Assembly (NCBI GenBank): GCA_963827275.1
Contig: CAWHAA010000007.1
Span: 96,001 to 160,000, forward strand
Direction of reading: 5' to 3'
Length of the DNA: 64,000 bases
Source: an uncultured Spirochaetota bacterium
Lineage (GTDB): Bacteria > Spirochaetota > UBA4802 > UBA5550
Below, one piece after another: positions 1-64,000 of the stretch. The position numbers were made by a program, and so were the translations under genes. Position 1 is the first letter of the stretch; every line of letters starts with the position of its first letter. The notes beneath the pieces were generated by a model. That model made no database searches. It saw only the letters and a list, made by a program, of their open reading frames with translations, and was not told where the DNA came from.

Positions 1-96
1 AACCAGCGGTTTGCCGGCAAGGGGATCGCGGGCTTCATACAGAAACCGTATCAGATGTCTGAGCTCGCGGCCAAGCTTAAAGAAGTCCTGGGGTGA
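1..96 (+). CDS. 3' end of a receiver-domain protein (probably a hybrid histidine kinase), truncated by the window edge
   Basis: Frame 1 reads ...GIAGFIQKPYQMSELAAKLKEVLG*, which has the conserved receiver-domain KP motif. Confidence 0.75.
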   Translation, partial: NQRFAGKGIAGFIQKPYQMSELAAKLKEVLG

Positions 97-104
97 GGGG
101 GCGT

Positions 105-599
105 ATGCCTGACATGATATACTGTCCCTGGTGCGGGAAAAAGCTCGCCATAAAAAAAATCGAGGGAAGGGACCATGCCGCCTGCGGTGATGGCTCCTGC
201 GGCTACGTGTTCTGGGACAACCCGCTCCCGGTCGTCGCCGCCATTGTCGAGCATGAAGGATCGGTGGTGCTGGCCAGGGGCAGGGGCTGGCCGGAGAATA
301 TTTTCGGGCTCATCACCGGCTTCCTTGAGAAAGGAGAGTCCCCGGCGGACGCCGTCAGGCGTGAAGTCAGGGAGGAGCTCGGTCTGGACTCCGCCATAGT
401 AGGCTTCGTCGGGATGTATCCATTCTTTCAGAAAAACCAGTTGCTCCTCGTGTACCACCTCGCCGCTGAAGGAGAAATCGTGCTAAATGACGAGCTTGCC
501 GAGGTGAAGCATGTCCCCCGCGAAAAGCTGCGCTCCTGGCCCTTCGGGACAGGACCGGCGGTGAAGGACTGGCTGGACAGGGAAAGATCCGGGGAGTGA
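105..599 (+). CDS. NUDIX hydrolase with N-terminal zinc ribbon (NudC-like)
   Basis: CPWCG...C-x4-C zinc ribbon and Nudix box GFLEKGESPADAVRREVREELG. Confidence 0.9.
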   Translation: MPDMIYCPWCGKKLAIKKIEGRDHAACGDGSCGYVFWDNPLPVVAAIVEHEGSVVLARGRGWPENIFGLITGFLEKGESPADAVRREVREELGLDSAIVGFVGMYPFFQKNQLLLVYHLAAEGEIVLNDELAEVKHVPREKLRSWPFGTGPAVKDWLDRERSGE

Positions 600-619
600 T
601 GCTCCCCTGAAAAGAGGGC

Positions 620-1057
620 TTATTCGAGGGCGAGCCTTGACAGGTCGGCCGGTACCAGGTATTCCCTGACGCTCAGTACGTCACCGATCCATTCGGCGAT
701 CTCCCCGCTTGCCAGGTTTTCGAGGATATCGGGTATGATGCGGTCCCGGGCAAAATCGTTGCCCGCGGCGCCGTCCGAGAGGATGGCGGTGTACCTCCTT
801 GTCAGGTATGATTTCGATTGTGCGTCTTCCTCGCTCTCCCATGCGCGGCTGTTCCTGAGCCCCTGCCCATTGATCCATTCCACCGAGCCATGGTCATTCG
901 AGGAAAAGAATATCTTTGATATGACCCCCTTCGCATCGAGGTAGATGACCATGGCCTTATCGACATAGTCTTTCTTTAAAAAAGATGCGAAGGATATCTT
1001 GGTGCCCGGACCGTCCCTGTCAACTTTCAGGAATTTAATTTTTGTAGTATCGTCCAT
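620..1057 (-). CDS. hypothetical protein
   Basis: ORF starting MDDTTK with an upstream GGAG and protein-like composition; no recognisable motif. Confidence 0.6.
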   Translation of the reverse strand: MDDTTKIKFLKVDRDGPGTKISFASFLKKDYVDKAMVIYLDAKGVISKIFFSSNDHGSVEWINGQGLRNSRAWESEEDAQSKSYLTRRYTAILSDGAAGNDFARDRIIPDILENLASGEIAEWIGDVLSVREYLVPADLSRLALE

Positions 1058-1391
1058 GGCTCCGCCCGCACTGGCGTATAACAATCATGCGTGATGAAAT
1101 CGTTTCGTTAAGAATTCTTATCCTGCCACATTCATAACCACCGGTCAAGAAATAATCGAACACAGGGGAATTTTTCAAGCGGCCGTCTGAGAGACGGGGC
1201 CCGCGGCCCTGTGCCGCTGCCGCGGCGACCGCCCCGTGAGGGATTGATGCCTCATGCGACATAACCTCAATAAAAGTATTAATGCGATCTGCCGGCGCGG
1301 GTCGATTTTATAACCGGGGCCATGACAGGCCGCATCAGGCGCTGCTACTAAATCATTGCGCGGAATAGCGCGTTCCGCCCGGGGTCGGTGT

Positions 1392-3317
1392 ATGATTCAT
1401 GATAATCGCTATGTCTCGCTGCAAGAAACCGCTTCCATCCTCGCGGTATCCCCGGCCACGGTGAGAAACTGGATCAGGCACGAATATCTCCGTCCCGAGC
1501 GCGGCGCGTCGGGGATGCTGTTCCGCGACCGTGACGTGAGGACCCTGCAGAAAAAGATCATCAGCGGCGCGGTCCCCCGCCTTGCACGCCGGGCGAACAA
1601 ATCGACGGCGCGCCGCTCATTCATACCGGAAGAATATCTCGGCGGCGCGGCCGCCCGCGGGGAGATTGAGGAAGCGGTCGCGTATATCGCCGGCACGGGC
1701 CTCGACACCGGGCGGGCGATGTTCGTCATGGCGCTCGGCATGCTGTCGGCAGCGGGGATGTTCGGCGGGCGCGACGCGGTCAGCCTCCTCGAACAGGGAT
1801 TTCCCCTCAAGGGCAGGGAGAGCCTGGCGCGCGAGCTCAGGTCATGGCGGGCGGAACTGGGGGATTTCCCCGTTACGGGCGAGTACCGGCGCCTTCTCGC
1901 GTTTACGCTGCCTTGCCGGCGGGATGCCCTCGGCCCTGTGTATCAGTCCCTGCTGCGCGAAGGAGAAAAGGCCGCGGGCGGCTCCTATTATACCCCCGGC
2001 CATATCGTTGACGATATAGCCGCTGCGGCGCCTGCGGGGGGGCGGGTCCTCGATCCCTGCTGCGGGACGGGGCAGTTCCTGCTCGCGTTCGCGGAGAGGG
2101 CCGGCGACCCGCGCATCCTTGCGGGATGCGATATCGACGGGCTTGCCGTCCGCATCGCGCGCATAAACCTCATGGCGGCCTTCCCCGGCATCGATTTCGA
2201 GCCGCAGGTGTACCGGGGCGATTTCCTTCTCGATGGCCTGCCGGAGCGGGCCGCCCGCTGCGGGTTTTCCATGGTCGCCACGAATCCTCCCTGGGGGCTG
2301 CATTACTCGCGCGCTGACCTGGAACGGCTGAAGGCGCTCCATCCGGAGATCGCTTCCTGCGAATCATTCTCGTTCGTGCTGAAACGAAGCATCGATCTCG
2401 TCGGTGACGGCGGTGCGCTTTCATTCATCCTGCCCGAATCGATACTCACGGTGAAGTCCCACCGTGATATCAGGCGTTATATCCTTGACCGCGCGCGGAT
2501 CAGGCGGATCGTGCGCCTGGGGCGCGTGTTCACGAACGTGTTCACCCCGGCCATACGACTTGACCTGGTAAAGGGTCCGGGGCCCGCCGCCTTTGCCTGT
2601 GTTTCCCGCGGGAGGGCGCGGACGGTCAACCAGGACCGCTTCAGGAAGAATAACGGGTGCGTCTTCGATATCGCCATCGCCGGGCCGGACGCCCGCGTGA
2701 TGGACAGGGTGTACGGCCATGAACACGTGACCCTCGCCGGCAGGGCCGACTGGGCGCTGGGGATCGTGACCGGCGATAACGGCAGGTTCCTCCTTCCCCG
2801 CGACGCTGGGGAGGGGTGCGAGCCGGTATACCGGGGAAGGGACGTCGGTCATTATTTTTTCGGCGAGCCGGAATGCTATATCCGGTTTTCTCCGGGCCGG
2901 TTCCAGCAGTCGGCGCCGGAACGCAAATACCGGTCGCCCGAAAAGCTTGTGTACCGCTTCATATCGAAACGTCTCGTCGTGGCGTACGATGACCGCGGCA
3001 GCCTGACCCTCAACAGCGCGAACATACTGGTACCCCGCGGCGATGAGTATCCCGTCAAGGCGGTGCTTGCGCTCTTCAACTCGGCCCTGTACCAGTACCT
3101 CTTTCAGAAAAAATTTTCGTCGATCAAGGTGCTCCGGGGCCATCTGGAGCAGCTTCCCCTGCCGGTCTGGACCGGGTCCGTGATGAAGGACCTGGTGTCC
3201 CTGGCTGACGGGGTCCTCGCCGGGCGGATCGCCCGCGAAGAGGTTGATGAATTTGTAATGGCCCATTTCGGGCTGACGGCCACGGAGCGGACGCATATTG
3301 TGAAGTCGATTATCTGA
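1392..3317 (+). CDS. N6-adenine DNA methyltransferase (gamma/TaqI-like) with N-terminal helix-turn-helix
   Basis: YYTP, motif I DPCCGTGQF, motif IV TNPPW, TaqI_C-like C-terminus; N-terminal SLQETASILAVSPATVRNWIR HTH. Confidence 0.88.
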   Translation: MIHDNRYVSLQETASILAVSPATVRNWIRHEYLRPERGASGMLFRDRDVRTLQKKIISGAVPRLARRANKSTARRSFIPEEYLGGAAARGEIEEAVAYIAGTGLDTGRAMFVMALGMLSAAGMFGGRDAVSLLEQGFPLKGRESLARELRSWRAELGDFPVTGEYRRLLAFTLPCRRDALGPVYQSLLREGEKAAGGSYYTPGHIVDDIAAAAPAGGRVLDPCCGTGQFLLAFAERAGDPRILAGCDIDGLAVRIARINLMAAFPGIDFEPQVYRGDFLLDGLPERAARCGFSMVATNPPWGLHYSRADLERLKALHPEIASCESFSFVLKRSIDLVGDGGALSFILPESILTVKSHRDIRRYILDRARIRRIVRLGRVFTNVFTPAIRLDLVKGPGPAAFACVSRGRARTVNQDRFRKNNGCVFDIAIAGPDARVMDRVYGHEHVTLAGRADWALGIVTGDNGRFLLPRDAGEGCEPVYRGRDVGHYFFGEPECYIRFSPGRFQQSAPERKYRSPEKLVYRFISKRLVVAYDDRGSLTLNSANILVPRGDEYPVKAVLALFNSALYQYLFQKKFSSIKVLRGHLEQLPLPVWTGSVMKDLVSLADGVLAGRIAREEVDEFVMAHFGLTATERTHIVKSII

Positions 3318-3383
3318 CAGAATTTCCAATGGATCATATTATACATTGTCGCGAATTATTTTATTTGACTTTTTATCGTCTGG

Positions 3384-6300
3384 GTGATACTGCGTGGGTA
3401 TCCGGATTCGGCCGGCACTATACCGCTATTTTACGTTGCCAGTGATATTTCATATCAGGGATGGATCTTGTCTGGAATAATCCAACATGGAAGGCTGCAC
3501 GTACGGTCCTTAATTATTGCCATTATAGCACTGATGGTTTTCGGCATACTGCTTTTCGTGTGGGACCGCGCGCAGGGCGAAATAACCGCTGATGGAGCGG
3601 CAGATCAATCCGGCGGCCGCATCGTTGTGATTGACGGGGCCCTTGCCGAAAAGCAGCTCGGTACCGCCCTGGATTATGTCGAGGACCCCGCAGGGATACT
3701 GCATCTCGAAGATGTAACATCGGTCAAGGCCACGGGATTCAAAAGATCGACTGACAGGGTGCTCAACTTCGGCCTGACGTCATCCGCCTACTGGGTCCGC
3801 TTCACGCTTCGCAATCCCTCCACGGCGCCTCTCTCCTTTTGCCTGGCGGTTGAATATCCACTGATGGACAATATACGCCTCTATGTCCCCGAGGGAGCGA
3901 AGGGATACAGGGCCATCATGAGCGGCGATACCCTGCCTTACCGAAACCGTGAATTCCAGCACAGGAATTTCGTTTTTCCGCTCCAGCAGGGGCCCGGCGA
4001 CCGGACCTACTACATGAGGTTCAGCACCACCTCCGCGATGACCATCCCGATCGCCGTATTCTCCCTCGAACGTTTATACAGGAAGACGGGGATAGAGAAC
4101 GGGGTCTATGGCGTGTATTATGGCATGCTGATCGTCATGCTGCTGTATAACCTCTTCATCCTGGCGATGGTCAGGGGGAGGGACTACCTGTTCTATGTGC
4201 TGTATGTCGCGGGGGCTCTCCTGGCATCCCTCGTGATTGACGGGTTCGGCGCCAGCCATTTATGGCCGGCCGAGCCGCGGTTTTCGATCAGCAGCTTCTA
4301 TAATTTCCTGGTCAATATACTCTACCTGTTTCTCACCAGGGAATTGCTGAATACGAAGCTCAATACGCCGCGCCTGGATAAAATAGCCCTGGCGAACATT
4401 GCCTTTGGCGCAGGCGGGATGCTCGTAAACCTCTACCTGATGAACAGCCTGGTGATGAGCGTCCTCTCACTTGTATGTACGGCCATTACCATCGGTACCG
4501 CGATTTCGATAGTTGCCGTGACCCTGCACGGCGGCGTGCGCCTGGCCCGTTTTTACCTGGCCGCACTGTCGCTCATCCTGGTGGGGGCGGCGATATATGC
4601 CCTGAGGGTCACCGATATCCTCCCCGTGAACCTGCTGACCATGTGGTCCATGAAAATAGCGATACTTGCCATGGTCCTGGTATTCTCCTTCGCGCTGGCC
4701 GATAAGATCAATACCATGAGGAAGCGGCTCGAGGTGCTGAATGCCAACCTGGAGCGGGAAGTCGTGGACCATATCCATGACAAGGAGGCGCTCAAGCGGA
4801 GCGAGGAGCGCTTCCGCGGCGTTGTTGAGCGGAATTTTGACGTCATATTCATGATGGACACCGCGGGCCATTTTTCCTACGTGTCGCCATCGATCACCGC
4901 CATGACGGGCTACCGCGTGGATGAATTCATCAACAGCTCGATGAGGGGGTTCCAGCCGTCGGACATGTTTGATTTCAGCCGGCTGCTGTTCGGAGATCTT
5001 TTAAAGGGCAAGGAGATCATCGGATACGAAACGGTGATTATAAGGAAAAACGGCACGAGGATCCATATCGAGGTGAACCTGTCCCCCATCATGAAGGGCG
5101 AAACGGTCACCGGCGTCCAGGGCATCGCGCGCGACATCACCGAGCGCAAGATGGCGGAAGAGGCCCTCATGGAGGAGAAGGAGCGTCTCTCGATCACCCT
5201 GCGTTCCATCGCGGAGGGCGTCATCGCGACGGACATAAAATGGCGGATCCATATCATGAACAAGGCGGCTGAAGAGCTGACCGCCTGGCGCCAGGACCAG
5301 GTGCTGGGCAGGACGCTCGACGACGTTCTCCTTCTTGTTGACCGGAAAACCGGCGCCAGGAAGGAGTTTACCGATGCCATGACGCCCCCCGAGGGGCAGG
5401 AGGATTATCGGTCGAACACGGTCCTGGTGCGCCGGGACAAGTCGGAGCGGATCGTCTCGGACCGGCTGGCACCCATCAACGACCGTTCCGGCAAGGTCAT
5501 AGGGTATGTCGTTGTCATCAGGGACATTACCGAGGAGGTAAAGTTCCGCGGCGAGCTCCAGAAGATGGAAAAACTCGAATCGATCGGCATCCTCGCGGGC
5601 GGCATCGCCCACGACTTCAACAACATCCTGACCGCGATCATGGGCAACATCAACCTGTCAAAGCTGATCTCCAGGGACCCGCGCCTTCGGGAGATCCTGG
5701 ATGACGCGGAAAAGGCCTCCGTGCGGGCGCAGGAGCTCACCCAGCAGTTTCTTACCTTCAGCAGGGGAGGCGCGCCGGTGCGGCGCATCGCCTCGATAGA
5801 AGAGATCATAAGGGACTCGTCGCGCTTTACGCTGCGCGGCTCAAATGTCCGGAGCAGCTTCCACTTCCAGGACGGGCTGCGGCCGGTCAATGTCGACGTG
5901 GGCCAGCTGAGCCAGGTGATGCAGAACCTGGTCATCAATGCCGACCAGGCCATGCCTGACGGGGGCGATATCGTCATCATCGCTGAAAACGTGATCGTCC
6001 CTTCTGAAAGCGTCCTGCCGCTCAAGCCGGGGCAGTATGTAAAGATCAGCGTGACCGATACCGGTATCGGCATCCCGGCTGAAAATCTTTCCAAGATCTT
6101 CGACCCCTACTTCACCACGAAAAGCGACGGCAATGGCCTCGGCCTCACGAGCACCTTCTCGATAATCAAGCGGCATGACGGATATATTTCCGTCGAGTCG
6201 GAGCCGGGCAAGGGAACAACGTTTTACCTCTATCTGCCCTCGTCTGAAAAACAGGAAGTGGCTCCCGAGAAGAAAGAGGAGTCTTCATTCAAGGGGAAGG

Positions 6301-6680
6301 GCCGGGTGCTGTTCATGGATGACGACGAGGCGGTGAACACCACTGCGAGGAAGATGCTGGAGCACCTCGGCTTTGCCGTGGAATGCGCCCTTGACGGGGA
6401 GCAGGCGGTGAAGTTCTACGAGCGGGGGCGAAGGGAAGGGGCCCCCTACGACCTGGTCATACTCGACCTGACGATCCCCGGCGGCATGGGCGGAAAGAAA
6501 ACGATAGAAAAGCTGCTCGCGTGTGACCCGGATGTCAGGGCGATCGTGTCGAGCGGATATTCCAATGACATGATCATGGCCAACTTCAGGGAATATGGCT
6601 TCAAGGGGGTCATCGCGAAGCCGTACCGCATCGATGAACTGGCCCAGGTGATTGAGCAGGTGATGGGAAGCGGATCATGA
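3384..6680 (+). CDS. hybrid sensor histidine kinase (7TM-DISM, 2x PAS, HisKA, HATPase, REC); start uncertain
   Basis: LNFGLTSSAYWVRF (DISMED2), multiple TM helices, GGIAHDFNNIL H-box, FDPYFTTK/GLGL, C-terminal receiver. Confidence 0.93.
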   Translation: MILRGYPDSAGTIPLFYVASDISYQGWILSGIIQHGRLHVRSLIIAIIALMVFGILLFVWDRAQGEITADGAADQSGGRIVVIDGALAEKQLGTALDYVEDPAGILHLEDVTSVKATGFKRSTDRVLNFGLTSSAYWVRFTLRNPSTAPLSFCLAVEYPLMDNIRLYVPEGAKGYRAIMSGDTLPYRNREFQHRNFVFPLQQGPGDRTYYMRFSTTSAMTIPIAVFSLERLYRKTGIENGVYGVYYGMLIVMLLYNLFILAMVRGRDYLFYVLYVAGALLASLVIDGFGASHLWPAEPRFSISSFYNFLVNILYLFLTRELLNTKLNTPRLDKIALANIAFGAGGMLVNLYLMNSLVMSVLSLVCTAITIGTAISIVAVTLHGGVRLARFYLAALSLILVGAAIYALRVTDILPVNLLTMWSMKIAILAMVLVFSFALADKINTMRKRLEVLNANLEREVVDHIHDKEALKRSEERFRGVVERNFDVIFMMDTAGHFSYVSPSITAMTGYRVDEFINSSMRGFQPSDMFDFSRLLFGDLLKGKEIIGYETVIIRKNGTRIHIEVNLSPIMKGETVTGVQGIARDITERKMAEEALMEEKERLSITLRSIAEGVIATDIKWRIHIMNKAAEELTAWRQDQVLGRTLDDVLLLVDRKTGARKEFTDAMTPPEGQEDYRSNTVLVRRDKSERIVSDRLAPINDRSGKVIGYVVVIRDITEEVKFRGELQKMEKLESIGILAGGIAHDFNNILTAIMGNINLSKLISRDPRLREILDDAEKASVRAQELTQQFLTFSRGGAPVRRIASIEEIIRDSSRFTLRGSNVRSSFHFQDGLRPVNVDVGQLSQVMQNLVINADQAMPDGGDIVIIAENVIVPSESVLPLKPGQYVKISVTDTGIGIPAENLSKIFDPYFTTKSDGNGLGLTSTFSIIKRHDGYISVESEPGKGTTFYLYLPSSEKQEVAPEKKEESSFKGKGRVLFMDDDEAVNTTARKMLEHLGFAVECALDGEQAVKFYERGRREGAPYDLVILDLTIPGGMGGKKTIEKLLACDPDVRAIVSSGYSNDMIMANFREYGFKGVIAKPYRIDELAQVIEQVMGSGS

Positions 6681-7375
6681 CAAAACTTCTGTTCGTGCAC
6701 GGCGCCGGCGGCTCGGGCGCCGTCTGGCATTACCAGCGGGAGCGCTTCGCAGACTGCGACGCGGTGACCCTGCCCGGGCACCCCGACGGCACGCCCGCAT
6801 CCAGTATCGACGAATACCGCGACTGGCTGCACGGATATATATCAGGAAAGCAATACGGGAAGGTCGTGCTCGCCGGGCAGAGCATGGGGGGCGGCATCGC
6901 CCTTTCGTACGCGCTTGCGTACCCGGATGAAGTGGAGGCGCTGGTCCTGATCTCGACCGGCGCGCGGCTCAGGGTGAACCCCGCGTTCCTGGGCCTTCTG
7001 TCGGACAACGCCGGCCGTGATCCCTCCTGGTACCGGGACGTCGCGCTCCCGATGTATGCCGGCGTCGAGCCGGGGGTGCGGGACCGGCTGCTGGACCTGC
7101 AGTGCTCGCTCCCCGTCAGCGTCCATCTGACCGACTTTATCTGCTGCGACCGTTTTGACGTGATGGACCGGGTCGCCGGGATCCATGTCCCCGCGCTCAT
7201 CATAAGCGGCGACGCGGACGTCATGACCCCGCTCAAGTATTCCCGCTACCTGGCGGAGCGCATGCCGGGCTCCCGCCTGGCGGTCATACCCGGCGGGGGC
7301 CACCTCGTATTTCTCCAGAAGCCCGAAGAAGTCAACGGCGAGATCGACCGGTTCGTGCGCGGGCTGCGGGGCTGA
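6677..7375 (+). CDS. alpha/beta hydrolase
   Basis: HGAGG oxyanion motif, GQSMGG nucleophile elbow, C-terminal catalytic His (GGHL). Confidence 0.92.
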   Translation: MTKLLFVHGAGGSGAVWHYQRERFADCDAVTLPGHPDGTPASSIDEYRDWLHGYISGKQYGKVVLAGQSMGGGIALSYALAYPDEVEALVLISTGARLRVNPAFLGLLSDNAGRDPSWYRDVALPMYAGVEPGVRDRLLDLQCSLPVSVHLTDFICCDRFDVMDRVAGIHVPALIISGDADVMTPLKYSRYLAERMPGSRLAVIPGGGHLVFLQKPEEVNGEIDRFVRGLRG

Positions 7376-7381
7376 ACGCCC

Positions 7382-8785
7382 GTGTCGCTCCACGGCTACA
7401 TGCGCGCGCGCCCGGGGGCCGTCGGAAGGCGCCTCTGCTGCGCCGTGATCATCGCCTGCATGGTCCCGTCGGGCGGTTTCGCCGCCCGGAAGCTTGACGG
7501 GGAAACGCTCGGAAAAAAAAAGCGCGGCTGGTATTTTACCGGCATACCCCAGCTCAATTACACCACGGACAACGGCGTCGGCTACGGCGCGGCGGTATAC
7601 TTCTACCACAACGGCAGGGATGAGGACCGGGGGTTTGACGAGACGCCGTACTTCACTCAGCTCTACGCGCAGTTTTACCAGACCACGAACGGGTGGAGCC
7701 AGTATGAGCTCCGCTGGGACCAGTTCCGGCTTTTCGGGACACACCTGAGGGTCCGGGCCTCACTGATGTACGAGAAAAAGTTGAACGCGGCGTATTACGG
7801 GACCGGGGCCGACACGACGCACCGTAATCTCGAGGACGGCAATTTTTCCACCCATGACACCCGTGGTCATTATTACCGGCGCTTTTTAAAGGATGATTAC
7901 GTCAATTACCTCACGGGCAGGTGGTGGCATTTCGTCAATTACAAGTACGACGCGTACCGGTCCGTGCAGCCGCGCGGCTACCTGAACCTCTACGGCAGGT
8001 TTGCCGATGAGACGCCCGTCCTGAAATACTTCACCTACCTTGCCGGCTTCCAGGCGGGCCATATGTCCGTCCGGCGCTGGGACCTGCGCGGCTTCAGGGT
8101 GAACGGCCGCCGGTTCGTGGCGTTCAACCCGACGCGGATTGCCCGGGAACGGCCGGCAGGGTACCGGGGCGGGTGGGCCAATTTCGTCCGCCTGGGCCTC
8201 GCGTTCGATACGCTCGATTTCGAGCCGGACCCGACGCAGGGGGTCAGGATAGAATACTGCCTGGAGACGGCCCAGCGGTTCCTCGGCTCGGACTACATCT
8301 ACTATCGGAATACCGCCGGGCTGCGCTGGCACCAGACCTATTTCAAGGGGTTTTCCCACGCCCTGCGCGTCGCCTATACCACGTCGGCCGGGAACATGCC
8401 CTTTTTTGAAATGAACAAGTTCGCGTTCCTCTGGAACCGCGAAAACGGCCTTGGCGGGGTACGCACCCTCCGGGGGTACCGGGCCGACCGCTTCGTCGGT
8501 AAAACCATGACCCTTGCCGGCTTCGAGCTCCGGTACCATATCGGCGATGTGGTGGTCCCGGTCATCGGGCGTATCGGGTTCAAGCTGGCGGCCTTTGTCG
8601 AGGCGGGTAATGTGTATGACGAGCCGGGCGATCCGTTCGCGCACCCGCGCTGGAATGACTACAAGCTATGCTACGGCGGCGGCCTGCTGCTGCCCTGGAA
8701 CCTGTCCACCGTCCTTCATTGCTACGCCGGCTTCAGCAGGGAAGAGTATTCAATCTCGCTCGATTTCGAGCACGCCATCCGGTGA
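7382..8785 (+). CDS. Omp85/BamA-superfamily outer-membrane beta-barrel protein
   Basis: GLGGVRTLRGY (VRGY-like) motif, alternating beta-strand pattern, N-terminal signal-like segment. Confidence 0.78.
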   Translation: MSLHGYMRARPGAVGRRLCCAVIIACMVPSGGFAARKLDGETLGKKKRGWYFTGIPQLNYTTDNGVGYGAAVYFYHNGRDEDRGFDETPYFTQLYAQFYQTTNGWSQYELRWDQFRLFGTHLRVRASLMYEKKLNAAYYGTGADTTHRNLEDGNFSTHDTRGHYYRRFLKDDYVNYLTGRWWHFVNYKYDAYRSVQPRGYLNLYGRFADETPVLKYFTYLAGFQAGHMSVRRWDLRGFRVNGRRFVAFNPTRIARERPAGYRGGWANFVRLGLAFDTLDFEPDPTQGVRIEYCLETAQRFLGSDYIYYRNTAGLRWHQTYFKGFSHALRVAYTTSAGNMPFFEMNKFAFLWNRENGLGGVRTLRGYRADRFVGKTMTLAGFELRYHIGDVVVPVIGRIGFKLAAFVEAGNVYDEPGDPFAHPRWNDYKLCYGGGLLLPWNLSTVLHCYAGFSREEYSISLDFEHAIR

Positions 8786-8848
8786 GTTTTTGTATTGATT
8801 TTTTTCGCTCCGGGTCGTTAGTGGTATACCGCGAGCCATGAGGTTGCT

Positions 8849-9340
8849 ATGACGCCGATTATCTCCATTGTCGGATGGTCCGGCAGCGGCAAGACCGTCC
8901 TGCTGGAAAAGCTTGTCCCTGAAATGGTCCGCCGCGGCTACCGCGTGGCCACGGCGAAGCACCATCCCCATGACTTTGACATCGACCACGAGGGAAAGGA
9001 CACCTGGCGGCACCGGCAGGCCGGCGCCGCGTGCACGATCATCTCGTCGCACAACCGGATGGCCATGACAAGGGACATGGACCACGACGCGTCCCTGGAG
9101 GAGCTCCGCGACCGCTTTATCAGCGATGTTGACATCGTGATCGCGGAAGGGTTCAAGCGCGAGCGGGTCCCCAAGGTGGAGGTGTACCGGAGCGTTATGA
9201 AGGCGGAGCCGCTCTATAAGACAATAGACGGGGTCATTGCCATCGTCACGGACGCGCCGCTCGAACCGGGCTTTCCTGTCATCGGGCTTGATGACATCGC
9301 GCGGCTCGCTGACCTTATCGTTGAAAGAATGCTGAAATAA
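8849..9340 (+). CDS. mobB: molybdopterin-guanine dinucleotide biosynthesis protein B
   Basis: GWSGSGKT P-loop, KHHPHDFDIDHEGKDTWRH, EGFK. Confidence 0.93.
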   Translation: MTPIISIVGWSGSGKTVLLEKLVPEMVRRGYRVATAKHHPHDFDIDHEGKDTWRHRQAGAACTIISSHNRMAMTRDMDHDASLEELRDRFISDVDIVIAEGFKRERVPKVEVYRSVMKAEPLYKTIDGVIAIVTDAPLEPGFPVIGLDDIARLADLIVERMLK

Positions 9341-9352
9341 CAGGGTGCTCTT

Positions 9353-10006
9353 ATGGCAACCATGGCCGACTATCTTTCACGCTGCTTTTCCCTTACCGGC
9401 TCGATCGCGACGGGGAAGTCTTCCGTGGCGGCCATGCTCGAAGGCCTGGGCGCGCATATCGTGGACACCGACCTGATCGCGCGCGAGGTGGTGGAGCCGG
9501 GCAGCCCCGCCCTGCGCGAGATAGAAGGTGCCTTCGGAAAAGATGCGATCAATCCGGACGGCACGCTGAACCGGCAGTGGGTGCGCGACCGGATCATCCG
9601 CGATCCGGGGGAGCGCGGGAGGCTCAATGGCATAACGCACCCCCGCATCCAGCGTATCGTCATGGAGCGCATAGAGCTCTTCGGCGGCATGAAAGACGGC
9701 AGGCCGGTCATCATCGACGTGCCGTTGCTGTACGAAACGGGATGGGACCGGCTATTTCCCCGGGTGATCCTCGTGTACGCACCGGTCCCGGTCCAGGTCC
9801 GGCGGCTGATGGCCCGCGACGGCCTTGACCGGCGCACGGCCGAGCTCACGGTCGCGGCGCAGATGGACATCGAGGAAAAAAAGGCGATGGCCCGCTTCGT
9901 CATCGATAATTCCGGGAGCAGGCAGGAGACGGGGAAGCAGGTTGAGAAGGTGTTCGCCGAGCTGCTCGGCATGTTACGTGAGGGAGGGGCCGGATATGAA
10001 GCATGA
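9353..10006 (+). CDS. coaE: dephospho-CoA kinase
   Basis: LTGSIATGKS, DLIAREVV, ITHPRI, DVPLLYE motifs. Confidence 0.95.
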   Translation: MATMADYLSRCFSLTGSIATGKSSVAAMLEGLGAHIVDTDLIAREVVEPGSPALREIEGAFGKDAINPDGTLNRQWVRDRIIRDPGERGRLNGITHPRIQRIVMERIELFGGMKDGRPVIIDVPLLYETGWDRLFPRVILVYAPVPVQVRRLMARDGLDRRTAELTVAAQMDIEEKKAMARFVIDNSGSRQETGKQVEKVFAELLGMLREGGAGYEA

Positions 10007-10691
10007 AAAAGCGGAAACGGGCGTAACAACGGGGGCCGTGCCCCCGTTCATGATCGTCATCGGCACCGCGCTGCTCGTCCAGCTCGCGGGGAGCTACCAC
10101 GCGAGGTCCCTGGTCGTCGGCGAGTATTTTTTTCTCGGGTGGGTGCTGCTCCGGATCGCGGTGCCGGTCGCCGTGCTCGCGGCCCTCGGGGTGCCGTTTT
10201 CAAGGATCGGCCTCGGCCTTCCCCAATTTGACCGCACGACGCGGCGTACCATGCTTGTCGCGGCCGCACTCCTGCTCCTCGCGTTCGCAGCGATCTATTT
10301 CTTCCGCGGGTATTTCAGCTTTTATTCGAACGCCTTCGGCGGCGCCGGCGCCGGGGCGGCCGCCCGCTTTGCCAACTTCATGATCTTTACCGGGTCCACG
10401 CTCACCGGGTGGGAGTTTCTCCACCGCGGCTTTCTCCTCATGGGCCTTTTGTATCTGCTCGCCGGGCGGGAGCAGGTGCGGCCCGAGACCGCCGCGAAGA
10501 TGGCGATCGCGGTGGTCTGGGTTTTCGAGGTCGTGTTCCATTTTATCAAGCCCGAGCTCGAGGCGCTCGGGATGCTCGCGGGGTCGCCGTTCCTCTCCTG
10601 GCTCGCCCTGCGCACGAAAAGCATCTGGCCGCCCTTCCTGGTGCATCTCCTGGTGGAGCTGCTTTTCATCGCCGTACTCATACTGCAATGA
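9996..10691 (+). CDS. CPBP (Abi/CAAX) family intramembrane protease-like protein
   Basis: Multi-TM; WEFLHRG, FH..KP..E and SIWPPFLVH motifs. Confidence 0.72.
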   Translation: MKHEKAETGVTTGAVPPFMIVIGTALLVQLAGSYHARSLVVGEYFFLGWVLLRIAVPVAVLAALGVPFSRIGLGLPQFDRTTRRTMLVAAALLLLAFAAIYFFRGYFSFYSNAFGGAGAGAAARFANFMIFTGSTLTGWEFLHRGFLLMGLLYLLAGREQVRPETAAKMAIAVVWVFEVVFHFIKPELEALGMLAGSPFLSWLALRTKSIWPPFLVHLLVELLFIAVLILQ

Positions 10692-10697
10692 CGCGTT

Positions 10698-11804
10698 ATG
10701 GATATACTGAGCCTGTCGTTCATCTCCGCGGCGTTCATATTTTTTTCCGCGGGCCTGTCGCTCCTGCTGGGTATCGGCCAGCTGTGCGGACGGCGGCGTT
10801 ATTTTGAAAATTATGTCCTCGCTTCGTATCTATTCTGCCTGAGCGTCATCTTTTTCCAGGTCTGCGTGATCGTGAACGACGTCTATCCCGGGCACCCGGG
10901 ACTGCTCGTTTTCCATGCCACCGCCCTCTACTTCATGGCGCCCATCGTCTATTGCGCCGATTACCTGGTGATCCTTCCCGTGGAGAGCATGCCGCGGAAG
11001 ATGGCGCTGCTCTTCCTCCCGGTGGGCATAGGGCTCGCGGCCGATCTCTGCTATATCGCGATGCCGGACGCGGCCAGGGCGGCGCTCCTTGCCGGCCTCT
11101 TTGCCGGGTCAAGCGACGGGCCGGTCGTCGCCGCCCGGCTGGTGATCGCTGGCGCGGGCGTCCAGATGCTGGCATACCTCGCCTTCCTTTTCAGGAAGAT
11201 GGCGACCACCAGGGTGAAGGGAGAGAACATCATGATCTTTTACCTGATGATCTCGAGCGTTGTTGTCGTCGCGGGGCTTGCCGTCATCATCATCCTGGGC
11301 TACCTGCTCGGTTCATACACGCTGCTACGCTGGGGGACAAACCTCACGGGCCTGCTGGTTATCTGCGCCTACCTGGCGAGCCAGCGGTTTCCGAAGATAC
11401 TGCAGCTGCTCATGTTCGAGGCCGAGAAGCGCCACGCGGCCCGGCCGCTGCTCGGCCAGCTCGATGTCGATGCCCTCATCGCCCGCCTGGGGGTCCTTAT
11501 GGATAGTGAATGCCTCTATGCCGATGACCAGCTTACCCTCCGCGACCTTGCCGACGAGCTTTCCATCACCCCGCACCAGCTTTCGCAGCTCCTGAACGAG
11601 CGGCTGCATACGGGTTTCAGCGCGTTTATCAACCGGCGCAGGATCGAGGAGGCAAAGAGATTGCTCCTGGAAGAGCCCGGGAAAACCGTCCTCGTCATAT
11701 CGATGGAGGTTGGATTTAACTCGAAATCGGCTTTCTACGAGGCATTTCTGAAATTTACCGGGATGACGCCACAGGTGTTCAGAAAAAGGGGCGGAGGCGG
11801 ATAA
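10698..11804 (+). CDS. membrane-anchored AraC-family transcriptional regulator
   Basis: N-terminal TM helices; C-terminal AraC HTH (LTLRDLADEL...VGFNSKSAFYEAF). Confidence 0.92.
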   Translation: MDILSLSFISAAFIFFSAGLSLLLGIGQLCGRRRYFENYVLASYLFCLSVIFFQVCVIVNDVYPGHPGLLVFHATALYFMAPIVYCADYLVILPVESMPRKMALLFLPVGIGLAADLCYIAMPDAARAALLAGLFAGSSDGPVVAARLVIAGAGVQMLAYLAFLFRKMATTRVKGENIMIFYLMISSVVVVAGLAVIIILGYLLGSYTLLRWGTNLTGLLVICAYLASQRFPKILQLLMFEAEKRHAARPLLGQLDVDALIARLGVLMDSECLYADDQLTLRDLADELSITPHQLSQLLNERLHTGFSAFINRRRIEEAKRLLLEEPGKTVLVISMEVGFNSKSAFYEAFLKFTGMTPQVFRKRGGGG

Positions 11805-11898
11805 TAAAAAAAATTGCGGAACTTCCTCATTTCGATAGACAGAAATTAATGTTCATGCCAGACTGTCTGGTTGTCCAGAAAATGCCAGGAGCGGTGAT

Positions 11899-13713
11899 TT
11901 GAATCTTCTATCCATCCTTCATTTTTCATCTTTCCTCGTCTATTCGTACCTGGGCATGGCGACCTATCGCCTTAATAAAAAATCGCCCGTGAACAGGATA
12001 ATGCTCCTGCTCTGCCTGTTCCTCGCCGCCTGGGCGGCCTCCTACGGCTTTATGCACGCCACCGTTGACCGGCAGGCAGCCTTTCGCTGGCACCAGGTCT
12101 CGGCCATCGGGTGGAACCTGTTCATCCCCCTGCTCCTGCACCTGTGCCTCCTGGTTGCCCGCAGGGGCAGGTATCTCAAGACCTGGATGATCCTTCTCAT
12201 GTACGGCCCGGCGCTGGCGAATATCATTGTAGCCGTTTTTTTCATGCTGGACCCCGTGATGCTCCGCAGGCTCCCGGGCGGGTGGACCGCCGTGTATGAT
12301 GTCTTCTATCCGCAGATATACCTGTTCGTCGCCTGTTCGGCGGTATATTTCGGTACCGGCATGTACTTTCTGTATAAATGGGGGAGCAAGGCCCATCTAA
12401 AGAGAGAAAGAAAGCAGATGTGGATCATACTTATCACTTCCACCGTATCATTGTTGCTTGCCTTGATCACCGATAACATTCTGCCGGTCCTCAAAATTGA
12501 CGGGATACCGCTTATGGGGCCGCTGATGGGGACCGTCTGGGTGCTGGGCCAGTGGGTGGCGATAAAAAAATACCGCTTGATGACTCTCGACACCTCCATT
12601 GCGGCCAGCGAGATCATCAAGAGCATGAAAGACCTGATGGTCATGGTGAATTATCATGGCAGGATCAGCGACGTGAGCCCCCGCACGTGCGAGATACTCG
12701 GGTACGGCGCCGCGGAGCTGAAAGGCCAGCCGGTCAACATGCTGGTTGCTGAGAAAAAGACCCTGGCAGATGAATTGCGTTACTTTGAAGAGCCCGCCCG
12801 GGAGAACCGTGTTTTTGATATCTACTTAAAGAAAAAAGCCGGCGGCACCATCCCCGTCCGCATGTCCGGGTCCGCGATCCGCGACAGAGAGGGCGACCTG
12901 CTCGGCATCGTCTTTGTCGGGTATGACCTGCGGGAAACGCGAAAACTGCTTGAAATGCAGTCCAGCATTGACCAGGACATGGACATGGCGGCGCACGTGC
13001 AGGCGGGTATCCTTCCCGCGCGGCCTCCCGAATCCACGGAATGGGACCTCTTTTTCATCTTCAAGCCGGTGACGCCGGTATCGGGCGACTTTTATGACTT
13101 TTACATGTCGGGGGACACGCTGCACGGTATTTCAATGTTTGATGTGTCGGGCCACGGTGTGTCCGCGGGGCTCATCACCATGATCGCGAAATCAATCGTA
13201 TTCCGCGTCTTTAAGAACTCGGAGCGCTTTCCCCTGAACAATCTCCTGGAGCGGGTGAACGAGGAGCTCGTCAAGGAGATCGGACACCTTGAAAACTTTC
13301 TGACCGGGGTCATCCTGCGTTTCAAGGGGGACAGCGTGGAGTATGTCAATGCCGGCCATACCCAGCTGCTCTGCAGGCGCGCGGGAGACGGTTCGGTCTC
13401 AATCATCAACCGGGATGACGCCGATTTCAGGGGCCCGTTTCTCGGCGTGCCGGACATGGTGACGAAATTCAAGCTCATGGGATTTACCGTATCGCCCGGC
13501 GACCAGATCCTTATTTATTCAGACGCCCTGATAGAGGCACGGGGCGAGGACAACAAGCATTACGGCCTGGCGCGCCTCATGGACGCATTCAGGGGCGCGC
13601 CCGCCGGCACGTCAAAAGATACGACCGATTATATCATACATGATGTTAAACAGTTCCTCCGCGAGCGGCCGTTCAGGGATGATCTCACCGTCATCCTGCT
13701 TACCAGAAAATAA
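11899..13713 (+). CDS. 7TM-PAS PP2C/SpoIIE-family protein phosphatase
   Basis: TM N-terminus, PAS, SGDFYD, DVSGHGV, YSDAL, DDLT motifs. Confidence 0.92.
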   Translation: MNLLSILHFSSFLVYSYLGMATYRLNKKSPVNRIMLLLCLFLAAWAASYGFMHATVDRQAAFRWHQVSAIGWNLFIPLLLHLCLLVARRGRYLKTWMILLMYGPALANIIVAVFFMLDPVMLRRLPGGWTAVYDVFYPQIYLFVACSAVYFGTGMYFLYKWGSKAHLKRERKQMWIILITSTVSLLLALITDNILPVLKIDGIPLMGPLMGTVWVLGQWVAIKKYRLMTLDTSIAASEIIKSMKDLMVMVNYHGRISDVSPRTCEILGYGAAELKGQPVNMLVAEKKTLADELRYFEEPARENRVFDIYLKKKAGGTIPVRMSGSAIRDREGDLLGIVFVGYDLRETRKLLEMQSSIDQDMDMAAHVQAGILPARPPESTEWDLFFIFKPVTPVSGDFYDFYMSGDTLHGISMFDVSGHGVSAGLITMIAKSIVFRVFKNSERFPLNNLLERVNEELVKEIGHLENFLTGVILRFKGDSVEYVNAGHTQLLCRRAGDGSVSIINRDDADFRGPFLGVPDMVTKFKLMGFTVSPGDQILIYSDALIEARGEDNKHYGLARLMDAFRGAPAGTSKDTTDYIIHDVKQFLRERPFRDDLTVILLTRK

Positions 13714-13870
13714 AAAAATCATCCAGATTCAAAAAAGAAGCAAATCCTTCCGGTTTAAATAATTCCGTCCGGATTTATCATTCCAGACGACAAGATCTGA
13801 AAAGCGGTCTATGATTTAACTGAAATTATCGGTGTGTCGCCCGAAACCACACCGAGGGGGGCGTTGCGGC

Positions 13871-14293
13871 ATGAAAACGATACGCAGTCAAAAGGCGGAC
13901 TTGAAAATGCTTCACGGGAAGAACGGGGCCATCCTCGCAGCGGTGATGAACGCCATCATCCCGCGGGGCGGCGCTTTCCCGCCCGGGGCCGCGGACCGCG
14001 ACCTCCTGGTCCGCGCGGATGAAATGCTGGCGCGGTATGATCCGGCCATCAGGGCCCTGTTCCCGCTGATGCTGAGATACATTCAATATACCGCGGTAGT
14101 GCGCACGGGGCGGGTGTTCACCGCGCTCGATGATACCCGGGGCGCGGCGTTTCTCTCGGCGATGGAACGGAGCCCCTTCTTTTTCCGACGCTCGATCATT
14201 CTCCTGATGAAGCTGGTGACAATGCTTTCGTTTTACGAGGATGATGAAATGTCGCGGCTCACAGGGTACCGGCACGGATGCCATCTCAAATAA
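13871..14293 (+). CDS. small partner subunit of GMC oxidoreductase (gluconate 2-dehydrogenase subunit 3-like)
   Basis: AIIP...PGA and FY...GY pattern; immediately upstream of the GMC gene. Confidence 0.65.
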   Translation: MKTIRSQKADLKMLHGKNGAILAAVMNAIIPRGGAFPPGAADRDLLVRADEMLARYDPAIRALFPLMLRYIQYTAVVRTGRVFTALDDTRGAAFLSAMERSPFFFRRSIILLMKLVTMLSFYEDDEMSRLTGYRHGCHLK

Positions 14294-14319
14294 TCAAGAC
14301 ATGACTACGGGTGGGTGCC

Positions 14320-15840
14320 ATGATTCGAACATACAGGGATTATAAAGACGGCTTTGCCGAAAGCTGCGAGGTCTGCGTCATCGGCAGCGGGCCGGGGGGC
14401 GGCGTGGTCGCGAAGGAGCTGGCCGAGAAGGGCCGCGACGTGGTCCTTCTCGAAGAGGGCGGCCATGTCACCGCGGCGGACTGGGACGGCAGGCCCGCCC
14501 GCGGTCTCAGGGAAATGTACCGCGGCTGCGGGACGACGGGGACCCTGGGGAACCCCTTCATCTCCCTCACGCTCGGGAAGTGCATCGGCGGCACCAGCAC
14601 GGTGAATTCAGCGACCTGCTTCAGAACGCCGGGGCCGGTGTTGAAGAAGTGGCGCGACGAGCTGGGTCTCGGCGCCATGACGGAAGGGACGCTCGCCCCC
14701 TATTTTGACCGGGTCGAGAAGGTCGTCAACGTGACCGAGCTGCCGTGGGACGTGCTGGGAAACAACGCGAAAATCGTAAAGCGCGGGTGCGATATCCTCG
14801 GCTATAACTGCAGGCCGCTCAGGCACAACGTGAGGGCGTGCAAGGGGTGCGGGACCTGCCAGTTCGGCTGCCAGGAGAACGCCAAGCAGAGCGTGAACGT
14901 CACCTATGTCCCGCTCGCGGACGGGTTCGGCGCGCGCATCTACGCGAATTGCCGGGCCGGGCGGATCGTCGTGTCAGGCGGGGCCGCAACCGGTGTCGAG
15001 GCCGTAACGGTCGATCCGGAGACCGGCAGGAGCACGGGGACGGTTTCGGTCAGGGCCAAGGTCGTCGTGGTCTCGTGCGGCGCCATGATAACGCCGTCGT
15101 TCCTCCGGCGGAGCGGGCTGAAGAACCGGCACCTCGGCAGGCACCTGCAGATACATCCCGCCGGCAGGGTCGTGGCGCTCATGGATGAGGTCGTGGAGGG
15201 GTGGAAGGGCGTGTCCCAGGGCGCGTACATCGATGACTTCGAGGGTGAAGGGATCATGATGGAAGGCGTCATGGTGCACCCGTCGCTGCTGCTCGCCGCG
15301 CTTCCCGGCGTCGGCCGCGAACACAAGGAGATCGCGGTGAAGTACAACAACCTTGCCGTATTCGGGGTGATGGCCCACGACGAGACCGAGGGAAGGGTGC
15401 TGAAGGGTTCCGGGAAGAAGGGCGGGGGGATAACCGCCCTCTACCGGATACGGAGGGCCGACACGGACAAGCTCAAACGGGGGATCGCCTACCTTGCGAA
15501 AATATTCTTTGCCGCGGGCGCGCGGCGCGTGTACACCTCGATATCGAGCATGCCGGTGCTCGATTCGGCGGGCGACGCGGACCGCCTCCTTGGCCTCAGG
15601 GTGAAGCCGAACCAGGTCGAAACCATGGCGTTCCATCCCCTCGGCACGTGCCGCATGGCTGCCGGTCCCGCCCTGGGCCCGGTGGGACCCTGCGGCGAGA
15701 CGTTCGAGGTCAGGAACCTCTACGTGGCCGACGCGAGCATCATCCCTACCTCGCTCGGGGTTAACCCGCAGATAACCATCATGGCCCTGTCCAATTACGT
15801 GGCGGACGGCATCGACCGGCGGCTCGGCGCGTCCCGGTGA
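14320..15840 (+). CDS. GMC family FAD oxidoreductase
   Basis: IGSGPGGG FAD motif, GGTSTVN, CxGCGxCxxGC, HPLGTCRM, GVNPQITI. Confidence 0.93.
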   Translation: MIRTYRDYKDGFAESCEVCVIGSGPGGGVVAKELAEKGRDVVLLEEGGHVTAADWDGRPARGLREMYRGCGTTGTLGNPFISLTLGKCIGGTSTVNSATCFRTPGPVLKKWRDELGLGAMTEGTLAPYFDRVEKVVNVTELPWDVLGNNAKIVKRGCDILGYNCRPLRHNVRACKGCGTCQFGCQENAKQSVNVTYVPLADGFGARIYANCRAGRIVVSGGAATGVEAVTVDPETGRSTGTVSVRAKVVVVSCGAMITPSFLRRSGLKNRHLGRHLQIHPAGRVVALMDEVVEGWKGVSQGAYIDDFEGEGIMMEGVMVHPSLLLAALPGVGREHKEIAVKYNNLAVFGVMAHDETEGRVLKGSGKKGGGITALYRIRRADTDKLKRGIAYLAKIFFAAGARRVYTSISSMPVLDSAGDADRLLGLRVKPNQVETMAFHPLGTCRMAAGPALGPVGPCGETFEVRNLYVADASIIPTSLGVNPQITIMALSNYVADGIDRRLGASR

Positions 15841-15981
15841 CCGGCACCCGGCGCAATAATCATTGACAGGGAACCCTTGCCGGGGTATGATTACCGGGCC
15901 ACTACCGGGGGCCCCGGCACGCCCGCGCGGGTCGCGTGGCATGCCGCGGATCTGATGTTATCACAAAGAGGTGCGCCAGTT

Positions 15982-16620
15982 ATGAAAAGCGGAACGAACG
16001 CCTGTATCAACCTTGCCGGCGCAGTCGCGGTGGCGGTCATGCTTGTTTCCTGCTCCACTTCAAAGATTTCGATGAACAGGGCCGAGCTGGAAAAGGTGAA
16101 CACGATTGCCATAACGGATTTTGATGTTGCGCCGGGCCTTCCGGCGATGCTCGCGACCGAGTGCGAGGAGGCCTTTCGCGGCCATTTCCTTGACGCGGGA
16201 AAGAGCGTGGTCGAGCGCGCCAAGCTCAGGACCGTCATGAGGGAGATAGAGCGCTCGCAGTCGGGGCTGGTGTCCAGCTCCGAGGAGATCGGGCGGCTCA
16301 CCGGCGCACAGGCGCTCATGTTCGGCACCATCACCAGGAACGGCGAAGAAACGAAGCGGGTCGAATATATCGAGTACGTGAAGAACCCGGTCACCAAGGA
16401 GACCGACAAGATAAAGAAGACCAGGAGAAAGAAATTTTTTACTTTCCAGCTCCAGGGCCGGCTGATATCAACATCGAGCGGCTCGACCATCCTCACCATA
16501 AAGAATGAGAACCCCGAGCGCTCCTACGAGATGACCGACTCGATGACGCTGAACAGGTTCAGGGAGAACATCCTCAACCAGATGGGGAAAGACCTGAAAA
16601 AGGCGATGGAGAAGAAGTAG
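15982..16620 (+). CDS. lipoprotein, CsgG/HfaB-like fold
   Basis: Lipobox MLVSC; VVERAKL...IGRLTGAQALMFG pattern. Confidence 0.7.
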   Translation: MKSGTNACINLAGAVAVAVMLVSCSTSKISMNRAELEKVNTIAITDFDVAPGLPAMLATECEEAFRGHFLDAGKSVVERAKLRTVMREIERSQSGLVSSSEEIGRLTGAQALMFGTITRNGEETKRVEYIEYVKNPVTKETDKIKKTRRKKFFTFQLQGRLISTSSGSTILTIKNENPERSYEMTDSMTLNRFRENILNQMGKDLKKAMEKK

Positions 16621-16678
16621 CAGCTTGCTGCGAAGGTCCCATGGCGCTTTTGTGATGGCCTGTTATCCGGGTAACCCG

Positions 16679-16854
16679 GGATAACCGATAACTATCGGCG
16701 GGATAACCGATAACTATCGGCGGGATTACCGATAACTATCGGCAGGATAACCGATAACTATCGGCAGGATAACCGATAACTATCGGCAGGATAACCGATA
16801 ACTATCGGCGGGATAACCGATAACTATCGGCGGAATAACCGATAACTATCGGTA
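16679..16854. repeat. tandem array of 8 x 22-bp units, consensus GGATAACCGATAACTATCGGC(G/A)
   Basis: Units start at 16679, 16701, 16723, 16745, 16767, 16789, 16811 and 16833; invariant palindromic core CCGATA-AC-TATCGG; lies between convergent genes. Confidence 0.97.
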
Positions 16855-16907
16855 GATACCCCACCGGCGAGGCCAGCCGGCCCCGCCGTGCCTGTGTCGC
16901 CGCGTAT

Positions 16908-17666
16908 CTACTGGTACGTATCCACAAAGCGGAACATGAAGGCGAACGAGCCGTACCCTTCAACGCCGTGCTCGATCAGGCGGTCGCTCTTGAACCTGTT
17001 GTAAGGCACGATCGCCCTGATGTTGTAGAGCTCCCGGTCCTGCCTGCCGATGTTATACCCGTATTTCACCCCGGCTTCGAGCGAAAGGGAGACGTAGTCG
17101 CCGAGATTGATGTTCACGCCGGCGGCGAGTCCCGCGTCCGCGCCGAAGATGTTGTATTTTACCCTCTCTTTAAACGCGCCGAGCTCATAATAGAAGGGAG
17201 GGGTGAATGTCGATGAAAACAGGGCAAAATAACTCGCTCCCGGCACATCGGTGCCGAAAAAGAGCCGGTCGCTGCTGCCGCGCCGGTAGCTGAAGCCGAT
17301 CTGCGGCCCGATCCAGAACTTGACGTAGTCGTTCTTCACCGCCGCGAATGCGAAGGTGTTGCTCAGGTAGATGCCGTTAAAGTCGGTCTGTGACATCAGG
17401 TCGGACCAGGACTTGCCGCCGCCGAGCTTGAGCCGGAAGCTGAAGTCGCTGTCGCAGGCGACGCAGGTATCGAAAATAAGGCCGGCCTTGAAGCCGTAGT
17501 TGGTGAGTGTGCCGCCGGTGCTGTCAAGGGACCTTGACCTGACCGTGCGGTAGCTTTCGCCGCCGCCCGCCTCGATATACGCGCCGATGCCGAGCGCCAT
17601 CGCGGAAGTGCTGATCAGCAGCACGGACAACCCGGCCATGAAAGACAGAATTATTTTTTTGTTCAT
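16908..17666 (-). CDS. secreted outer-membrane beta-barrel-like protein
   Basis: Signal peptide ending SAMA, Gly/aromatic-rich beta strands, C-terminal FAFMFRF; upstream GGAGGGAGG RBS. Confidence 0.7.
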   Translation of the reverse strand: MNKKIILSFMAGLSVLLISTSAMALGIGAYIEAGGGESYRTVRSRSLDSTGGTLTNYGFKAGLIFDTCVACDSDFSFRLKLGGGKSWSDLMSQTDFNGIYLSNTFAFAAVKNDYVKFWIGPQIGFSYRRGSSDRLFFGTDVPGASYFALFSSTFTPPFYYELGAFKERVKYNIFGADAGLAAGVNINLGDYVSLSLEAGVKYGYNIGRQDRELYNIRAIVPYNRFKSDRLIEHGVEGYGSFAFMFRFVDTYQ

Positions 17667-17980
17667 TGCACAATCCTCCCTCCTGCAGCTTGATTGATAT
17701 TGATTAATATCTGACCGCCGAACAGCTCACCCGGTTCCTGATTTATTTCCTGTGAAACATTATGGATCGAGATGGGACCGGGAGCCTGGAGTAACCATAG
17801 GCCTGCGCCGCTGCCATGTAAAGTGAAAAAAGGGGGTTTATTGTGCGCAGCGAGTAGAGGGGCCGGATCTGCCAGGCGGCCCGTACCGTAAAAATGCCGT
17901 ATCCATGCATGTTTTTGCTGATTTTGACGTTTTTTCCCGCTCATGGGAGGAAAAAAATTATGTCCCCTGCTGAAAAATGC

Positions 17981-18007
17981 TTAAAGTATTGCAGAATTGG
18001 CCGATTA
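17981..18007 (+). promoter_or_regulatory. putative sigma-28 (FliA)-type promoter for flgB
   Basis: TTAAAGTAT...GCCGATTA, close to TAAA-N15-GCCGATAA, about 40 nt upstream of flgB. Confidence 0.5.
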
Positions 18008-18044
18008 CAGTAGTAGCAGAGAAATACCGAGGAGAGGCCCGGAA

Positions 18045-18473
18045 ATGTTTGAGCAGAGCAAGATGATGACGACCAATTACCTCCTGGAAAAGGGGCTCGA
18101 TGTCGAATCCCTGCGCAGAAAGGTGATTGCGAACAATGTCGCCAATGTTGACGTCCCCCACTTCAAGCGGAGCGAGGTCAATTTCGAGAGCGAATTGAAG
18201 CGGGCGATCATGGACCGGGAAGAGAAGGAGAACAAGCTGCCGGCCCTGATGACCGAAGACCGGCATATCCCCTTTTTCGTGCCGCGCGAAGTGACGACGG
18301 TGCGTCCCCGGATACGCCTGGATTACGACACCATCGCGCGCAATGACGGCAACAATGTGGACGCCGAGAAGGAGATGGTCGATGCCGCGAAGAACCTGAT
18401 GCGCTACAATGCCTTCACGACTTCGCTCAACCATAATTTTCGGATGCTCAAGCTGGCGATGAGGACGGCGTAA
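18045..18473 (+). CDS. flgB: flagellar basal-body rod protein FlgB
   Basis: VIANNVANVDVPHFKR and RNDGNNVD motifs. Confidence 0.96.
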   Translation: MFEQSKMMTTNYLLEKGLDVESLRRKVIANNVANVDVPHFKRSEVNFESELKRAIMDREEKENKLPALMTEDRHIPFFVPREVTTVRPRIRLDYDTIARNDGNNVDAEKEMVDAAKNLMRYNAFTTSLNHNFRMLKLAMRTA

Positions 18474-18484
18474 GGAGACAGGCA

Positions 18485-18949
18485 ATGGGAATGTTCGATA
18501 GCTTCAACATATCATCCACCGGGTTGACCGCTCAGCGGCTCAGGATGGACCTGATCAGCAACAATATCGCCAACGCGAACACCACGCGGACGCCCGACGG
18601 GGGCGCGTACCGGAGAAAGCGCGCCATTTTCGCGCCGGTGAACATCCGGCCGAATTACAAGTCACCGTTGGTCCCTGACCGGATCGAGCACGGCATCGGC
18701 AAGGGCGTGCGCGTCGTCAAGATTGAAGATGACCGGTCGCCCTTCCGGCTGGTGTACGACCCGACGCATCCGGACGCGATCAAGACCGGCCCGAAGACCG
18801 GCTATGTCGAGATGCCGAACATCAATATCGTTACCGAGATGACTGACCTGATATCCGCCTCCCGCTCGTACGAGGCGAATGTCCAGATGATAAACAATGA
18901 AAAGACGATGTTTAACAAGGCCCTTGAAATAGGCAGGGGCGGGGTGTAA
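18485..18949 (+). CDS. flgC: flagellar basal-body rod protein FlgC
   Basis: GLTAQRLRMDLISNNIANANTTR, YDPTHPDA, ASRSYEAN. Confidence 0.97.
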   Translation: MGMFDSFNISSTGLTAQRLRMDLISNNIANANTTRTPDGGAYRRKRAIFAPVNIRPNYKSPLVPDRIEHGIGKGVRVVKIEDDRSPFRLVYDPTHPDAIKTGPKTGYVEMPNINIVTEMTDLISASRSYEANVQMINNEKTMFNKALEIGRGGV

Positions 18950-18961
18950 AGGAGGCGCGCC

Positions 18962-19123
18962 ATGTATCGTGAAGTAGCGGCAAACAACGAAGTCCATGTA
19001 TCTCATTTCATGTCAAAGCGGTTCAGGCCGAAGCGGGAAGACCGCATCCTGAGCTTTATCCATGACATGGGAATGACCTCGAAGATAGAGATGCGGTACA
19101 ATGATTGTAAAGGAGTGCAGTGA
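18962..19123 (+). CDS. unannotated 53-aa small protein between flgC and fliE
   Basis: AGGAGG at 18950-18955, ATG at 18962, stop TGA overlaps the fliE ATG (TGATG). Confidence 0.6.
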   Translation: MYREVAANNEVHVSHFMSKRFRPKREDRILSFIHDMGMTSKIEMRYNDCKGVQ

Positions 19124-19452
19124 TGATGAGTATCAGAAATGAACCGATCGGCCACGTGGTCGAGATGCGCACCTCGAACCCGCTCCACTACGGGAACCAG
19201 GTGAAGCGTGAGCCCGCCTATGATGACGTTTCGACCTCGTTCGCCGATTCCCTGATGAAGGCCCTGGGAAAGGTGAACGACCTCCAGACGGACTCTGAGG
19301 ACATGAACCAGAAAATGATCTATGAACCGGAATCGGTTGATATACACACGGTGATGATCGCCGCGCAGAAGGCCGAGGTCGCGCTGAATTTCACGAAATC
19401 GGTCCGGGACGAGGCCATTCGGGCGTATCGGGAGCTGATCAATCTGAGGTAA
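19123..19452 (+). CDS. fliE: flagellar hook-basal body protein FliE
   Basis: DIHTVMIAAQKAEVAL...VRDEAIRAYRELINLR; gene order. Confidence 0.95.
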   Translation: MMSIRNEPIGHVVEMRTSNPLHYGNQVKREPAYDDVSTSFADSLMKALGKVNDLQTDSEDMNQKMIYEPESVDIHTVMIAAQKAEVALNFTKSVRDEAIRAYRELINLR

Positions 19453-19460
19453 TAACCCGA

Positions 19461-19484
19461 AGGGGCGAATAACTATTCGCCCCT
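19461..19484. repeat. REP-like palindrome AGGGGCGAATA-AC-TATTCGCCCCT
   Basis: Perfect 11-bp arms, just downstream of the fliE stop. Confidence 0.75.
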
Positions 19485-19547
19485 CACATGCCGGCATATT
19501 CAATTAATTTTTATGTATATTTTTATCTATATTTTCAGAAAAATTAA

Positions 19548-19575
19548 TTGACATTTTTTTTTATCCTGATAAGGT
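19548..19575 (+). promoter_or_regulatory. putative sigma-70 promoter for fliF
   Basis: TTGACA-N16-TAAGGT in an AT-rich intergenic region. Confidence 0.45.
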
Positions 19576-19655
19576 GTATTATGTCTCATTGTTTCTGCAT
19601 GTTTCAGGATAATCCGTAATGACTGCCATGTCCCATGGCGTCTCAGGAGGACAAT

Positions 19656-21356
19656 ATGCCGGATTTCTTCAAAAAAATCTTCGATCAGATGAAAGATATA
19701 TTCGGGAAGCTTGACCGGACGAAAAAGATCATCATCGCCGTGGTCATCGGTGTTGTCGTGGTCGCGTTCGTCGTGCTCTTCTCGGTATCAAGCGGCCAGC
19801 CCAACGTGGTTCTCTTCACGGAACTCTCCTCCGAGGACTTCGGCCAGGTCACGAAAAAAATGGACGAGATGGGCTACCGGTACCAGACCACCGGGCAGAC
19901 CAGCATCCTCGTGCGGCCGGACCAGCGCGAACTCATACTGACCAAGCTCGCCCAGGAAAACATGATACCGAAGGGGATCCCCGGGTGGAAGCTCTTTGAC
20001 ATGACCAAGTGGACCGAGACCGAGCGCGAGCTCGATGTTAAATTCATGCGCTCCCTGCGGGACGAGATAAAGCGGCACATCGAGTCCCTGGAGAACATCG
20101 ACAAGGCGGACGTCGATATCGCGATGACCGAGGACAGCATCTATTCCGAGGACCAAACCCCGTATACCGCCGCGGTGACGGTCCACCTCAAGCCGGGATT
20201 TGACAAGCTTTCGAAAAAAGAGATAAAGGGGATCATCTACCTTGTTTCGCGGGCGGTGGGCACCAGGCTCAAGCCGGAAAATGTCACCGTGACCGATGAC
20301 TACGGCAATATCATATCCGATTTTGACGACGAGCTCGACAAGGCGAAAACCGAATACACCATCCTTGAATACCGGCACAAGCTGGAAGAGCGCGCCCGGA
20401 TCAGGATGCTGAAAGACATCCGCGCCGGCCTCGAGAGGATCTACTCGGCTGACCGGATCCAGATCCTCCGGCTCAACATGGATTTCAACTGGGACAAGAT
20501 ATCCGAGGAGCAGGAAGAGTACACCCCGATCGAGCTTGAAAAAGCCGATCCCACCAAGCCGTACCCGACAAGGAAGATCAAGGACTCCCTGGTAATATCT
20601 GAAAAATCCACCAAGGAACGGTTCCAGGGGCATGGCTGGAACCCGGAAGGACCGGCAGGCACCGAGGGCAATACGCCGCCGGGGTACAAGGCGAGCGACG
20701 ACCAGTTCGCGAAATACAGCAAGAACGAGGACATACGGAACCACGCGGTCAACAAGACGAACAGGATAATCGACCGGGACCCCTATTCTATTGAGCGGGT
20801 ATCGGTCGCGATCGCCATCGACGGCCAGCAGAGCCTGCCGAAGCTCGCGAGCGGCGACTTTGACCTTGACCCGATGAAAGAGCCGGTGCAGATGTCCCTT
20901 ACCTCGGAAGAGCTCAAGAAAGCCGAGAACATCGTCAAGAAATCGATCAACTTCAACGAGAGCAGGGGCGACCAGGTCGCGGTTGAAAACATCATGTTCG
21001 ATCGGAGCAAGTACTGGGACACGCTCCGGGCTGAATTCAGAAAGAAGGAGCAGATCAAGAAGATTCTCCTTGCGGCGCTTATCGGCGTAATCGTGCTTTT
21101 CGTCGGCTTTATCCTGTTCCGGGCCATCTCCAAGGAGCTCGAACGCCGCAGAAGGGCCAAAGAGGAACAGCTTGCGCTCGAACAGCAGCGCATGCGTGAA
21201 GCCGCCCTGCGGGCCGCGGAGGAGGAGGGTATCGACGTGGAGCTCTCCCTGGAAGAGCGCGCCAGGCTGGAATTGCAGGAAAACGCCATCAACCTGGCAC
21301 GGGAGCGGCCGGACGACGTTGCCCAGCTCCTGCGCACCTGGCTGGCGGAGGAATAG
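19656..21356 (+). CDS. fliF: flagellar MS-ring protein FliF
   Basis: Two TM segments, GWKLFD, SINFNESRGDQVAVEN, C-terminal PDDVAQLLRTWL; AGGAGG RBS. Confidence 0.96.
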   Translation: MPDFFKKIFDQMKDIFGKLDRTKKIIIAVVIGVVVVAFVVLFSVSSGQPNVVLFTELSSEDFGQVTKKMDEMGYRYQTTGQTSILVRPDQRELILTKLAQENMIPKGIPGWKLFDMTKWTETERELDVKFMRSLRDEIKRHIESLENIDKADVDIAMTEDSIYSEDQTPYTAAVTVHLKPGFDKLSKKEIKGIIYLVSRAVGTRLKPENVTVTDDYGNIISDFDDELDKAKTEYTILEYRHKLEERARIRMLKDIRAGLERIYSADRIQILRLNMDFNWDKISEEQEEYTPIELEKADPTKPYPTRKIKDSLVISEKSTKERFQGHGWNPEGPAGTEGNTPPGYKASDDQFAKYSKNEDIRNHAVNKTNRIIDRDPYSIERVSVAIAIDGQQSLPKLASGDFDLDPMKEPVQMSLTSEELKKAENIVKKSINFNESRGDQVAVENIMFDRSKYWDTLRAEFRKKEQIKKILLAALIGVIVLFVGFILFRAISKELERRRRAKEEQLALEQQRMREAALRAAEEEGIDVELSLEERARLELQENAINLARERPDDVAQLLRTWLAEE

Positions 21357-21364
21357 ATCGACAC

Positions 21365-21410
21365 CCCGCCCGGACAGGCGCGCAAACGCTTGCGCGCCTG
21401 TCCGGGCGGG
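21365..21410. other. perfect 21-bp inverted repeat with 4-nt loop between fliF and fliG
   Basis: CCCGCCCGGACAGGCGCGCAA-ACGC-TTGCGCGCCTGTCCGGGCGGG. Confidence 0.9.
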
Positions 21411-21520
21411 AAACGGTCCCAATTTTGGTTTGACTTTGATATATTAATAATGTTTATTTACTGTAAAGGCCGATAATTATTACAGCGTATGATCCACCTG
21501 GTTAGGGGATGGAATAACTG

Positions 21521-22537
21521 ATGCTTCAATCGAAAAAGTCACAACTGACAGGGCGGCAAAAAGCGGCCATTTTTCTCGTTTCTCTGGGGTCGGAGGTATC
21601 ATCCGAGATATTCAAGCACCTCCGGGAAGATGAGATTGAGCAGCTGACCTTCGAAATCGCGCGCCTGGACCGCATCGAACCGGAAGACCGCGACAAGGTC
21701 CTCCAGGAGTTCCAGGAGATGATGATGGCCCAGGAGTTCATCCAGAACGGGGGCATCGACTATGCCCGGGACGTCCTGGAGAGGGCGCTCGGCACGCAGA
21801 AGGCCATCGATATCGTCAACAGGCTTACCTCCTCGCTCCAGGTGCGGCCGTTCGACTTCATACGCCGTACCGATCCGAGCCACCTTTTGAACTTCATACA
21901 GGGGGAACACCCCCAGACCATAGCGCTTATACTGGCGTATCTCGACCCGCAGAAGTCTGCGCTCATCCTCTCCGGCCTGCCGCACCAGATCCAGGCGGAC
22001 GTGGCCAAGCGGATCGCGCAGATGGACCGGACCTCGCCGGACGTTCTCCGCGAGGTGGAACGCGTTCTCGAGCGGAAGCTCTCGACCCTGGCGAGCGAGG
22101 ATTTCACCTCCGCCGGCGGCATTGACGCCATCGTCGAGGTGCTGAACAACGTTGACCGCGGGACTGAGAAAATCATCATAGAAGCGCTTGAAGAAGAGGA
22201 CCCGGAGCTTGCGGAAGAGATCAAGAAACGGATGTTCGTGTTCGAGGACATCGTGCTGCTTGACGACCGGTCCATCCAGAAGGTGCTCCGCGAAGTGGAT
22301 ACGCAGGACCTGGCAAAGGCGCTCAAGGGCGTCGACGCCGAGGTGCAGGAGAAGATATACCGGAACATGTCGAAGCGCGCGTCCGCGCTGCTCCGCGAGG
22401 ACATGGACTTCATGGGGCCGATACGGCTGCGTGACGTCGAAGAGTCGCAGCAGAAGATCGTGAATATCATCAGAAAGCTTGAGGAATCCGGCGACATCAT
22501 AGTGGCCCGGGCCGGTGAGGAGGAACTGGTTGTCTAA
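21521..22537 (+). CDS. fliG: flagellar motor switch protein FliG
   Basis: LTGRQKAAIFL, EHPQTIALIL, MFVFED, GPIRLRDVEE. Confidence 0.98.
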   Translation: MLQSKKSQLTGRQKAAIFLVSLGSEVSSEIFKHLREDEIEQLTFEIARLDRIEPEDRDKVLQEFQEMMMAQEFIQNGGIDYARDVLERALGTQKAIDIVNRLTSSLQVRPFDFIRRTDPSHLLNFIQGEHPQTIALILAYLDPQKSALILSGLPHQIQADVAKRIAQMDRTSPDVLREVERVLERKLSTLASEDFTSAGGIDAIVEVLNNVDRGTEKIIIEALEEEDPELAEEIKKRMFVFEDIVLLDDRSIQKVLREVDTQDLAKALKGVDAEVQEKIYRNMSKRASALLREDMDFMGPIRLRDVEESQQKIVNIIRKLEESGDIIVARAGEEELVV

Positions 22538-23456
22538 GTTAGTATTCAAGCCTGGCGAAATCCGCCAGATGAACATACCGAAGCAGATCGAGCTGCCTTC
22601 GAAGTACCAGAAGAACCTCATCGAGACCGAGGATTTCAAGGAGTTCGAGGTCGATGACGAGGGGAACCCGATAGACGTGTACCAGGGGCCGTCCATCGAG
22701 GAGATGGAGGCCGAGCTCGAGCGGTACCGCCGCGAGACGGAAGAAGAAGTCAAGGAGATGCTCGAGCAGGCCCGCGAGCGGGCCAAGCAGATAGAAGAAG
22801 AGGGGAAGCAGGGCGCCTTCCGCGAGCTCCAGACCTCGAAGGAGCAGATCAACCTGGAGATGGAGCGCCACCGGGTCGAGTCCGAGCGCGAAATCGAGCG
22901 CGGGAAGTTCGAGGCGGAGAAAATGATCAAGGAGGCCGAGCTCAAGGTCTCCGAGATCGAGCACGAGGCGTACAAGAAGGGCTACGACGCCGGCCGCGAA
23001 GAGGGCTACAAGGAAGGGCAGGCCGAGGTCATGCGGCTCATCGACCGGCTCGGCACCATCGTTTCCACCGCCGTGGACATCCGCGACGACATCATCAAGT
23101 CGTCGGAGAAGCTGATGACCGAGATGATCCTCATGATCGCGCGCAAGGTCATCAAGGACGAGATCGTGGAACGCCGCGAGGTCGTCATAAACAACATCAA
23201 GGAAGCGATCAAGCGCGTCAAGGACCGCGACCGGATCGACATCCGTGTCAACTTCGCCGACCTGGACATGACGACGGCGCACAAGGACGAGCTGATCAAG
23301 ATGATGGAATCCCTGAAGAAGGTGAACATTTACGAAGATTCGAGGGTGGAGCGCGGCGGCTGTATCATAGAGACCGACGTCGGCGCCATCGACGCGAAGA
23401 TCTCGACGCAGCTTGACGCGATAGAAGAGGCGATCCGGAGCACGACGACGATATAG
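22530..23456 (+). CDS. fliH: flagellar assembly protein FliH (probable TTG start)
   Basis: AxxxGxxxG repeats (AYKKGYDAGREEGYKEG), GGCIIETDVGAIDA. Confidence 0.94.
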   Translation: MSKLVFKPGEIRQMNIPKQIELPSKYQKNLIETEDFKEFEVDDEGNPIDVYQGPSIEEMEAELERYRRETEEEVKEMLEQARERAKQIEEEGKQGAFRELQTSKEQINLEMERHRVESEREIERGKFEAEKMIKEAELKVSEIEHEAYKKGYDAGREEGYKEGQAEVMRLIDRLGTIVSTAVDIRDDIIKSSEKLMTEMILMIARKVIKDEIVERREVVINNIKEAIKRVKDRDRIDIRVNFADLDMTTAHKDELIKMMESLKKVNIYEDSRVERGGCIIETDVGAIDAKISTQLDAIEEAIRSTTTI

Positions 23457-23458
23457 GC

Positions 23459-23482
23459 AGGCGGGGTCACGTGACCCCGCCT
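23459..23482. terminator. perfect 24-bp palindrome after fliH (terminator or REP-like)
   Basis: AGGCGGGGTCAC/GTGACCCCGCCT followed by a short T run. Confidence 0.5.
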
Positions 23483-23517
23483 TTCAAATAGAGGTAAATG
23501 AGACATAACGTATTATT

Positions 23518-23693
23518 TCCCCCCTGTCCCCCGAAGGGGGCACGAGATAAGGGACCGGACGGCACGGAATGTAACAAAAGCCGGGAAACTGGTCCGTGTA
23601 TGAGTAGGGATGTCAGAAGAAATATATGAAAGCATCAGTACCATTGACAATACAGGCGATTTCCATCGCGCCCCCTGCGGGGGACGGGGGGAT
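23518..23693. repeat. inverted REP-like doublet 1 (fliH-fliI)
   Basis: TCCCCCCTGTCCCCCGAAGGGGGCAC at 23518-23543 and an inverted copy at 23668-23693. Confidence 0.8.
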
Positions 23694-23702
23694 GTGTAAC
23701 GT

Positions 23703-25103
23703 ATGATCAAGATCCTCCCGCACGAAAAAGTCGATATCCTTTCCAAGTACAAGGATATCATCAGCGAGCTGGACACCATACAGTCGACCGGCAGGGTGGA
23801 GCGCGTGGTGGGGCTCACCATAGAATCGATCGGGCCGGACGTCGAGTACGGCGAGCTGTGCCGGATCCGGCTTGACCGTGGCGGCTACCTCTACGCGGAG
23901 GTCGTCGGGTTCAACCGCAACAGGGTCATCCTGATGCCCGTCGGCGACATGAAGGGGATCGTGCCGGGCGCGGATGTCATCGCCGCGGGGTCGGCGCTCA
24001 TGGTGCCGGTCGGCGACGAGCTGCTGGGCAGGGTCATATCCGGTATCGGCGTGCCCCTCGACGGCAAGGGGGATATCTTCACCAAGCATAAGTATCCGGT
24101 CACCAGCGAACCGATAAACCCGCTTGAGCGGACGGTCATTGACCGGCCGCTCTCGGTGGGGATACGGGCGATCGACGGCCTGAACACCGTGGGGCGGGGA
24201 CAGAGGATAGGGATCTTCTCCGGTTCCGGCGTCGGTAAATCGACGCTCATCGCCATGATATCGCGCTACACGGACGCGGACGTCAACGTCGTGGCGCTGA
24301 TCGGGGAGCGCGGCCGCGAGGTAAAGGATTTCGTCGAGAAGGAGCTCGGGCCGGAAGGCCTGAAGAAATCCGTCGTGGTGGTGGCCACCTCGAACCAGCC
24401 GGCCATGCTCCGGATCCGGGGGGCCTACCTGGCCCACGCGATCGCCGAGTATTTCCGGGACCAGGGGAAGCACGTCAATCTGATGATGGACTCCATCACG
24501 CGGTTCAGCATGGCGCAGCGCGAGGTGGGTATCGCCGCGGGTGAGCCCTCCTCGATGCGCGGGTACCCTCCCTCAACCTTCGCGCTGATGGCGAAGCTCA
24601 TGGAGCGTGCGGGCACCATTGCGACCGGCGGCAGCATCACCGGCTTCTACTCGGTCCTCGTCGAAGCCGACGACATGAACGAGCCGATTGCCGACCATGC
24701 GCGGAGCATCCTTGACGGGCACATCGTGCTGGAGCGGCGCCTGGCGCACAAGGGCCATTACCCGGCGATCGACGTGCTGCAGTCGATTTCACGGTGCATG
24801 AAGGACGTGGTCACGCCCCAGCATAACGCGGCGGCGAACAAGTTCCGCGAGCTCCTGTCCGCCTACACGGAACACGAGGACGAGATCAGCCTTGGCGCAT
24901 ACGCGAAGGGCTCGGTCCCGTCGGTGGACAGGGCGCTCCAGATGATGGACGGCATGAACGCCTTTTTAAAACAGGGGATATACGAGCGCGATATGTACGA
25001 TGCGATCGTTGGCAGGCTTGTTGACATGTTCGCGGAAAAGAAGCCGGCGGCGCGGCCCGATATTGTTGCCAGGACCCCGGCATTCGCGAGGATTGTGCGG
25101 TAA
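23703..25103 (+). CDS. fliI: flagellum-specific export ATPase FliI
   Basis: GSGVGKST Walker A, ALIGERGREV, DSITRF, LDGHIVLER. Confidence 0.97.
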   Translation: MIKILPHEKVDILSKYKDIISELDTIQSTGRVERVVGLTIESIGPDVEYGELCRIRLDRGGYLYAEVVGFNRNRVILMPVGDMKGIVPGADVIAAGSALMVPVGDELLGRVISGIGVPLDGKGDIFTKHKYPVTSEPINPLERTVIDRPLSVGIRAIDGLNTVGRGQRIGIFSGSGVGKSTLIAMISRYTDADVNVVALIGERGREVKDFVEKELGPEGLKKSVVVVATSNQPAMLRIRGAYLAHAIAEYFRDQGKHVNLMMDSITRFSMAQREVGIAAGEPSSMRGYPPSTFALMAKLMERAGTIATGGSITGFYSVLVEADDMNEPIADHARSILDGHIVLERRLAHKGHYPAIDVLQSISRCMKDVVTPQHNAAANKFRELLSAYTEHEDEISLGAYAKGSVPSVDRALQMMDGMNAFLKQGIYERDMYDAIVGRLVDMFAEKKPAARPDIVARTPAFARIVR

Positions 25104-25116
25104 CAGAAGACGATTC

Positions 25117-25251
25117 ACCCTCATCCCCGCTCTCCCATTGCGAACGGGCTAGGAAGCGGGCAGGGGAGAGGCTCACGACAGGAGGTCGCAGTGCCGAGCG
25201 CGGCCAGGACGGCCGAAAAACGCCCGGCGTGCGCGGAGCGCGGGTGAGGGT
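25117..25251. other. 135-bp structured intergenic element (MITE-like or cis-RNA) between fliI and fliJ
   Basis: 14/16 terminal inverted repeats (ACCCTCATCCCCGCTC...GAGCGCGGGTGAGGGT) enclosing two hairpins with AGGA loops. Confidence 0.6.
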
Positions 25252-25266
25252 CATAAGGGGTTTTTT

Positions 25267-25726
25267 ATGAAAAAGTTCAAGTTCAGGCTCCAGACATTGC
25301 TCAACATACGCGAGGTGCGCGAGCGGGAGGTCCAGTATGAGCTGGCCAAGATCGTGAGCCTCCAGAACCTCGAGCGCGAGAAGCAGGCCGCGTCTGAGAA
25401 GGAGTATCGACGAGCAGAAGGAGATTTTCGGCGACAGGCTGAAAAAGGGATTGTACTCGGCGAGCGAGGCGATCCTCTTCGAACGCTTTGTCGACGTGTC
25501 GCTCCGCGCCATCGGCACCGCCGAGGAGCGTATAAAGAGCATGGAGCCGCAGATCCGGGAGGTGAGGAACCGCCTGATCGAAGTGTCGCGTGAGCGCAAG
25601 GTCGTTGAAAAGCTGAGGGACCGCAAGCGCGCGCAGCATGCCTACGAGGTGAACCGCGAGCTTGGGAAGGAAAACGATGAGACGAACCAGAAGATATACG
25701 CGATGAAAAAAAGGGAAACGGCGTAG
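25267..25726 (+). CDS. fliJ: flagellar export protein FliJ, +1 frameshift near 25394 (probable sequencing error)
   Basis: MKKFKFRLQTLLNIRE N-terminus; continues in the next frame with ERKVVEKLRDRK. Confidence 0.88.
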
Positions 25727-25733
25727 GGATGCC

Positions 25734-26313
25734 ATGATTGAAAATATGTACGCGGTAATGAAACGGATCAATGAGCTCCGCGGGCGCTTCGGGTTAAACC
25801 ATGACCCGTACCGGTGACATTGACGCAGCCCGGTCTCCGGCGAAGAGCTTCCGTGAATACCATGACGGCGTCATGGAGGCGGAGCGCCTGGCGCGCGTCG
25901 GCGGGGCCGTGACAAAGGGCACGAGCGTGGAAGAGATCCGGAAGCTGGCGGACCACTACGCGTCCGTCAACCACGTCCCGTCGGGGCTGGTAAAGGCGGT
26001 GATCGAGGCCGAATCGAACTATGACCCCCGGGCGGTATCGCCGAAGGGGGCGAAGGGGCTGATGCAGCTCATGCCGTCGGTCATAAAGGACCTGGGCGTG
26101 AACGATCCCTTTGACCCGAACGAAAATATCAGCGCGGGGACCGGTCTGCTGAAAGACCTCCTCCGCGAATACGGCGGGGACTATGCGAAGGCCCTCGCGG
26201 CGTACAACGCCGGCAGGCGCGCGGTGAACGAAAGCGGCGGCGTGCCGGACTTCACCGAAACGCGCGAGTACGTGAAGAAAGTGATAGACTCATACGTGAA
26301 AAACAGCGAGTGA
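25734..26313 (+). CDS. SLT-domain lytic transglycosylase, +1 frameshift near 25797
   Basis: AVIEAESNY, AVSPKGAKGLMQLMP, ALAAYNAG; N-terminus MIENMYAVMKRINELR lies in another frame. Confidence 0.88.
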
Positions 26314-26323
26314 GAGGAGATCC

Positions 26324-26929
26324 ATGAGGAATATATCGGACAGATCAAAAATCATCTACCTGGTTATGCTTATACTGTTCATAATCGCGTTCGGACTGTT
26401 CTGGATGGACTACATAGGCCTCCTGGATATATCATCATATGTCAACCGGTTCCGGGGCGAACCGGCGCTGGTGACGGAGGCCGGTGACGACGAGCCGTCG
26501 CTGATGGAGCGCGAGGAATTCGAGAAGGAAAAGCTGAAATTCTCGGAGCGGATAGAGGACCTCGATAAGCGGGAAGCGCTGATAACCGAAAGGGAGAAGG
26601 AGATCGACGCGCTGAAGGAAAAAATGGAAGAGTCCCGCAAGGGCCTCGATCTCGAGAAGAAGAAGCTGGAGCATGAAAAGACCCGCTATTCAGGCTATAA
26701 GAAAAACGTAAAGGTCCTGGCGGTCAAGGCGATAAGCATGCCTCCTGAAAACGCGGTGGACATAATGCTGAACTGGGAAGACCCCCTTATCATCGATGTG
26801 CTCAGGCAGATCGACGCCGACGCCCAGGAGGCGGGAAGGATGAGCGTTTCATCATATCTTCTCCAGAAGATGTCGGAGAAAAAGGCGGAGCGGGCTAGCC
26901 GCATCATGTATCTTATGACCCAGATCTGA
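26324..26929 (+). CDS. flbB: periplasmic flagellar collar protein FlbB
   Basis: N-terminal TM (FWMDYIGL), coiled coil, MPPENAV...DPLIIDVLR...SYLL; follows fliJ as in spirochetes. Confidence 0.8.
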   Translation: MRNISDRSKIIYLVMLILFIIAFGLFWMDYIGLLDISSYVNRFRGEPALVTEAGDDEPSLMEREEFEKEKLKFSERIEDLDKREALITEREKEIDALKEKMEESRKGLDLEKKKLEHEKTRYSGYKKNVKVLAVKAISMPPENAVDIMLNWEDPLIIDVLRQIDADAQEAGRMSVSSYLLQKMSEKKAERASRIMYLMTQI

Positions 26930-27036
26930 GGCGGCCCCCCGGGGCCCGCAACGGGCACCCTGCCGCCCGTCCCCCGCATCGGCCCCCCTTCCGCCGGCCG
27001 GATTGAACGGCCGGCATCATATCAAAAATTAAAAAC

Positions 27037-27065
27037 TTGACAATTGGTCGTATAAAAGTTTAAAT
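27037..27065 (+). promoter_or_regulatory. putative sigma-70 promoter for the GGDEF gene
   Basis: TTGACA-N17-TTAAAT. Confidence 0.5.
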
Positions 27066-27157
27066 TATTTAAACGCGTATTTTGAATGATGCCCTGTTCG
27101 GTTGGTCTGCGACTGACGGGATTCATATCATGTAACTATTCTGTGACAGGTGCCGGG

Positions 27158-27943
27158 ATGAGTGACAGGAACGATCGTGATGATAAAGAACGGGAGCTGG
27201 GCAGCTTCGATATCAACATCATCAATATAATGACGCATCTTTACAAGAGCGCCGCGGTCGAAGATGATGTGATGGAGACCCTCAGGCAGCTGAATTTCGA
27301 ATACCATTCCCTGCTGGACAAGAACAATATCCTCGAAGAGAAGGTCAATATTGACTGGAAGACCAATCTTCTGAAATACCGTGACGATTATCTCACCATG
27401 ATAATAAAATCGGCTTCACGGATCCTGGACATCATCCCCAACGAAAAATATAACATCTCCTATGTGCGCTTCGATATCGACAACTTTTCAATGCTGAACA
27501 ACCGCTTCGGTCATGACAAGGGCGATATTGTCCTTGTCGACCTCGCGAACGTGCTGCGGATTAATTCCCGTCCGACCGACTATATCATACGGTTCGGCGG
27601 CGAGGAGTTTGACGTCATTCTCCCATCGACCGATCTCAAGGGCGCCATCACCTACATGGACAAAATATACAAAAATTTCCACTCATTGAAGTATAATTTC
27701 GACAATGCCGATGTGCGGGTCACCGTCAGCGCCGGCATGGCGATACTGGCGATGGATTTCAGGCTGCTCAAGCGCATCAATGGCGATTCGATCAAGGCGG
27801 AGTATATCAAGCTGCAAAAAGCGGCGGATGACGCCCTCTATGACGCGAAGCTCTCCGGTAAAAACCAGTTCAAGATTTACAACGACAAGATCGACTACAA
27901 GGATATCCGCACAAGGTATGCCGCCGTAGCGGTCAAGGCGTAG
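27158..27943 (+). CDS. diguanylate cyclase (GGDEF domain)
   Basis: DIDNF, GHDKGD, RPTD I-site, GGEEF, ADDALYDAK. Confidence 0.93.
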   Translation: MSDRNDRDDKERELGSFDINIINIMTHLYKSAAVEDDVMETLRQLNFEYHSLLDKNNILEEKVNIDWKTNLLKYRDDYLTMIIKSASRILDIIPNEKYNISYVRFDIDNFSMLNNRFGHDKGDIVLVDLANVLRINSRPTDYIIRFGGEEFDVILPSTDLKGAITYMDKIYKNFHSLKYNFDNADVRVTVSAGMAILAMDFRLLKRINGDSIKAEYIKLQKAADDALYDAKLSGKNQFKIYNDKIDYKDIRTRYAAVAVKA

Positions 27944-28550
27944 GGCCCTGTTCCGCCGTCCCGGCGGGCCTCCCGGCGTATTCGCCGATCATCCCCAGTA
28001 TCTCGCGCCTTCCGGCCTCCGTTTTGGCAGACGTGGGGAAGAGTGCGTCGAGCGTAATCCCCAGCTCTTCCGCTATCAACCGCATCCGCTGGGCGCACTG
28101 GTTGCGCGAAAGCTTGTCGCACTTGGTGAGGGTGATTACTGCGGGAACGCGGTGCCTGGCGAGGAGATCGAGCAGGTCCGCCTCGAAGCTGTCCGGCAGC
28201 CTGCGGATATCGATGAGCAGGAAGACAAGCCTCAGGTTCCCGCGCTTCTCGATGTAGTTCCGGATGAGAGGGAGAAATGCCTTGCGCATGACGTTGGGCA
28301 ATTTGGCGTAGCCGAACCCGGGAAGGTCCGCGAGGGAGATGGAATCGTTGAGGAGAAAGAAATTTACGGTTTTCGTCACGCCGGGCCGCGCACCGGTCTT
28401 CACAAGGTCTTTTTTCTTCATGAGCATGTTGATCAGGGAGGACTTGCCCACGTTCGAGCGTCCCATGAACGCGAATTCAGGCCAGGAATAGCGCGGGAAC
28501 TGCGACGGGGCGGTGCAGCTCTTGATGAAATGAACCTCGCGTATTTTCAT
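27933..28550 (-). CDS. engB: ribosome biogenesis GTP-binding protein YihA/EngB
   Basis: GRSNVGKSSLIN, DLPGFG, TKCDK. Confidence 0.95.
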   Translation of the reverse strand: MKIREVHFIKSCTAPSQFPRYSWPEFAFMGRSNVGKSSLINMLMKKKDLVKTGARPGVTKTVNFFLLNDSISLADLPGFGYAKLPNVMRKAFLPLIRNYIEKRGNLRLVFLLIDIRRLPDSFEADLLDLLARHRVPAVITLTKCDKLSRNQCAQRMRLIAEELGITLDALFPTSAKTEAGRREILGMIGEYAGRPAGTAEQGPTP

Positions 28551-28987
28551 ACGGTGACACCCCGCTCCATGAGTATGGCATCGATGCCGTCATAATAATG
28601 CTTGCGCCGGCCCGTCTCGGTGAACCCGTGCGCGCTGTAAAACATGCGCGCCGCACTGTTCGCTTCGCTCACCTCGAGGTAAATTTTTCCCGTGCCGCCC
28701 GCTTCAGCCGCGGTCATTACAATATGTGATATCAGGAGGGACCCCATCCCGCGGCGGCGGGCTTCCCTGCGCACGCCGATGTTGTTCAGCTGTATGTCGC
28801 CTGCCACGTTCCATGTGACGGTAAAACCCATGATGCCGATTTCATCCTCGAGGACATGCACCGAAGAGAATTTCAGGCCCAGCTCCTCGGCGAACTGGGA
28901 GCGGTTCCAGCGGTCCTGGCCCTCGCTCTCTATCTGGCGGAGAGCGTCAATATCATCATGGGTTGCTGGTCTGATTGACGGCTTCAT
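28547..28987 (-). CDS. RimI-like GNAT acetyltransferase
   Basis: RRRGMG, LEVSEAN..ARMFY..GF..GRRKHYY. Confidence 0.85.
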   Translation of the reverse strand: MKPSIRPATHDDIDALRQIESEGQDRWNRSQFAEELGLKFSSVHVLEDEIGIMGFTVTWNVAGDIQLNNIGVRREARRRGMGSLLISHIVMTAAEAGGTGKIYLEVSEANSAARMFYSAHGFTETGRRKHYYDGIDAILMERGVTV

Positions 28988-29018
28988 CCGCCCACCGGCC
29001 TTTTGTGTCCGGCACGCG

Positions 29019-29795
29019 TCACTTGTCTATCGCAACCGGGTCGCGTTTTCCGAGGAACGCGGCGACCCCCTCGCGCTTGTTTTCGGTTTCACACAGGGAG
29101 CCGAATGCGTCGCGCTCCATCGTGAGCGCCTCGTTGAATTCCATCAGCAGGCCCTTCCTGATGACCTCCATTGCCGCCTTGATCGCCGGCCTCCCGCGCA
29201 GCGCGATGGCTTTGGCGAGCTTTATTGCCTCATTGACCGCTTCACCTTTGGGGACGCAGCGGTTGACGACGCCGTACTCCGCGGCCTGGCGCCCGCTTAT
29301 GAAGTTGCCCGAGAGTATGAGCTCGTAGGCCCTCCCGGTGCCGAAAATCCGCGGCGAACGCTGTGTCCCGCCGAACCCGGGGATGATGCCGAGCTTGATC
29401 TCGGGCAGTCCCATCTGGGCGGTTTCATCCGCAAGGCGGATATGGCACGCGAGCGCGACCTCGCACCCGCCGCCGAGCGCGTAGCCGTTGATCGCGGCGA
29501 TGAAGGGCTTGTCGGCGTTGGCGATCATGTTCAACGCGTCCTGTCCGGGCTTCAGCCAGTCGCTCCCCGACTTCCGCGTGTTCAGGCCGGTGAATTCGGT
29601 GATATCGGCCCCGGCGATAAAGGCCTTGCCTTCTCCGGTGAAGACCACGACCCGCACCGCATCGTCGGCGAGGGCCTTTTCAACCGCCTGCCGTATGTCG
29701 GCGATAACGGATGTCCCCAGGGCGTTCATGGGGGGATTGTTTATCTTCATAAGCGCGACGCCATGTTCATCCACGGTATAACTGCATGTTGACAT
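29019..29795 (-). CDS. enoyl-CoA hydratase/isomerase
   Basis: FIAGADI, GYALGGGCE, GLPEIKLGIIPGFGGTQR. Confidence 0.95.
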   Translation of the reverse strand: MSTCSYTVDEHGVALMKINNPPMNALGTSVIADIRQAVEKALADDAVRVVVFTGEGKAFIAGADITEFTGLNTRKSGSDWLKPGQDALNMIANADKPFIAAINGYALGGGCEVALACHIRLADETAQMGLPEIKLGIIPGFGGTQRSPRIFGTGRAYELILSGNFISGRQAAEYGVVNRCVPKGEAVNEAIKLAKAIALRGRPAIKAAMEVIRKGLLMEFNEALTMERDAFGSLCETENKREGVAAFLGKRDPVAIDK

Positions 29796-29910
29796 GATTT
29801 GCTCCTTCAATGTGAGGTTTCAGGAAATATTGAATAAAAAAAGAGTCGGGAGGGGCCGCATTTTTGTAAACAACTTTTTCCGATCAACGGCAGCCGCGTA
29901 GTAGGACCCG

Positions 29911-30252
29911 TCAACCCCTGAAGATGAAATAGACCGCGCCCACGAGGCACAGGGCCGCCCAGAGGTAATTGAGCCGCATCGGTTCCTTCATGTAGATGAG
30001 GGCAAAGGGCACGAACACTGACAGGGTGATGACTTCCTGGAGGATCTTGAGCTGCGGAAGGGAGAGGGCCGTGTAGCCGATCCGGTTGGCAGGGACCTGC
30101 ACCATGTATTCAAAAAAGGCGATGCCCCAGCTCGCGACCGCGGCGATGTACCAGGCGAAGTTGCCCATGTTTTTCAGATGGGAATACCATGCGATCGTCA
30201 TGAATACGTTGGATATTATAAGGAGGATCACGGTTTTTGTAATGATCTGCAT
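29911..30252 (-). CDS. DMT-superfamily small membrane protein (DUF486-like)
   Basis: SNVFMTIAWYSHLK, FFEYMVQVPANRIG, QLKILQEVITL. Confidence 0.88.
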   Translation of the reverse strand: MQIITKTVILLIISNVFMTIAWYSHLKNMGNFAWYIAAVASWGIAFFEYMVQVPANRIGYTALSLPQLKILQEVITLSVFVPFALIYMKEPMRLNYLWAALCLVGAVYFIFRG

Positions 30253-30436
30253 TTCAGCCCCCGGAAACAATCGTAACAGGTACAGAGATTTATCAGGTCT
30301 GAAAAATTCAAGAATTTTTTATATTTTTACGTTGCCGCGGCGCGGTTTCGGGCCTGGACCAGAATTAATGGTTGCATTTAAACATAACAATGTTATGTTT
30401 GACCGGTAATTGCAGACGGTACGGGAGGAGTGTCAT

Positions 30437-31519
30437 ATGACGGAAGATATATATCAAAAACTGAGCAAAATGCTCGATTCAATACCGAACGGCTACCCTC
30501 CCACGGATGACGGCCTTGAGATCAGAATTTTAAAAAAGATCTTCACGCCTGAAGAGGCCGAAGTCGCGACAAAGCTGAAGATGAAATATGAAACCCCTGA
30601 AGCGATAGCGCTGAGGACCGGCATGGATGCCGCGTACCTGAAAGAGATGCTTCATAAAATGGGAGACCAGGGGCAGATCTTCGGCGTAAAGATCGGCCCG
30701 GTGAGGATCTACAAGCTTGCCCCGTTCGCTTTTGGAATATACGAGTTCCAGGTGAACCGGCTGGACCGCGAGCTGGCCGAAATGGTCGAGGAATATTTCA
30801 AGCGGGACTTCGGCAGGGAATTCTACGACAAAAAGCCGTCCCTGATGAAGGTAATCCCGATTGAGGAAGAGGTCCCCCACGGCTCACTCATCGAGCCGTA
30901 TGAAAGCGCGGCAAAGCTGATCGAAAGCGCCAAATCATGGGCAGTGGGCGAGTGCGTATGCAAAAAGGAGAGGGGCCTGATGGGGCATTCATGCAGCAGG
31001 CCGACCGAGGTCTGCATGGCCCTGGCGCCGCTGGAGAATTTTTTTGATGATTATTTCTGGGGCAGGCCCATTACAAAGGACGAAGCGTTCAAAATTCTGA
31101 AGATGGCTGAAGACGTTGGCCTGGTGCACATGACATCGAACGTGCAGAACGGGCACATATATCTCTGCAACTGCTGCAGCTGCTGCTGCGGCGTGCTGCG
31201 CGGGGTAAATGAGCTCAAGCATCCGGAAGTCGTGTCGCGCTCCAATTACCGCGCGGTGGTGGACACCGCGCTCTGCACCGCATGCGGGGCGTGCGTCGAC
31301 CGGTGCCAGGTGTTCGCGATAGCTGTGGATGCGGCGGCCGTGGTCAACGACGGCTGCATCGGGTGCGGCCTTTGCGTTTCAGCCTGCCCTGTCGGTGCGC
31401 TGTCACTTACGCGGAGAGAGGATGCCGAGATCGAGGATGTGCCGGTTGACGATGCGGACTGGAACAAAAAGCGGGCACAATCGAGGGGCAGGGACGATTA
31501 CAGGGATCTTCTGAAGTAA
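30437..31519 (+). CDS. 4Fe-4S dicluster ferredoxin-domain protein
   Basis: CxC, CNCCSCCC and two CxxCxxCxxxC motifs; GGAGGAG RBS. Confidence 0.9.
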   Translation: MTEDIYQKLSKMLDSIPNGYPPTDDGLEIRILKKIFTPEEAEVATKLKMKYETPEAIALRTGMDAAYLKEMLHKMGDQGQIFGVKIGPVRIYKLAPFAFGIYEFQVNRLDRELAEMVEEYFKRDFGREFYDKKPSLMKVIPIEEEVPHGSLIEPYESAAKLIESAKSWAVGECVCKKERGLMGHSCSRPTEVCMALAPLENFFDDYFWGRPITKDEAFKILKMAEDVGLVHMTSNVQNGHIYLCNCCSCCCGVLRGVNELKHPEVVSRSNYRAVVDTALCTACGACVDRCQVFAIAVDAAAVVNDGCIGCGLCVSACPVGALSLTRREDAEIEDVPVDDADWNKKRAQSRGRDDYRDLLK

Positions 31520-31655
31520 CCTTCCGGCGGGGACCGCGGAAAAAAATTAGCTGGACTCTTCATGCCCTTTATGATAATGTGAAGCAGGGATCCCGGAGCC
31601 CGCAAGAGCGGCATGCGCGAAGCAGGGGATCGATAGTTATAACAAAGGAACAGCC

Positions 31656-32724
31656 ATGCGGTTAAAGAAGCTCATACGGTCCCTGAAGGAAAAGGGGGCC
31701 CTGCCGTACCTTGTCACCGACCTGGTGAACATACGGTATCTCACCGGCTTTGCCGGCTCCTACGCCTGCCTGGTCGTCAGCGGGGACCGTTCGTATTTCA
31801 TCTCCGACTCACGGTACGAGGAATACGCCCGGATCGATTCTGCCGAAATCGGTCGAATTCGTGCTGCAGAAGACCGATATGATCGATTCCCTGCAAGAGG
31901 TGCTGAAAAAGGCCGGCGCGAAGGAGTTGTTCCTGGAAGAACATTCCACACCCCTGTCGGTCTTCCGCAACATGCAGCGCCTGATAAAGAAGGTACGGCT
32001 TACTCCCGGCGGCGACGAAGTGAACATGGTCCGCATGATCAAGGATGATGACGAGATCGGCATACTCAGGCAGGCGGCAAAGATCACCGATGCCTGCGTG
32101 GAACATCTCAAAAAGATCATCCGGCCGGGGGACGGTGAGTGGGACATTGCCGTTGAGATCGAGCACTTTTACCGCAGGCACGGGTGCCGAAAAAGCTCGT
32201 TTGAATGCATCATCGCCTCGGGGGCAGGGTCATCCATGCCTCACTACGCGACATCGATGGAGAAGAAGGTCCGCCAGGGTGAAGTGGTCCTTATCGATAT
32301 GGGGTGCGAGTACCAGGGCTACAATTCAGACTTGACAAGAACCATGTTCGTCAATAGTGTTGACCCCGCCCTTGAACAGGTGTACCGCGTCGTACAGGAG
32401 GCCCAGGAGGCCGCGGTCCGGGCGGTGCGGCCGGGCATCACGACAGGAAAGCTTGACGCGGTCGCGCGGGACATTATCGCAGGCGCGGGCTACGGTGAGC
32501 GTTTCGGTCATTCGCTGGGGCACGGGATCGGGATGGAAGTCCATGAGCTCCCGGCGATCAAGAAGGGCGACCTGAAGCTGAAACGGAACATGGCGATTAC
32601 CATCGAGCCGGGCGTCTACCTGCCGGGTGTCGGCGGCGTCCGCATTGAGGACATGGTTGTGGTAACGGCGAAAGGGTGCGAAATTCTCACAAAGTCCTCA
32701 AAAGATATCATTGTATTAGGATAA
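31656..32724 (+). CDS. Xaa-Pro aminopeptidase (M24), +1 frameshift near 31833
   Basis: NIRYLTGFAGS creatinase N-domain; SDLTRT, HSLGHGIG, TIEPG, GVRIED. Confidence 0.92.
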
Positions 32725-32730
32725 TGAATT

Positions 32731-33294
32731 ATGATTTCAGTAAACGACCTCAGACGGGGACATGTCATCATCATTGACGGCGACCTCTTTTCCGTCGTAG
32801 AGCAGCAGCACCACAAGCCGGGGAAGGGCGGCGCCATCGTTCGCGTCAAGCTCCGGAACGTCAAGAAGGGCAACATGATGGACCGGACCTATAACGCGGG
32901 AGTTATGGTCGAAGACGTACGACTCGAGAAACGGCCGATGCAGTACCTCTACCGCGAAGGTGATTCGGTAGTGTTTATGGACACCGAGACATTCGACCAG
33001 GAGCACGTTCCCGTTGACGCGATCGGTGATCCGCTTCAATTTCTGAAGGAAGAGGATGTCGTCCAGATCGCCATGTATGAAGGCGAGGTGCTCACCGTGG
33101 AGCCGCCGCAGACGGTGGTCCTCAAGGTCACCTACGCGGAGCCGGGCGCCCGGGGCGACACGGCCACCAACGTGAAGAAGCCCGTCACCGTGGAGACCGG
33201 CGCGGAGGTAAAGGTCCCTCTGTTCGTGAATGAAGGCGACTTTATCAAGATAAACACCGAGACCGGCGAATACCTGGAACGGTCGAAGGGCTGA
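32731..33294 (+). CDS. efp: elongation factor P
   Basis: HKPGKGGA, PGARGDTA, VPLFVNEG. Confidence 0.97.
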   Translation: MISVNDLRRGHVIIIDGDLFSVVEQQHHKPGKGGAIVRVKLRNVKKGNMMDRTYNAGVMVEDVRLEKRPMQYLYREGDSVVFMDTETFDQEHVPVDAIGDPLQFLKEEDVVQIAMYEGEVLTVEPPQTVVLKVTYAEPGARGDTATNVKKPVTVETGAEVKVPLFVNEGDFIKINTETGEYLERSKG

Positions 33295-33296
33295 CC

Positions 33297-33524
33297 ATGG
33301 ACTTTTTCGAGCAGATCGCTGCGTGGACAAGGGAGAACCCCGGTAAGACGTTCGGCGCGATGATCGGCTTCGTCGCCGGCATCCTTGTCTTTACCCTCGG
33401 ACCGCTGAAGACAATCATCGTGGCGGTCCTGGTGCTTGTCGGCTATTTCATCGGAAAATCACGGGATGACAATGTCTCCATCGTCGATCAGATCTCAGGC
33501 TTTTTCAGGCGAAATCGTGATTGA
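33297..33524 (+). CDS. small membrane protein (DUF2273-like)
   Basis: Two TM helices, G..KTI...GYFIG pattern. Confidence 0.7.
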   Translation: MDFFEQIAAWTRENPGKTFGAMIGFVAGILVFTLGPLKTIIVAVLVLVGYFIGKSRDDNVSIVDQISGFFRRNRD

Positions 33525-34766
33525 CGGACGGGGCGCCGTCATCCTATAATCATCCCGTGGACCCCACGCAAAACAATTATCGTATCGTAAAGGATGCGTA
33601 CCGCTTACTGGGAAGGAAAAAATTCCAGGAAGCGATCCTGCTCCTTGAAAATGTCCTCTCCTCCGGGGCTGGTGATGTTTACGTACTGCTCCTTCTCTCC
33701 GTGGCCTATCTTCATACCGACCAGTTCGGCAAGCTCGCGCGGTTCATCACGAAGATGAAGGAAATGGAGCCGGCATACCTTCCGCTCATACACCTGGAAG
33801 CGTTTTTAAAATTGAAATCCGCCGCGTCCCGTGAGGAGGCCCAGCGGCTGTATATTGAGCTCGCCGCCAGGTATCCGGCCGATCCCCATGTCCACCGCGG
33901 CAAGGGCCTGATCAGCGACGCCGGTGATTTCACTACGTTTCAGAAAGAGGCGAGGCTCCAGGATTTTGTCTCGGTCCCGCGGCCGGCCCGCGGGCTGAAA
34001 AAGACAGAGCGGAAAAGCGTGTATTCCGGGGAGCTCGGGCGGCGGGGCATCAGGATCAGTCAGAGGACGCCGGCTCGTATGGAGGCCCAACTATGGCATT
34101 GTGGCCATTGCGGCCATGGCGCTGGTCGCGGCCGCAGGGATCTGGTATGGCGCCGCACATGTTTTCAGCGGGTCGGAACAAGGCATGAGAAAAACGCGCA
34201 CCGATTACGGGAGCGTCGACATGGTGTCGCTGAGCGGCACGGAATATGACCTCGTGAAGAACATCCCCGCGGACAGGGTCGCCGTATATTACCAATCGGT
34301 GCGGGACGTGACCGCGGATTTTGACGGCGCCAGGAAGCTGATCAAGTCCGGAAAATACAATGACGCGCTCTATATCCTGAACGGCCTGTACAACAGCAAC
34401 GTGAACTTCGTGGTGAAGGAAAAGGTCGATTTCCTGATCCGGTTCGTAACGGACATCGATGAACGCGATTTTGATCCCGTGCCGTTCCAGGCGGTCAGGG
34501 ACCGCACCTACCGGTACCGCGGCTATGCGGTGCGCTGGAAGGGGGCGGTCGAACGGGTGAGGGAGCGTGACGACAGCCAGATACTGACCATGCGGATGGC
34601 GGCACCGGATGGCGGAACGGCAGGCGAAGCGGACGTGTACTCCCGCAGGGTGGTACCGGGCGTGGGAAAAGGCGCAACGATCCTGCTCGAAGGGGTGATC
34701 GTCGATTTTCCGGGGAAGGAGCGGCGCCCGTATATCGACGCGAGAAGCATAAAGATCATTGAATGA
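33521..34766 (+). CDS. TPR-like membrane protein with C-terminal OB-like domain, +1 frameshift near 34080
   Basis: Helical-repeat N-terminus; TM helix and YRGYAVRWKG in the adjoining frame. Confidence 0.65.
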
Positions 34767-34807
34767 GCGGGAAACCGCGAGGCGCAGACCGGCAGCCGCG
34801 GACCCTG

Positions 34808-37402
34808 TTATTTTCTCTTGATGACGACCATGGATACGTCGTCGGATAACCGGTACCCGTCAAGGGCCTTCAGTATGGCATCCCTGATTGCGTCGGGACT
34901 GCCGGCGCGGTTCCTGAAAAAGGTCTCCTGGAGCCGGCCAAGCCCGAACATTTCCGTGTCAGGGTCGCGGTGATTTCGCACGCTGTCCTTGCGCCAGGAC
35001 TCGGTGATGCCGTCGGTATACAGCAGCATGATATCGCCGGGCTCAAGCCGGATCTCCATCTCGCCGGCGGGATAATCGATTTTGTCCTTGAGCCCCAGGA
35101 TGATGCCGCAGGTTGGTATCGCCTCGATCATGTCCTTCGCCGCCCGGTACACCAGTATGTCCTGGTGCATCCCCGATGCCGAAAAAACACCGTCCCTCAT
35201 GCATGCCATGGCCGTAATGGTCATGAACTTTTCCTCGTTGAGCTTTTTGATGTTATCGGTGATGACCCCGTTGATCTGGTCGAGAAGCGCAGACGGCCTG
35301 ATGCCAGGCGTTCCCGCGAGAACGGTATGAATTGACGTCTGCACCATCATCATGATGATCCCGGCCGGCACCCCGTGGCCCGAGACGTCCCCGATAACCA
35401 CCCAGTCGAAACCGTCCGCGTTGATGATGTCGTAATAGTCGCCCCCCACCATCTCGGCCGGCATCATGTAGCCGGTGATTTCGTAGCCGGGTATGGCAGG
35501 TTCGAGGGGGATCAGGATCGTCTGCATCTTGCGCGCCAGCTCCATCTCGCTCCAGAGCGCGTCGCGGGCCTTTTTCAGCTCCTCCGTGCGCTCCTGCACC
35601 ATCTTTTCAAGGTTTTCAGCGTAATCGGACATGACGTCCTTCGACATGCGCAGGGTACCGGTCATCTCGTTGAAGCTGTGCGATATCGATCCCAGTTCGT
35701 CATGTACTGTGACGGGAATGACGATGTCGTCATTGCCCGCTCGTACTTCCTTGATCGCCTGCAGGAGCCGTTTTACGGGACGCACGAAGATGCCCAGGAA
35801 AAAAAACTGGAAGGCCCCCAGCATTAAGACCAATATAACCGCCAGGATCAAGATGAATTTCATCGACATGGGATGCTGGTATTCCCGGTATTTCCTGTAA
35901 TCGAAGCCGGCCTCGTATGCTGTCCTGCTCTGTTCGTCATAGAAGACGTAGGAGGTGAAGTGCTGTGATGAGCCCCGGCCTTCCCGGTACAGCCTGGTGC
36001 CCTCCGGGCTCATCGGCGACAACACTTGAAGAACATCCCGCTTGAGCGCGGCGCCGGATGCATGTCCGTCGCCGGCGAGGGCACGCATGGCCTCCTTGAA
36101 CGGGGCCATTTCGGGATGGACATGTTGCAGGTAGTTCTCGAGATGGTTTTTGAATCCATCGTCCGGCATGGCGGATATTTTCTTGGAGTAATATCGCACG
36201 CGCCACTGCAGTGCGCGGATATGAGAAACGATCTGTTTTGAGGCGTTCCTTCCCGGGGGCAGTCTTTTCATGAGGGATTCTATCGTGTCCCGGTATCCCC
36301 TGAAACATAACGTGTTCGTGTCCAGAATGAGATCCAGCTGCTCCCCGGTCCTGCGTGGATCAAGCCTGTTCAGCCGTGCGATCCGTTCATATTGGGCGGT
36401 ATTGAAGAGCCCGTTACGGGCTGACTGCAGATCAACCGGATGTGCCGAGCCGGTGGAATTATTGATTATTGCGGGCATTGATGCGCCGGGTTCAAGCTTT
36501 ATGAGATAAGATATCTCGCTGGTATGGGATCCTGCCTTTATGGCAAGCGGCAGTTGCTGGCGGCGGTAGTCATCGTAGGTCTTGTCGAGATGGCTCAATG
36601 AAATATACGAAAGCCCCTGGAATGCGATCAGAGAGGCCGCAAGTACGATGCTCATGAATTTCGTCATGAGGCTGGTCCGGTCCTGGGTCGTGTTCATGTA
36701 TATTACAAACAGCGCAAAAAAGCCGAGTATGGTCAGCATGTTCTGGGTAATCTGGTATGTGCCACGATCGAGAAATCCCAGCCTGCTCAGAAGGTTCATT
36801 GCTGCGGGTATGGATATCAAAATAAAAACGATCAGGATGATCGAGAGGAGGTATATGCGGCTTTTTGACTTCGAGACGGCGATCTTGTAAAATCCGATAG
36901 CAAGCATGATGACGAGGTAGGTGAGTATCATAATGGCAACCGCGATGCTTGCCCTGTCCGCGTCGAAGTCCCAATAGTGCCCCTCGAAATGATAGACCCT
37001 CTTCGATTCGAACGTTATGAAGATAAAAAAAATCGTAAGGGAGATTGATGCCGTATAGAGGAATACTCCCAGTCTTTTTGCGAAGGCGATGTTTGTTTCT
37101 TCCAGATAATAAAAAACGAATATGATGAAATGGGTTTCTATGAGGGTGACAATGCCGGCCGTTATCCACCGGTGATAGGCGGCAACAGGATGGTAGAGCA
37201 TGGCGGCAATGATATAGCCAAGAAAAAAAACCGAGAGCAAGAGATAGACCAGTCCGAGGTGCAGGGTTGCCCTCGATTTTTCCGGGACCCGGAGTAGAAT
37301 GACGGACAGGGAGAGGGTGAAGGCAAAGGGAACGACGGCGCCTACCGAGAAATAGTTCTGGTATATCGAATCAAATATGTATGATATATAATCTGGCGCC
37401 AT
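34808..37402 (-). CDS. multi-TM HAMP PP2C/SpoIIE-family phosphatase
   Basis: HDELGSISHSFNEM HAMP; GGDYYD, DVSGHG, YTDGITE, DDVS. Confidence 0.92.
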   Translation of the reverse strand: MAPDYISYIFDSIYQNYFSVGAVVPFAFTLSLSVILLRVPEKSRATLHLGLVYLLLSVFFLGYIIAAMLYHPVAAYHRWITAGIVTLIETHFIIFVFYYLEETNIAFAKRLGVFLYTASISLTIFFIFITFESKRVYHFEGHYWDFDADRASIAVAIMILTYLVIMLAIGFYKIAVSKSKSRIYLLSIILIVFILISIPAAMNLLSRLGFLDRGTYQITQNMLTILGFFALFVIYMNTTQDRTSLMTKFMSIVLAASLIAFQGLSYISLSHLDKTYDDYRRQQLPLAIKAGSHTSEISYLIKLEPGASMPAIINNSTGSAHPVDLQSARNGLFNTAQYERIARLNRLDPRRTGEQLDLILDTNTLCFRGYRDTIESLMKRLPPGRNASKQIVSHIRALQWRVRYYSKKISAMPDDGFKNHLENYLQHVHPEMAPFKEAMRALAGDGHASGAALKRDVLQVLSPMSPEGTRLYREGRGSSQHFTSYVFYDEQSRTAYEAGFDYRKYREYQHPMSMKFILILAVILVLMLGAFQFFFLGIFVRPVKRLLQAIKEVRAGNDDIVIPVTVHDELGSISHSFNEMTGTLRMSKDVMSDYAENLEKMVQERTEELKKARDALWSEMELARKMQTILIPLEPAIPGYEITGYMMPAEMVGGDYYDIINADGFDWVVIGDVSGHGVPAGIIMMMVQTSIHTVLAGTPGIRPSALLDQINGVITDNIKKLNEEKFMTITAMACMRDGVFSASGMHQDILVYRAAKDMIEAIPTCGIILGLKDKIDYPAGEMEIRLEPGDIMLLYTDGITESWRKDSVRNHRDPDTEMFGLGRLQETFFRNRAGSPDAIRDAILKALDGYRLSDDVSMVVIKRK

Positions 37403-37652
37403 TCAATACCGCAGCCGGAATAAACGTCAGTCCGGCGACGAAACATAAACGCCGCATAAATATCCGGAGCGCGGCGTTAGATTTATCATAAACGTGTTAC
37501 ACCCGAAAGTCCCAATGAAAGTAGTATTGCATGGCTGTTTTTAGATATCAATCAATATTTTGACCGGCCCGGTGTTTTTTTCTATCATGACTGGCGGTGT
37601 GTTATGGCGCCTCCACTGGTGCTGAATATAATGCCCGGCATGCTGCCGATTA

Positions 37653-39209
37653 TCATTTCACCGGGGAAAACATCTCTTTCAGCTCGCGTTTCAGGATTTT
37701 TCCCGATGGATTTTTCGGAAGCGCGTCCGTAAGGATGATTTTTTTCGGGCATTTGAAAGCGGCCAGATTGGCCTTGCAGTAGTCAATGATTTCTTTTTCG
37801 GTGATACTCGCTCCCTCTTTCGGCACTACCACCGCTACGACGAGCTCGATCCACCGCGGGTCGGGGAGACCGATTACCGCGGCTTCGGTCACGTCGGGGT
37901 GCCGATAGAGCACCTCTTCCACTTCCCTGGAGGCCACGTTCTCGCCGCCCGTCTTGATCATGTCTTTTTTGCGGTCCACGACATAGAGGTAGCCGTCCTC
38001 GTCGAACCTGCCGAGATCGCCGCTGTGGAACCATCCGTACGCGAACGCTTCCTCCGTTTTTTCCCTGTCATTCAGATAGCCGGTCATGACATGTCCGGAA
38101 CGGTGAACAATTTCTCCTATCGAGCCGACAGGGACGAAGTTGCCGTCATCGTCCATGAGGCGCGTCTCGACGTTCGCCGCCGGCCTGCCGGCGGACCCGG
38201 GTTTCGGGATCTGGTCTTCCGGCTTGAGGATGGTCGCGACCGGGCCCATCTCGGTCTGCCCGTAATAATTCCAGAGTCGAAGGCCCGGGAAGGCATCGGT
38301 AAGCTGCTTGATGATCTCCACCGGCATGATGCTCGCGCCGTAGGCGGCCTTCCTGAGGCTCGAAAGATCGAAGGTGGCGAGGCGGGGATGGTTCAGCAGG
38401 CCGATCCATACCGTGGGCGGTGCGAACATATGGGTCACCCGGTATTTCTCGATGCACTGCAGCATCTCGAGCGGATCGGCGCGGTGAAGGATTACATTTT
38501 CCACGCCGGTGTAGAGGAACGGCATGAGAAAGCAGTGCAGCTGGGCGCAGTGGAACAGCGGCAGCGCATGGAGGCCGACATCGGAGCTCTCATACTGGCC
38601 GTCGATGATGCAGCTGAAGTACTGGGACATCAGCGCACGGTGGGAGAGCATGGCCCCCTTGGGCCTGGATTCGGTGCCGCTCGTGTACGGTATCTGCACT
38701 ATCTCCTCGGCGCCAACGGTGATTTCAGGGTCGTCGGCCGGCACCGCGCCCATTTCATAATCGAGATCGAAGAAGCCTGAAGGCAGCCCGCCGCCGGCGA
38801 TGGGAATCAATCCCCACATGGTTATGTTTTTAAAAAGGTCCTTTCTTGATTGAAGCACCGGGAGAAGTGAATCTTCGACAAGAAAAATTTTGGCTCCCGA
38901 ATGGGTGACAACGTAATCGATCTCCTCGGCATTGAGCATGTAGTTGACCGGCACCTGGACCGCGCCGATTTTAGCAAGGCCCAGAAGGCTGATGGGGTAA
39001 TGGTGTGAATTGTATGAATTGATGGCGACCCGGTCGCCCTTCTTGACCCCCAGCCTCGTCATGAGGTTCGCAAAACGGCAGGCCTGTTGCTCGAGTTCTT
39101 TGTAGGTAAGCTCTTTTTGCCGGAAGATGCAGGCTTTTTTCTCCGGGAATTTTGCTGCGGTCCGGCGGGAGATGTCGCCGATTGTGTCACGATGGATCTT
39201 GTTGGACAT
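37653..39209 (-). CDS. acyl-CoA synthetase (AMP-forming)
   Basis: YTSGTESRPKG, YGQTE, GWFHSGD, PKNPSGKILK. Confidence 0.95.
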   Translation of the reverse strand: MSNKIHRDTIGDISRRTAAKFPEKKACIFRQKELTYKELEQQACRFANLMTRLGVKKGDRVAINSYNSHHYPISLLGLAKIGAVQVPVNYMLNAEEIDYVVTHSGAKIFLVEDSLLPVLQSRKDLFKNITMWGLIPIAGGGLPSGFFDLDYEMGAVPADDPEITVGAEEIVQIPYTSGTESRPKGAMLSHRALMSQYFSCIIDGQYESSDVGLHALPLFHCAQLHCFLMPFLYTGVENVILHRADPLEMLQCIEKYRVTHMFAPPTVWIGLLNHPRLATFDLSSLRKAAYGASIMPVEIIKQLTDAFPGLRLWNYYGQTEMGPVATILKPEDQIPKPGSAGRPAANVETRLMDDDGNFVPVGSIGEIVHRSGHVMTGYLNDREKTEEAFAYGWFHSGDLGRFDEDGYLYVVDRKKDMIKTGGENVASREVEEVLYRHPDVTEAAVIGLPDPRWIELVVAVVVPKEGASITEKEIIDYCKANLAAFKCPKKIILTDALPKNPSGKILKRELKEMFSPVK

Positions 39210-39236
39210 TTGAAGCCTCCCGGTTCAGTTTTTACC

Positions 39237-39273
39237 AATTTTGTATACTAGTACACCTCGTGTCTACAAAATT
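39237..39273. promoter_or_regulatory. candidate operator upstream of the acyl-CoA synthetase
   Basis: AATTTTGTATAC-N13-GTCTACAAAATT, 11/12 inverted repeat. Confidence 0.45.
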
Positions 39274-39328
39274 ATCCTACCGATTTTTGTGATTTTGTAA
39301 AATGGGAGTGGGGGTCAGAGCAAAATAA

Positions 39329-39347
39329 TACCGATTGTTATCGGTTA
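39329..39347 (-). repeat. dispersed copy of the 22-bp array motif
   Basis: Minus strand TAACCGATAACAATCGGTA, 18/19 identical to array unit 8. Confidence 0.8.
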
Positions 39348-39378
39348 AAAATCCGTTAATTCCCCTGATAATTCCGTA

Positions 39379-39864
39379 TTATACGTTCAATTGCCAGAGG
39401 AAGAAATTCAATACTATGGCAAAGCTGACCCATAACAAGTAGGGGACCAGCAGATAGCCTGCAATCCGGGAAATGCGGTAGAATGACACGAGTGTAATGA
39501 AAATTCCAAACCATAGAATAATGATTTCGATAAAAGCGGCAAAGGGCATTTTCAAATAAAAAAACAAAAATGACCAGAGGACGTTCATGAACAGCTGGAT
39601 CGCGAAGAATGTCAGTGCTATTTTTACCTCTCTCCGGCTCAATCCTTCTTTCCATATAAATGCAAGGGCGATGCCCATCATTAGAAAGAGCAGCGTCCAT
39701 ACCGGCGCAAAGATCCAGTTCGGGGGATTGAAGGACGGCTTGTTAAGGGCGGCATACCAGGTGGGGATCGATGCCATGGTGAATAACGAACCGATTCCCC
39801 CTGCTGCCTGAGGGATGAGGATGCTCGCTATGAGTATTGTCAGGGTTGATTGTTTTTTCACCAT
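39379..39864 (-). CDS. tspO: TspO/MBR tryptophan-rich sensory protein
   Basis: WYAALNKPSFNPPNWIFAPVW, LLVPYLLWVSFA. Confidence 0.93.
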   Translation of the reverse strand: MVKKQSTLTILIASILIPQAAGGIGSLFTMASIPTWYAALNKPSFNPPNWIFAPVWTLLFLMMGIALAFIWKEGLSRREVKIALTFFAIQLFMNVLWSFLFFYLKMPFAAFIEIIILWFGIFITLVSFYRISRIAGYLLVPYLLWVSFAIVLNFFLWQLNV

Positions 39865-39898
39865 TGATTTCCTCCATGACACGGATGGTCGTATGACA

Positions 39899-41422
39899 CT
39901 ATTCCGGCAGTCGTGCGTAGATTTGCCCCATGCGCCTGAGCCTGGTGATCATCTCCTCTGATATGCTGTCCTTTTTCATCTTGAAGCGCCAGTTGCCATC
40001 AATCGTGCCGGGACGGTTCATCCTGAACTCGGCGCCGTATCCCGGGATGTCCTGCGCCATGATGATGACCAGGTTTGCCACGCTCCTGAATGCCAGCCGT
40101 ATCAGCTTCCAGTTAAAATCCGGCCATGCCTCATAGCCGAGGTATTCCAGCACGTAGCTCCTTGTGTTGTCGTCGATCTCGTTCCCGTAGAACCAGCCGT
40201 TGGTGGTGTTGTTGTCATGGGTGCCGGTGTAGAGGACGCAATTGCGGGTGTCGATGTTGTGCGGCAGATAATAATTTTTATTGTTGAAGTCAAAGGCGAA
40301 CTGGAGTATCCGCATCCCGGGGAGCCCCAGGTCGTCCCTGAGCCGCTCCACGTCCGGGGTGATGATGCCCAGGTCCTCCGCGATCAGGTGAAGCGGCCCG
40401 GCTTCCTCGCGGAGTTTTTTGAAGAACTGGATGCCCGGGCCTTTGACCCAGGTCCCTTGTACCGCCGTGGTTTCTTTTTCGGGGATCGACCAGTATGCCT
40501 CAAATCCGCGGAAATGGTCGATGCGGATGATGTCCACGAGCCTTTCCAGGTGCGTGATGCGTTTCACCCACCAGCGAAACGTCTCGGCGTACAGTGCGGT
40601 GCCTTTTTTCCATCGATAGAGCGGATTGCCCCACCGCTGGCCCGTCTCGCTGAAATAATCGGGGGGAACGCCGGCAACGGAAAGCGGCCGGCGGGTAGTT
40701 TCGTCGAGCTGAAGTATGTCCTGGTTCGCCCATGCATCGGCGCTTTCCAGGGTAACATAGATAGGGATGTCGCCGATTATCTGGATGCCCTTGCCTTTGC
40801 AGTAGGTCCTGAACTCGTTCCATTGTTTGAAAAATACATACTGTAAAAATTTGTGAAACCTGATACGCCCGGCAAGCTCCCGGCCGGCCGCTGCCATCCG
40901 TTTCGGTTCACGTGCGGCGAGCGCCGGTTCCCATTTGAGCCAGTCGAGGGTTCCGGTCTGCTCGGCGATGGCGGAGTAGAGGGAGAAGTCGTCCAGCCAT
41001 GAAGACTCATTCGCACAGAAATGCTCAAATGGACGCATCTCGTTATCGGGGGCTTTTGAAAAAAAATCTTTGCTGGCAGCTTCAAGGACCGGCATTTTTT
41101 TCGCGATGACATCTTCAAAGGAGACAAAGAGGTCTTCCGCCGGGGCGACCGCTGAGAGCGGGCCGGTAAACCAGGATTCTTTCGCCAGCATTTCAAGGCT
41201 GATGAATAGCCAGTTGCCCGCGAAGGTGGAGGTTGAGGCATAGGGGGAATACCCGAACCGGGCGTCCACCGGACCGATGGGAAGGATCTGCCAGTAGCTC
41301 ATGCCCGCGCGCGCGAGCAGGTCTGCAAAGGCTTTCGCCTCGGGTCCCAGCGTGCCGATGCCGTACCTTCCGGGAAGGCTGGTGATGTGGAGGAGAATTC
41401 CGCTTGCACGTTCCAGATTCAT
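39899..41422 (-). CDS. malQ: 4-alpha-glucanotransferase (GH77)
   Basis: GILLHITSLP, GVPPDYFSETGQRWGNP, RIDHFRG, TGTHDN. Confidence 0.97.
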   Translation of the reverse strand: MNLERASGILLHITSLPGRYGIGTLGPEAKAFADLLARAGMSYWQILPIGPVDARFGYSPYASTSTFAGNWLFISLEMLAKESWFTGPLSAVAPAEDLFVSFEDVIAKKMPVLEAASKDFFSKAPDNEMRPFEHFCANESSWLDDFSLYSAIAEQTGTLDWLKWEPALAAREPKRMAAAGRELAGRIRFHKFLQYVFFKQWNEFRTYCKGKGIQIIGDIPIYVTLESADAWANQDILQLDETTRRPLSVAGVPPDYFSETGQRWGNPLYRWKKGTALYAETFRWWVKRITHLERLVDIIRIDHFRGFEAYWSIPEKETTAVQGTWVKGPGIQFFKKLREEAGPLHLIAEDLGIITPDVERLRDDLGLPGMRILQFAFDFNNKNYYLPHNIDTRNCVLYTGTHDNNTTNGWFYGNEIDDNTRSYVLEYLGYEAWPDFNWKLIRLAFRSVANLVIIMAQDIPGYGAEFRMNRPGTIDGNWRFKMKKDSISEEMITRLRRMGQIYARLPE

Positions 41423-41434
41423 TACCTATCTATA

Positions 41435-41587
41435 CCCCCCCCCGTCCCCCGAAGGGGGCGAGAGCAAGAATAATTATCCCAATGTAAGATCCTTCCTGAA
41501 ACACAGAGTTACAGATTTTTTCATCAAGCATGCTTATTAATAAGACCGGTATTCTCCGCCGTGCCCCCAACGGGGGACAGGGGGGAT
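41435..41587. repeat. inverted REP-like doublet 2 (malQ / UPF0182 gene)
   Basis: C-run-GTCCCCCGAAGGGGGCG at 41435-41460; inverted copy GTGCCCCCAACGGGGGACAGGGGGGAT at 41561-41587. Confidence 0.8.
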
Positions 41588-41593
41588 GAGCAT

Positions 41594-44302
41594 TTATTTC
41601 ATGCTGTTCATCCTCTCCAGAATTTCCCTGAGCATATTCAGGTGCTCGCCGTACTTGGTCCAGTTGCCCTCGCGCATGCTCGCATCCGCCTGGTTGTAGT
41701 GGTTCATCGCGCGGACCGCAAGGTCCCTGAGCCGCGATTCCAGCGACCCTTCCATGAGAGAGCCCGAGTCGATGAAGGTGGCCCCCGAGAAGAGGCGTTC
41801 CAGGGCGGCTGTCAGGTCCTTTTCCATGACGATCTTGTCGGAGAAGGCGACTATGACGCGCTTGAGCTCCGGCATCTCGCTCGATTCTGACTTGAGGTAC
41901 AGGGGCTCTATGAATAGAATCGATTCCTCAATGGGAATTGCCAGCATGTTTCCCCGTATCACGCCGGAGCCTCTCTGGTTCCAGAGGGTGAGCTGCTTGG
42001 AAATATCAGGGTTCTGGTTTATGCGGCTGTCGACCTGGAGGGGGCCATATGAGAGCTTGTCTTTCGGCAGCTGGTAGAGCTTGAGTTCGCCGTAGTCGGG
42101 CATGTCGCACTTGGCCGTGAGGAACGCGATCATGTTGTCCTTCTTGTACGGCGTGAAGGGCAGGATCATGATGAATTCATCCCGCTTCTCATCAGGGAGC
42201 TTGGTCACCAGGTAGTAGCTCCTCACCTCATCTTCCTTGTTGTCCTGGACCTGGCGCGCGATATGCCAGGAGTCCTCATTGTTGTAGAACACGTCGGGCC
42301 TTGTCATGTGGTAGCGGAGCAGGATGCGGGACTGTATCGTGAAGTAGCTTTCCGGGTAGCGGAGATGGTTTTTCAGGTCGGCGGGCATCTCCTTCATTTT
42401 TTTGAAAATGCCGGGGAAGATGTTTTGATACACCTTGATGATAGGGTCCCTCTCATCAGAAATGTAATAATCCATGGATCCGTTATATGCGTCGATGACG
42501 ATCTTGACGCTGTTGCGCACATAGTTGATGTTCCTGCTGCCGATCTCGATCGGGGTTGAATAGGGGAACTGGTCGGTTGTGGTGTATGCGTCGATTATCC
42601 AGTAGAGCTTCTTGTCCGATAGCACCAGGTAGGGATCGTTGTCGAATTCAAGGAAGGGGGTGTATTCCCTTGCCATCTCGGCGATGTTGCGGCGGTAGTG
42701 CAGCCGGCTGTTATTGTCTATGGTGCCCGATATGAGGATGTTGATGTCCTTGTATACCGCTGCGAACAGGATGCGTTTGAAAATGGAGTTGAGTTGTGTA
42801 CCGCCGGTGCCCTTGTAGACGGTGAATTTGTTGTCGTCACCGTAGGGGTAGTCGAATTCCTTCATGCTGGTGTTGGTGATGATATACGAGTTTTCATGCT
42901 CACCGAAGTAGATCTCCGGCCGCTCGAGGGGGATGTCCACGCTGAATTTAGGCGGGATGTCGTAAATGAGCATCTCGGGCTGGCCCTCTGACGTGATCTT
43001 ATCCACGCGCGAGAGCACGGCGCCGTAGCCGTGGGTGTAGAGCAGGTGGCGGTTCTGCCAGGTCTGGCTGTTTTTACCCAGGCGGTTGATATCGAGCTCC
43101 CGCGCGGAAAGGTTAACGGCGATCTTTCGGTTGTTGATCATGTACCGGTCAACGTCAACGTCATTGAAATAGTAGTACGGCTTGAGCTCCTGCATCTGCT
43201 TGTATGTCTGCTTGAGGGGCTGCCAGTCCCAGATCCGCACATTGTCGAGCGTGTTCTTGTTTTTCTGGATGTCCTGGTAGGTGAGGTTCTGCTTGTTCGC
43301 GAAGGGCACCTCACGCACCTTCTCGATGTCGTAGGCGATCCGGGTGTACTTGATGTTGTGCTCGATATAGGGCCTCTCCTTGTCCAGTTCGTTCGGTTCA
43401 ACGATAAACCGCTGCTGGATGCCCGGGAAGACGCTCCCCAGGAGAAAGTAGACGGGGATGATGGCCGCGAGGACGATCATGGGGAGCATGAAGCTACGCT
43501 TGAATATGTTGAACAGGAACAGGCCGGCCGCGATGAAGGATATGACCATAGCCGCGTTATAGGCCAGCAGGTTTGCATGTACGGCGGTATACCCGGCGCC
43601 GTAGAATTTTCCTATCTTCGAAAAAAGGAGCTCATAGGAATTCAGCTTGTATCCCAGGCCGTACAGGAACACCACCATGGCCAGCAGGGTGGAGATATGG
43701 GCGCGGGCGAAGAGAGAGAACTCGATCTTTGCGTCCCGCATCAGGATGCCGCCGTTGACAACGTGGAACACGATGGAAAAGAGCGCGGTTATGACCAGCG
43801 ATGTCATGAGCCACCCATACAGGAACTGGAGGAAGGGGAGCTTGAACACGTAGAGGCCGAGATCCATCGAGAAGATGGGATCCTTCGGGAAGCCCGTAAA
43901 GGGGACGGCATTTTTGAAGAGCAGGAATTCCTTCCAGAACGCGGAGGCCGCGCCCCCCATCATGAATCCCGCCACCAGCACGCTTGCCGCAAGCAGGATA
44001 AAGAGCGCCCTCTTCGGCGAGCCGAGGATGGGGATGTGCAGTTTGCTCAGGATGTTACTCGTGAAAATCCTGCCTTTTCCTCCCAGCAGGCGGATCAGGA
44101 GAAAGTTGAAGGAAAAGATCCCGATGAATATCAGGCCGAAAAGAATGTGGACGTTGAACTTTGTAAAGAAGAGGACCCAGAATATGTTCAGGCCCTTATA
44201 CATCCTGAACCATTCATAATCGGCATAGAAGCCGGAAGAGATGGATATGATGGTGTACACAATAATAAAAAGCGTGATGCCGATTAACATTTTTTTATTC
44301 AT
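41594..44302 (-). CDS. UPF0182 family membrane protein
   Basis: DPIFSMDLGLYVFKLP, VDVDRY, YTHGYG, NYVRNSVK, IEPLYL. Confidence 0.95.
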   Translation of the reverse strand: MNKKMLIGITLFIIVYTIISISSGFYADYEWFRMYKGLNIFWVLFFTKFNVHILFGLIFIGIFSFNFLLIRLLGGKGRIFTSNILSKLHIPILGSPKRALFILLAASVLVAGFMMGGAASAFWKEFLLFKNAVPFTGFPKDPIFSMDLGLYVFKLPFLQFLYGWLMTSLVITALFSIVFHVVNGGILMRDAKIEFSLFARAHISTLLAMVVFLYGLGYKLNSYELLFSKIGKFYGAGYTAVHANLLAYNAAMVISFIAAGLFLFNIFKRSFMLPMIVLAAIIPVYFLLGSVFPGIQQRFIVEPNELDKERPYIEHNIKYTRIAYDIEKVREVPFANKQNLTYQDIQKNKNTLDNVRIWDWQPLKQTYKQMQELKPYYYFNDVDVDRYMINNRKIAVNLSARELDINRLGKNSQTWQNRHLLYTHGYGAVLSRVDKITSEGQPEMLIYDIPPKFSVDIPLERPEIYFGEHENSYIITNTSMKEFDYPYGDDNKFTVYKGTGGTQLNSIFKRILFAAVYKDINILISGTIDNNSRLHYRRNIAEMAREYTPFLEFDNDPYLVLSDKKLYWIIDAYTTTDQFPYSTPIEIGSRNINYVRNSVKIVIDAYNGSMDYYISDERDPIIKVYQNIFPGIFKKMKEMPADLKNHLRYPESYFTIQSRILLRYHMTRPDVFYNNEDSWHIARQVQDNKEDEVRSYYLVTKLPDEKRDEFIMILPFTPYKKDNMIAFLTAKCDMPDYGELKLYQLPKDKLSYGPLQVDSRINQNPDISKQLTLWNQRGSGVIRGNMLAIPIEESILFIEPLYLKSESSEMPELKRVIVAFSDKIVMEKDLTAALERLFSGATFIDSGSLMEGSLESRLRDLAVRAMNHYNQADASMREGNWTKYGEHLNMLREILERMNSMK

Positions 44303-44568
44303 GGCAGTGTTCCGGTTATAATAATTATTTTCAGGCGATACGGATCGGTAAATTACGAATGATGGATTGCCCGTGTGGTGCAAGGTATATACCAAAACAA
44401 AAGTAAATCAAGCTATTTTTTTGGGGCATTCAGCAAAGACCCCTGCGCAAGCGCCTTTTTTACTTGCTTAATCTGTGCCGCGCCGGTATTTTGGGCGACA
44501 TTACCGATTCGGTCCCGGAGATGATGGATTGTATGAATGATAACTGTTCCGATAACAGCAAAAAGAAG

Positions 44569-45714
44569 ATGATATCGCGCAAGGTTGTGGGCGTCAAATC
44601 CTTCATGGTCATGGATGTGATGGCCAGGGCGGAACAACTGGAGCACGAAGGGAAGGATATTATTCATCTTGAAGTGGGCGAGCCCGATTTCGAGACCCCT
44701 GAAGTCGTGCGGGAGGCGGCCATCGAGGCTATCCGTTCCGGAAAGACCCACTACACCCATGCCATGGGTATCCTGGAACTGCGCGAGGAAATCTGCGATT
44801 TCTATCGGCGTGAATACGGCGTCTCCGTCACGCCGGACCGGGTGCTGGTGACCTCCGGCACGTCGCCGGCTATGCTTCTCATGATGCTCTCGCTCCTCGA
44901 GCCGGACGATGAGGTGATCCTGTCGAATCCCCGCTACTCATGCTATCCCAATTTTATTGAGGCCGTGGGAGGCAAGGTGGTTGAGGTGCGCACTGATCCT
45001 GATGACGGGTTCCAGTACCGCCCCGAGCGGATTCGCGCCGCCCTGACTGACAGGGCAAAGGCCATCATGATTAACTCGCCGTCAAACCCGACCGGGATCG
45101 TCATGACTGAAAAAAACATGAGGGAGATAGCCGGCTTCGGCGACCGCTTTATCCTCTCGGACGAGATTTACCACGGACTGGTGTACGAGGGAAAGGCCCA
45201 TTCCATTCTTGAATACACCGACCGGGCTTTCGTTATCAACGGGTTTTCCAAGCTCTATGCCATGACCGGGTGGCGGCTCGGATATCTGATTTTTCCTAAA
45301 GAATTTTCCCGCGTGATGGAGCGCCTTCATCAGAATTTTGCCATATCTGCCAACAGTTTCGTCCAGATAGCGGGGATCGCCGCGCTCAGGCACGGCGGCC
45401 CGGATATCGAACGGATGAAGGCGACATACAATGAGCGGCGTGTTTACATGATACGCCGGCTGGAGGAACTGGGATTCAGGATCCATGTCGAGCCTACCGG
45501 CGCATTTTACGTGTTTGCGGATGCAAGTCACTTCTGCACGGATTCATACAGAGAAGCATTCAGGATACTCGACACCGTGAAGGTCGGTGTCACTCCGGGC
45601 ATTGATTTCGGCTCAGGAGGAGAGGGCTTCATACGGTTTTCTTACGCCAATTCCCTTGAAAATATCAAGGAAGGCCTCAACAGGATTGAAGCGTATCTGA
45701 AAACCAGGATATAA
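44569..45714 (+). CDS. PLP-dependent aminotransferase class I/II
   Basis: GEPDF, NSPSNPTG, SDEIY, FSKLYAMTGWRLG. Confidence 0.95.
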   Translation: MISRKVVGVKSFMVMDVMARAEQLEHEGKDIIHLEVGEPDFETPEVVREAAIEAIRSGKTHYTHAMGILELREEICDFYRREYGVSVTPDRVLVTSGTSPAMLLMMLSLLEPDDEVILSNPRYSCYPNFIEAVGGKVVEVRTDPDDGFQYRPERIRAALTDRAKAIMINSPSNPTGIVMTEKNMREIAGFGDRFILSDEIYHGLVYEGKAHSILEYTDRAFVINGFSKLYAMTGWRLGYLIFPKEFSRVMERLHQNFAISANSFVQIAGIAALRHGGPDIERMKATYNERRVYMIRRLEELGFRIHVEPTGAFYVFADASHFCTDSYREAFRILDTVKVGVTPGIDFGSGGEGFIRFSYANSLENIKEGLNRIEAYLKTRI

Positions 45715-45744
45715 TCGTTGTTGATCGTGAGATCTTGCCATGCC

Positions 45745-46576
45745 CTATCGGGTATCATTGCTTCCGTAATTCATTGAAAACATCTTTGCCACAAAGATGT
45801 CGAGAACCTTTCCGGGTATCAGTGTCTCCAGGTATGAAACAATCCTGTTTCCGGCTATGATATAGCGGTGCTTCGGGCGTTTGCGGGTTATATATCTGAA
45901 AATCATGGCAGCTGCCCTTCCGGGATCCATCCCCCGTGCGCCGGACATGATGAATCTATTCCGGAATGCCTCGATGCTCTTTGCTGTATTTCCTGTCAAC
46001 AAATGAGGAATCCTGCTCCAGGGACTTGTGCCATATCGGTGTCGCTATACCCCCCGGCTCAATCAGTATTGTCCTGATGCCGAATGGGTTGAGTTCCCTT
46101 CTTATTGAATCGCTCCATCCTTCGATTGCGAATTTTGATGCTGTGTAGGGAGAGAGGAAGGGAAGGGCAATGCGTCCCGCCATGGATCCATTTATCACGA
46201 GCCGCCCGCGGTTTTTAATGAGTCCCGGTAGAATTTTCTGTGTGAGCATTATCATACCGAATACATTTACCTCCATTACCTGTCGGTAGATTGAAATCGG
46301 TAGATTTTCGAAAGGCCCTCCGAGCGCAATACCTGCATTGTTGATGACGTATTTCAGCCTGTTCCCGTCTTTTTCCATCTGATTGATCAGTGAAGCAAAG
46401 GAGATGATCTCTTCAGCGTTACGTAAGTCGAGCTTCTGGGATATTACGCCAGGTTGTGTTTCAAATGGATTGTGCTCGAGGAATGAGAGAATAACCATGT
46501 AGCCGGCATCAATGAATAGGGGGACAAGGGATTTCCCTATTCCGCTGTCGCAGCCGGTTATAACCGCAAGATTCAT
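45745..46576 (-). CDS. SDR family oxidoreductase, +1 frameshift near 45980
   Basis: TGCDSGIG, NNAG, YTASK; C-terminus (PKHRY) in the adjacent frame. Confidence 0.9.
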
Positions 46577-46607
46577 GAACGGTTCCTCTTTACATAATGT
46601 AATAAAA

Positions 46608-46625
46608 ATTACCGATAACTATCGG
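46608..46625 (+). promoter_or_regulatory. single copy of the array palindrome in a divergent promoter region
   Basis: ATTACCGATAACTATCGG, identical over 18 nt to array unit 3; flanked by AAAATT/AATTTT. Confidence 0.8.
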
Positions 46626-46700
46626 AATTTTTTCACTTTTTATCTCGCCTGTTCGTTTAATTTATGAAAATTATTTTATATGAAAATGCGGGAGATAATT

Positions 46701-47192
46701 ATGATTATTGAAACAACGCTCAATATGCACGTCGAAATCCTCGAAAGAATCGAATTTGCGTCAAAAAGATTGAATAAATCACGGATGTATATCATCCGCA
46801 TGTTGCTGGCCAAAATGATAGAAGATGATAAGAAGTTAAAGAGAATGTGGTCTCCGGTGAAATATCAAGACAGGGACATGTCGGGTAATTGGCATGTGTT
46901 TCATTTGACGTTGCGGCAGGATGAATATGAGTATGGACTTGATCTGCGTAAAATTTACAGGATGTCTTTGTCGGCGGTAGTTGCCTATGCGGTCGATAAA
47001 TACTTGGATGAGATTGTCTTGAAATTTTCGAAGCTGGATGATGAAGCTATAACCGATAACTATCTATATAAAAATTATATTATTGCTTACAGACTTGTTG
47101 AAGGAGTACATTCCTGGCGAATCTACTGGGGGTATACCCACAAAGACTTATTCAAACCCGCCGTTGGAAATATCCACGCGAATTCTATCTGA
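46701..47192 (+). CDS. hypothetical protein, predicted tandem ribbon-helix-helix DNA-binding protein (resembles Leptospira DUF1564 proteins)
   Basis: GGAG RBS; two strand-helix-helix patterns (ETTLNM/..SRMYIIRMLL and VFHLTL/..SLSAVVAYAVDKYL) linked by KYQ; family assignment by eye. Confidence 0.62.
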   Translation: MIIETTLNMHVEILERIEFASKRLNKSRMYIIRMLLAKMIEDDKKLKRMWSPVKYQDRDMSGNWHVFHLTLRQDEYEYGLDLRKIYRMSLSAVVAYAVDKYLDEIVLKFSKLDDEAITDNYLYKNYIIAYRLVEGVHSWRIYWGYTHKDLFKPAVGNIHANSI

Positions 47193-48363
47193 TATAATTC
47201 ACGAAGTAATCTAAAATCCCATCAAGACGGTTTCCGGTCGCCAGCTTACGCGGAAGTGTCAAAATTAATTCAACCGTTTCTCCATGCCCCATGACGACGA
47301 GAAAAAACGGCGCGTATTCATTTGCCGGCGGGATGGCGAATAAACCAGTGGAAGTAAATCCGCCGCCCCGGTAACCGGTCAGGTCGATCCTGCCAAAGTT
47401 GGATATGAAACCTGAAATGCTGTAGATGCTGTTTTTATGCCTGCCGTGTATTATTCTGGCCCCGACCATTTTCATCAGCCACTGGGGGGCGTACCTGACA
47501 AGGTCGTCGCCCCTTGAAAGCATGCCCTCGCGTTTCTCGTCGAGTTGTAGCTTGATGTCATTGGCGATCTGTTCCGGCGTAGAGTCTTTTTTTATCTCAA
47601 TATAGATTGCGAAGGTAAGGTTAGCGGTTGAAACGAGGCCGCTCATTCTGGGCCGCATGTCAACGGGTATCCCGATCCGGACGATGCCGTCAGAATGACG
47701 CCATGCCTCCTGCGCCGTCAGTATCGCGATCTGCGCCAGCAGGTGGTGCGGGTGCGCTTTCACATTAACACGCCGCCAGACAAATCCCTTTTCGTTCATA
47801 TCGGCCGTGCCGGTAGGCGGGATATGCTCTGTGGGATACTGCTTTCTCAATTTTTTTTGAATGATTTTCGCAAGCTCCGTGTCCGTCAGTGCTGACGATG
47901 AGCCGATGCAGGGCTCCCCGCGCAGTGCCCGGAACACGTCTTCCGCCCAGGTGAAGGTTCCCCTGCCGTCCATGACGCCGTGCAGCGTGCGAAATATCAC
48001 CCGCGGCGTATCCCCCCTGACAAGAAGTACTTCACAGGTCGGGCCGTTTTTCGGGTCCAGCGGTTTTTCGAGAAACGGGGCATGTTCCGAATTGTAGCCG
48101 TTCCACCCGCTTTCGGTGATCACGATTACCGGAGGCGTTGAGCCAGAATCAACCCACCGGCTGGCCCCCAGTATGCCCTTCAGGGTCACCCGGCTGCCGG
48201 GATTTGCCTCTGAAGCGGCCGCAACAGCGGTATGCCAGAGACCGTACTCCAGCACTCCCGTGCCCTCGAAGACAATCTGGTTCGCCATGGGGGGGGATAA
48301 CTGTGCGCCGACAAGAAATGCGCGTTCGTTGAATGATAGTTTTCGTGAATATTTAGCGGGCAT
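47185..48363 (-). CDS. condensation-domain / CoA-dependent acyltransferase-like protein
   Basis: HxxxDG motif (LHGVMDG), RKLSFNER start, PVDMR, SNFGR. Confidence 0.75.
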   Translation of the reverse strand: MPAKYSRKLSFNERAFLVGAQLSPPMANQIVFEGTGVLEYGLWHTAVAAASEANPGSRVTLKGILGASRWVDSGSTPPVIVITESGWNGYNSEHAPFLEKPLDPKNGPTCEVLLVRGDTPRVIFRTLHGVMDGRGTFTWAEDVFRALRGEPCIGSSSALTDTELAKIIQKKLRKQYPTEHIPPTGTADMNEKGFVWRRVNVKAHPHHLLAQIAILTAQEAWRHSDGIVRIGIPVDMRPRMSGLVSTANLTFAIYIEIKKDSTPEQIANDIKLQLDEKREGMLSRGDDLVRYAPQWLMKMVGARIIHGRHKNSIYSISGFISNFGRIDLTGYRGGGFTSTGLFAIPPANEYAPFFLVVMGHGETVELILTLPRKLATGNRLDGILDYFVNYIR

Positions 48364-48478
48364 TGATGTAAAGAATCCGATCCTTTTTTTCTGGTTGCTG
48401 GCGGCAAACAGGAGTGTCCCCTGGCATACGTCTTACCCGGAGTGAAGGGTGCGCGTTGTAGTCGGGCATGTACGCAGC

Positions 48479-49606
48479 TTATATGTCTATCTGGAAGATC
48501 CGGTACCCCTTGTACCGGTCGGCGTTCACGAACTTGAGCGCGCCGATCATCTTCTTGTTGGTCTCCACGATGAGGGAGCAGTCCGATTGTATGTAGCCCA
48601 TCCCAATGCCGATTTCCATCGTCATGAGAATGAGTATCTGGTCAATGTCCTGGCCCCGGTATTCGGGCTCCACCCCGAGCAGTATGGTCCTGATGGTTTT
48701 CGTCCTTTTTACCTGCCAGAGGAGCTTGACGAGCCTCCAGGGATAGAGCCTGCCGTTAAGCTTCGCGAAACCGGGGTTCGCGTCAGGGACGGAGAGAATA
48801 AAGCCGATGGTCTTGCCGTCCTTTTCCGCGAAGATGGCGAGTTCGGGTATTATTACGAGTGAGAGCTCCTTGTACATCAGGTCGAATTGCTTGTCGGTGA
48901 GGGGAAGGTGGTCCATGTTGCCTTCCCACGCGGCGTTGAATATGCGTTTCACGTCATCCGCCCTTTTGGGAATATCGCGCTTTTTCGTCGGGATGAACTT
49001 TATGTCCGTTTTTTTCATCATCTCTTCCCGCATCTTGAAAAAGGGCTCCCAGTTGACCCCGTCTTTTTTAACCATGAAGCAGAACCAGTCGATATACTTT
49101 TCGAAGCCGAACGCGAGGGCGTGCTTTTCGTACCAGTGCGCACCGTGAAACATGCCGATGACCGGCATCCTGCCGTTATTGATGCAGTCGAACCCGACCG
49201 AATCATATATCGTAAAGCTCTGCGGTCCGTTCATCTTCTTCTTGCCTTTTGCGCGGAGACATTCGCGCGCCGCCTCAAAGAGGGCCTTGGAGACATTGAG
49301 GTCGTCTATGCATTCATAGAAGCCGAAGAAACCTGTGTCCTTGTCGTATTTCTCCTCGTAGCGGGAGTATGTATGCGCGGTGATCCTTCCCGCGGGCTTC
49401 CCGTCCTTGTAGGCGATAAAAAAGTCCGCTTCACCGTGCTCGAAAAAATACCCCTGCTTCGGGTCGAACATGTGCACCATGTCGCCGATGACCGGCGGGA
49501 CCCATGCCGGGTCATATTTGTAGATTTGCGCCGTCCATGGCACCTTGATGAATTCCATCAGCATTTTTTTGTCGGTTACTTTTTTTACCATGATTGTCGA
49601 GCTCAT
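48479..49606 (-). CDS. YghO-like tandem GNAT acyltransferase
   Basis: IY..DPAWVPP, GRITA, GFFGFYE, LGVEPEYRGQ, ETN motifs. Confidence 0.8.
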   Translation of the reverse strand: MSSTIMVKKVTDKKMLMEFIKVPWTAQIYKYDPAWVPPVIGDMVHMFDPKQGYFFEHGEADFFIAYKDGKPAGRITAHTYSRYEEKYDKDTGFFGFYECIDDLNVSKALFEAARECLRAKGKKKMNGPQSFTIYDSVGFDCINNGRMPVIGMFHGAHWYEKHALAFGFEKYIDWFCFMVKKDGVNWEPFFKMREEMMKKTDIKFIPTKKRDIPKRADDVKRIFNAAWEGNMDHLPLTDKQFDLMYKELSLVIIPELAIFAEKDGKTIGFILSVPDANPGFAKLNGRLYPWRLVKLLWQVKRTKTIRTILLGVEPEYRGQDIDQILILMTMEIGIGMGYIQSDCSLIVETNKKMIGALKFVNADRYKGYRIFQIDI

Positions 49607-49880
49607 GAGGGTGTCCTTTTTTATCAGGTGTATCGGCGCGATCCGGGGAAACAGGGTCTTTCATGTAATGGGCGTACACTATGTCAATTATTTGTATAAT
49701 GTCCATTCTTTTTTTGAATTTAATACGGCGATACCTTCTTTATAATGAATAAATAAAGTTCTTTACAAAAAATTGCCGCATTTATAATTTCCCATAACAT
49801 CCTATTTGCAAATAATGCCTGTGATGGGCAAAAATGGCGCCCGCGCAGACGTATCTGATACCGTGTTGGGAGGTCCCTGA

Positions 49881-51990
49881 ATGCTGAAGGAATACAAAGC
49901 TGAACAGATCCGGAATATCGCCATTATCGGCCACGGCGGCACCGGAAAATCAACCCTATTTGACGCAATGCTCCTGGCGGGAGGGAAGATAGACAAGATA
50001 GGGAATCCCAACCAGGGGACTCTCACCTCTGACTATGACGACGACGAAAAGAAGAAAATGATGTCCATACGGAGCGCGCTTGGCTTCGTGGAGATCGACG
50101 GCGTTAAGATAAACATCATCGATACGCCGGGAACGGCCGATTTCATCGGCGAGGCCCGCGCCGCCATACAGGTGGCGGAGGTGGTGATCCTGGTCGTCGA
50201 TTCGGTTGACGGCGTGCAGATCGAGACCGAGAAGGCATGGCGATATCTCACTGAACACAACGTCCCGCGGATCATTTTCGTAAACAAGATGGACAAGGAG
50301 CGGGCCAGTTATCAGAAGGTCATGGACAACCTGAAGACCGCCCTCAAGGCCAATATCGCCCCCCTCTCTGTCCCCAGCGGGGAAGGTGACAAGTTCAGCG
50401 GCGTCATTGACGTGTTACACATGAAACTGCAGACCTCCAAGCCCGGCGCCAAAGACGTGACGGTCGCGGATGTGCCGGCTGATATGAAGGCAAAGGCAGA
50501 AGATGGCCGAAACAAGCTGGTGGAGGTCGCTGCCGAGGCGGATGACGCACTTATAGAAAAATTTCTTGAGGGAGGCACGCTGACGGACGAGGAGGTCAGG
50601 CGCGGTATCCAGGTCCAGCTTGCCGCCGGGAAAGCTTCACCCGGTCACCTGCGGCTCATCCCTGTCGGCCATCGGCGTGAAAAATCTTCTTTACGTGATC
50701 AAGGAATTTGCGCCCGCGCCGCAAATGGGCAAGGAAATTGTCGGGCATGATCCTGACGACGCATCGAAAGAGATAAAGATACAGTCCGGCGACGGCCCGT
50801 TCGCGGGAGTTGTGTGGAAGACCTATATCGACCAGTACGCGGGGCGCTTCACCTACTTGAAAGTCATATCAGGGGCCCTGCTCCCCGACACGGAAGTCTT
50901 TAACACGCATAAAAAATACAAGGAGCGGACGTCCAAAGTCTATTCCATGATCGGGAGCAAGCAGGAAGAGGCGCCGAAAATCAATGCCGGCGACATCGGC
51001 GTGGTGGTCAAGCTCGACAAGACCTCAACCAGCGATACCCTCTGCGATCCGAAGAGGCCGGTGGTCATCAGCCTGATCCAGGTCCCCAACCCGGTCTTTT
51101 CTTACGCGATAGAGATGGTCAACAAGGCCGATGTGGACAAGGTGGGGCAGTTCTTCAACAGGGTCACGGAGGAAAATCCCACGCTGACCTACTCGCATAA
51201 TGCGGAGACCGCCGAATCGGTCCTCTCCGGCATGGGCGAAATTCAGCTCGGGATCGTCCTGAATGCCCTCAAGGAGAAGAACAAGATCGAGGTGCTCACC
51301 AGGGAGCCCCGCGTGCCGTACCGGGAGACCATCACAAAAAAGGCCGATTCAAACTACCGGCACAAAAAACAGTCGGGCGGGCACGGGCAGTTCGGCGAAG
51401 TCTATATCCGCCTGGCGCCGCGCCCCCGCGGCGCGGGGTTTGAGTTCAAGGAGACCATTTTCGGCGGTTCGATACCGAAGCAGTATATCCCCGGCGTCGA
51501 GAAAGGCCTCATCGAAGCGCTCGAGGAGGGCGTGCTTGGGAAGTTCCCCGTCGTGGACGTCGAGGTAGAGCTCTATGACGGCAAGTACCATGATGTTGAC
51601 TCGTCAGAGCTTTCCTTCAAGATCGCATCGCGCACGGCGTTCAAGCTGGGTATGGAAAAGGCGGGCCCGCAGCTGCTTGAGCCGGTCATGACGGTGAGCA
51701 TTTTCGTCGACAAGGAGTTCATGGGCGATATCCTGAGCGATGTCACGAGCCGCCGCGGCAAGGTCCTCGGCATGGAAGGCGGCGACGACACCTCCGGCGG
51801 GGTATCGGTCATCAAGGCGCAGATACCGCTTGCCGAAATGCTCCGCTACAGCATCGACCTGCGCGGGATGACGAGCGGCAAGGCGACGTTCGAAATGAAA
51901 TTTTCCCACTATGATCCGATATCGGGCAGGGAGGCTGACAACGTGCTGGCCGCCCGCAAGAAATTGCTTGAAGAAGAGGCCGCAAAGTAG
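49881..51990 (+). CDS. fusA: elongation factor G paralogue (EF-G2-like), +1 frameshift near 50632
   Basis: GHGGTGKST, DTPG, NKMD, KKQSGGHGQFG, YHDVDSSE; not in the str operon. Confidence 0.9.
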
Positions 51991-52258
51991 GGCCGTTCAG
52001 GCTGTCGGATGTCCCCCGCAGTTCGCGTCGGGGCTTGATACGCGCGGCCGAGTGGCCGCGCGTTCCTGTGTATAAGGCCCGTTCCAGGGGCGCCTCCGGA
52101 ACAATGTAACTATTTCAGGCGGTCAGGGTCAGCTATATATGAGGAAGGCGCGGTACATGCCGCACGGCCATGAGCTGAATAAATGTGGACGTTTTTAAAT
52201 AATATAGTACATTAATACATACGATCAATGCATCAACCTCGCGGGGGAACAACCGGCA

Positions 52259-53164
52259 ATGAACCGGCAGGCTGACATACAGATTTCACTGACGCTTATC
52301 ATTTCGTTTTTTATACACCTGGTACTCCTGGCGGGCTTTGTCGCGCCCCGGCTCGACGATCTGTGGGGTAACGCGAAGATGTTGAAGGAAATGTTCGGCG
52401 ACAGCGCCGCTTCGCGGGACATTATTGTGAATATCAACCAGGATGACCGGCGCGTGGTCACCCCGGAGACCCTGCTGTCGGACCGTGACTCGGCCGCGAA
52501 GGGATACATCACGAAAAAAGCGGGAAACCGGTGGCTCAATAATTCGCTTGATTTCAGGGCCCTGAAAGGAAGCAGGGCGCAGCAGGGCAGGGGGGATACG
52601 GCGGCGTCGTCGGGCGCGGGCAGGGACCGCGTCATGCAGTCGGACGATTCCGAGATGACCGCCGTGATAGAGCGGAACGACGCGGCGGGCGGGCAGGCGG
52701 GAAACTACGGCATTTTTGACGAGACGCTTATCCCGGACAAGAATGACGTCACCAGGGAAAACGCGCTCTTTTATTCGAGCGACGGCCGGTTCAGCTTCAA
52801 CACCGCAAAGTTCAAGGACTTCAAATATTTCCTGGACATGAAAAGCAAGATCGCGTCGAACTGGTACCCGCCCCTCATGGCGAACGCGGTCATGCACGGC
52901 TACAACCCGCTCTCGGGCGCGTACACGCCCGGCAGCACCCGCATCATGGCGATCCCGAGCCAGGAAGTGAAGACGGTGTTCGTCCTCGACAGGAAGGGCG
53001 ACATCATCCATATCCAGATCCTCGACTCGCTTGGCCAGAAGCCCCTCAACGCCTCGTGCTATGACGCCATCAGGCTTTCCAAAAGCTTCGGGCCGGTGCC
53101 CAAGGACCTCCTGAAGGGGGATGTTCTGGTCATCCCCTTTATCTTCGGGTACTATGTATACTGA
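52259..53164 (+). CDS. TonB C-terminal domain-like membrane-anchored protein
   Basis: N-terminal TM with SxxxH; KIASNWYPP...FVLDRKG..DSLG...FGPVP. Confidence 0.7.
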   Translation: MNRQADIQISLTLIISFFIHLVLLAGFVAPRLDDLWGNAKMLKEMFGDSAASRDIIVNINQDDRRVVTPETLLSDRDSAAKGYITKKAGNRWLNNSLDFRALKGSRAQQGRGDTAASSGAGRDRVMQSDDSEMTAVIERNDAAGGQAGNYGIFDETLIPDKNDVTRENALFYSSDGRFSFNTAKFKDFKYFLDMKSKIASNWYPPLMANAVMHGYNPLSGAYTPGSTRIMAIPSQEVKTVFVLDRKGDIIHIQILDSLGQKPLNASCYDAIRLSKSFGPVPKDLLKGDVLVIPFIFGYYVY

Positions 53165-53196
53165 TGTGCGCGGTTACGTACCCGCGCATGGCAAGA

Positions 53197-55488
53197 TCAT
53201 TCTCTTTCAATTAAATCCTTCAGCGTCACATCCCCGACCGCCTTCCTCCTGCTCTCTGCTATCTGCTTGAACAGCCTGCCGAGAAAAACTCTGAACGGGG
53301 ATTTCCCCGGCGCCACCGGTATCTCAAGGCTGATGTGCATGATCGTGTCAATGACCCGGTTCAGCTGCACGTTGGCCGGGCTGTTGGCCGGGAGGTAGTC
53401 CTGGTTTTCGTCCTGCGTGATGATATTTGCTTCGAGGAAGAGCCGGCAATATTGATCGATCTCATCCGATTTTCCGGCCGCGGTTTTTTGCAGTTCCCGG
53501 AGCGACGATGCGCCGTTGCCGCGCTCGAATTTCCGGTAGATCTGTACCAGTACGGCGATACCGTAATAGACATGGTATCCGGTCCTGTCCTCCGGCGGCT
53601 TCTTCAGGCTCCGGTAGGAGTGCGGGTGCATCAGCGTGTAGGACAGCTCCGCGCCGAACAGGGTGATCATCGACGATGCGTGCACCATGAGGAGGAAGAG
53701 GGGTATCGCGGCAAGGGCCCCGTACACGGCGAAGGTCCCCTGCGCGAACCCCTTGACATACACGATGAAGATGAGGATAAAGATGACCCATACCGCCGCG
53801 GTGAAGGCGGCCCCGATCGCGGCGGGCCTGAAGGGCACCCTGGTATTGGGAAGGGTGATGTATGCCAGCAGAAAGAGGAGCCAGATGAATCCGAACGGCG
53901 CCAGGAAATTGATTGCCGTGTAGCCGAGCTTCCTCCCCTGCTTGACCGTGTCCCAGGTCGCTCCCCTGTCAGCGGAGGCCATGACGGTGCCCGACCCGCC
54001 GATGGCCCACAGCCGGTTGTTCCGGTAGATGAGGGAATTCACTCCCAGGGCGGGCAGCTTCCGGCTCTCCCAGCTTTCACCGCCGTTCCCGGTGCGAATG
54101 ACGGTCCCGTCATCCCCGCCCACGATCCCTTCCTCCGGGTTGAAGAACCACGCGGCATGATACGAGTGCTCCCTGAATTTTTTCGCGCTCCATCGTTCCC
54201 CGCCGTCGCCGGAATAGAGGAGCAGGCCATCGCTCCCCATGAGCCATAACCGGCTCTCGTCGATGAAGAAAGCGCCGTTGATGTTGACCATGCGTCCGCG
54301 CCGACTGGCCTCCGCCACCACCGCTGGGGTCCAGGTCGCCCCGCCGTCGGACGTCCTGAGGATGGCGCCCCTGCTGCCGGTGATGATCCCGGTGTTGCGG
54401 TAAAACGCGATGGAGTAGAAGTTGGGGCTTCCCTCCCATTCCCGCGCCTCCCAGGTCGCGCCCCCGTCAGCGGTCGTCATGACGATGCCGCCCTCCGCCG
54501 CGATGAATCCCCTTGTTTCGCTCAGCATGCGGATCGCGTTGAAGTTGATGGACCCGAATTTGCGTATCCGCCACGAGAGGCCGCCGTCGGCGGAAATCAG
54601 GAGCATGCCGTCGGTGCCGGCAATCCACCCCTTCCTGCCGATGAACTGCACGCTCCGGTATTTGATCTTCTTCATTTCAATGGGGTCAAGGCGGAGGTCC
54701 AGCTCGGTGAACGCGGCCGTGCCGGAGTCATAGGAGTAGATCCTCTGATTGTTGTAATCGATTTTGCCGCTGTCGCCGTTCACCGCGGTGAAGCGGACGG
54801 CGCCGGTCTCCGACTCGAGGATCGTCGACTTGTCCCCGACAACCCACAGGCGGCCTTCCGATGTGACGGCGCCCGCATTGTAATTGGCCGATGACAGCGC
54901 GGAGGAGATCTGGGCCGCTGCGGTCATCCCGGCGGCAAGCATGATGGGGCCGAGCGTCAGCGCGGCCCAGTAATAGATTATTTTCAGGAAGATGGAGCGC
55001 CCCTGCCTGACCTTCCATATGTCGTTCATCGACTTTTCCATGGTGCGGAGCATCGCCGTCGCGGAAAAGACCATCACGGCCGCGCTGATCCCGCCGATCT
55101 TGCCGGCGTTTTCAATGAGCCCCAGGACGGCGTCGAATATCGGGTCGATGTTGATCTTGATGTTGTGCTCGGTCATGAAGAGGAGGATGCGGTCAAAGAG
55201 CTCCTTCTTGTTCTGCCCCACCCCGTAATAGAGCGAATACATGGAAAGGGCTACCGTCAGGGCGGGGACCAGCGACAGTATGAGTGTATATGTTATTGAT
55301 GCCGCCTTGGTCGGGCAGTCATCCCTGAAGAATTTCCGCGCGGAAACAACAAGCACTTTTGCGGCCTGTACGATGCGGTCCAGGGCCCCGGGGAGCACGC
55401 CGCTGCCGCGGTATATGGTCATGACAAATTCGCGGGCCTTTTCAATGAATCGTGCCGTTTTTTTCTGTATCTGTTTTTTCCCTGCCAT
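53197..55488 (-). CDS. YihY/BrkB family inner-membrane protein with an inserted Ycf48/BNR beta-propeller
   Basis: AASITYTLILSLVP, YWAALTLGP, VYGALAAIP flanking repeated SxDGGxTW (Asp-box) motifs. Confidence 0.85.
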   Translation of the reverse strand: MAGKKQIQKKTARFIEKAREFVMTIYRGSGVLPGALDRIVQAAKVLVVSARKFFRDDCPTKAASITYTLILSLVPALTVALSMYSLYYGVGQNKKELFDRILLFMTEHNIKINIDPIFDAVLGLIENAGKIGGISAAVMVFSATAMLRTMEKSMNDIWKVRQGRSIFLKIIYYWAALTLGPIMLAAGMTAAAQISSALSSANYNAGAVTSEGRLWVVGDKSTILESETGAVRFTAVNGDSGKIDYNNQRIYSYDSGTAAFTELDLRLDPIEMKKIKYRSVQFIGRKGWIAGTDGMLLISADGGLSWRIRKFGSINFNAIRMLSETRGFIAAEGGIVMTTADGGATWEAREWEGSPNFYSIAFYRNTGIITGSRGAILRTSDGGATWTPAVVAEASRRGRMVNINGAFFIDESRLWLMGSDGLLLYSGDGGERWSAKKFREHSYHAAWFFNPEEGIVGGDDGTVIRTGNGGESWESRKLPALGVNSLIYRNNRLWAIGGSGTVMASADRGATWDTVKQGRKLGYTAINFLAPFGFIWLLFLLAYITLPNTRVPFRPAAIGAAFTAAVWVIFILIFIVYVKGFAQGTFAVYGALAAIPLFLLMVHASSMITLFGAELSYTLMHPHSYRSLKKPPEDRTGYHVYYGIAVLVQIYRKFERGNGASSLRELQKTAAGKSDEIDQYCRLFLEANIITQDENQDYLPANSPANVQLNRVIDTIMHISLEIPVAPGKSPFRVFLGRLFKQIAESRRKAVGDVTLKDLIERE

Positions 55489-55656
55489 GGCGCAGCTCCT
55501 TGGGTGATATGCCGGAAACGGGTGTTAAATGTAACAACGGGGTTCCGCGGCCGGTCAACAATATTTTATACGACCGCGGGCGCCCCGTGCCGCGGTCGAT
55601 TCATGAAAAAACGGCGAATTAATCAGGATGGTGCGATTACAGATGGGCATTTTTAA

Positions 55657-55685
55657 TTGACAAAAAAGATATGCTTCTCTAAGGT
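55657..55685 (+). promoter_or_regulatory. putative sigma-70 promoter for rpsU
   Basis: TTGACA-N17-TAAGGT. Confidence 0.55.
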
Positions 55686-55737
55686 GCCAGTCACTGCGTG
55701 CAAAGTAATCAATTTATACAAAAAGGATGTGATCTGG

Positions 55738-56013
55738 ATGACGAGCCCTTTAGAAGTCGATGTGAACGGCGATATCGAAAAAGCCTTTAAAAACCTGAAA
55801 AAAAAGATGGCGTTCGAAGGCATTTTCAAGGAGCTGAAACGGCGCCGCTACTATGAAAAGCCGAGCGAAGAAAAGAAGCGGAAAAAAGAAGAAGCCGAGC
55901 GCCGCAGGCTGAAAAAGATTCGCCGCATGAACGTATCGTCGGGCAGGGTCAAGCGGACCCCGATGCGGGGCGGAAGAGAATCCTCCCGTGACGAAAGCGG
56001 ACCCGAAGCGTAA
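55738..56013 (+). CDS. rpsU: 30S ribosomal protein bS21 with C-terminal extension
   Basis: IEKAFKNLKKK..EGIFKELKRRRYYEKPSE. Confidence 0.93.
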   Translation: MTSPLEVDVNGDIEKAFKNLKKKMAFEGIFKELKRRRYYEKPSEEKKRKKEEAERRRLKKIRRMNVSSGRVKRTPMRGGRESSRDESGPEA

Positions 56014-56027
56014 GAGAACTATATAGA

Positions 56028-56073
56028 ACACAGACATAAAAATCCGGCATTGCCGGATTTTTTATGTCTGTGT
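56028..56073. terminator. long hairpin, probable intrinsic terminator after rpsU
   Basis: ACACAGACATAAAAATCCGGCA-T-TGCCGGATTTTTTATGTCTGTGT. Confidence 0.8.
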
Positions 56074-56102
56074 GAATGAGACGTCCACGCTCGTGGCAAT
56101 AT

Positions 56103-57386
56103 ATGGAAACAAAGGACACCTTTAGCCCCCTCGCAGACCGGTGCCGGCCCCGGACCATTGAAGAGTTCGTGGGGCAGGAGCACCTCCTGTCCGAGCACAA
56201 GATCCTGAAGACGATCATCGACAAGGGCGCCGCCTTCTCCCTCATCCTCTGGGGCGAGCCCGGCTCCGGAAAGACCACGCTCGCGCGCCTCATCGCGTCA
56301 TACTGCCGCATGGACCCCTATTTCCTGAGCGCCATATCGGCGGGCGTGGCTGACGTGCGCAAGGTCATAGAGAAAGGAAGGCAGAACCGGGAACAGGGGG
56401 CCCAGACCCTCCTCTTCCTCGACGAGATACACCGCTTCAACAAGGCCCAGCAGGATTCAGTGCTCGGCTCGGTCGAGTCGGGGGACATCATCCTGATCGG
56501 CGCCACCACGGAGAACCCGTCGTTTAACGTCATATCGCCGCTCCTGTCGCGCACCCGGGTGCTGAAGCTCTCGCGGCTTTCGGAGAAGAACCTCCTCGAT
56601 ATCCTCGACCAGGCGCTGCGCAGGGACGAGACCCTGAAAGAGGGGCAGGCCCGCTTCGAGGACGATGCAACGAAGGAAAAGCTGGTCGCCATCTCCAACG
56701 GCGATGCGCGGCGCATGCTGAACATGCTGGAGACCGCGTTCGCCCTGTCGCAGGACGGCCTCATCACCGCGGCGCACCTCGAGGAGGCGGTGCGCAACAG
56801 CATGCTCTATTACGACAGGGCCGGCGACAGGCACTACGACACCATCTCCGCCTTCATCAAGTCGCTCAGGGGGTCCGACCCGGACGCGGCGGTCTATTAC
56901 CTGGCGCGGATGATCCTCTCCGGCGAGGACCCGGTCTTCATCGCCAGAAGGATGGTGATCTTCGCCTCGGAGGACATCGGGAACGCGGCGCCCACCGCCC
57001 TCGCCATGGCGGTTTCCGCCATGACCGCGACGCAGAACATCGGCCTGCCGGAGGCGCGCATCGTCCTTTCCCAGTGCGCTACGTTCCTCGCCTCCGCGCC
57101 GAAGAGCAATGCCTCGTACCGTGCCATCGAGGCCGCCATGTCCGCGGCGAAGGACTCGAACTACGAGATCCCGCTCCATCTCAGAAATGCGCCGACCGAC
57201 CTGATGAAAAAGCTCGGCTATCATAAGGGCTATAAATACCCGCACGATTACGACCGCCACTTCGTAAAGGAACAGTATCTTCCCGATGATATCAGGGGCG
57301 AGGTGTTTTACGACCCGACGGAAGAGGCCAGCGAAAAGGCATTGCGGGACCGGCTGAAATCTTTGTGGCCGGAGCGGTATAAATAA
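56103..57386 (+). CDS. rarA: replication-associated recombination protein A
   Basis: PLADRCRP, GEPGSGKTT, DEIHRFNKAQQD, SAFIKSLRGSDPDA. Confidence 0.96.
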   Translation: METKDTFSPLADRCRPRTIEEFVGQEHLLSEHKILKTIIDKGAAFSLILWGEPGSGKTTLARLIASYCRMDPYFLSAISAGVADVRKVIEKGRQNREQGAQTLLFLDEIHRFNKAQQDSVLGSVESGDIILIGATTENPSFNVISPLLSRTRVLKLSRLSEKNLLDILDQALRRDETLKEGQARFEDDATKEKLVAISNGDARRMLNMLETAFALSQDGLITAAHLEEAVRNSMLYYDRAGDRHYDTISAFIKSLRGSDPDAAVYYLARMILSGEDPVFIARRMVIFASEDIGNAAPTALAMAVSAMTATQNIGLPEARIVLSQCATFLASAPKSNASYRAIEAAMSAAKDSNYEIPLHLRNAPTDLMKKLGYHKGYKYPHDYDRHFVKEQYLPDDIRGEVFYDPTEEASEKALRDRLKSLWPERYK

Positions 57387-57387
57387 C

Positions 57388-58077
57388 ATGGACATTCAAT
57401 CCTCACTCGCGCCGACCTGTTTCATCGACAGCGACCGCCCGGCGGTCATCGACCGGGCGCGTTCAGTAATCGGCCGGGATGACAGTGATGCCGATAAGGC
57501 GGTGAAGCTCTTTTATGCGGTGCGGGACGGGATTCCCTACAACCCCTACCGCATGTCGTACCGCCGGGAAGACTACCGGGCGGGCTTCGTCCTGGAGCAG
57601 GGCGACGGCTTCTGCGTCCAGAAGGCGGTGCTGCTTGCCGCGCTGTCGCGGGCGGCCGGCGTCCCCTGCCGCCTCCGGTTCGCCGACGTGCGGAACCACC
57701 TGGTGACCAGCCGGCTCAGGGAGCTGATGAAGACCGACGTGTTCGCGTTCCACGGTTACAATGAGTTTTATCTCGGCGGCAGGTGGGTCAAGGCCACGTC
57801 CGCCTTCAACCGGTCCCTGTGCGAGAAGTTCGGCATTTGCGCCCTTGACTTCAACGGCCGCGATGATTCGGTGCTCCACCCGTTCGACAGGCAGGGGAAC
57901 AGGCACATGGAGTACCTGCGCGATTACGGCCCGTTCAACGACCTGCCATTTGAAATAATGATAGATGCATATGCCCGGCATTATCCTCACCTGGCCGGGA
58001 TTATTGAAAAGGCCGCGGCAGGCATGGCGCGGCCGGATGAATTCGAGCGGGAAGCGGGGGAAAAAAATGCCGGCTGA
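57388..58077 (+). CDS. transglutaminase-like cysteine protease family protein
   Basis: GFCVQKA, FHGYNE, GRWVKAT. Confidence 0.88.
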   Translation: MDIQSSLAPTCFIDSDRPAVIDRARSVIGRDDSDADKAVKLFYAVRDGIPYNPYRMSYRREDYRAGFVLEQGDGFCVQKAVLLAALSRAAGVPCRLRFADVRNHLVTSRLRELMKTDVFAFHGYNEFYLGGRWVKATSAFNRSLCEKFGICALDFNGRDDSVLHPFDRQGNRHMEYLRDYGPFNDLPFEIMIDAYARHYPHLAGIIEKAAAGMARPDEFEREAGEKNAG

Positions 58078-58100
58078 GCGCCGGTGCACGGGGGGGCGAT

Positions 58101-58676
58101 ATGGGAATCAGCAACGCCATGAATGAACTGATTGACTTTATACTGAACCGCGCCACCAGGTACGAGCTCGAGCTCGTGGGCGAGGCCCTGCGCAAGCGGA
58201 TGGAGCGGGAGTCCACCCTGGGGCTCGGGCAGGTGGATGTCCGGCACAGGGCGCGGAGCATGGCGGAGGGCATCGAGAAGCAGATGGGCGTGGACGGCAA
58301 GGGCATCCACGAGATGTCGAAGCGCCTGGTTGCCGACATGATCCGGAAAGAAAAGCCGGGGATCAGCGAGGCCGAGATACGTACGCTGGTGGACCATTTC
58401 GTCCCGGGTCCGGGCCAGGGCGCGGGCACGAAGAATGCGCCGCCTGCGGCGATACCCCGCGACATGCTCCTCGCGATGATATCGCAGTTTGTCAAGTACG
58501 GCACCGGCGGGATGAGCGAGCAGGAGAAGAGGGATTTCCCGGACGGCTGGTACGAGAAATATTGGAACGCGTTTCCTCCCGACATTCAGAACCTTGTGCG
58601 GGAATATATCAGCGGGCGCATCGGCAAGGACCGCTTCTGGAAGGGAATCGGTGAATCGCCGGCAATGAAGAAATAG
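58101..58676 (+). CDS. hypothetical protein
   Basis: ORF with protein-like composition in the same run of genes; no recognised motif. Confidence 0.65.
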   Translation: MGISNAMNELIDFILNRATRYELELVGEALRKRMERESTLGLGQVDVRHRARSMAEGIEKQMGVDGKGIHEMSKRLVADMIRKEKPGISEAEIRTLVDHFVPGPGQGAGTKNAPPAAIPRDMLLAMISQFVKYGTGGMSEQEKRDFPDGWYEKYWNAFPPDIQNLVREYISGRIGKDRFWKGIGESPAMKK

Positions 58677-58702
58677 TCCTTGCGCCGGGGGAAGTTTTTG
58701 AT

Positions 58703-58834
58703 TTCCCTGTCCCCCTGCGGGGGCACGAAGAAAATTGTTGTTTTTTTATTAATAGATTGTGTAAAAAACATCACATTGCAGATTGTATTGGAGCACGCAT
58801 TATGATGCGCGCCCCCTCCGTGGGTCGGGGGGAT
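58703..58834. repeat. inverted REP-like doublet 3 (upstream of pyrE)
   Basis: TTCCCTGTCCCCCTGCGGGGGCAC at 58703-58726; degenerate inverted copy at 58809-58834. Confidence 0.7.
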
Positions 58835-58870
58835 AGTAAGGATTAACAATACGTTTACCGAGGTCATGCC

Positions 58871-59449
58871 ATGAGTTCCAATCGCGACAGGCTGTTTGAC
58901 ATTCTATACACCAAGTCGTTCATATACCGGGAAGACCCGCCCTTCACGCTCGTGTCCGGGCGCCAGAGCTTTTACTACTTCGACTGCAAGGGCGCAACGC
59001 TTGACGCCGAGGGAGTGTCCCTCACCGGCGAGGTCATGCTGGATGCGCTCCTGCCGTTCATCGGCCCTGAGAAAATTGACGGGATCGGCGGCCTCACGCT
59101 CGGGGCGGACCCCATATCGATCTCCACCGCCATCGCGGCGCACCGGAGGGGGATCGCCCTGAGCCCCCTCATCGTTCGCAAGGAGCCGAAGAAGCACGGG
59201 ACGCAGAAGTGGATCGAGGGCGACGCGGGCAGGGTGAAAAAGGTCGTGGTCATAGACGACGTCATCACCACCGGCGGCTCCACCATTACTGCGATCGAGC
59301 GCCTGAGGGAATCGGGGCTTGTCGTGGTGAAGGCCGCGGTGGTCGTCGACCGGGAAGAGGGCGGCCGTGAAAACATCGAAAAGACGGGCATCGAGGTCAT
59401 CCCGCTCTTTACAAGGTCTGAATTCGACGCGCGGCGGCTCGGACGGTAG
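58871..59449 (+). CDS. pyrE: orotate phosphoribosyltransferase
   Basis: FTLVSG.S.YYFD, RKEPKKHG, VIDDVITTGGS. Confidence 0.96.
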   Translation: MSSNRDRLFDILYTKSFIYREDPPFTLVSGRQSFYYFDCKGATLDAEGVSLTGEVMLDALLPFIGPEKIDGIGGLTLGADPISISTAIAAHRRGIALSPLIVRKEPKKHGTQKWIEGDAGRVKKVVVIDDVITTGGSTITAIERLRESGLVVVKAAVVVDREEGGRENIEKTGIEVIPLFTRSEFDARRLGR

Positions 59450-59487
59450 GGTGCGCGGCCGCGTGGCCGCGCTGGTGCAATCCGATA

Positions 59488-60045
59488 TTATTTATTTTTG
59501 TCGATGTATGTTATCGCGCAGTCGGCCTGGATGGTGATGGTGAAATCGACCGGGTCGCCGGAGAAGGTCGTGTACCGTATCCGGTAGGTCGAGGCCGCGT
59601 CAAGTTTTTTGAAGTGATCTGACTTGCTGGAGGTAAGGGTCAGCTCTTTCTCGCGGTTCCAGTCAGCGTCATAGTTCCTCCCTATTTCCGCGTACATCTG
59701 CTTCCGCGGGCTGTTCGCAAAGCGCGACATGTCGATCAGCTTTTCAACGATAAAGTAGGTCTTTTTCGTTTTTTTCGCGCCGGTTATATCGGCGACGTAC
59801 TCGGCGGTGATCCCGACGGTAATCGCCTCGGCGTCTTTTTCGAGCTTGAAGTGCTGCGCGAACGCGGCGTACCGGTCGATCGGGTCATCGGCGCTCATGG
59901 CTTCGCCGGAGGGATACGACTTTTCCGACTTGTTTTTATATTCGCGCCTCGTGTGTGCGGTCGCGCAGCCAACCGTGACCGCGGCGGCCAGCAGGGCGCA
60001 GATGATCGGTGTGAAGTGTGGCGTTTTGAGCTGGTTGCGGAGCAT
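59488..60045 (-). CDS. hypothetical lipoprotein
   Basis: Lipobox-like VTVGC after a hydrophobic stretch. Confidence 0.65.
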   Translation of the reverse strand: MLRNQLKTPHFTPIICALLAAAVTVGCATAHTRREYKNKSEKSYPSGEAMSADDPIDRYAAFAQHFKLEKDAEAITVGITAEYVADITGAKKTKKTYFIVEKLIDMSRFANSPRKQMYAEIGRNYDADWNREKELTLTSSKSDHFKKLDAASTYRIRYTTFSGDPVDFTITIQADCAITYIDKNK

Positions 60046-60262
60046 GGCTCTTGTATGGTGCAGATTGCGGCCCGGTCAAGGAGTTTTTTAAGAATGCCGG
60101 CGGCATTTTTTTTGTTTGACGTAAAAATTTTCTTGCATTATGTCGTCAAAAATACCTTTAAGTATAGGCGCGGATACACGTCCGCGCCTGTACATTAATC
60201 CCCCGTGCATACCGGGGGAGCGGCCGCATGCGATGTTATCATAGAAATACCTGGTAGAATAT

Positions 60263-63012
60263 ATGTTCCTGAAATCGATGGATTTATACGGCTTCAAGTC
60301 TTTTGCCGACAAGACCCAGATCAATTTTGAGCCGGGCATCACCGTCATCATAGGCCCGAACGGGTGCGGGAAATCGAACGTCGTCGATGCGATCAAGTGG
60401 GTCCTGGGCGAAAAGCAGGCGAAGAACATCCGGGGCGATAAAATGGAGGACATCATCTTCGCGGGCACCGAGCAGCGGAAACAGCTCTCCCTGTCCGAGG
60501 TGTTCGTGACCATCGATAACACCAACCGCGTGCTCGACTTCGATTCGGATTCGGTCACGGTGGGACGGCGGATTTTCCGCGACGGCGAATCGGAATACCT
60601 CATCAACAAGTCGCCGGTGCGGCTCAAGGACGTCGAGAAGCTCTTCATGGATACCGGCATCGGCAAGTCGTCCTACTCCGTGATGGAGCAGGGGAAGATG
60701 GACCTCATCCTGTCAACCAGGCCGGAGGACCGGCGGTATATCTTCGAGGAGGCCGCGGGCATATCCAAGTACAAGTTCCAGAAGAAGGAGTCGCTGAAGA
60801 AGCTCACCGAGACCAGCGACAACCTGGAGCGGATCAACGACATCATCAAGGAAATCGAGCGGGAAAAAGACTTCAAGTCGAAGCAGGCGGAGACCACGAA
60901 GGTGTACCTCTCGCTGAAGGGGGAGCTCGCCGACCTGGACGTAAAGATAAACTGCCTCCGCTACCAGGAGCTCTCCAGGAAGCAGGCGAAGATCCAGGAC
61001 GATATCGAAAAGCACAACCAGGAGCGTGAATCCATATCGGCGCGGGTCTCCACCACGTCGGCGGACAACGAGAAGGACGAGAAGCGGAAGAACGACATCC
61101 AGCACCAGCTCTTCGAGCTGGAAAAGCGGCTCCACGCCTACCGCATCCGCGTCGAGGACATCGACGTAAAAACCGAAAAGAACAAGGGCCTCATCGAGGA
61201 AGAGAAGACGCTGAAGAAGGGGGTCGAGGACAAGATCGTCGAACGGACGAAAAACCTGGACCGCCTGCTCGACGAGAAGAAGAAGGCGGAGCAGGCGGGC
61301 GTCGAGATCGGCCGGAAGATCGAGGACGACCGGCAGAAGCTGGCGGCCTTCTTCACGACCCGGAAGCGGAAGATCGAATCGATCCACACCTCGCGGGACT
61401 CGATCGAGGAAAAGAAGCGCCAGATCAAGGATTCCGAGGGCAGCCTGAAGGAGCTCCGGGCGCTGCTTGAGGACGTCATCAGGAAGCTGGTCGACGCCAT
61501 CGAGAAACGGAAGGCCGAGCTGGAGGGGTCGGAGCAGGAGCGGTCACAGGTGCGGCGTATCATCGACGAGCGGATCGCCGCCATTGAGGAGTCGCTCCGC
61601 AGAGCGGCCTCCGAGCTCCGGGGCGGCATGGCCGACAGGGCGCTCGAGCTGCTCCTCTCGATCGACATGGGCTCGCTGAAGGGCGATATCCTGAAGTTCG
61701 AAAGCTACGAGGACGGGTTCCGCTCGATCCTCTTCGACAAGACGGGCATCCACGCCGAAAAGGAGGGGCTCGACCGGAGGATCAGGGAGCTGATCGAGGG
61801 GATCGAGCGGCTGCGGAACGAGATCGCGGCGCTGGAGGCGCACATCCAGCACGAGCAGACCGAGCTCGAGGACGTCAACCAGATGATTACGCGCATCGAG
61901 AAGGACCTCTCGCGCAACGAGACCGAGCGGGACTGGAACGAGAAAAACCTCCAGTCGCTGGGGGCCCAGATCGTCGATTTCCGCAAGCAGCTGGAGCATT
62001 ACGGCGAGGAGATACGTCCGGGCTGAAAAGAAGATCGAGGACCTCACCGCCGAGATACGGGAATGTGACCAGCGGCTTATCGAATTCAACGAGCGGAGCG
62101 AGTCGCTCGTGAAGGAGATCGCGGGCCCTTACCGAGAAACGGGTGGGGATCGAGAACAAGATACACGACCGGAAAAACGTCGCGCGCAAGGACGAGGAAG
62201 AGCTGCAGCGCGTCGTTGAAAAGATCACCAACCTCGACAAGTCGCAGGTGGAGCTTATATTCAAGAAGAACAGCATCGAGGAGCACCTCTGGATCGAGTA
62301 CGAGAAGAAGATCGACGAGATCAAGGACCTGAACGTCAGGGACGCGCAGATCGATTCCCTCCTGGCCCGCAGCCAGGACCTCAAGAAGCAGATCCAGGAC
62401 CTGGGCCCGATAAACAACCTGGCCATCGAGGAATACCGCAATCTTAAAAAGCGCTTTGAATACTACATCAAGCAGAAGAAGGACATCGAGAAGGCGAGGG
62501 AGGACATCTTCACCGTCATTGAAGACATCAACCGGACCTCCGTCGAGATGTTCATGGAGACCTTCAAGAGCATACAGAAGAACTTTTCCGATATTTTCCG
62601 CCAGCTCTTCGAGGGTGGCGAGGCGGCCATCCAGCTCGATGACATGAACAATGTCCTGGAATGCGGCATCGAGATCCTGATCCGGCCGCCGGGGAAAAAG
62701 CTGAAGAGCATCAACCTCCTCTCCGGCGGGGAGCGGGCGCTGACCGCCATCGCGCTCCTGTTCGCCACCTACATGGTCAAGCCGTCGCCATTCTGCTTCC
62801 TTGACGAGATCGACGCGCCCCTTGACGAGCTCAACGTCGGGCGCTTTGTCCGGCTTTTAAAAGAGTTCGCCCGCGGCTCGCAGTTTATCATCGTCACGCA
62901 TAACAAGAAAACCATGAGCATCGGCGAAACGCTGTATGGCGTAACGATGGAAGAGCCGGGTATCTCCAAGCTGATATCGGTAAAAATGGACAAGATTGAA
63001 GGGACCAATTGA
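60263..63012 (+). CDS. smc: chromosome segregation protein SMC (short form), two +1 frameshifts near 62018 and 62127
   Basis: GFKSF, GPNGCGKSN, FEEAAG, LGPIN, LSGGE, LDEIDAPLD; the intervening frame restores a continuous coiled coil. Confidence 0.93.
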
Positions 63013-63144
63013 AAATAACTTGACATTTCATATATATTAATTTATATTCTTTTTAAAAGGTTTCTGTGTACCTTTCATGGTACCAGGCTTATAATGACCG
63101 CCCGGTCAAGAGTTTTTCTATCGAAGCACAAAGGAAGGTGTAAT

Positions 63145-63711
63145 ATGAAAGTTTCCATTGATGGAATACTGGGGACTGCGAAGAAGATCAACAGCCAGAG
63201 GGAACTGGAAGAGAACAATTCCAACAAGAAAAAGGGCGAGATAAAGACCGATTCGGTATCAATCGGCACGAGGATCAACTCGCGGCTTGACGCAATGGAG
63301 GCTGAATTCAGGGACGTGCAGTCCTCCCTTACCAAAAACCAGATTATCAGGGACGGGATCGAGCAGCTCCGTGCCGATTTCCAGAAGGGCGGGCAGGAGC
63401 GGCAGAATATCATCAATAACGTCATGTTCGAGGGAAAAAAAGCGCTCGCCGGCTTCGACGCGGAGCCCATCAACCCGCAGTTCCTTGACGCAAAGCAGGA
63501 ACATACCGCGCGGATGATCCATGATGACGTAACCCGGCTGAAACGTCTCCAGGTGGAGCTTGACAACATAATGGCATCGGACCTTGTGGGCCAGGACCGT
63601 CTCCAGAATATCATGGCCAACATCGATTCGATATTTCCCCGCTCCGGCATGACGAATATTGAGAGCATTTCATCTCTCAGACCGGATACGGTCATGAGGC
63701 TCATTAAATAG
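63145..63711 (+). CDS. hypothetical helical protein
   Basis: AAGGAAGG RBS, 188-aa ORF. Confidence 0.7.
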   Translation: MKVSIDGILGTAKKINSQRELEENNSNKKKGEIKTDSVSIGTRINSRLDAMEAEFRDVQSSLTKNQIIRDGIEQLRADFQKGGQERQNIINNVMFEGKKALAGFDAEPINPQFLDAKQEHTARMIHDDVTRLKRLQVELDNIMASDLVGQDRLQNIMANIDSIFPRSGMTNIESISSLRPDTVMRLIK

Positions 63712-64000
63712 ACATTTTTTATCCTCCTTCACCGGGCGGACCCCCCGCATGTGAATGATGCGGTCCTTCGAGAGCGGACGCGTCTTCATGGCATCCATAA
63801 TTCACCTGATCAGCCGTCACGACCTGGCCTGGATCCCGCATGCCCGGTGTCACGCGGGCAAGGGAGCATTTTTTCGGGTAAAAACTAATTTTTTTTTGAC
63901 AAAAAAAAGGCGTAATATTTTCTGATTCTTATATTTACTCCGTGACGAAAAATTGTTATTTTAGAAGCGAGTGTTGTCTCGTGCCGGGGCTTGCTGCCTG

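Follow-up and report, generated by a model that had tools for sequence, protein, structure and literature searches.

What does a small protein do with a palindrome that stands upstream of its gene, recurs within its reading frame and is repeated eight times in tandem elsewhere on the same stretch of chromosome? The stretch, 64,000 nucleotides long and hereafter called the window, had been annotated from its letters alone. That sequence-only reading assigned the gene two ribbon-helix-helix (RHH) units and proposed that the protein represses itself and coats the array as a chromosome-organizing, partition or decoy module or, alternatively, that the motif marks the ends of a mobile cassette. All the features that it listed are in place in the window (Table 1). 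The upstream copy (46608–46625) matches unit 3 of the array exactly over 18 nt, the in-gene copy (47049–47064) matches the remaining units exactly over 16 nt, and the gene is AT-rich, with a GC content of 0.38 against ~0.56 for the genome. ATG 46701 is the likelier start, given a ribosome-binding site at 46690–46694 and a database form of the protein (P0002) of 163 residues; it lies 76 nt from the upstream copy, where ~75 nt had been given.

What had been missed is a third site in the window and the genome-wide extent of the palindrome, which we call site A. With up to two mismatches allowed, the window holds 20 strand matches at 11 places; 0.54 are expected, and none of 100 shuffles reached the observed count. 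The array consists of eight copies of CCGATAACTATCGG at 22-bp spacing (16685–16852) and is neighbored by a CsgG/LpoB-like gene and a weak β-barrel match, and the RHH gene by a short-chain dehydrogenase gene and an unnamed ORF.

Table 1. Positions of the RHH gene, its sites and related features in the window.
Feature	Position	Strand	Remarks
Tandem RHH gene	46701–47192	+	163 aa; longest ORF 46680–47192, 170 aa; one of 10 paralogues
Upstream site A	46611–46625	+	Abuts the A/T tract of the putative promoter
Putative promoter	46626–46659	+	A/T tract 46626–46633, TTCGTTTA element 46652–46659
In-frame site A	47052–47064	+	Codes T-D-N-Y in a low-confidence loop; codons ACC GAT AAC TAT
8 × 22-bp site A tandem array	16679–16854	+	Between two convergent genes
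Third site A in the window	39330–39345	−	One mismatch
Motif B (TTGCTCTGACCCC)	39311–39323	−	Word bounding the genome's Y1/TIRYT-type transposase genes

A predicted tandem RHH protein and its in-frame site

An AlphaFold2 model built on a 38-row alignment (mean pLDDT 78, mostly 85–95 in the RHH units) matches the two strand-helix-helix patterns noticed in the sequence. The first unit comprises strand 9–17 and helices 18–31 and 35–48, the second strand 71–79 and helices 80–93 and 97–122, and a C-terminal β-hairpin follows; within the core, order is lowest in the T-D-N-Y loop (pLDDT <50 at 121–131). Structural matches likewise support a tandem RHH fold. The ten best Foldseek matches in the PDB are chains E, F and G of F-plasmid relaxosome entries (best E 8.8e-4), and VIA-align ranks the same F relaxosome chain first (Z 8.6, rmsd 3.5 over 103 residues), followed by AvtR, a CRISPR-related protein, single-chain Arc and DndE; the viral structural matches are archaeal-virus RHH proteins. 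From chain size and the available part of a relaxosome study (PMC12117103), we infer that the matched chains are TraY, described there as three monomeric tandem-RHH molecules that bind as a train. Like F TraY, the protein has a predicted single-chain tandem RHH fold (residues 8–117); unlike TraY, to which it is 14–16% identical, it has an extra C-terminal hairpin and is chromosomal, with no relaxase or oriT linked to it.

A Pfam search with the protein (P0001) returned nothing significant, and RHH_5 matched 14 of 38 homologues at E values up to 1 (best 1.6e-6). Its named homologues are hypothetical proteins of 'Spirochaetes bacterium', and no catalytic domain was found in it; residues T13, N15 and H75 are conserved. 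We predict that it belongs to the RHH superfamily as a single-chain tandem type, the two units forming a pseudo-dimer, and that it very probably recognizes the site as duplex DNA by means of its two β-strands.

Ten paralogues, at 38–45% identity to P0001, were found in the genome by tblastn. All 10 carry the in-frame site, at T-D-N-Y or a close variant. With the second copy inside the reading frame, and only 1 of 86 loci having one immediately past the gene, the motif does not delimit a cassette. Across 39 genes the codons are ACC in 29/29, GAT in 37/37, AAC in 35/35 and TAT in 33/33 cases, and no other conserved degenerate column in the same genes exceeds 0.89; that four codons are invariant while other such columns vary shows selection on the DNA. 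Site A stands upstream in 22 of 86 gene loci. In the clade of the window gene, as drawn on a quick gene-family tree, its position is constant in 13 of 15 rows (one of the remaining two is unreadable there). The supposed conservation of the upstream palindrome thus holds for this subfamily, where it would fit self-regulation, and not for the paralogues of the genome at large, 3 of 10 of which have such a copy.

The family is large (750 clusters or representatives at 50% identity) and patchily distributed, with genome-specific expansions and 1–78 copies per bearing genome. Recent copies in three genomes (G026, G008 and G088) share only the promoter, the gene and up to ~70 nt beyond, and no terminal repeats were seen around them. 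The in-gene codons are relaxed in the largest expansions, G026 with 78 gene matches and G008 with 41 (in 16 G008 genes, for instance, AAC 0.81 and TAC 0.75), and no dispersed word was found in either (100 kb each, plus a degenerate 12-mer scan too noisy for dialect scoring). Self-tagging is thus not needed for the gene to spread, and codon fixation appears tied to the presence of dispersed sites; because the N-Y residues are kept where the codons relax, the peptide may matter too.

A phage or plasmid origin was set aside after pattern-seeded and single-sequence searches of limited sensitivity found no relative among IMG/VR contigs or PLSDB plasmids. Another word, AAAAACCGCTTT, is repeated 10 times in 100 kb of G026, which also has a longer composite repeat. 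In the genome of the window, one paralogue (contig C1:130541–130978) lies directly upstream of a umuC-like gene (C1:129262–130530), overlapping its start region, and a umuD/S24-like gene is nearby.

Site A in the genome and across the class

The 4.13-Mb assembly contains 145 exact and 65 one-mismatch matches to CCGATAACTATCGG, where an order-5 Markov model expects 0.11 exact ones. The center is AC/GT in 145 of 148 perfect-arm palindromes; of the variants with other centers, two occur 0 times and a third twice genome-wide. Conservation is greater in the left arm than in the right. The matches form 94–98 clusters, depending on the pattern, many of them between convergent genes or deep in coding sequence. 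Spacings group at 19–22 and 42–44 bp, near two and four helical turns, with peaks at 22 bp (23 times) and 42–44 bp (60 times). The array around which the sequence-only reading built its module is therefore one of ~95 clusters; homologous spots hold 0–5 copies, and the 1–5 sites found there in four of five relatives mark the 8× array as a local expansion. Within the genome no compensatory pairing of the arms is evident, the outer pairs being at marginal expectation, and the predicted fold of the site is weak (−5.9 kcal/mol), with a terminator-like score on both strands. From one lineage to another the two arms do change in concert, as a hairpin would require but as a palindromic protein site would too. 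Two large repeat proteins (C7:270753–276072 and 277392–283758) carry the site four to five times each in frame, coding for P-I-T-I in their repeats.

The pairing of gene and site is well supported, and the co-occurrence implied by the earlier proposal is borne out among 122 genomes of the class. The gene family is present in 56 of them. ACCGATAACWATCG has at least 4 copies in 38 of these 56 and occurs at most once in each of the 66 gene-less genomes, and the site tracks the gene across seven families with 0 exceptions among the gene-less. The split recurs within families f1, f4, f6 and f7, whose members, as kin, are not independent. In the other 18 gene-bearing genomes the exact word stays below 4 copies, and several of the 38 contain no more copies of the word than of the gene; low counts may in some genomes represent in-gene copies only. 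Site number varies from 4 to 179 within one genus.

The word also has dialects. In G018 and G088, the genes mostly spell the site L-D-N-Y; GGATAACTATCH is the form dispersed there, present 21 times in G018, 20 times in G088 and 30 times in G009, against 2 and 4 copies in two gene-less genomes, and one G018 gene has a perfect variant both upstream and in frame. Lineages with a changed in-gene spelling show changed strand residues. ParB does not follow the word: five genomes with and without it have one main ParB each, and a linked or extra ParB was rejected as the site binder on these grounds. In the genome of the window, no ParA or ParB gene adjoins a paralogue or a site, and the search for canonical parS revealed no cluster, only a single two-mismatch match. 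The main parA–parB pair lies far from dnaA, ~750 kb in G101 (C2:2174202–2175327) and, here, on another contig than dnaA (C5:712579–713704).

Many copies of the word sit in ordinary genes at codons that permit it. Among called genes, the motif codons are used in 18 of 34 P-I-T-I (0.12 expected), 6 of 19 P-I-V-I and 10 of 16 T-D-N-Y peptides, while control peptides are mostly near expectation, two being mildly raised. In long genes, at internal positions and with no motif B nearby, permissive peptides have motif codons in 23 of 66 cases on site-rich contigs (1.0 expected) and in 6 of 51 on other contigs (0.8 expected), counts that depend on a crude gene caller and in which overlapping peptides double-count some sites. 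In this genome the exact word lies in the stretch of carB that codes for the conserved G-P-I-V-I-G-Q; among the rows listed (150 of 175, counted by eye), the exact word appears in 10 of ~51 from gene-bearing and 0 of ~56 from gene-less genomes. Eight of the ten come from one genus, and nine site-bearing f6 genomes lack the carB word. Insertion cannot explain such synonymous gain in carB and other ordinary genes, and the word appears to be acquired by point change in coding sequence.

The earlier suggestion of kinship with DUF1564 of Leptospira also finds support, as a remote relation. The PF07600 model has 0 matches in the 122 genomes of the class, and none to P0001; in a different family, presumably Leptospiraceae, it matched 34 of the 61 genomes sampled. 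With deep alignments, hhalign relates the two families at 72% (E 3.5e-5, 99 columns) with both RHH units collinear, against 3.7% with shallow alignments, and the atlas feature score for DUF1564 is 0.90. We consider remote homology over the whole tandem RHH moderately supported. At the analogous position, DUF1564 genes read GGA GTT CC in 15 of 17 cases and GGA GGT CC in 2 of 17, one row in which a downstream copy had been picked being left out. GGA GTT CC is half of the palindrome GTAGGAACTCCTAC and its variants, whose central four bases are those of site A. Palindromes of this type number 13–476 in 22 genomes of a DUF1564-rich genus, 2–37 in 24 genomes of a genus with 1–3 DUF1564 matches and 0–2 in 30 genomes of a genus without a match. 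The two families are thus alike in their collinear tandem RHH units, Y-Q linker, multiple copies and codon-fixed half of a genome-wide palindrome, whereas ours lacks a Pfam-model match and has different strand residues and different palindrome arms.

Long tandem arrays of 35–36 bp on the Leptospiraceae palindrome occur in two genomes of one genus (g140; G367 and G361, loci L090 and L091). In another genome (G228, L102:6610–9068), a gene called DUF1564-like by resemblance, not by Pfam, is divergent from an orphan parA–parB pair, and three perfect palindromes lie in and around the module, one within the gene and two flanking parA–parB, which is the one hint of partition ancestry.

A shared upstream element and the competence genes

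An A/T tract followed ~20 bp on by TTCGTAT-like letters is present upstream of 69 of 86 gene loci. The same pattern precedes the window gene, other paralogues, radC, comM, ssb, the comEC operon, recA and Y1 transposase genes. On a matrix whose training left this genome out, all 10 paralogues score at least 13.3 and radC ranks at the top. The top 55 of this matrix include comM, pcrA, the lolA-x-comEC operon, an integrase gene, recA, ssb and four Y1 transposase genes, as well as the operon before recN and queC-comF; comF and recN were named by a short signature, and the first gene of the latter locus we take to be queC. Of 2,069 called gene starts, 20 (~1%) score at least 12, and the matrix also matches unrelated genes.

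In five other genomes, 5 of 10 upstream regions of radC and comM score at least 10, and 9 of 10 transposase loci that could be parsed have the element (19 of 29 could not). dprA here has the core letters only, and a wider comparison of dprA upstream regions (1 of 30) says little about the element, since 29 of the 30 genes appear to lie directly behind another gene. The element was not evident before DUF1564 genes. It is absent before lexA, dinB and uvrA, and SOS control was rejected on that basis. A sigma-70 scan found 0 promoters at the window gene, and none of the 17 sigma-70-type candidate genes in the genome was matched to the element.

The element-bearing genes are the usual late-competence set, and the element is probably a competence-type promoter. 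One shared element before uptake and recombination genes, as in a late-competence regulon, is thus found in this genome and partly elsewhere. It resembles, yet differs from, the streptococcal SigX box TACGAATA, which has a T-rich upstream tract in the available text of PMC6001120. A tyrosine integrase gene with an integron-type N-terminal domain (C5:39545–40690, L170) stands under a competence-like element. Most genomes of the class, this one included, have two DprA-family matches, one strong and one weaker.

Competing readings of the site

We tentatively favor, at somewhat below even confidence, a competence-linked site-binding protein that promotes the retention of tagged DNA during natural transformation. 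A TraY-like tandem RHH protein, made when the DNA-uptake and recombination genes are switched on, would bind the palindrome and, on the resident chromosome, hinder strand exchange at bound sites. Tagged alleles would resist replacement and untagged alleles could be overwritten by tagged donors, a drive that would spread the word by point mutation wherever codons allow. The internal site would let each gene copy protect itself, and dispersed gene copies would pile up; local arrays would be rewarded too, including those interleaved with Y1 transposase ends, and the 8× array would be a by-product, not a centromere. A duplex-binding protein made with the uptake machinery, synonymous site gain and a site within the gene are read most simply as biased inheritance in transformation, and such a drive would explain why the in-gene site is fixed, why dialects and arrays exist, why the multi-copy gene spreads patchily and why sites mix with transposase ends. 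Transformation is thought of as a means of clearing inserted DNA, against which parasites are known to defend themselves (PMC12378983, in the available part of which no mention of RHH proteins or spirochetes was found). Drive alone explains neither the avoidance of origin and terminus described below nor the expansions without sites.

The closest analogues are the DNA uptake sequences of Neisseriaceae (DUS) and Pasteurellaceae (USS), which, in the available parts of two studies, accumulate in coding regions at permissive codons and form lineage dialects (PMC2817400, PMC3630211). Site A shares with them hundreds of copies, over-representation in coding sequence through synonymous codons, dialects and a link to competence genes. 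Unlike them, it is a near-palindrome limited to chromosome arms, with ~200 copies here and no even spread of hundreds to thousands of copies over the genome; its partner is a multi-copy, cytoplasmic-looking RHH protein with no evident export signal, not a pilin; and any bias would act after uptake.

A bolder version, which we hold possible though rather unlikely, makes this family and DUF1564 a selfish, competence-induced family of site-binding proteins that rigs spirochete transformation inside the cell, each lineage marking its own word. Tagged loci and the gene itself would be protected, and the word would on this account have been written into hundreds of genes and spacers.

An arm-specific chromosome organizer is an unlikely but substantial alternative. 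The protein would bind the sites so as to compact, anchor or shield the arms, or to block division over them, during the competent state, a role like that of MatP, SlmA, Noc and RacA in their own domains, and selection for binding, not drive, would place sites in genes. Those factors are single-copy and conserved. The placement of the sites in three genomes, taken from metagenome-type assemblies whose order may contain errors, fits this reading. In G101, one contig of 4.8 Mb, 1 of 91 sites falls within 0.71–1.92 Mb around dnaA (1.42 Mb) and none at 3.59–4.33 Mb, around the antipode; G102 has none at 296–1294 kb around dnaA (634 kb); and the genome of the window has 1 cluster on the dnaA contig (341 kb), 39 on C5 (810 kb) and 0 on C6, which a marker and the skew suggest to be the terminus region. 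Spacings near two and four helical turns and the lack of strand polarity (42 leading versus 55 lagging) are also in its favor; the same lack of bias led us to reject a Chi- or KOPS-like polarity. As with MatP/matS and SlmA/SBS, a dedicated protein is coupled to a domain-restricted palindromic site that is often coding, and SlmA sites are likewise domain-limited palindromes mainly in coding regions, as the available text of PMC3116907 has it.

Several observations speak against this role. Macrodomain systems have a single gene conserved throughout a clade, whereas this family is absent from 66 of 122 genomes and otherwise has 1–78 copies, and sites vary more than fortyfold within one genus. Unlike the systems of MatP, SlmA, Noc and RacA, this one has a patchy, multi-copy gene with its own in-frame site and a competence-type upstream element, and its sites avoid both origin and terminus. 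The fixed site inside every paralogue is left unexplained. Because the gene copies avoid the same regions that the sites leave empty, the pattern may simply reflect where accessory DNA is tolerated.

Transcription regulation is an improbable main role: the proteins would control their own and some competence genes, the other sites being decoys or neutral. In its favor are the upstream copies, which keep a constant position in the subfamily of the window gene and elsewhere come immediately after the CGT element. Before comM, ssb, an ORF6N gene and one unnamed gene, the nearest site stands 68–83 bp upstream of the element. Three of the top 10 non-RHH matches to the element have a site, versus 64 of 1,633 starts (p = 0.006), an enrichment that fades at lower thresholds (4 of 39, p = 0.07; 4 of 67, p = 0.34). 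Only a handful of the clusters are covered in this way, many others lying between convergent genes or deep in coding sequence, and 7 of 10 paralogues lack an upstream copy. The retention drive and the organizer or regulator readings are not mutually exclusive, and the upstream copies would probably add self-regulation whichever is right.

It is more doubtful still that site A is a REP-like mobile repeat, a palindrome spread by Y1 transposases with the RHH protein as a TraY-like DNA-bending helper beside motif B. This word lies within 60 bp of 118 of 210 sites, alternates with site A in 42–44-bp units and bounds Y1 transposase genes, of which two copies are identical with different flanks. Those two (C4:514852–515448 and C1:83227–83823, L174) have same-direction B bounds and a competence-like promoter, and the unit appears to have been mobile recently; a sixth, divergent Y1 transposase gene (C4:639666–640223) is flanked by 22-bp tandem repeats of another word. 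The upstream element common to transposase and RHH genes adds to the case, as does the best fold match, TraY, an accessory of an HUH relaxase in the available text of PMC12117103. Both words share with REP/RAYT and TIR/TIRYT systems dispersed or clustered intergenic repeats of variable copy number. It is B, however, that flanks and co-occurs with a Y1 HUH transposase and, with its transposases, fits the TIRYT description in the available part of PMC3733652. No perfect site A flanks the six transposase genes, and site A instead follows the RHH gene, which is non-catalytic, and is gained by synonymous change as well, the gain in carB not coming from insertion and no compensatory pairing of the arms being evident within the genome. 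The words also separate between genomes: G062 and G068 have 73 and 71 copies of A and no B, and the gene-less G078 and G059 have 33 and 17 copies of B and no A. The transposase group occurs in 101 of 122 genomes, among them most of those without the RHH gene; none of the group turned up in G062. Word B belongs to a system separate from site A.

That the site belongs to another protein and is merely carried by the RHH genes is very unlikely. A 7-2-7 palindrome is also a format read by helix-turn-helix dimers; RHH binding is itself a prediction, and the partners excluded are ParB and the Y1 transposases only. Against this stand the tracking of the gene by the site in seven families, without exception in the 66 gene-less genomes, and the changes in strand residues that accompany changed in-gene spellings. 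Least credible of all is the module of the sequence-only reading, in which the protein coats the 8× array as a centromere or decoy: RHH proteins are centromere binders in type Ib and type II partition, and the G228 arrangement points the same way, but here a linked NTPase and a single centromere cluster are lacking, no site adjoins either a ParA or a ParB gene, no extra ParB accompanies the motif, few paralogues have the upstream copy, the array is not conserved, hundreds of other sites exist and the limited searches of virus and plasmid collections found no relative.

In its apparent working the system resembles uptake-sequence or macrodomain systems, but its protein and anatomy differ from theirs, and it lies outside every family tested. 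In the literature covered, outside which fall subscription journals and supplements, we found no description of it, no function for Leptospira DUF1564 (PF07600 appears in passing mentions only) and nothing that joins RHH proteins with transformation, competence and spirochetes. Our analysis assigns a precise candidate DNA site to an unnamed protein family, a pairing that extends to DUF1564, and supplies a candidate competence promoter and regulon for a class of spirochetes. Both leading readings concern one small protein and a 16-bp site, and either would be new: a sequence drive acting within the cell during transformation, or a factor that marks chromosome arms only. If the selfish reading is true, the family would represent a second, unrelated origin of uptake-sequence-like drive and would supply a cause for the abundant palindromic repeats of Leptospira.
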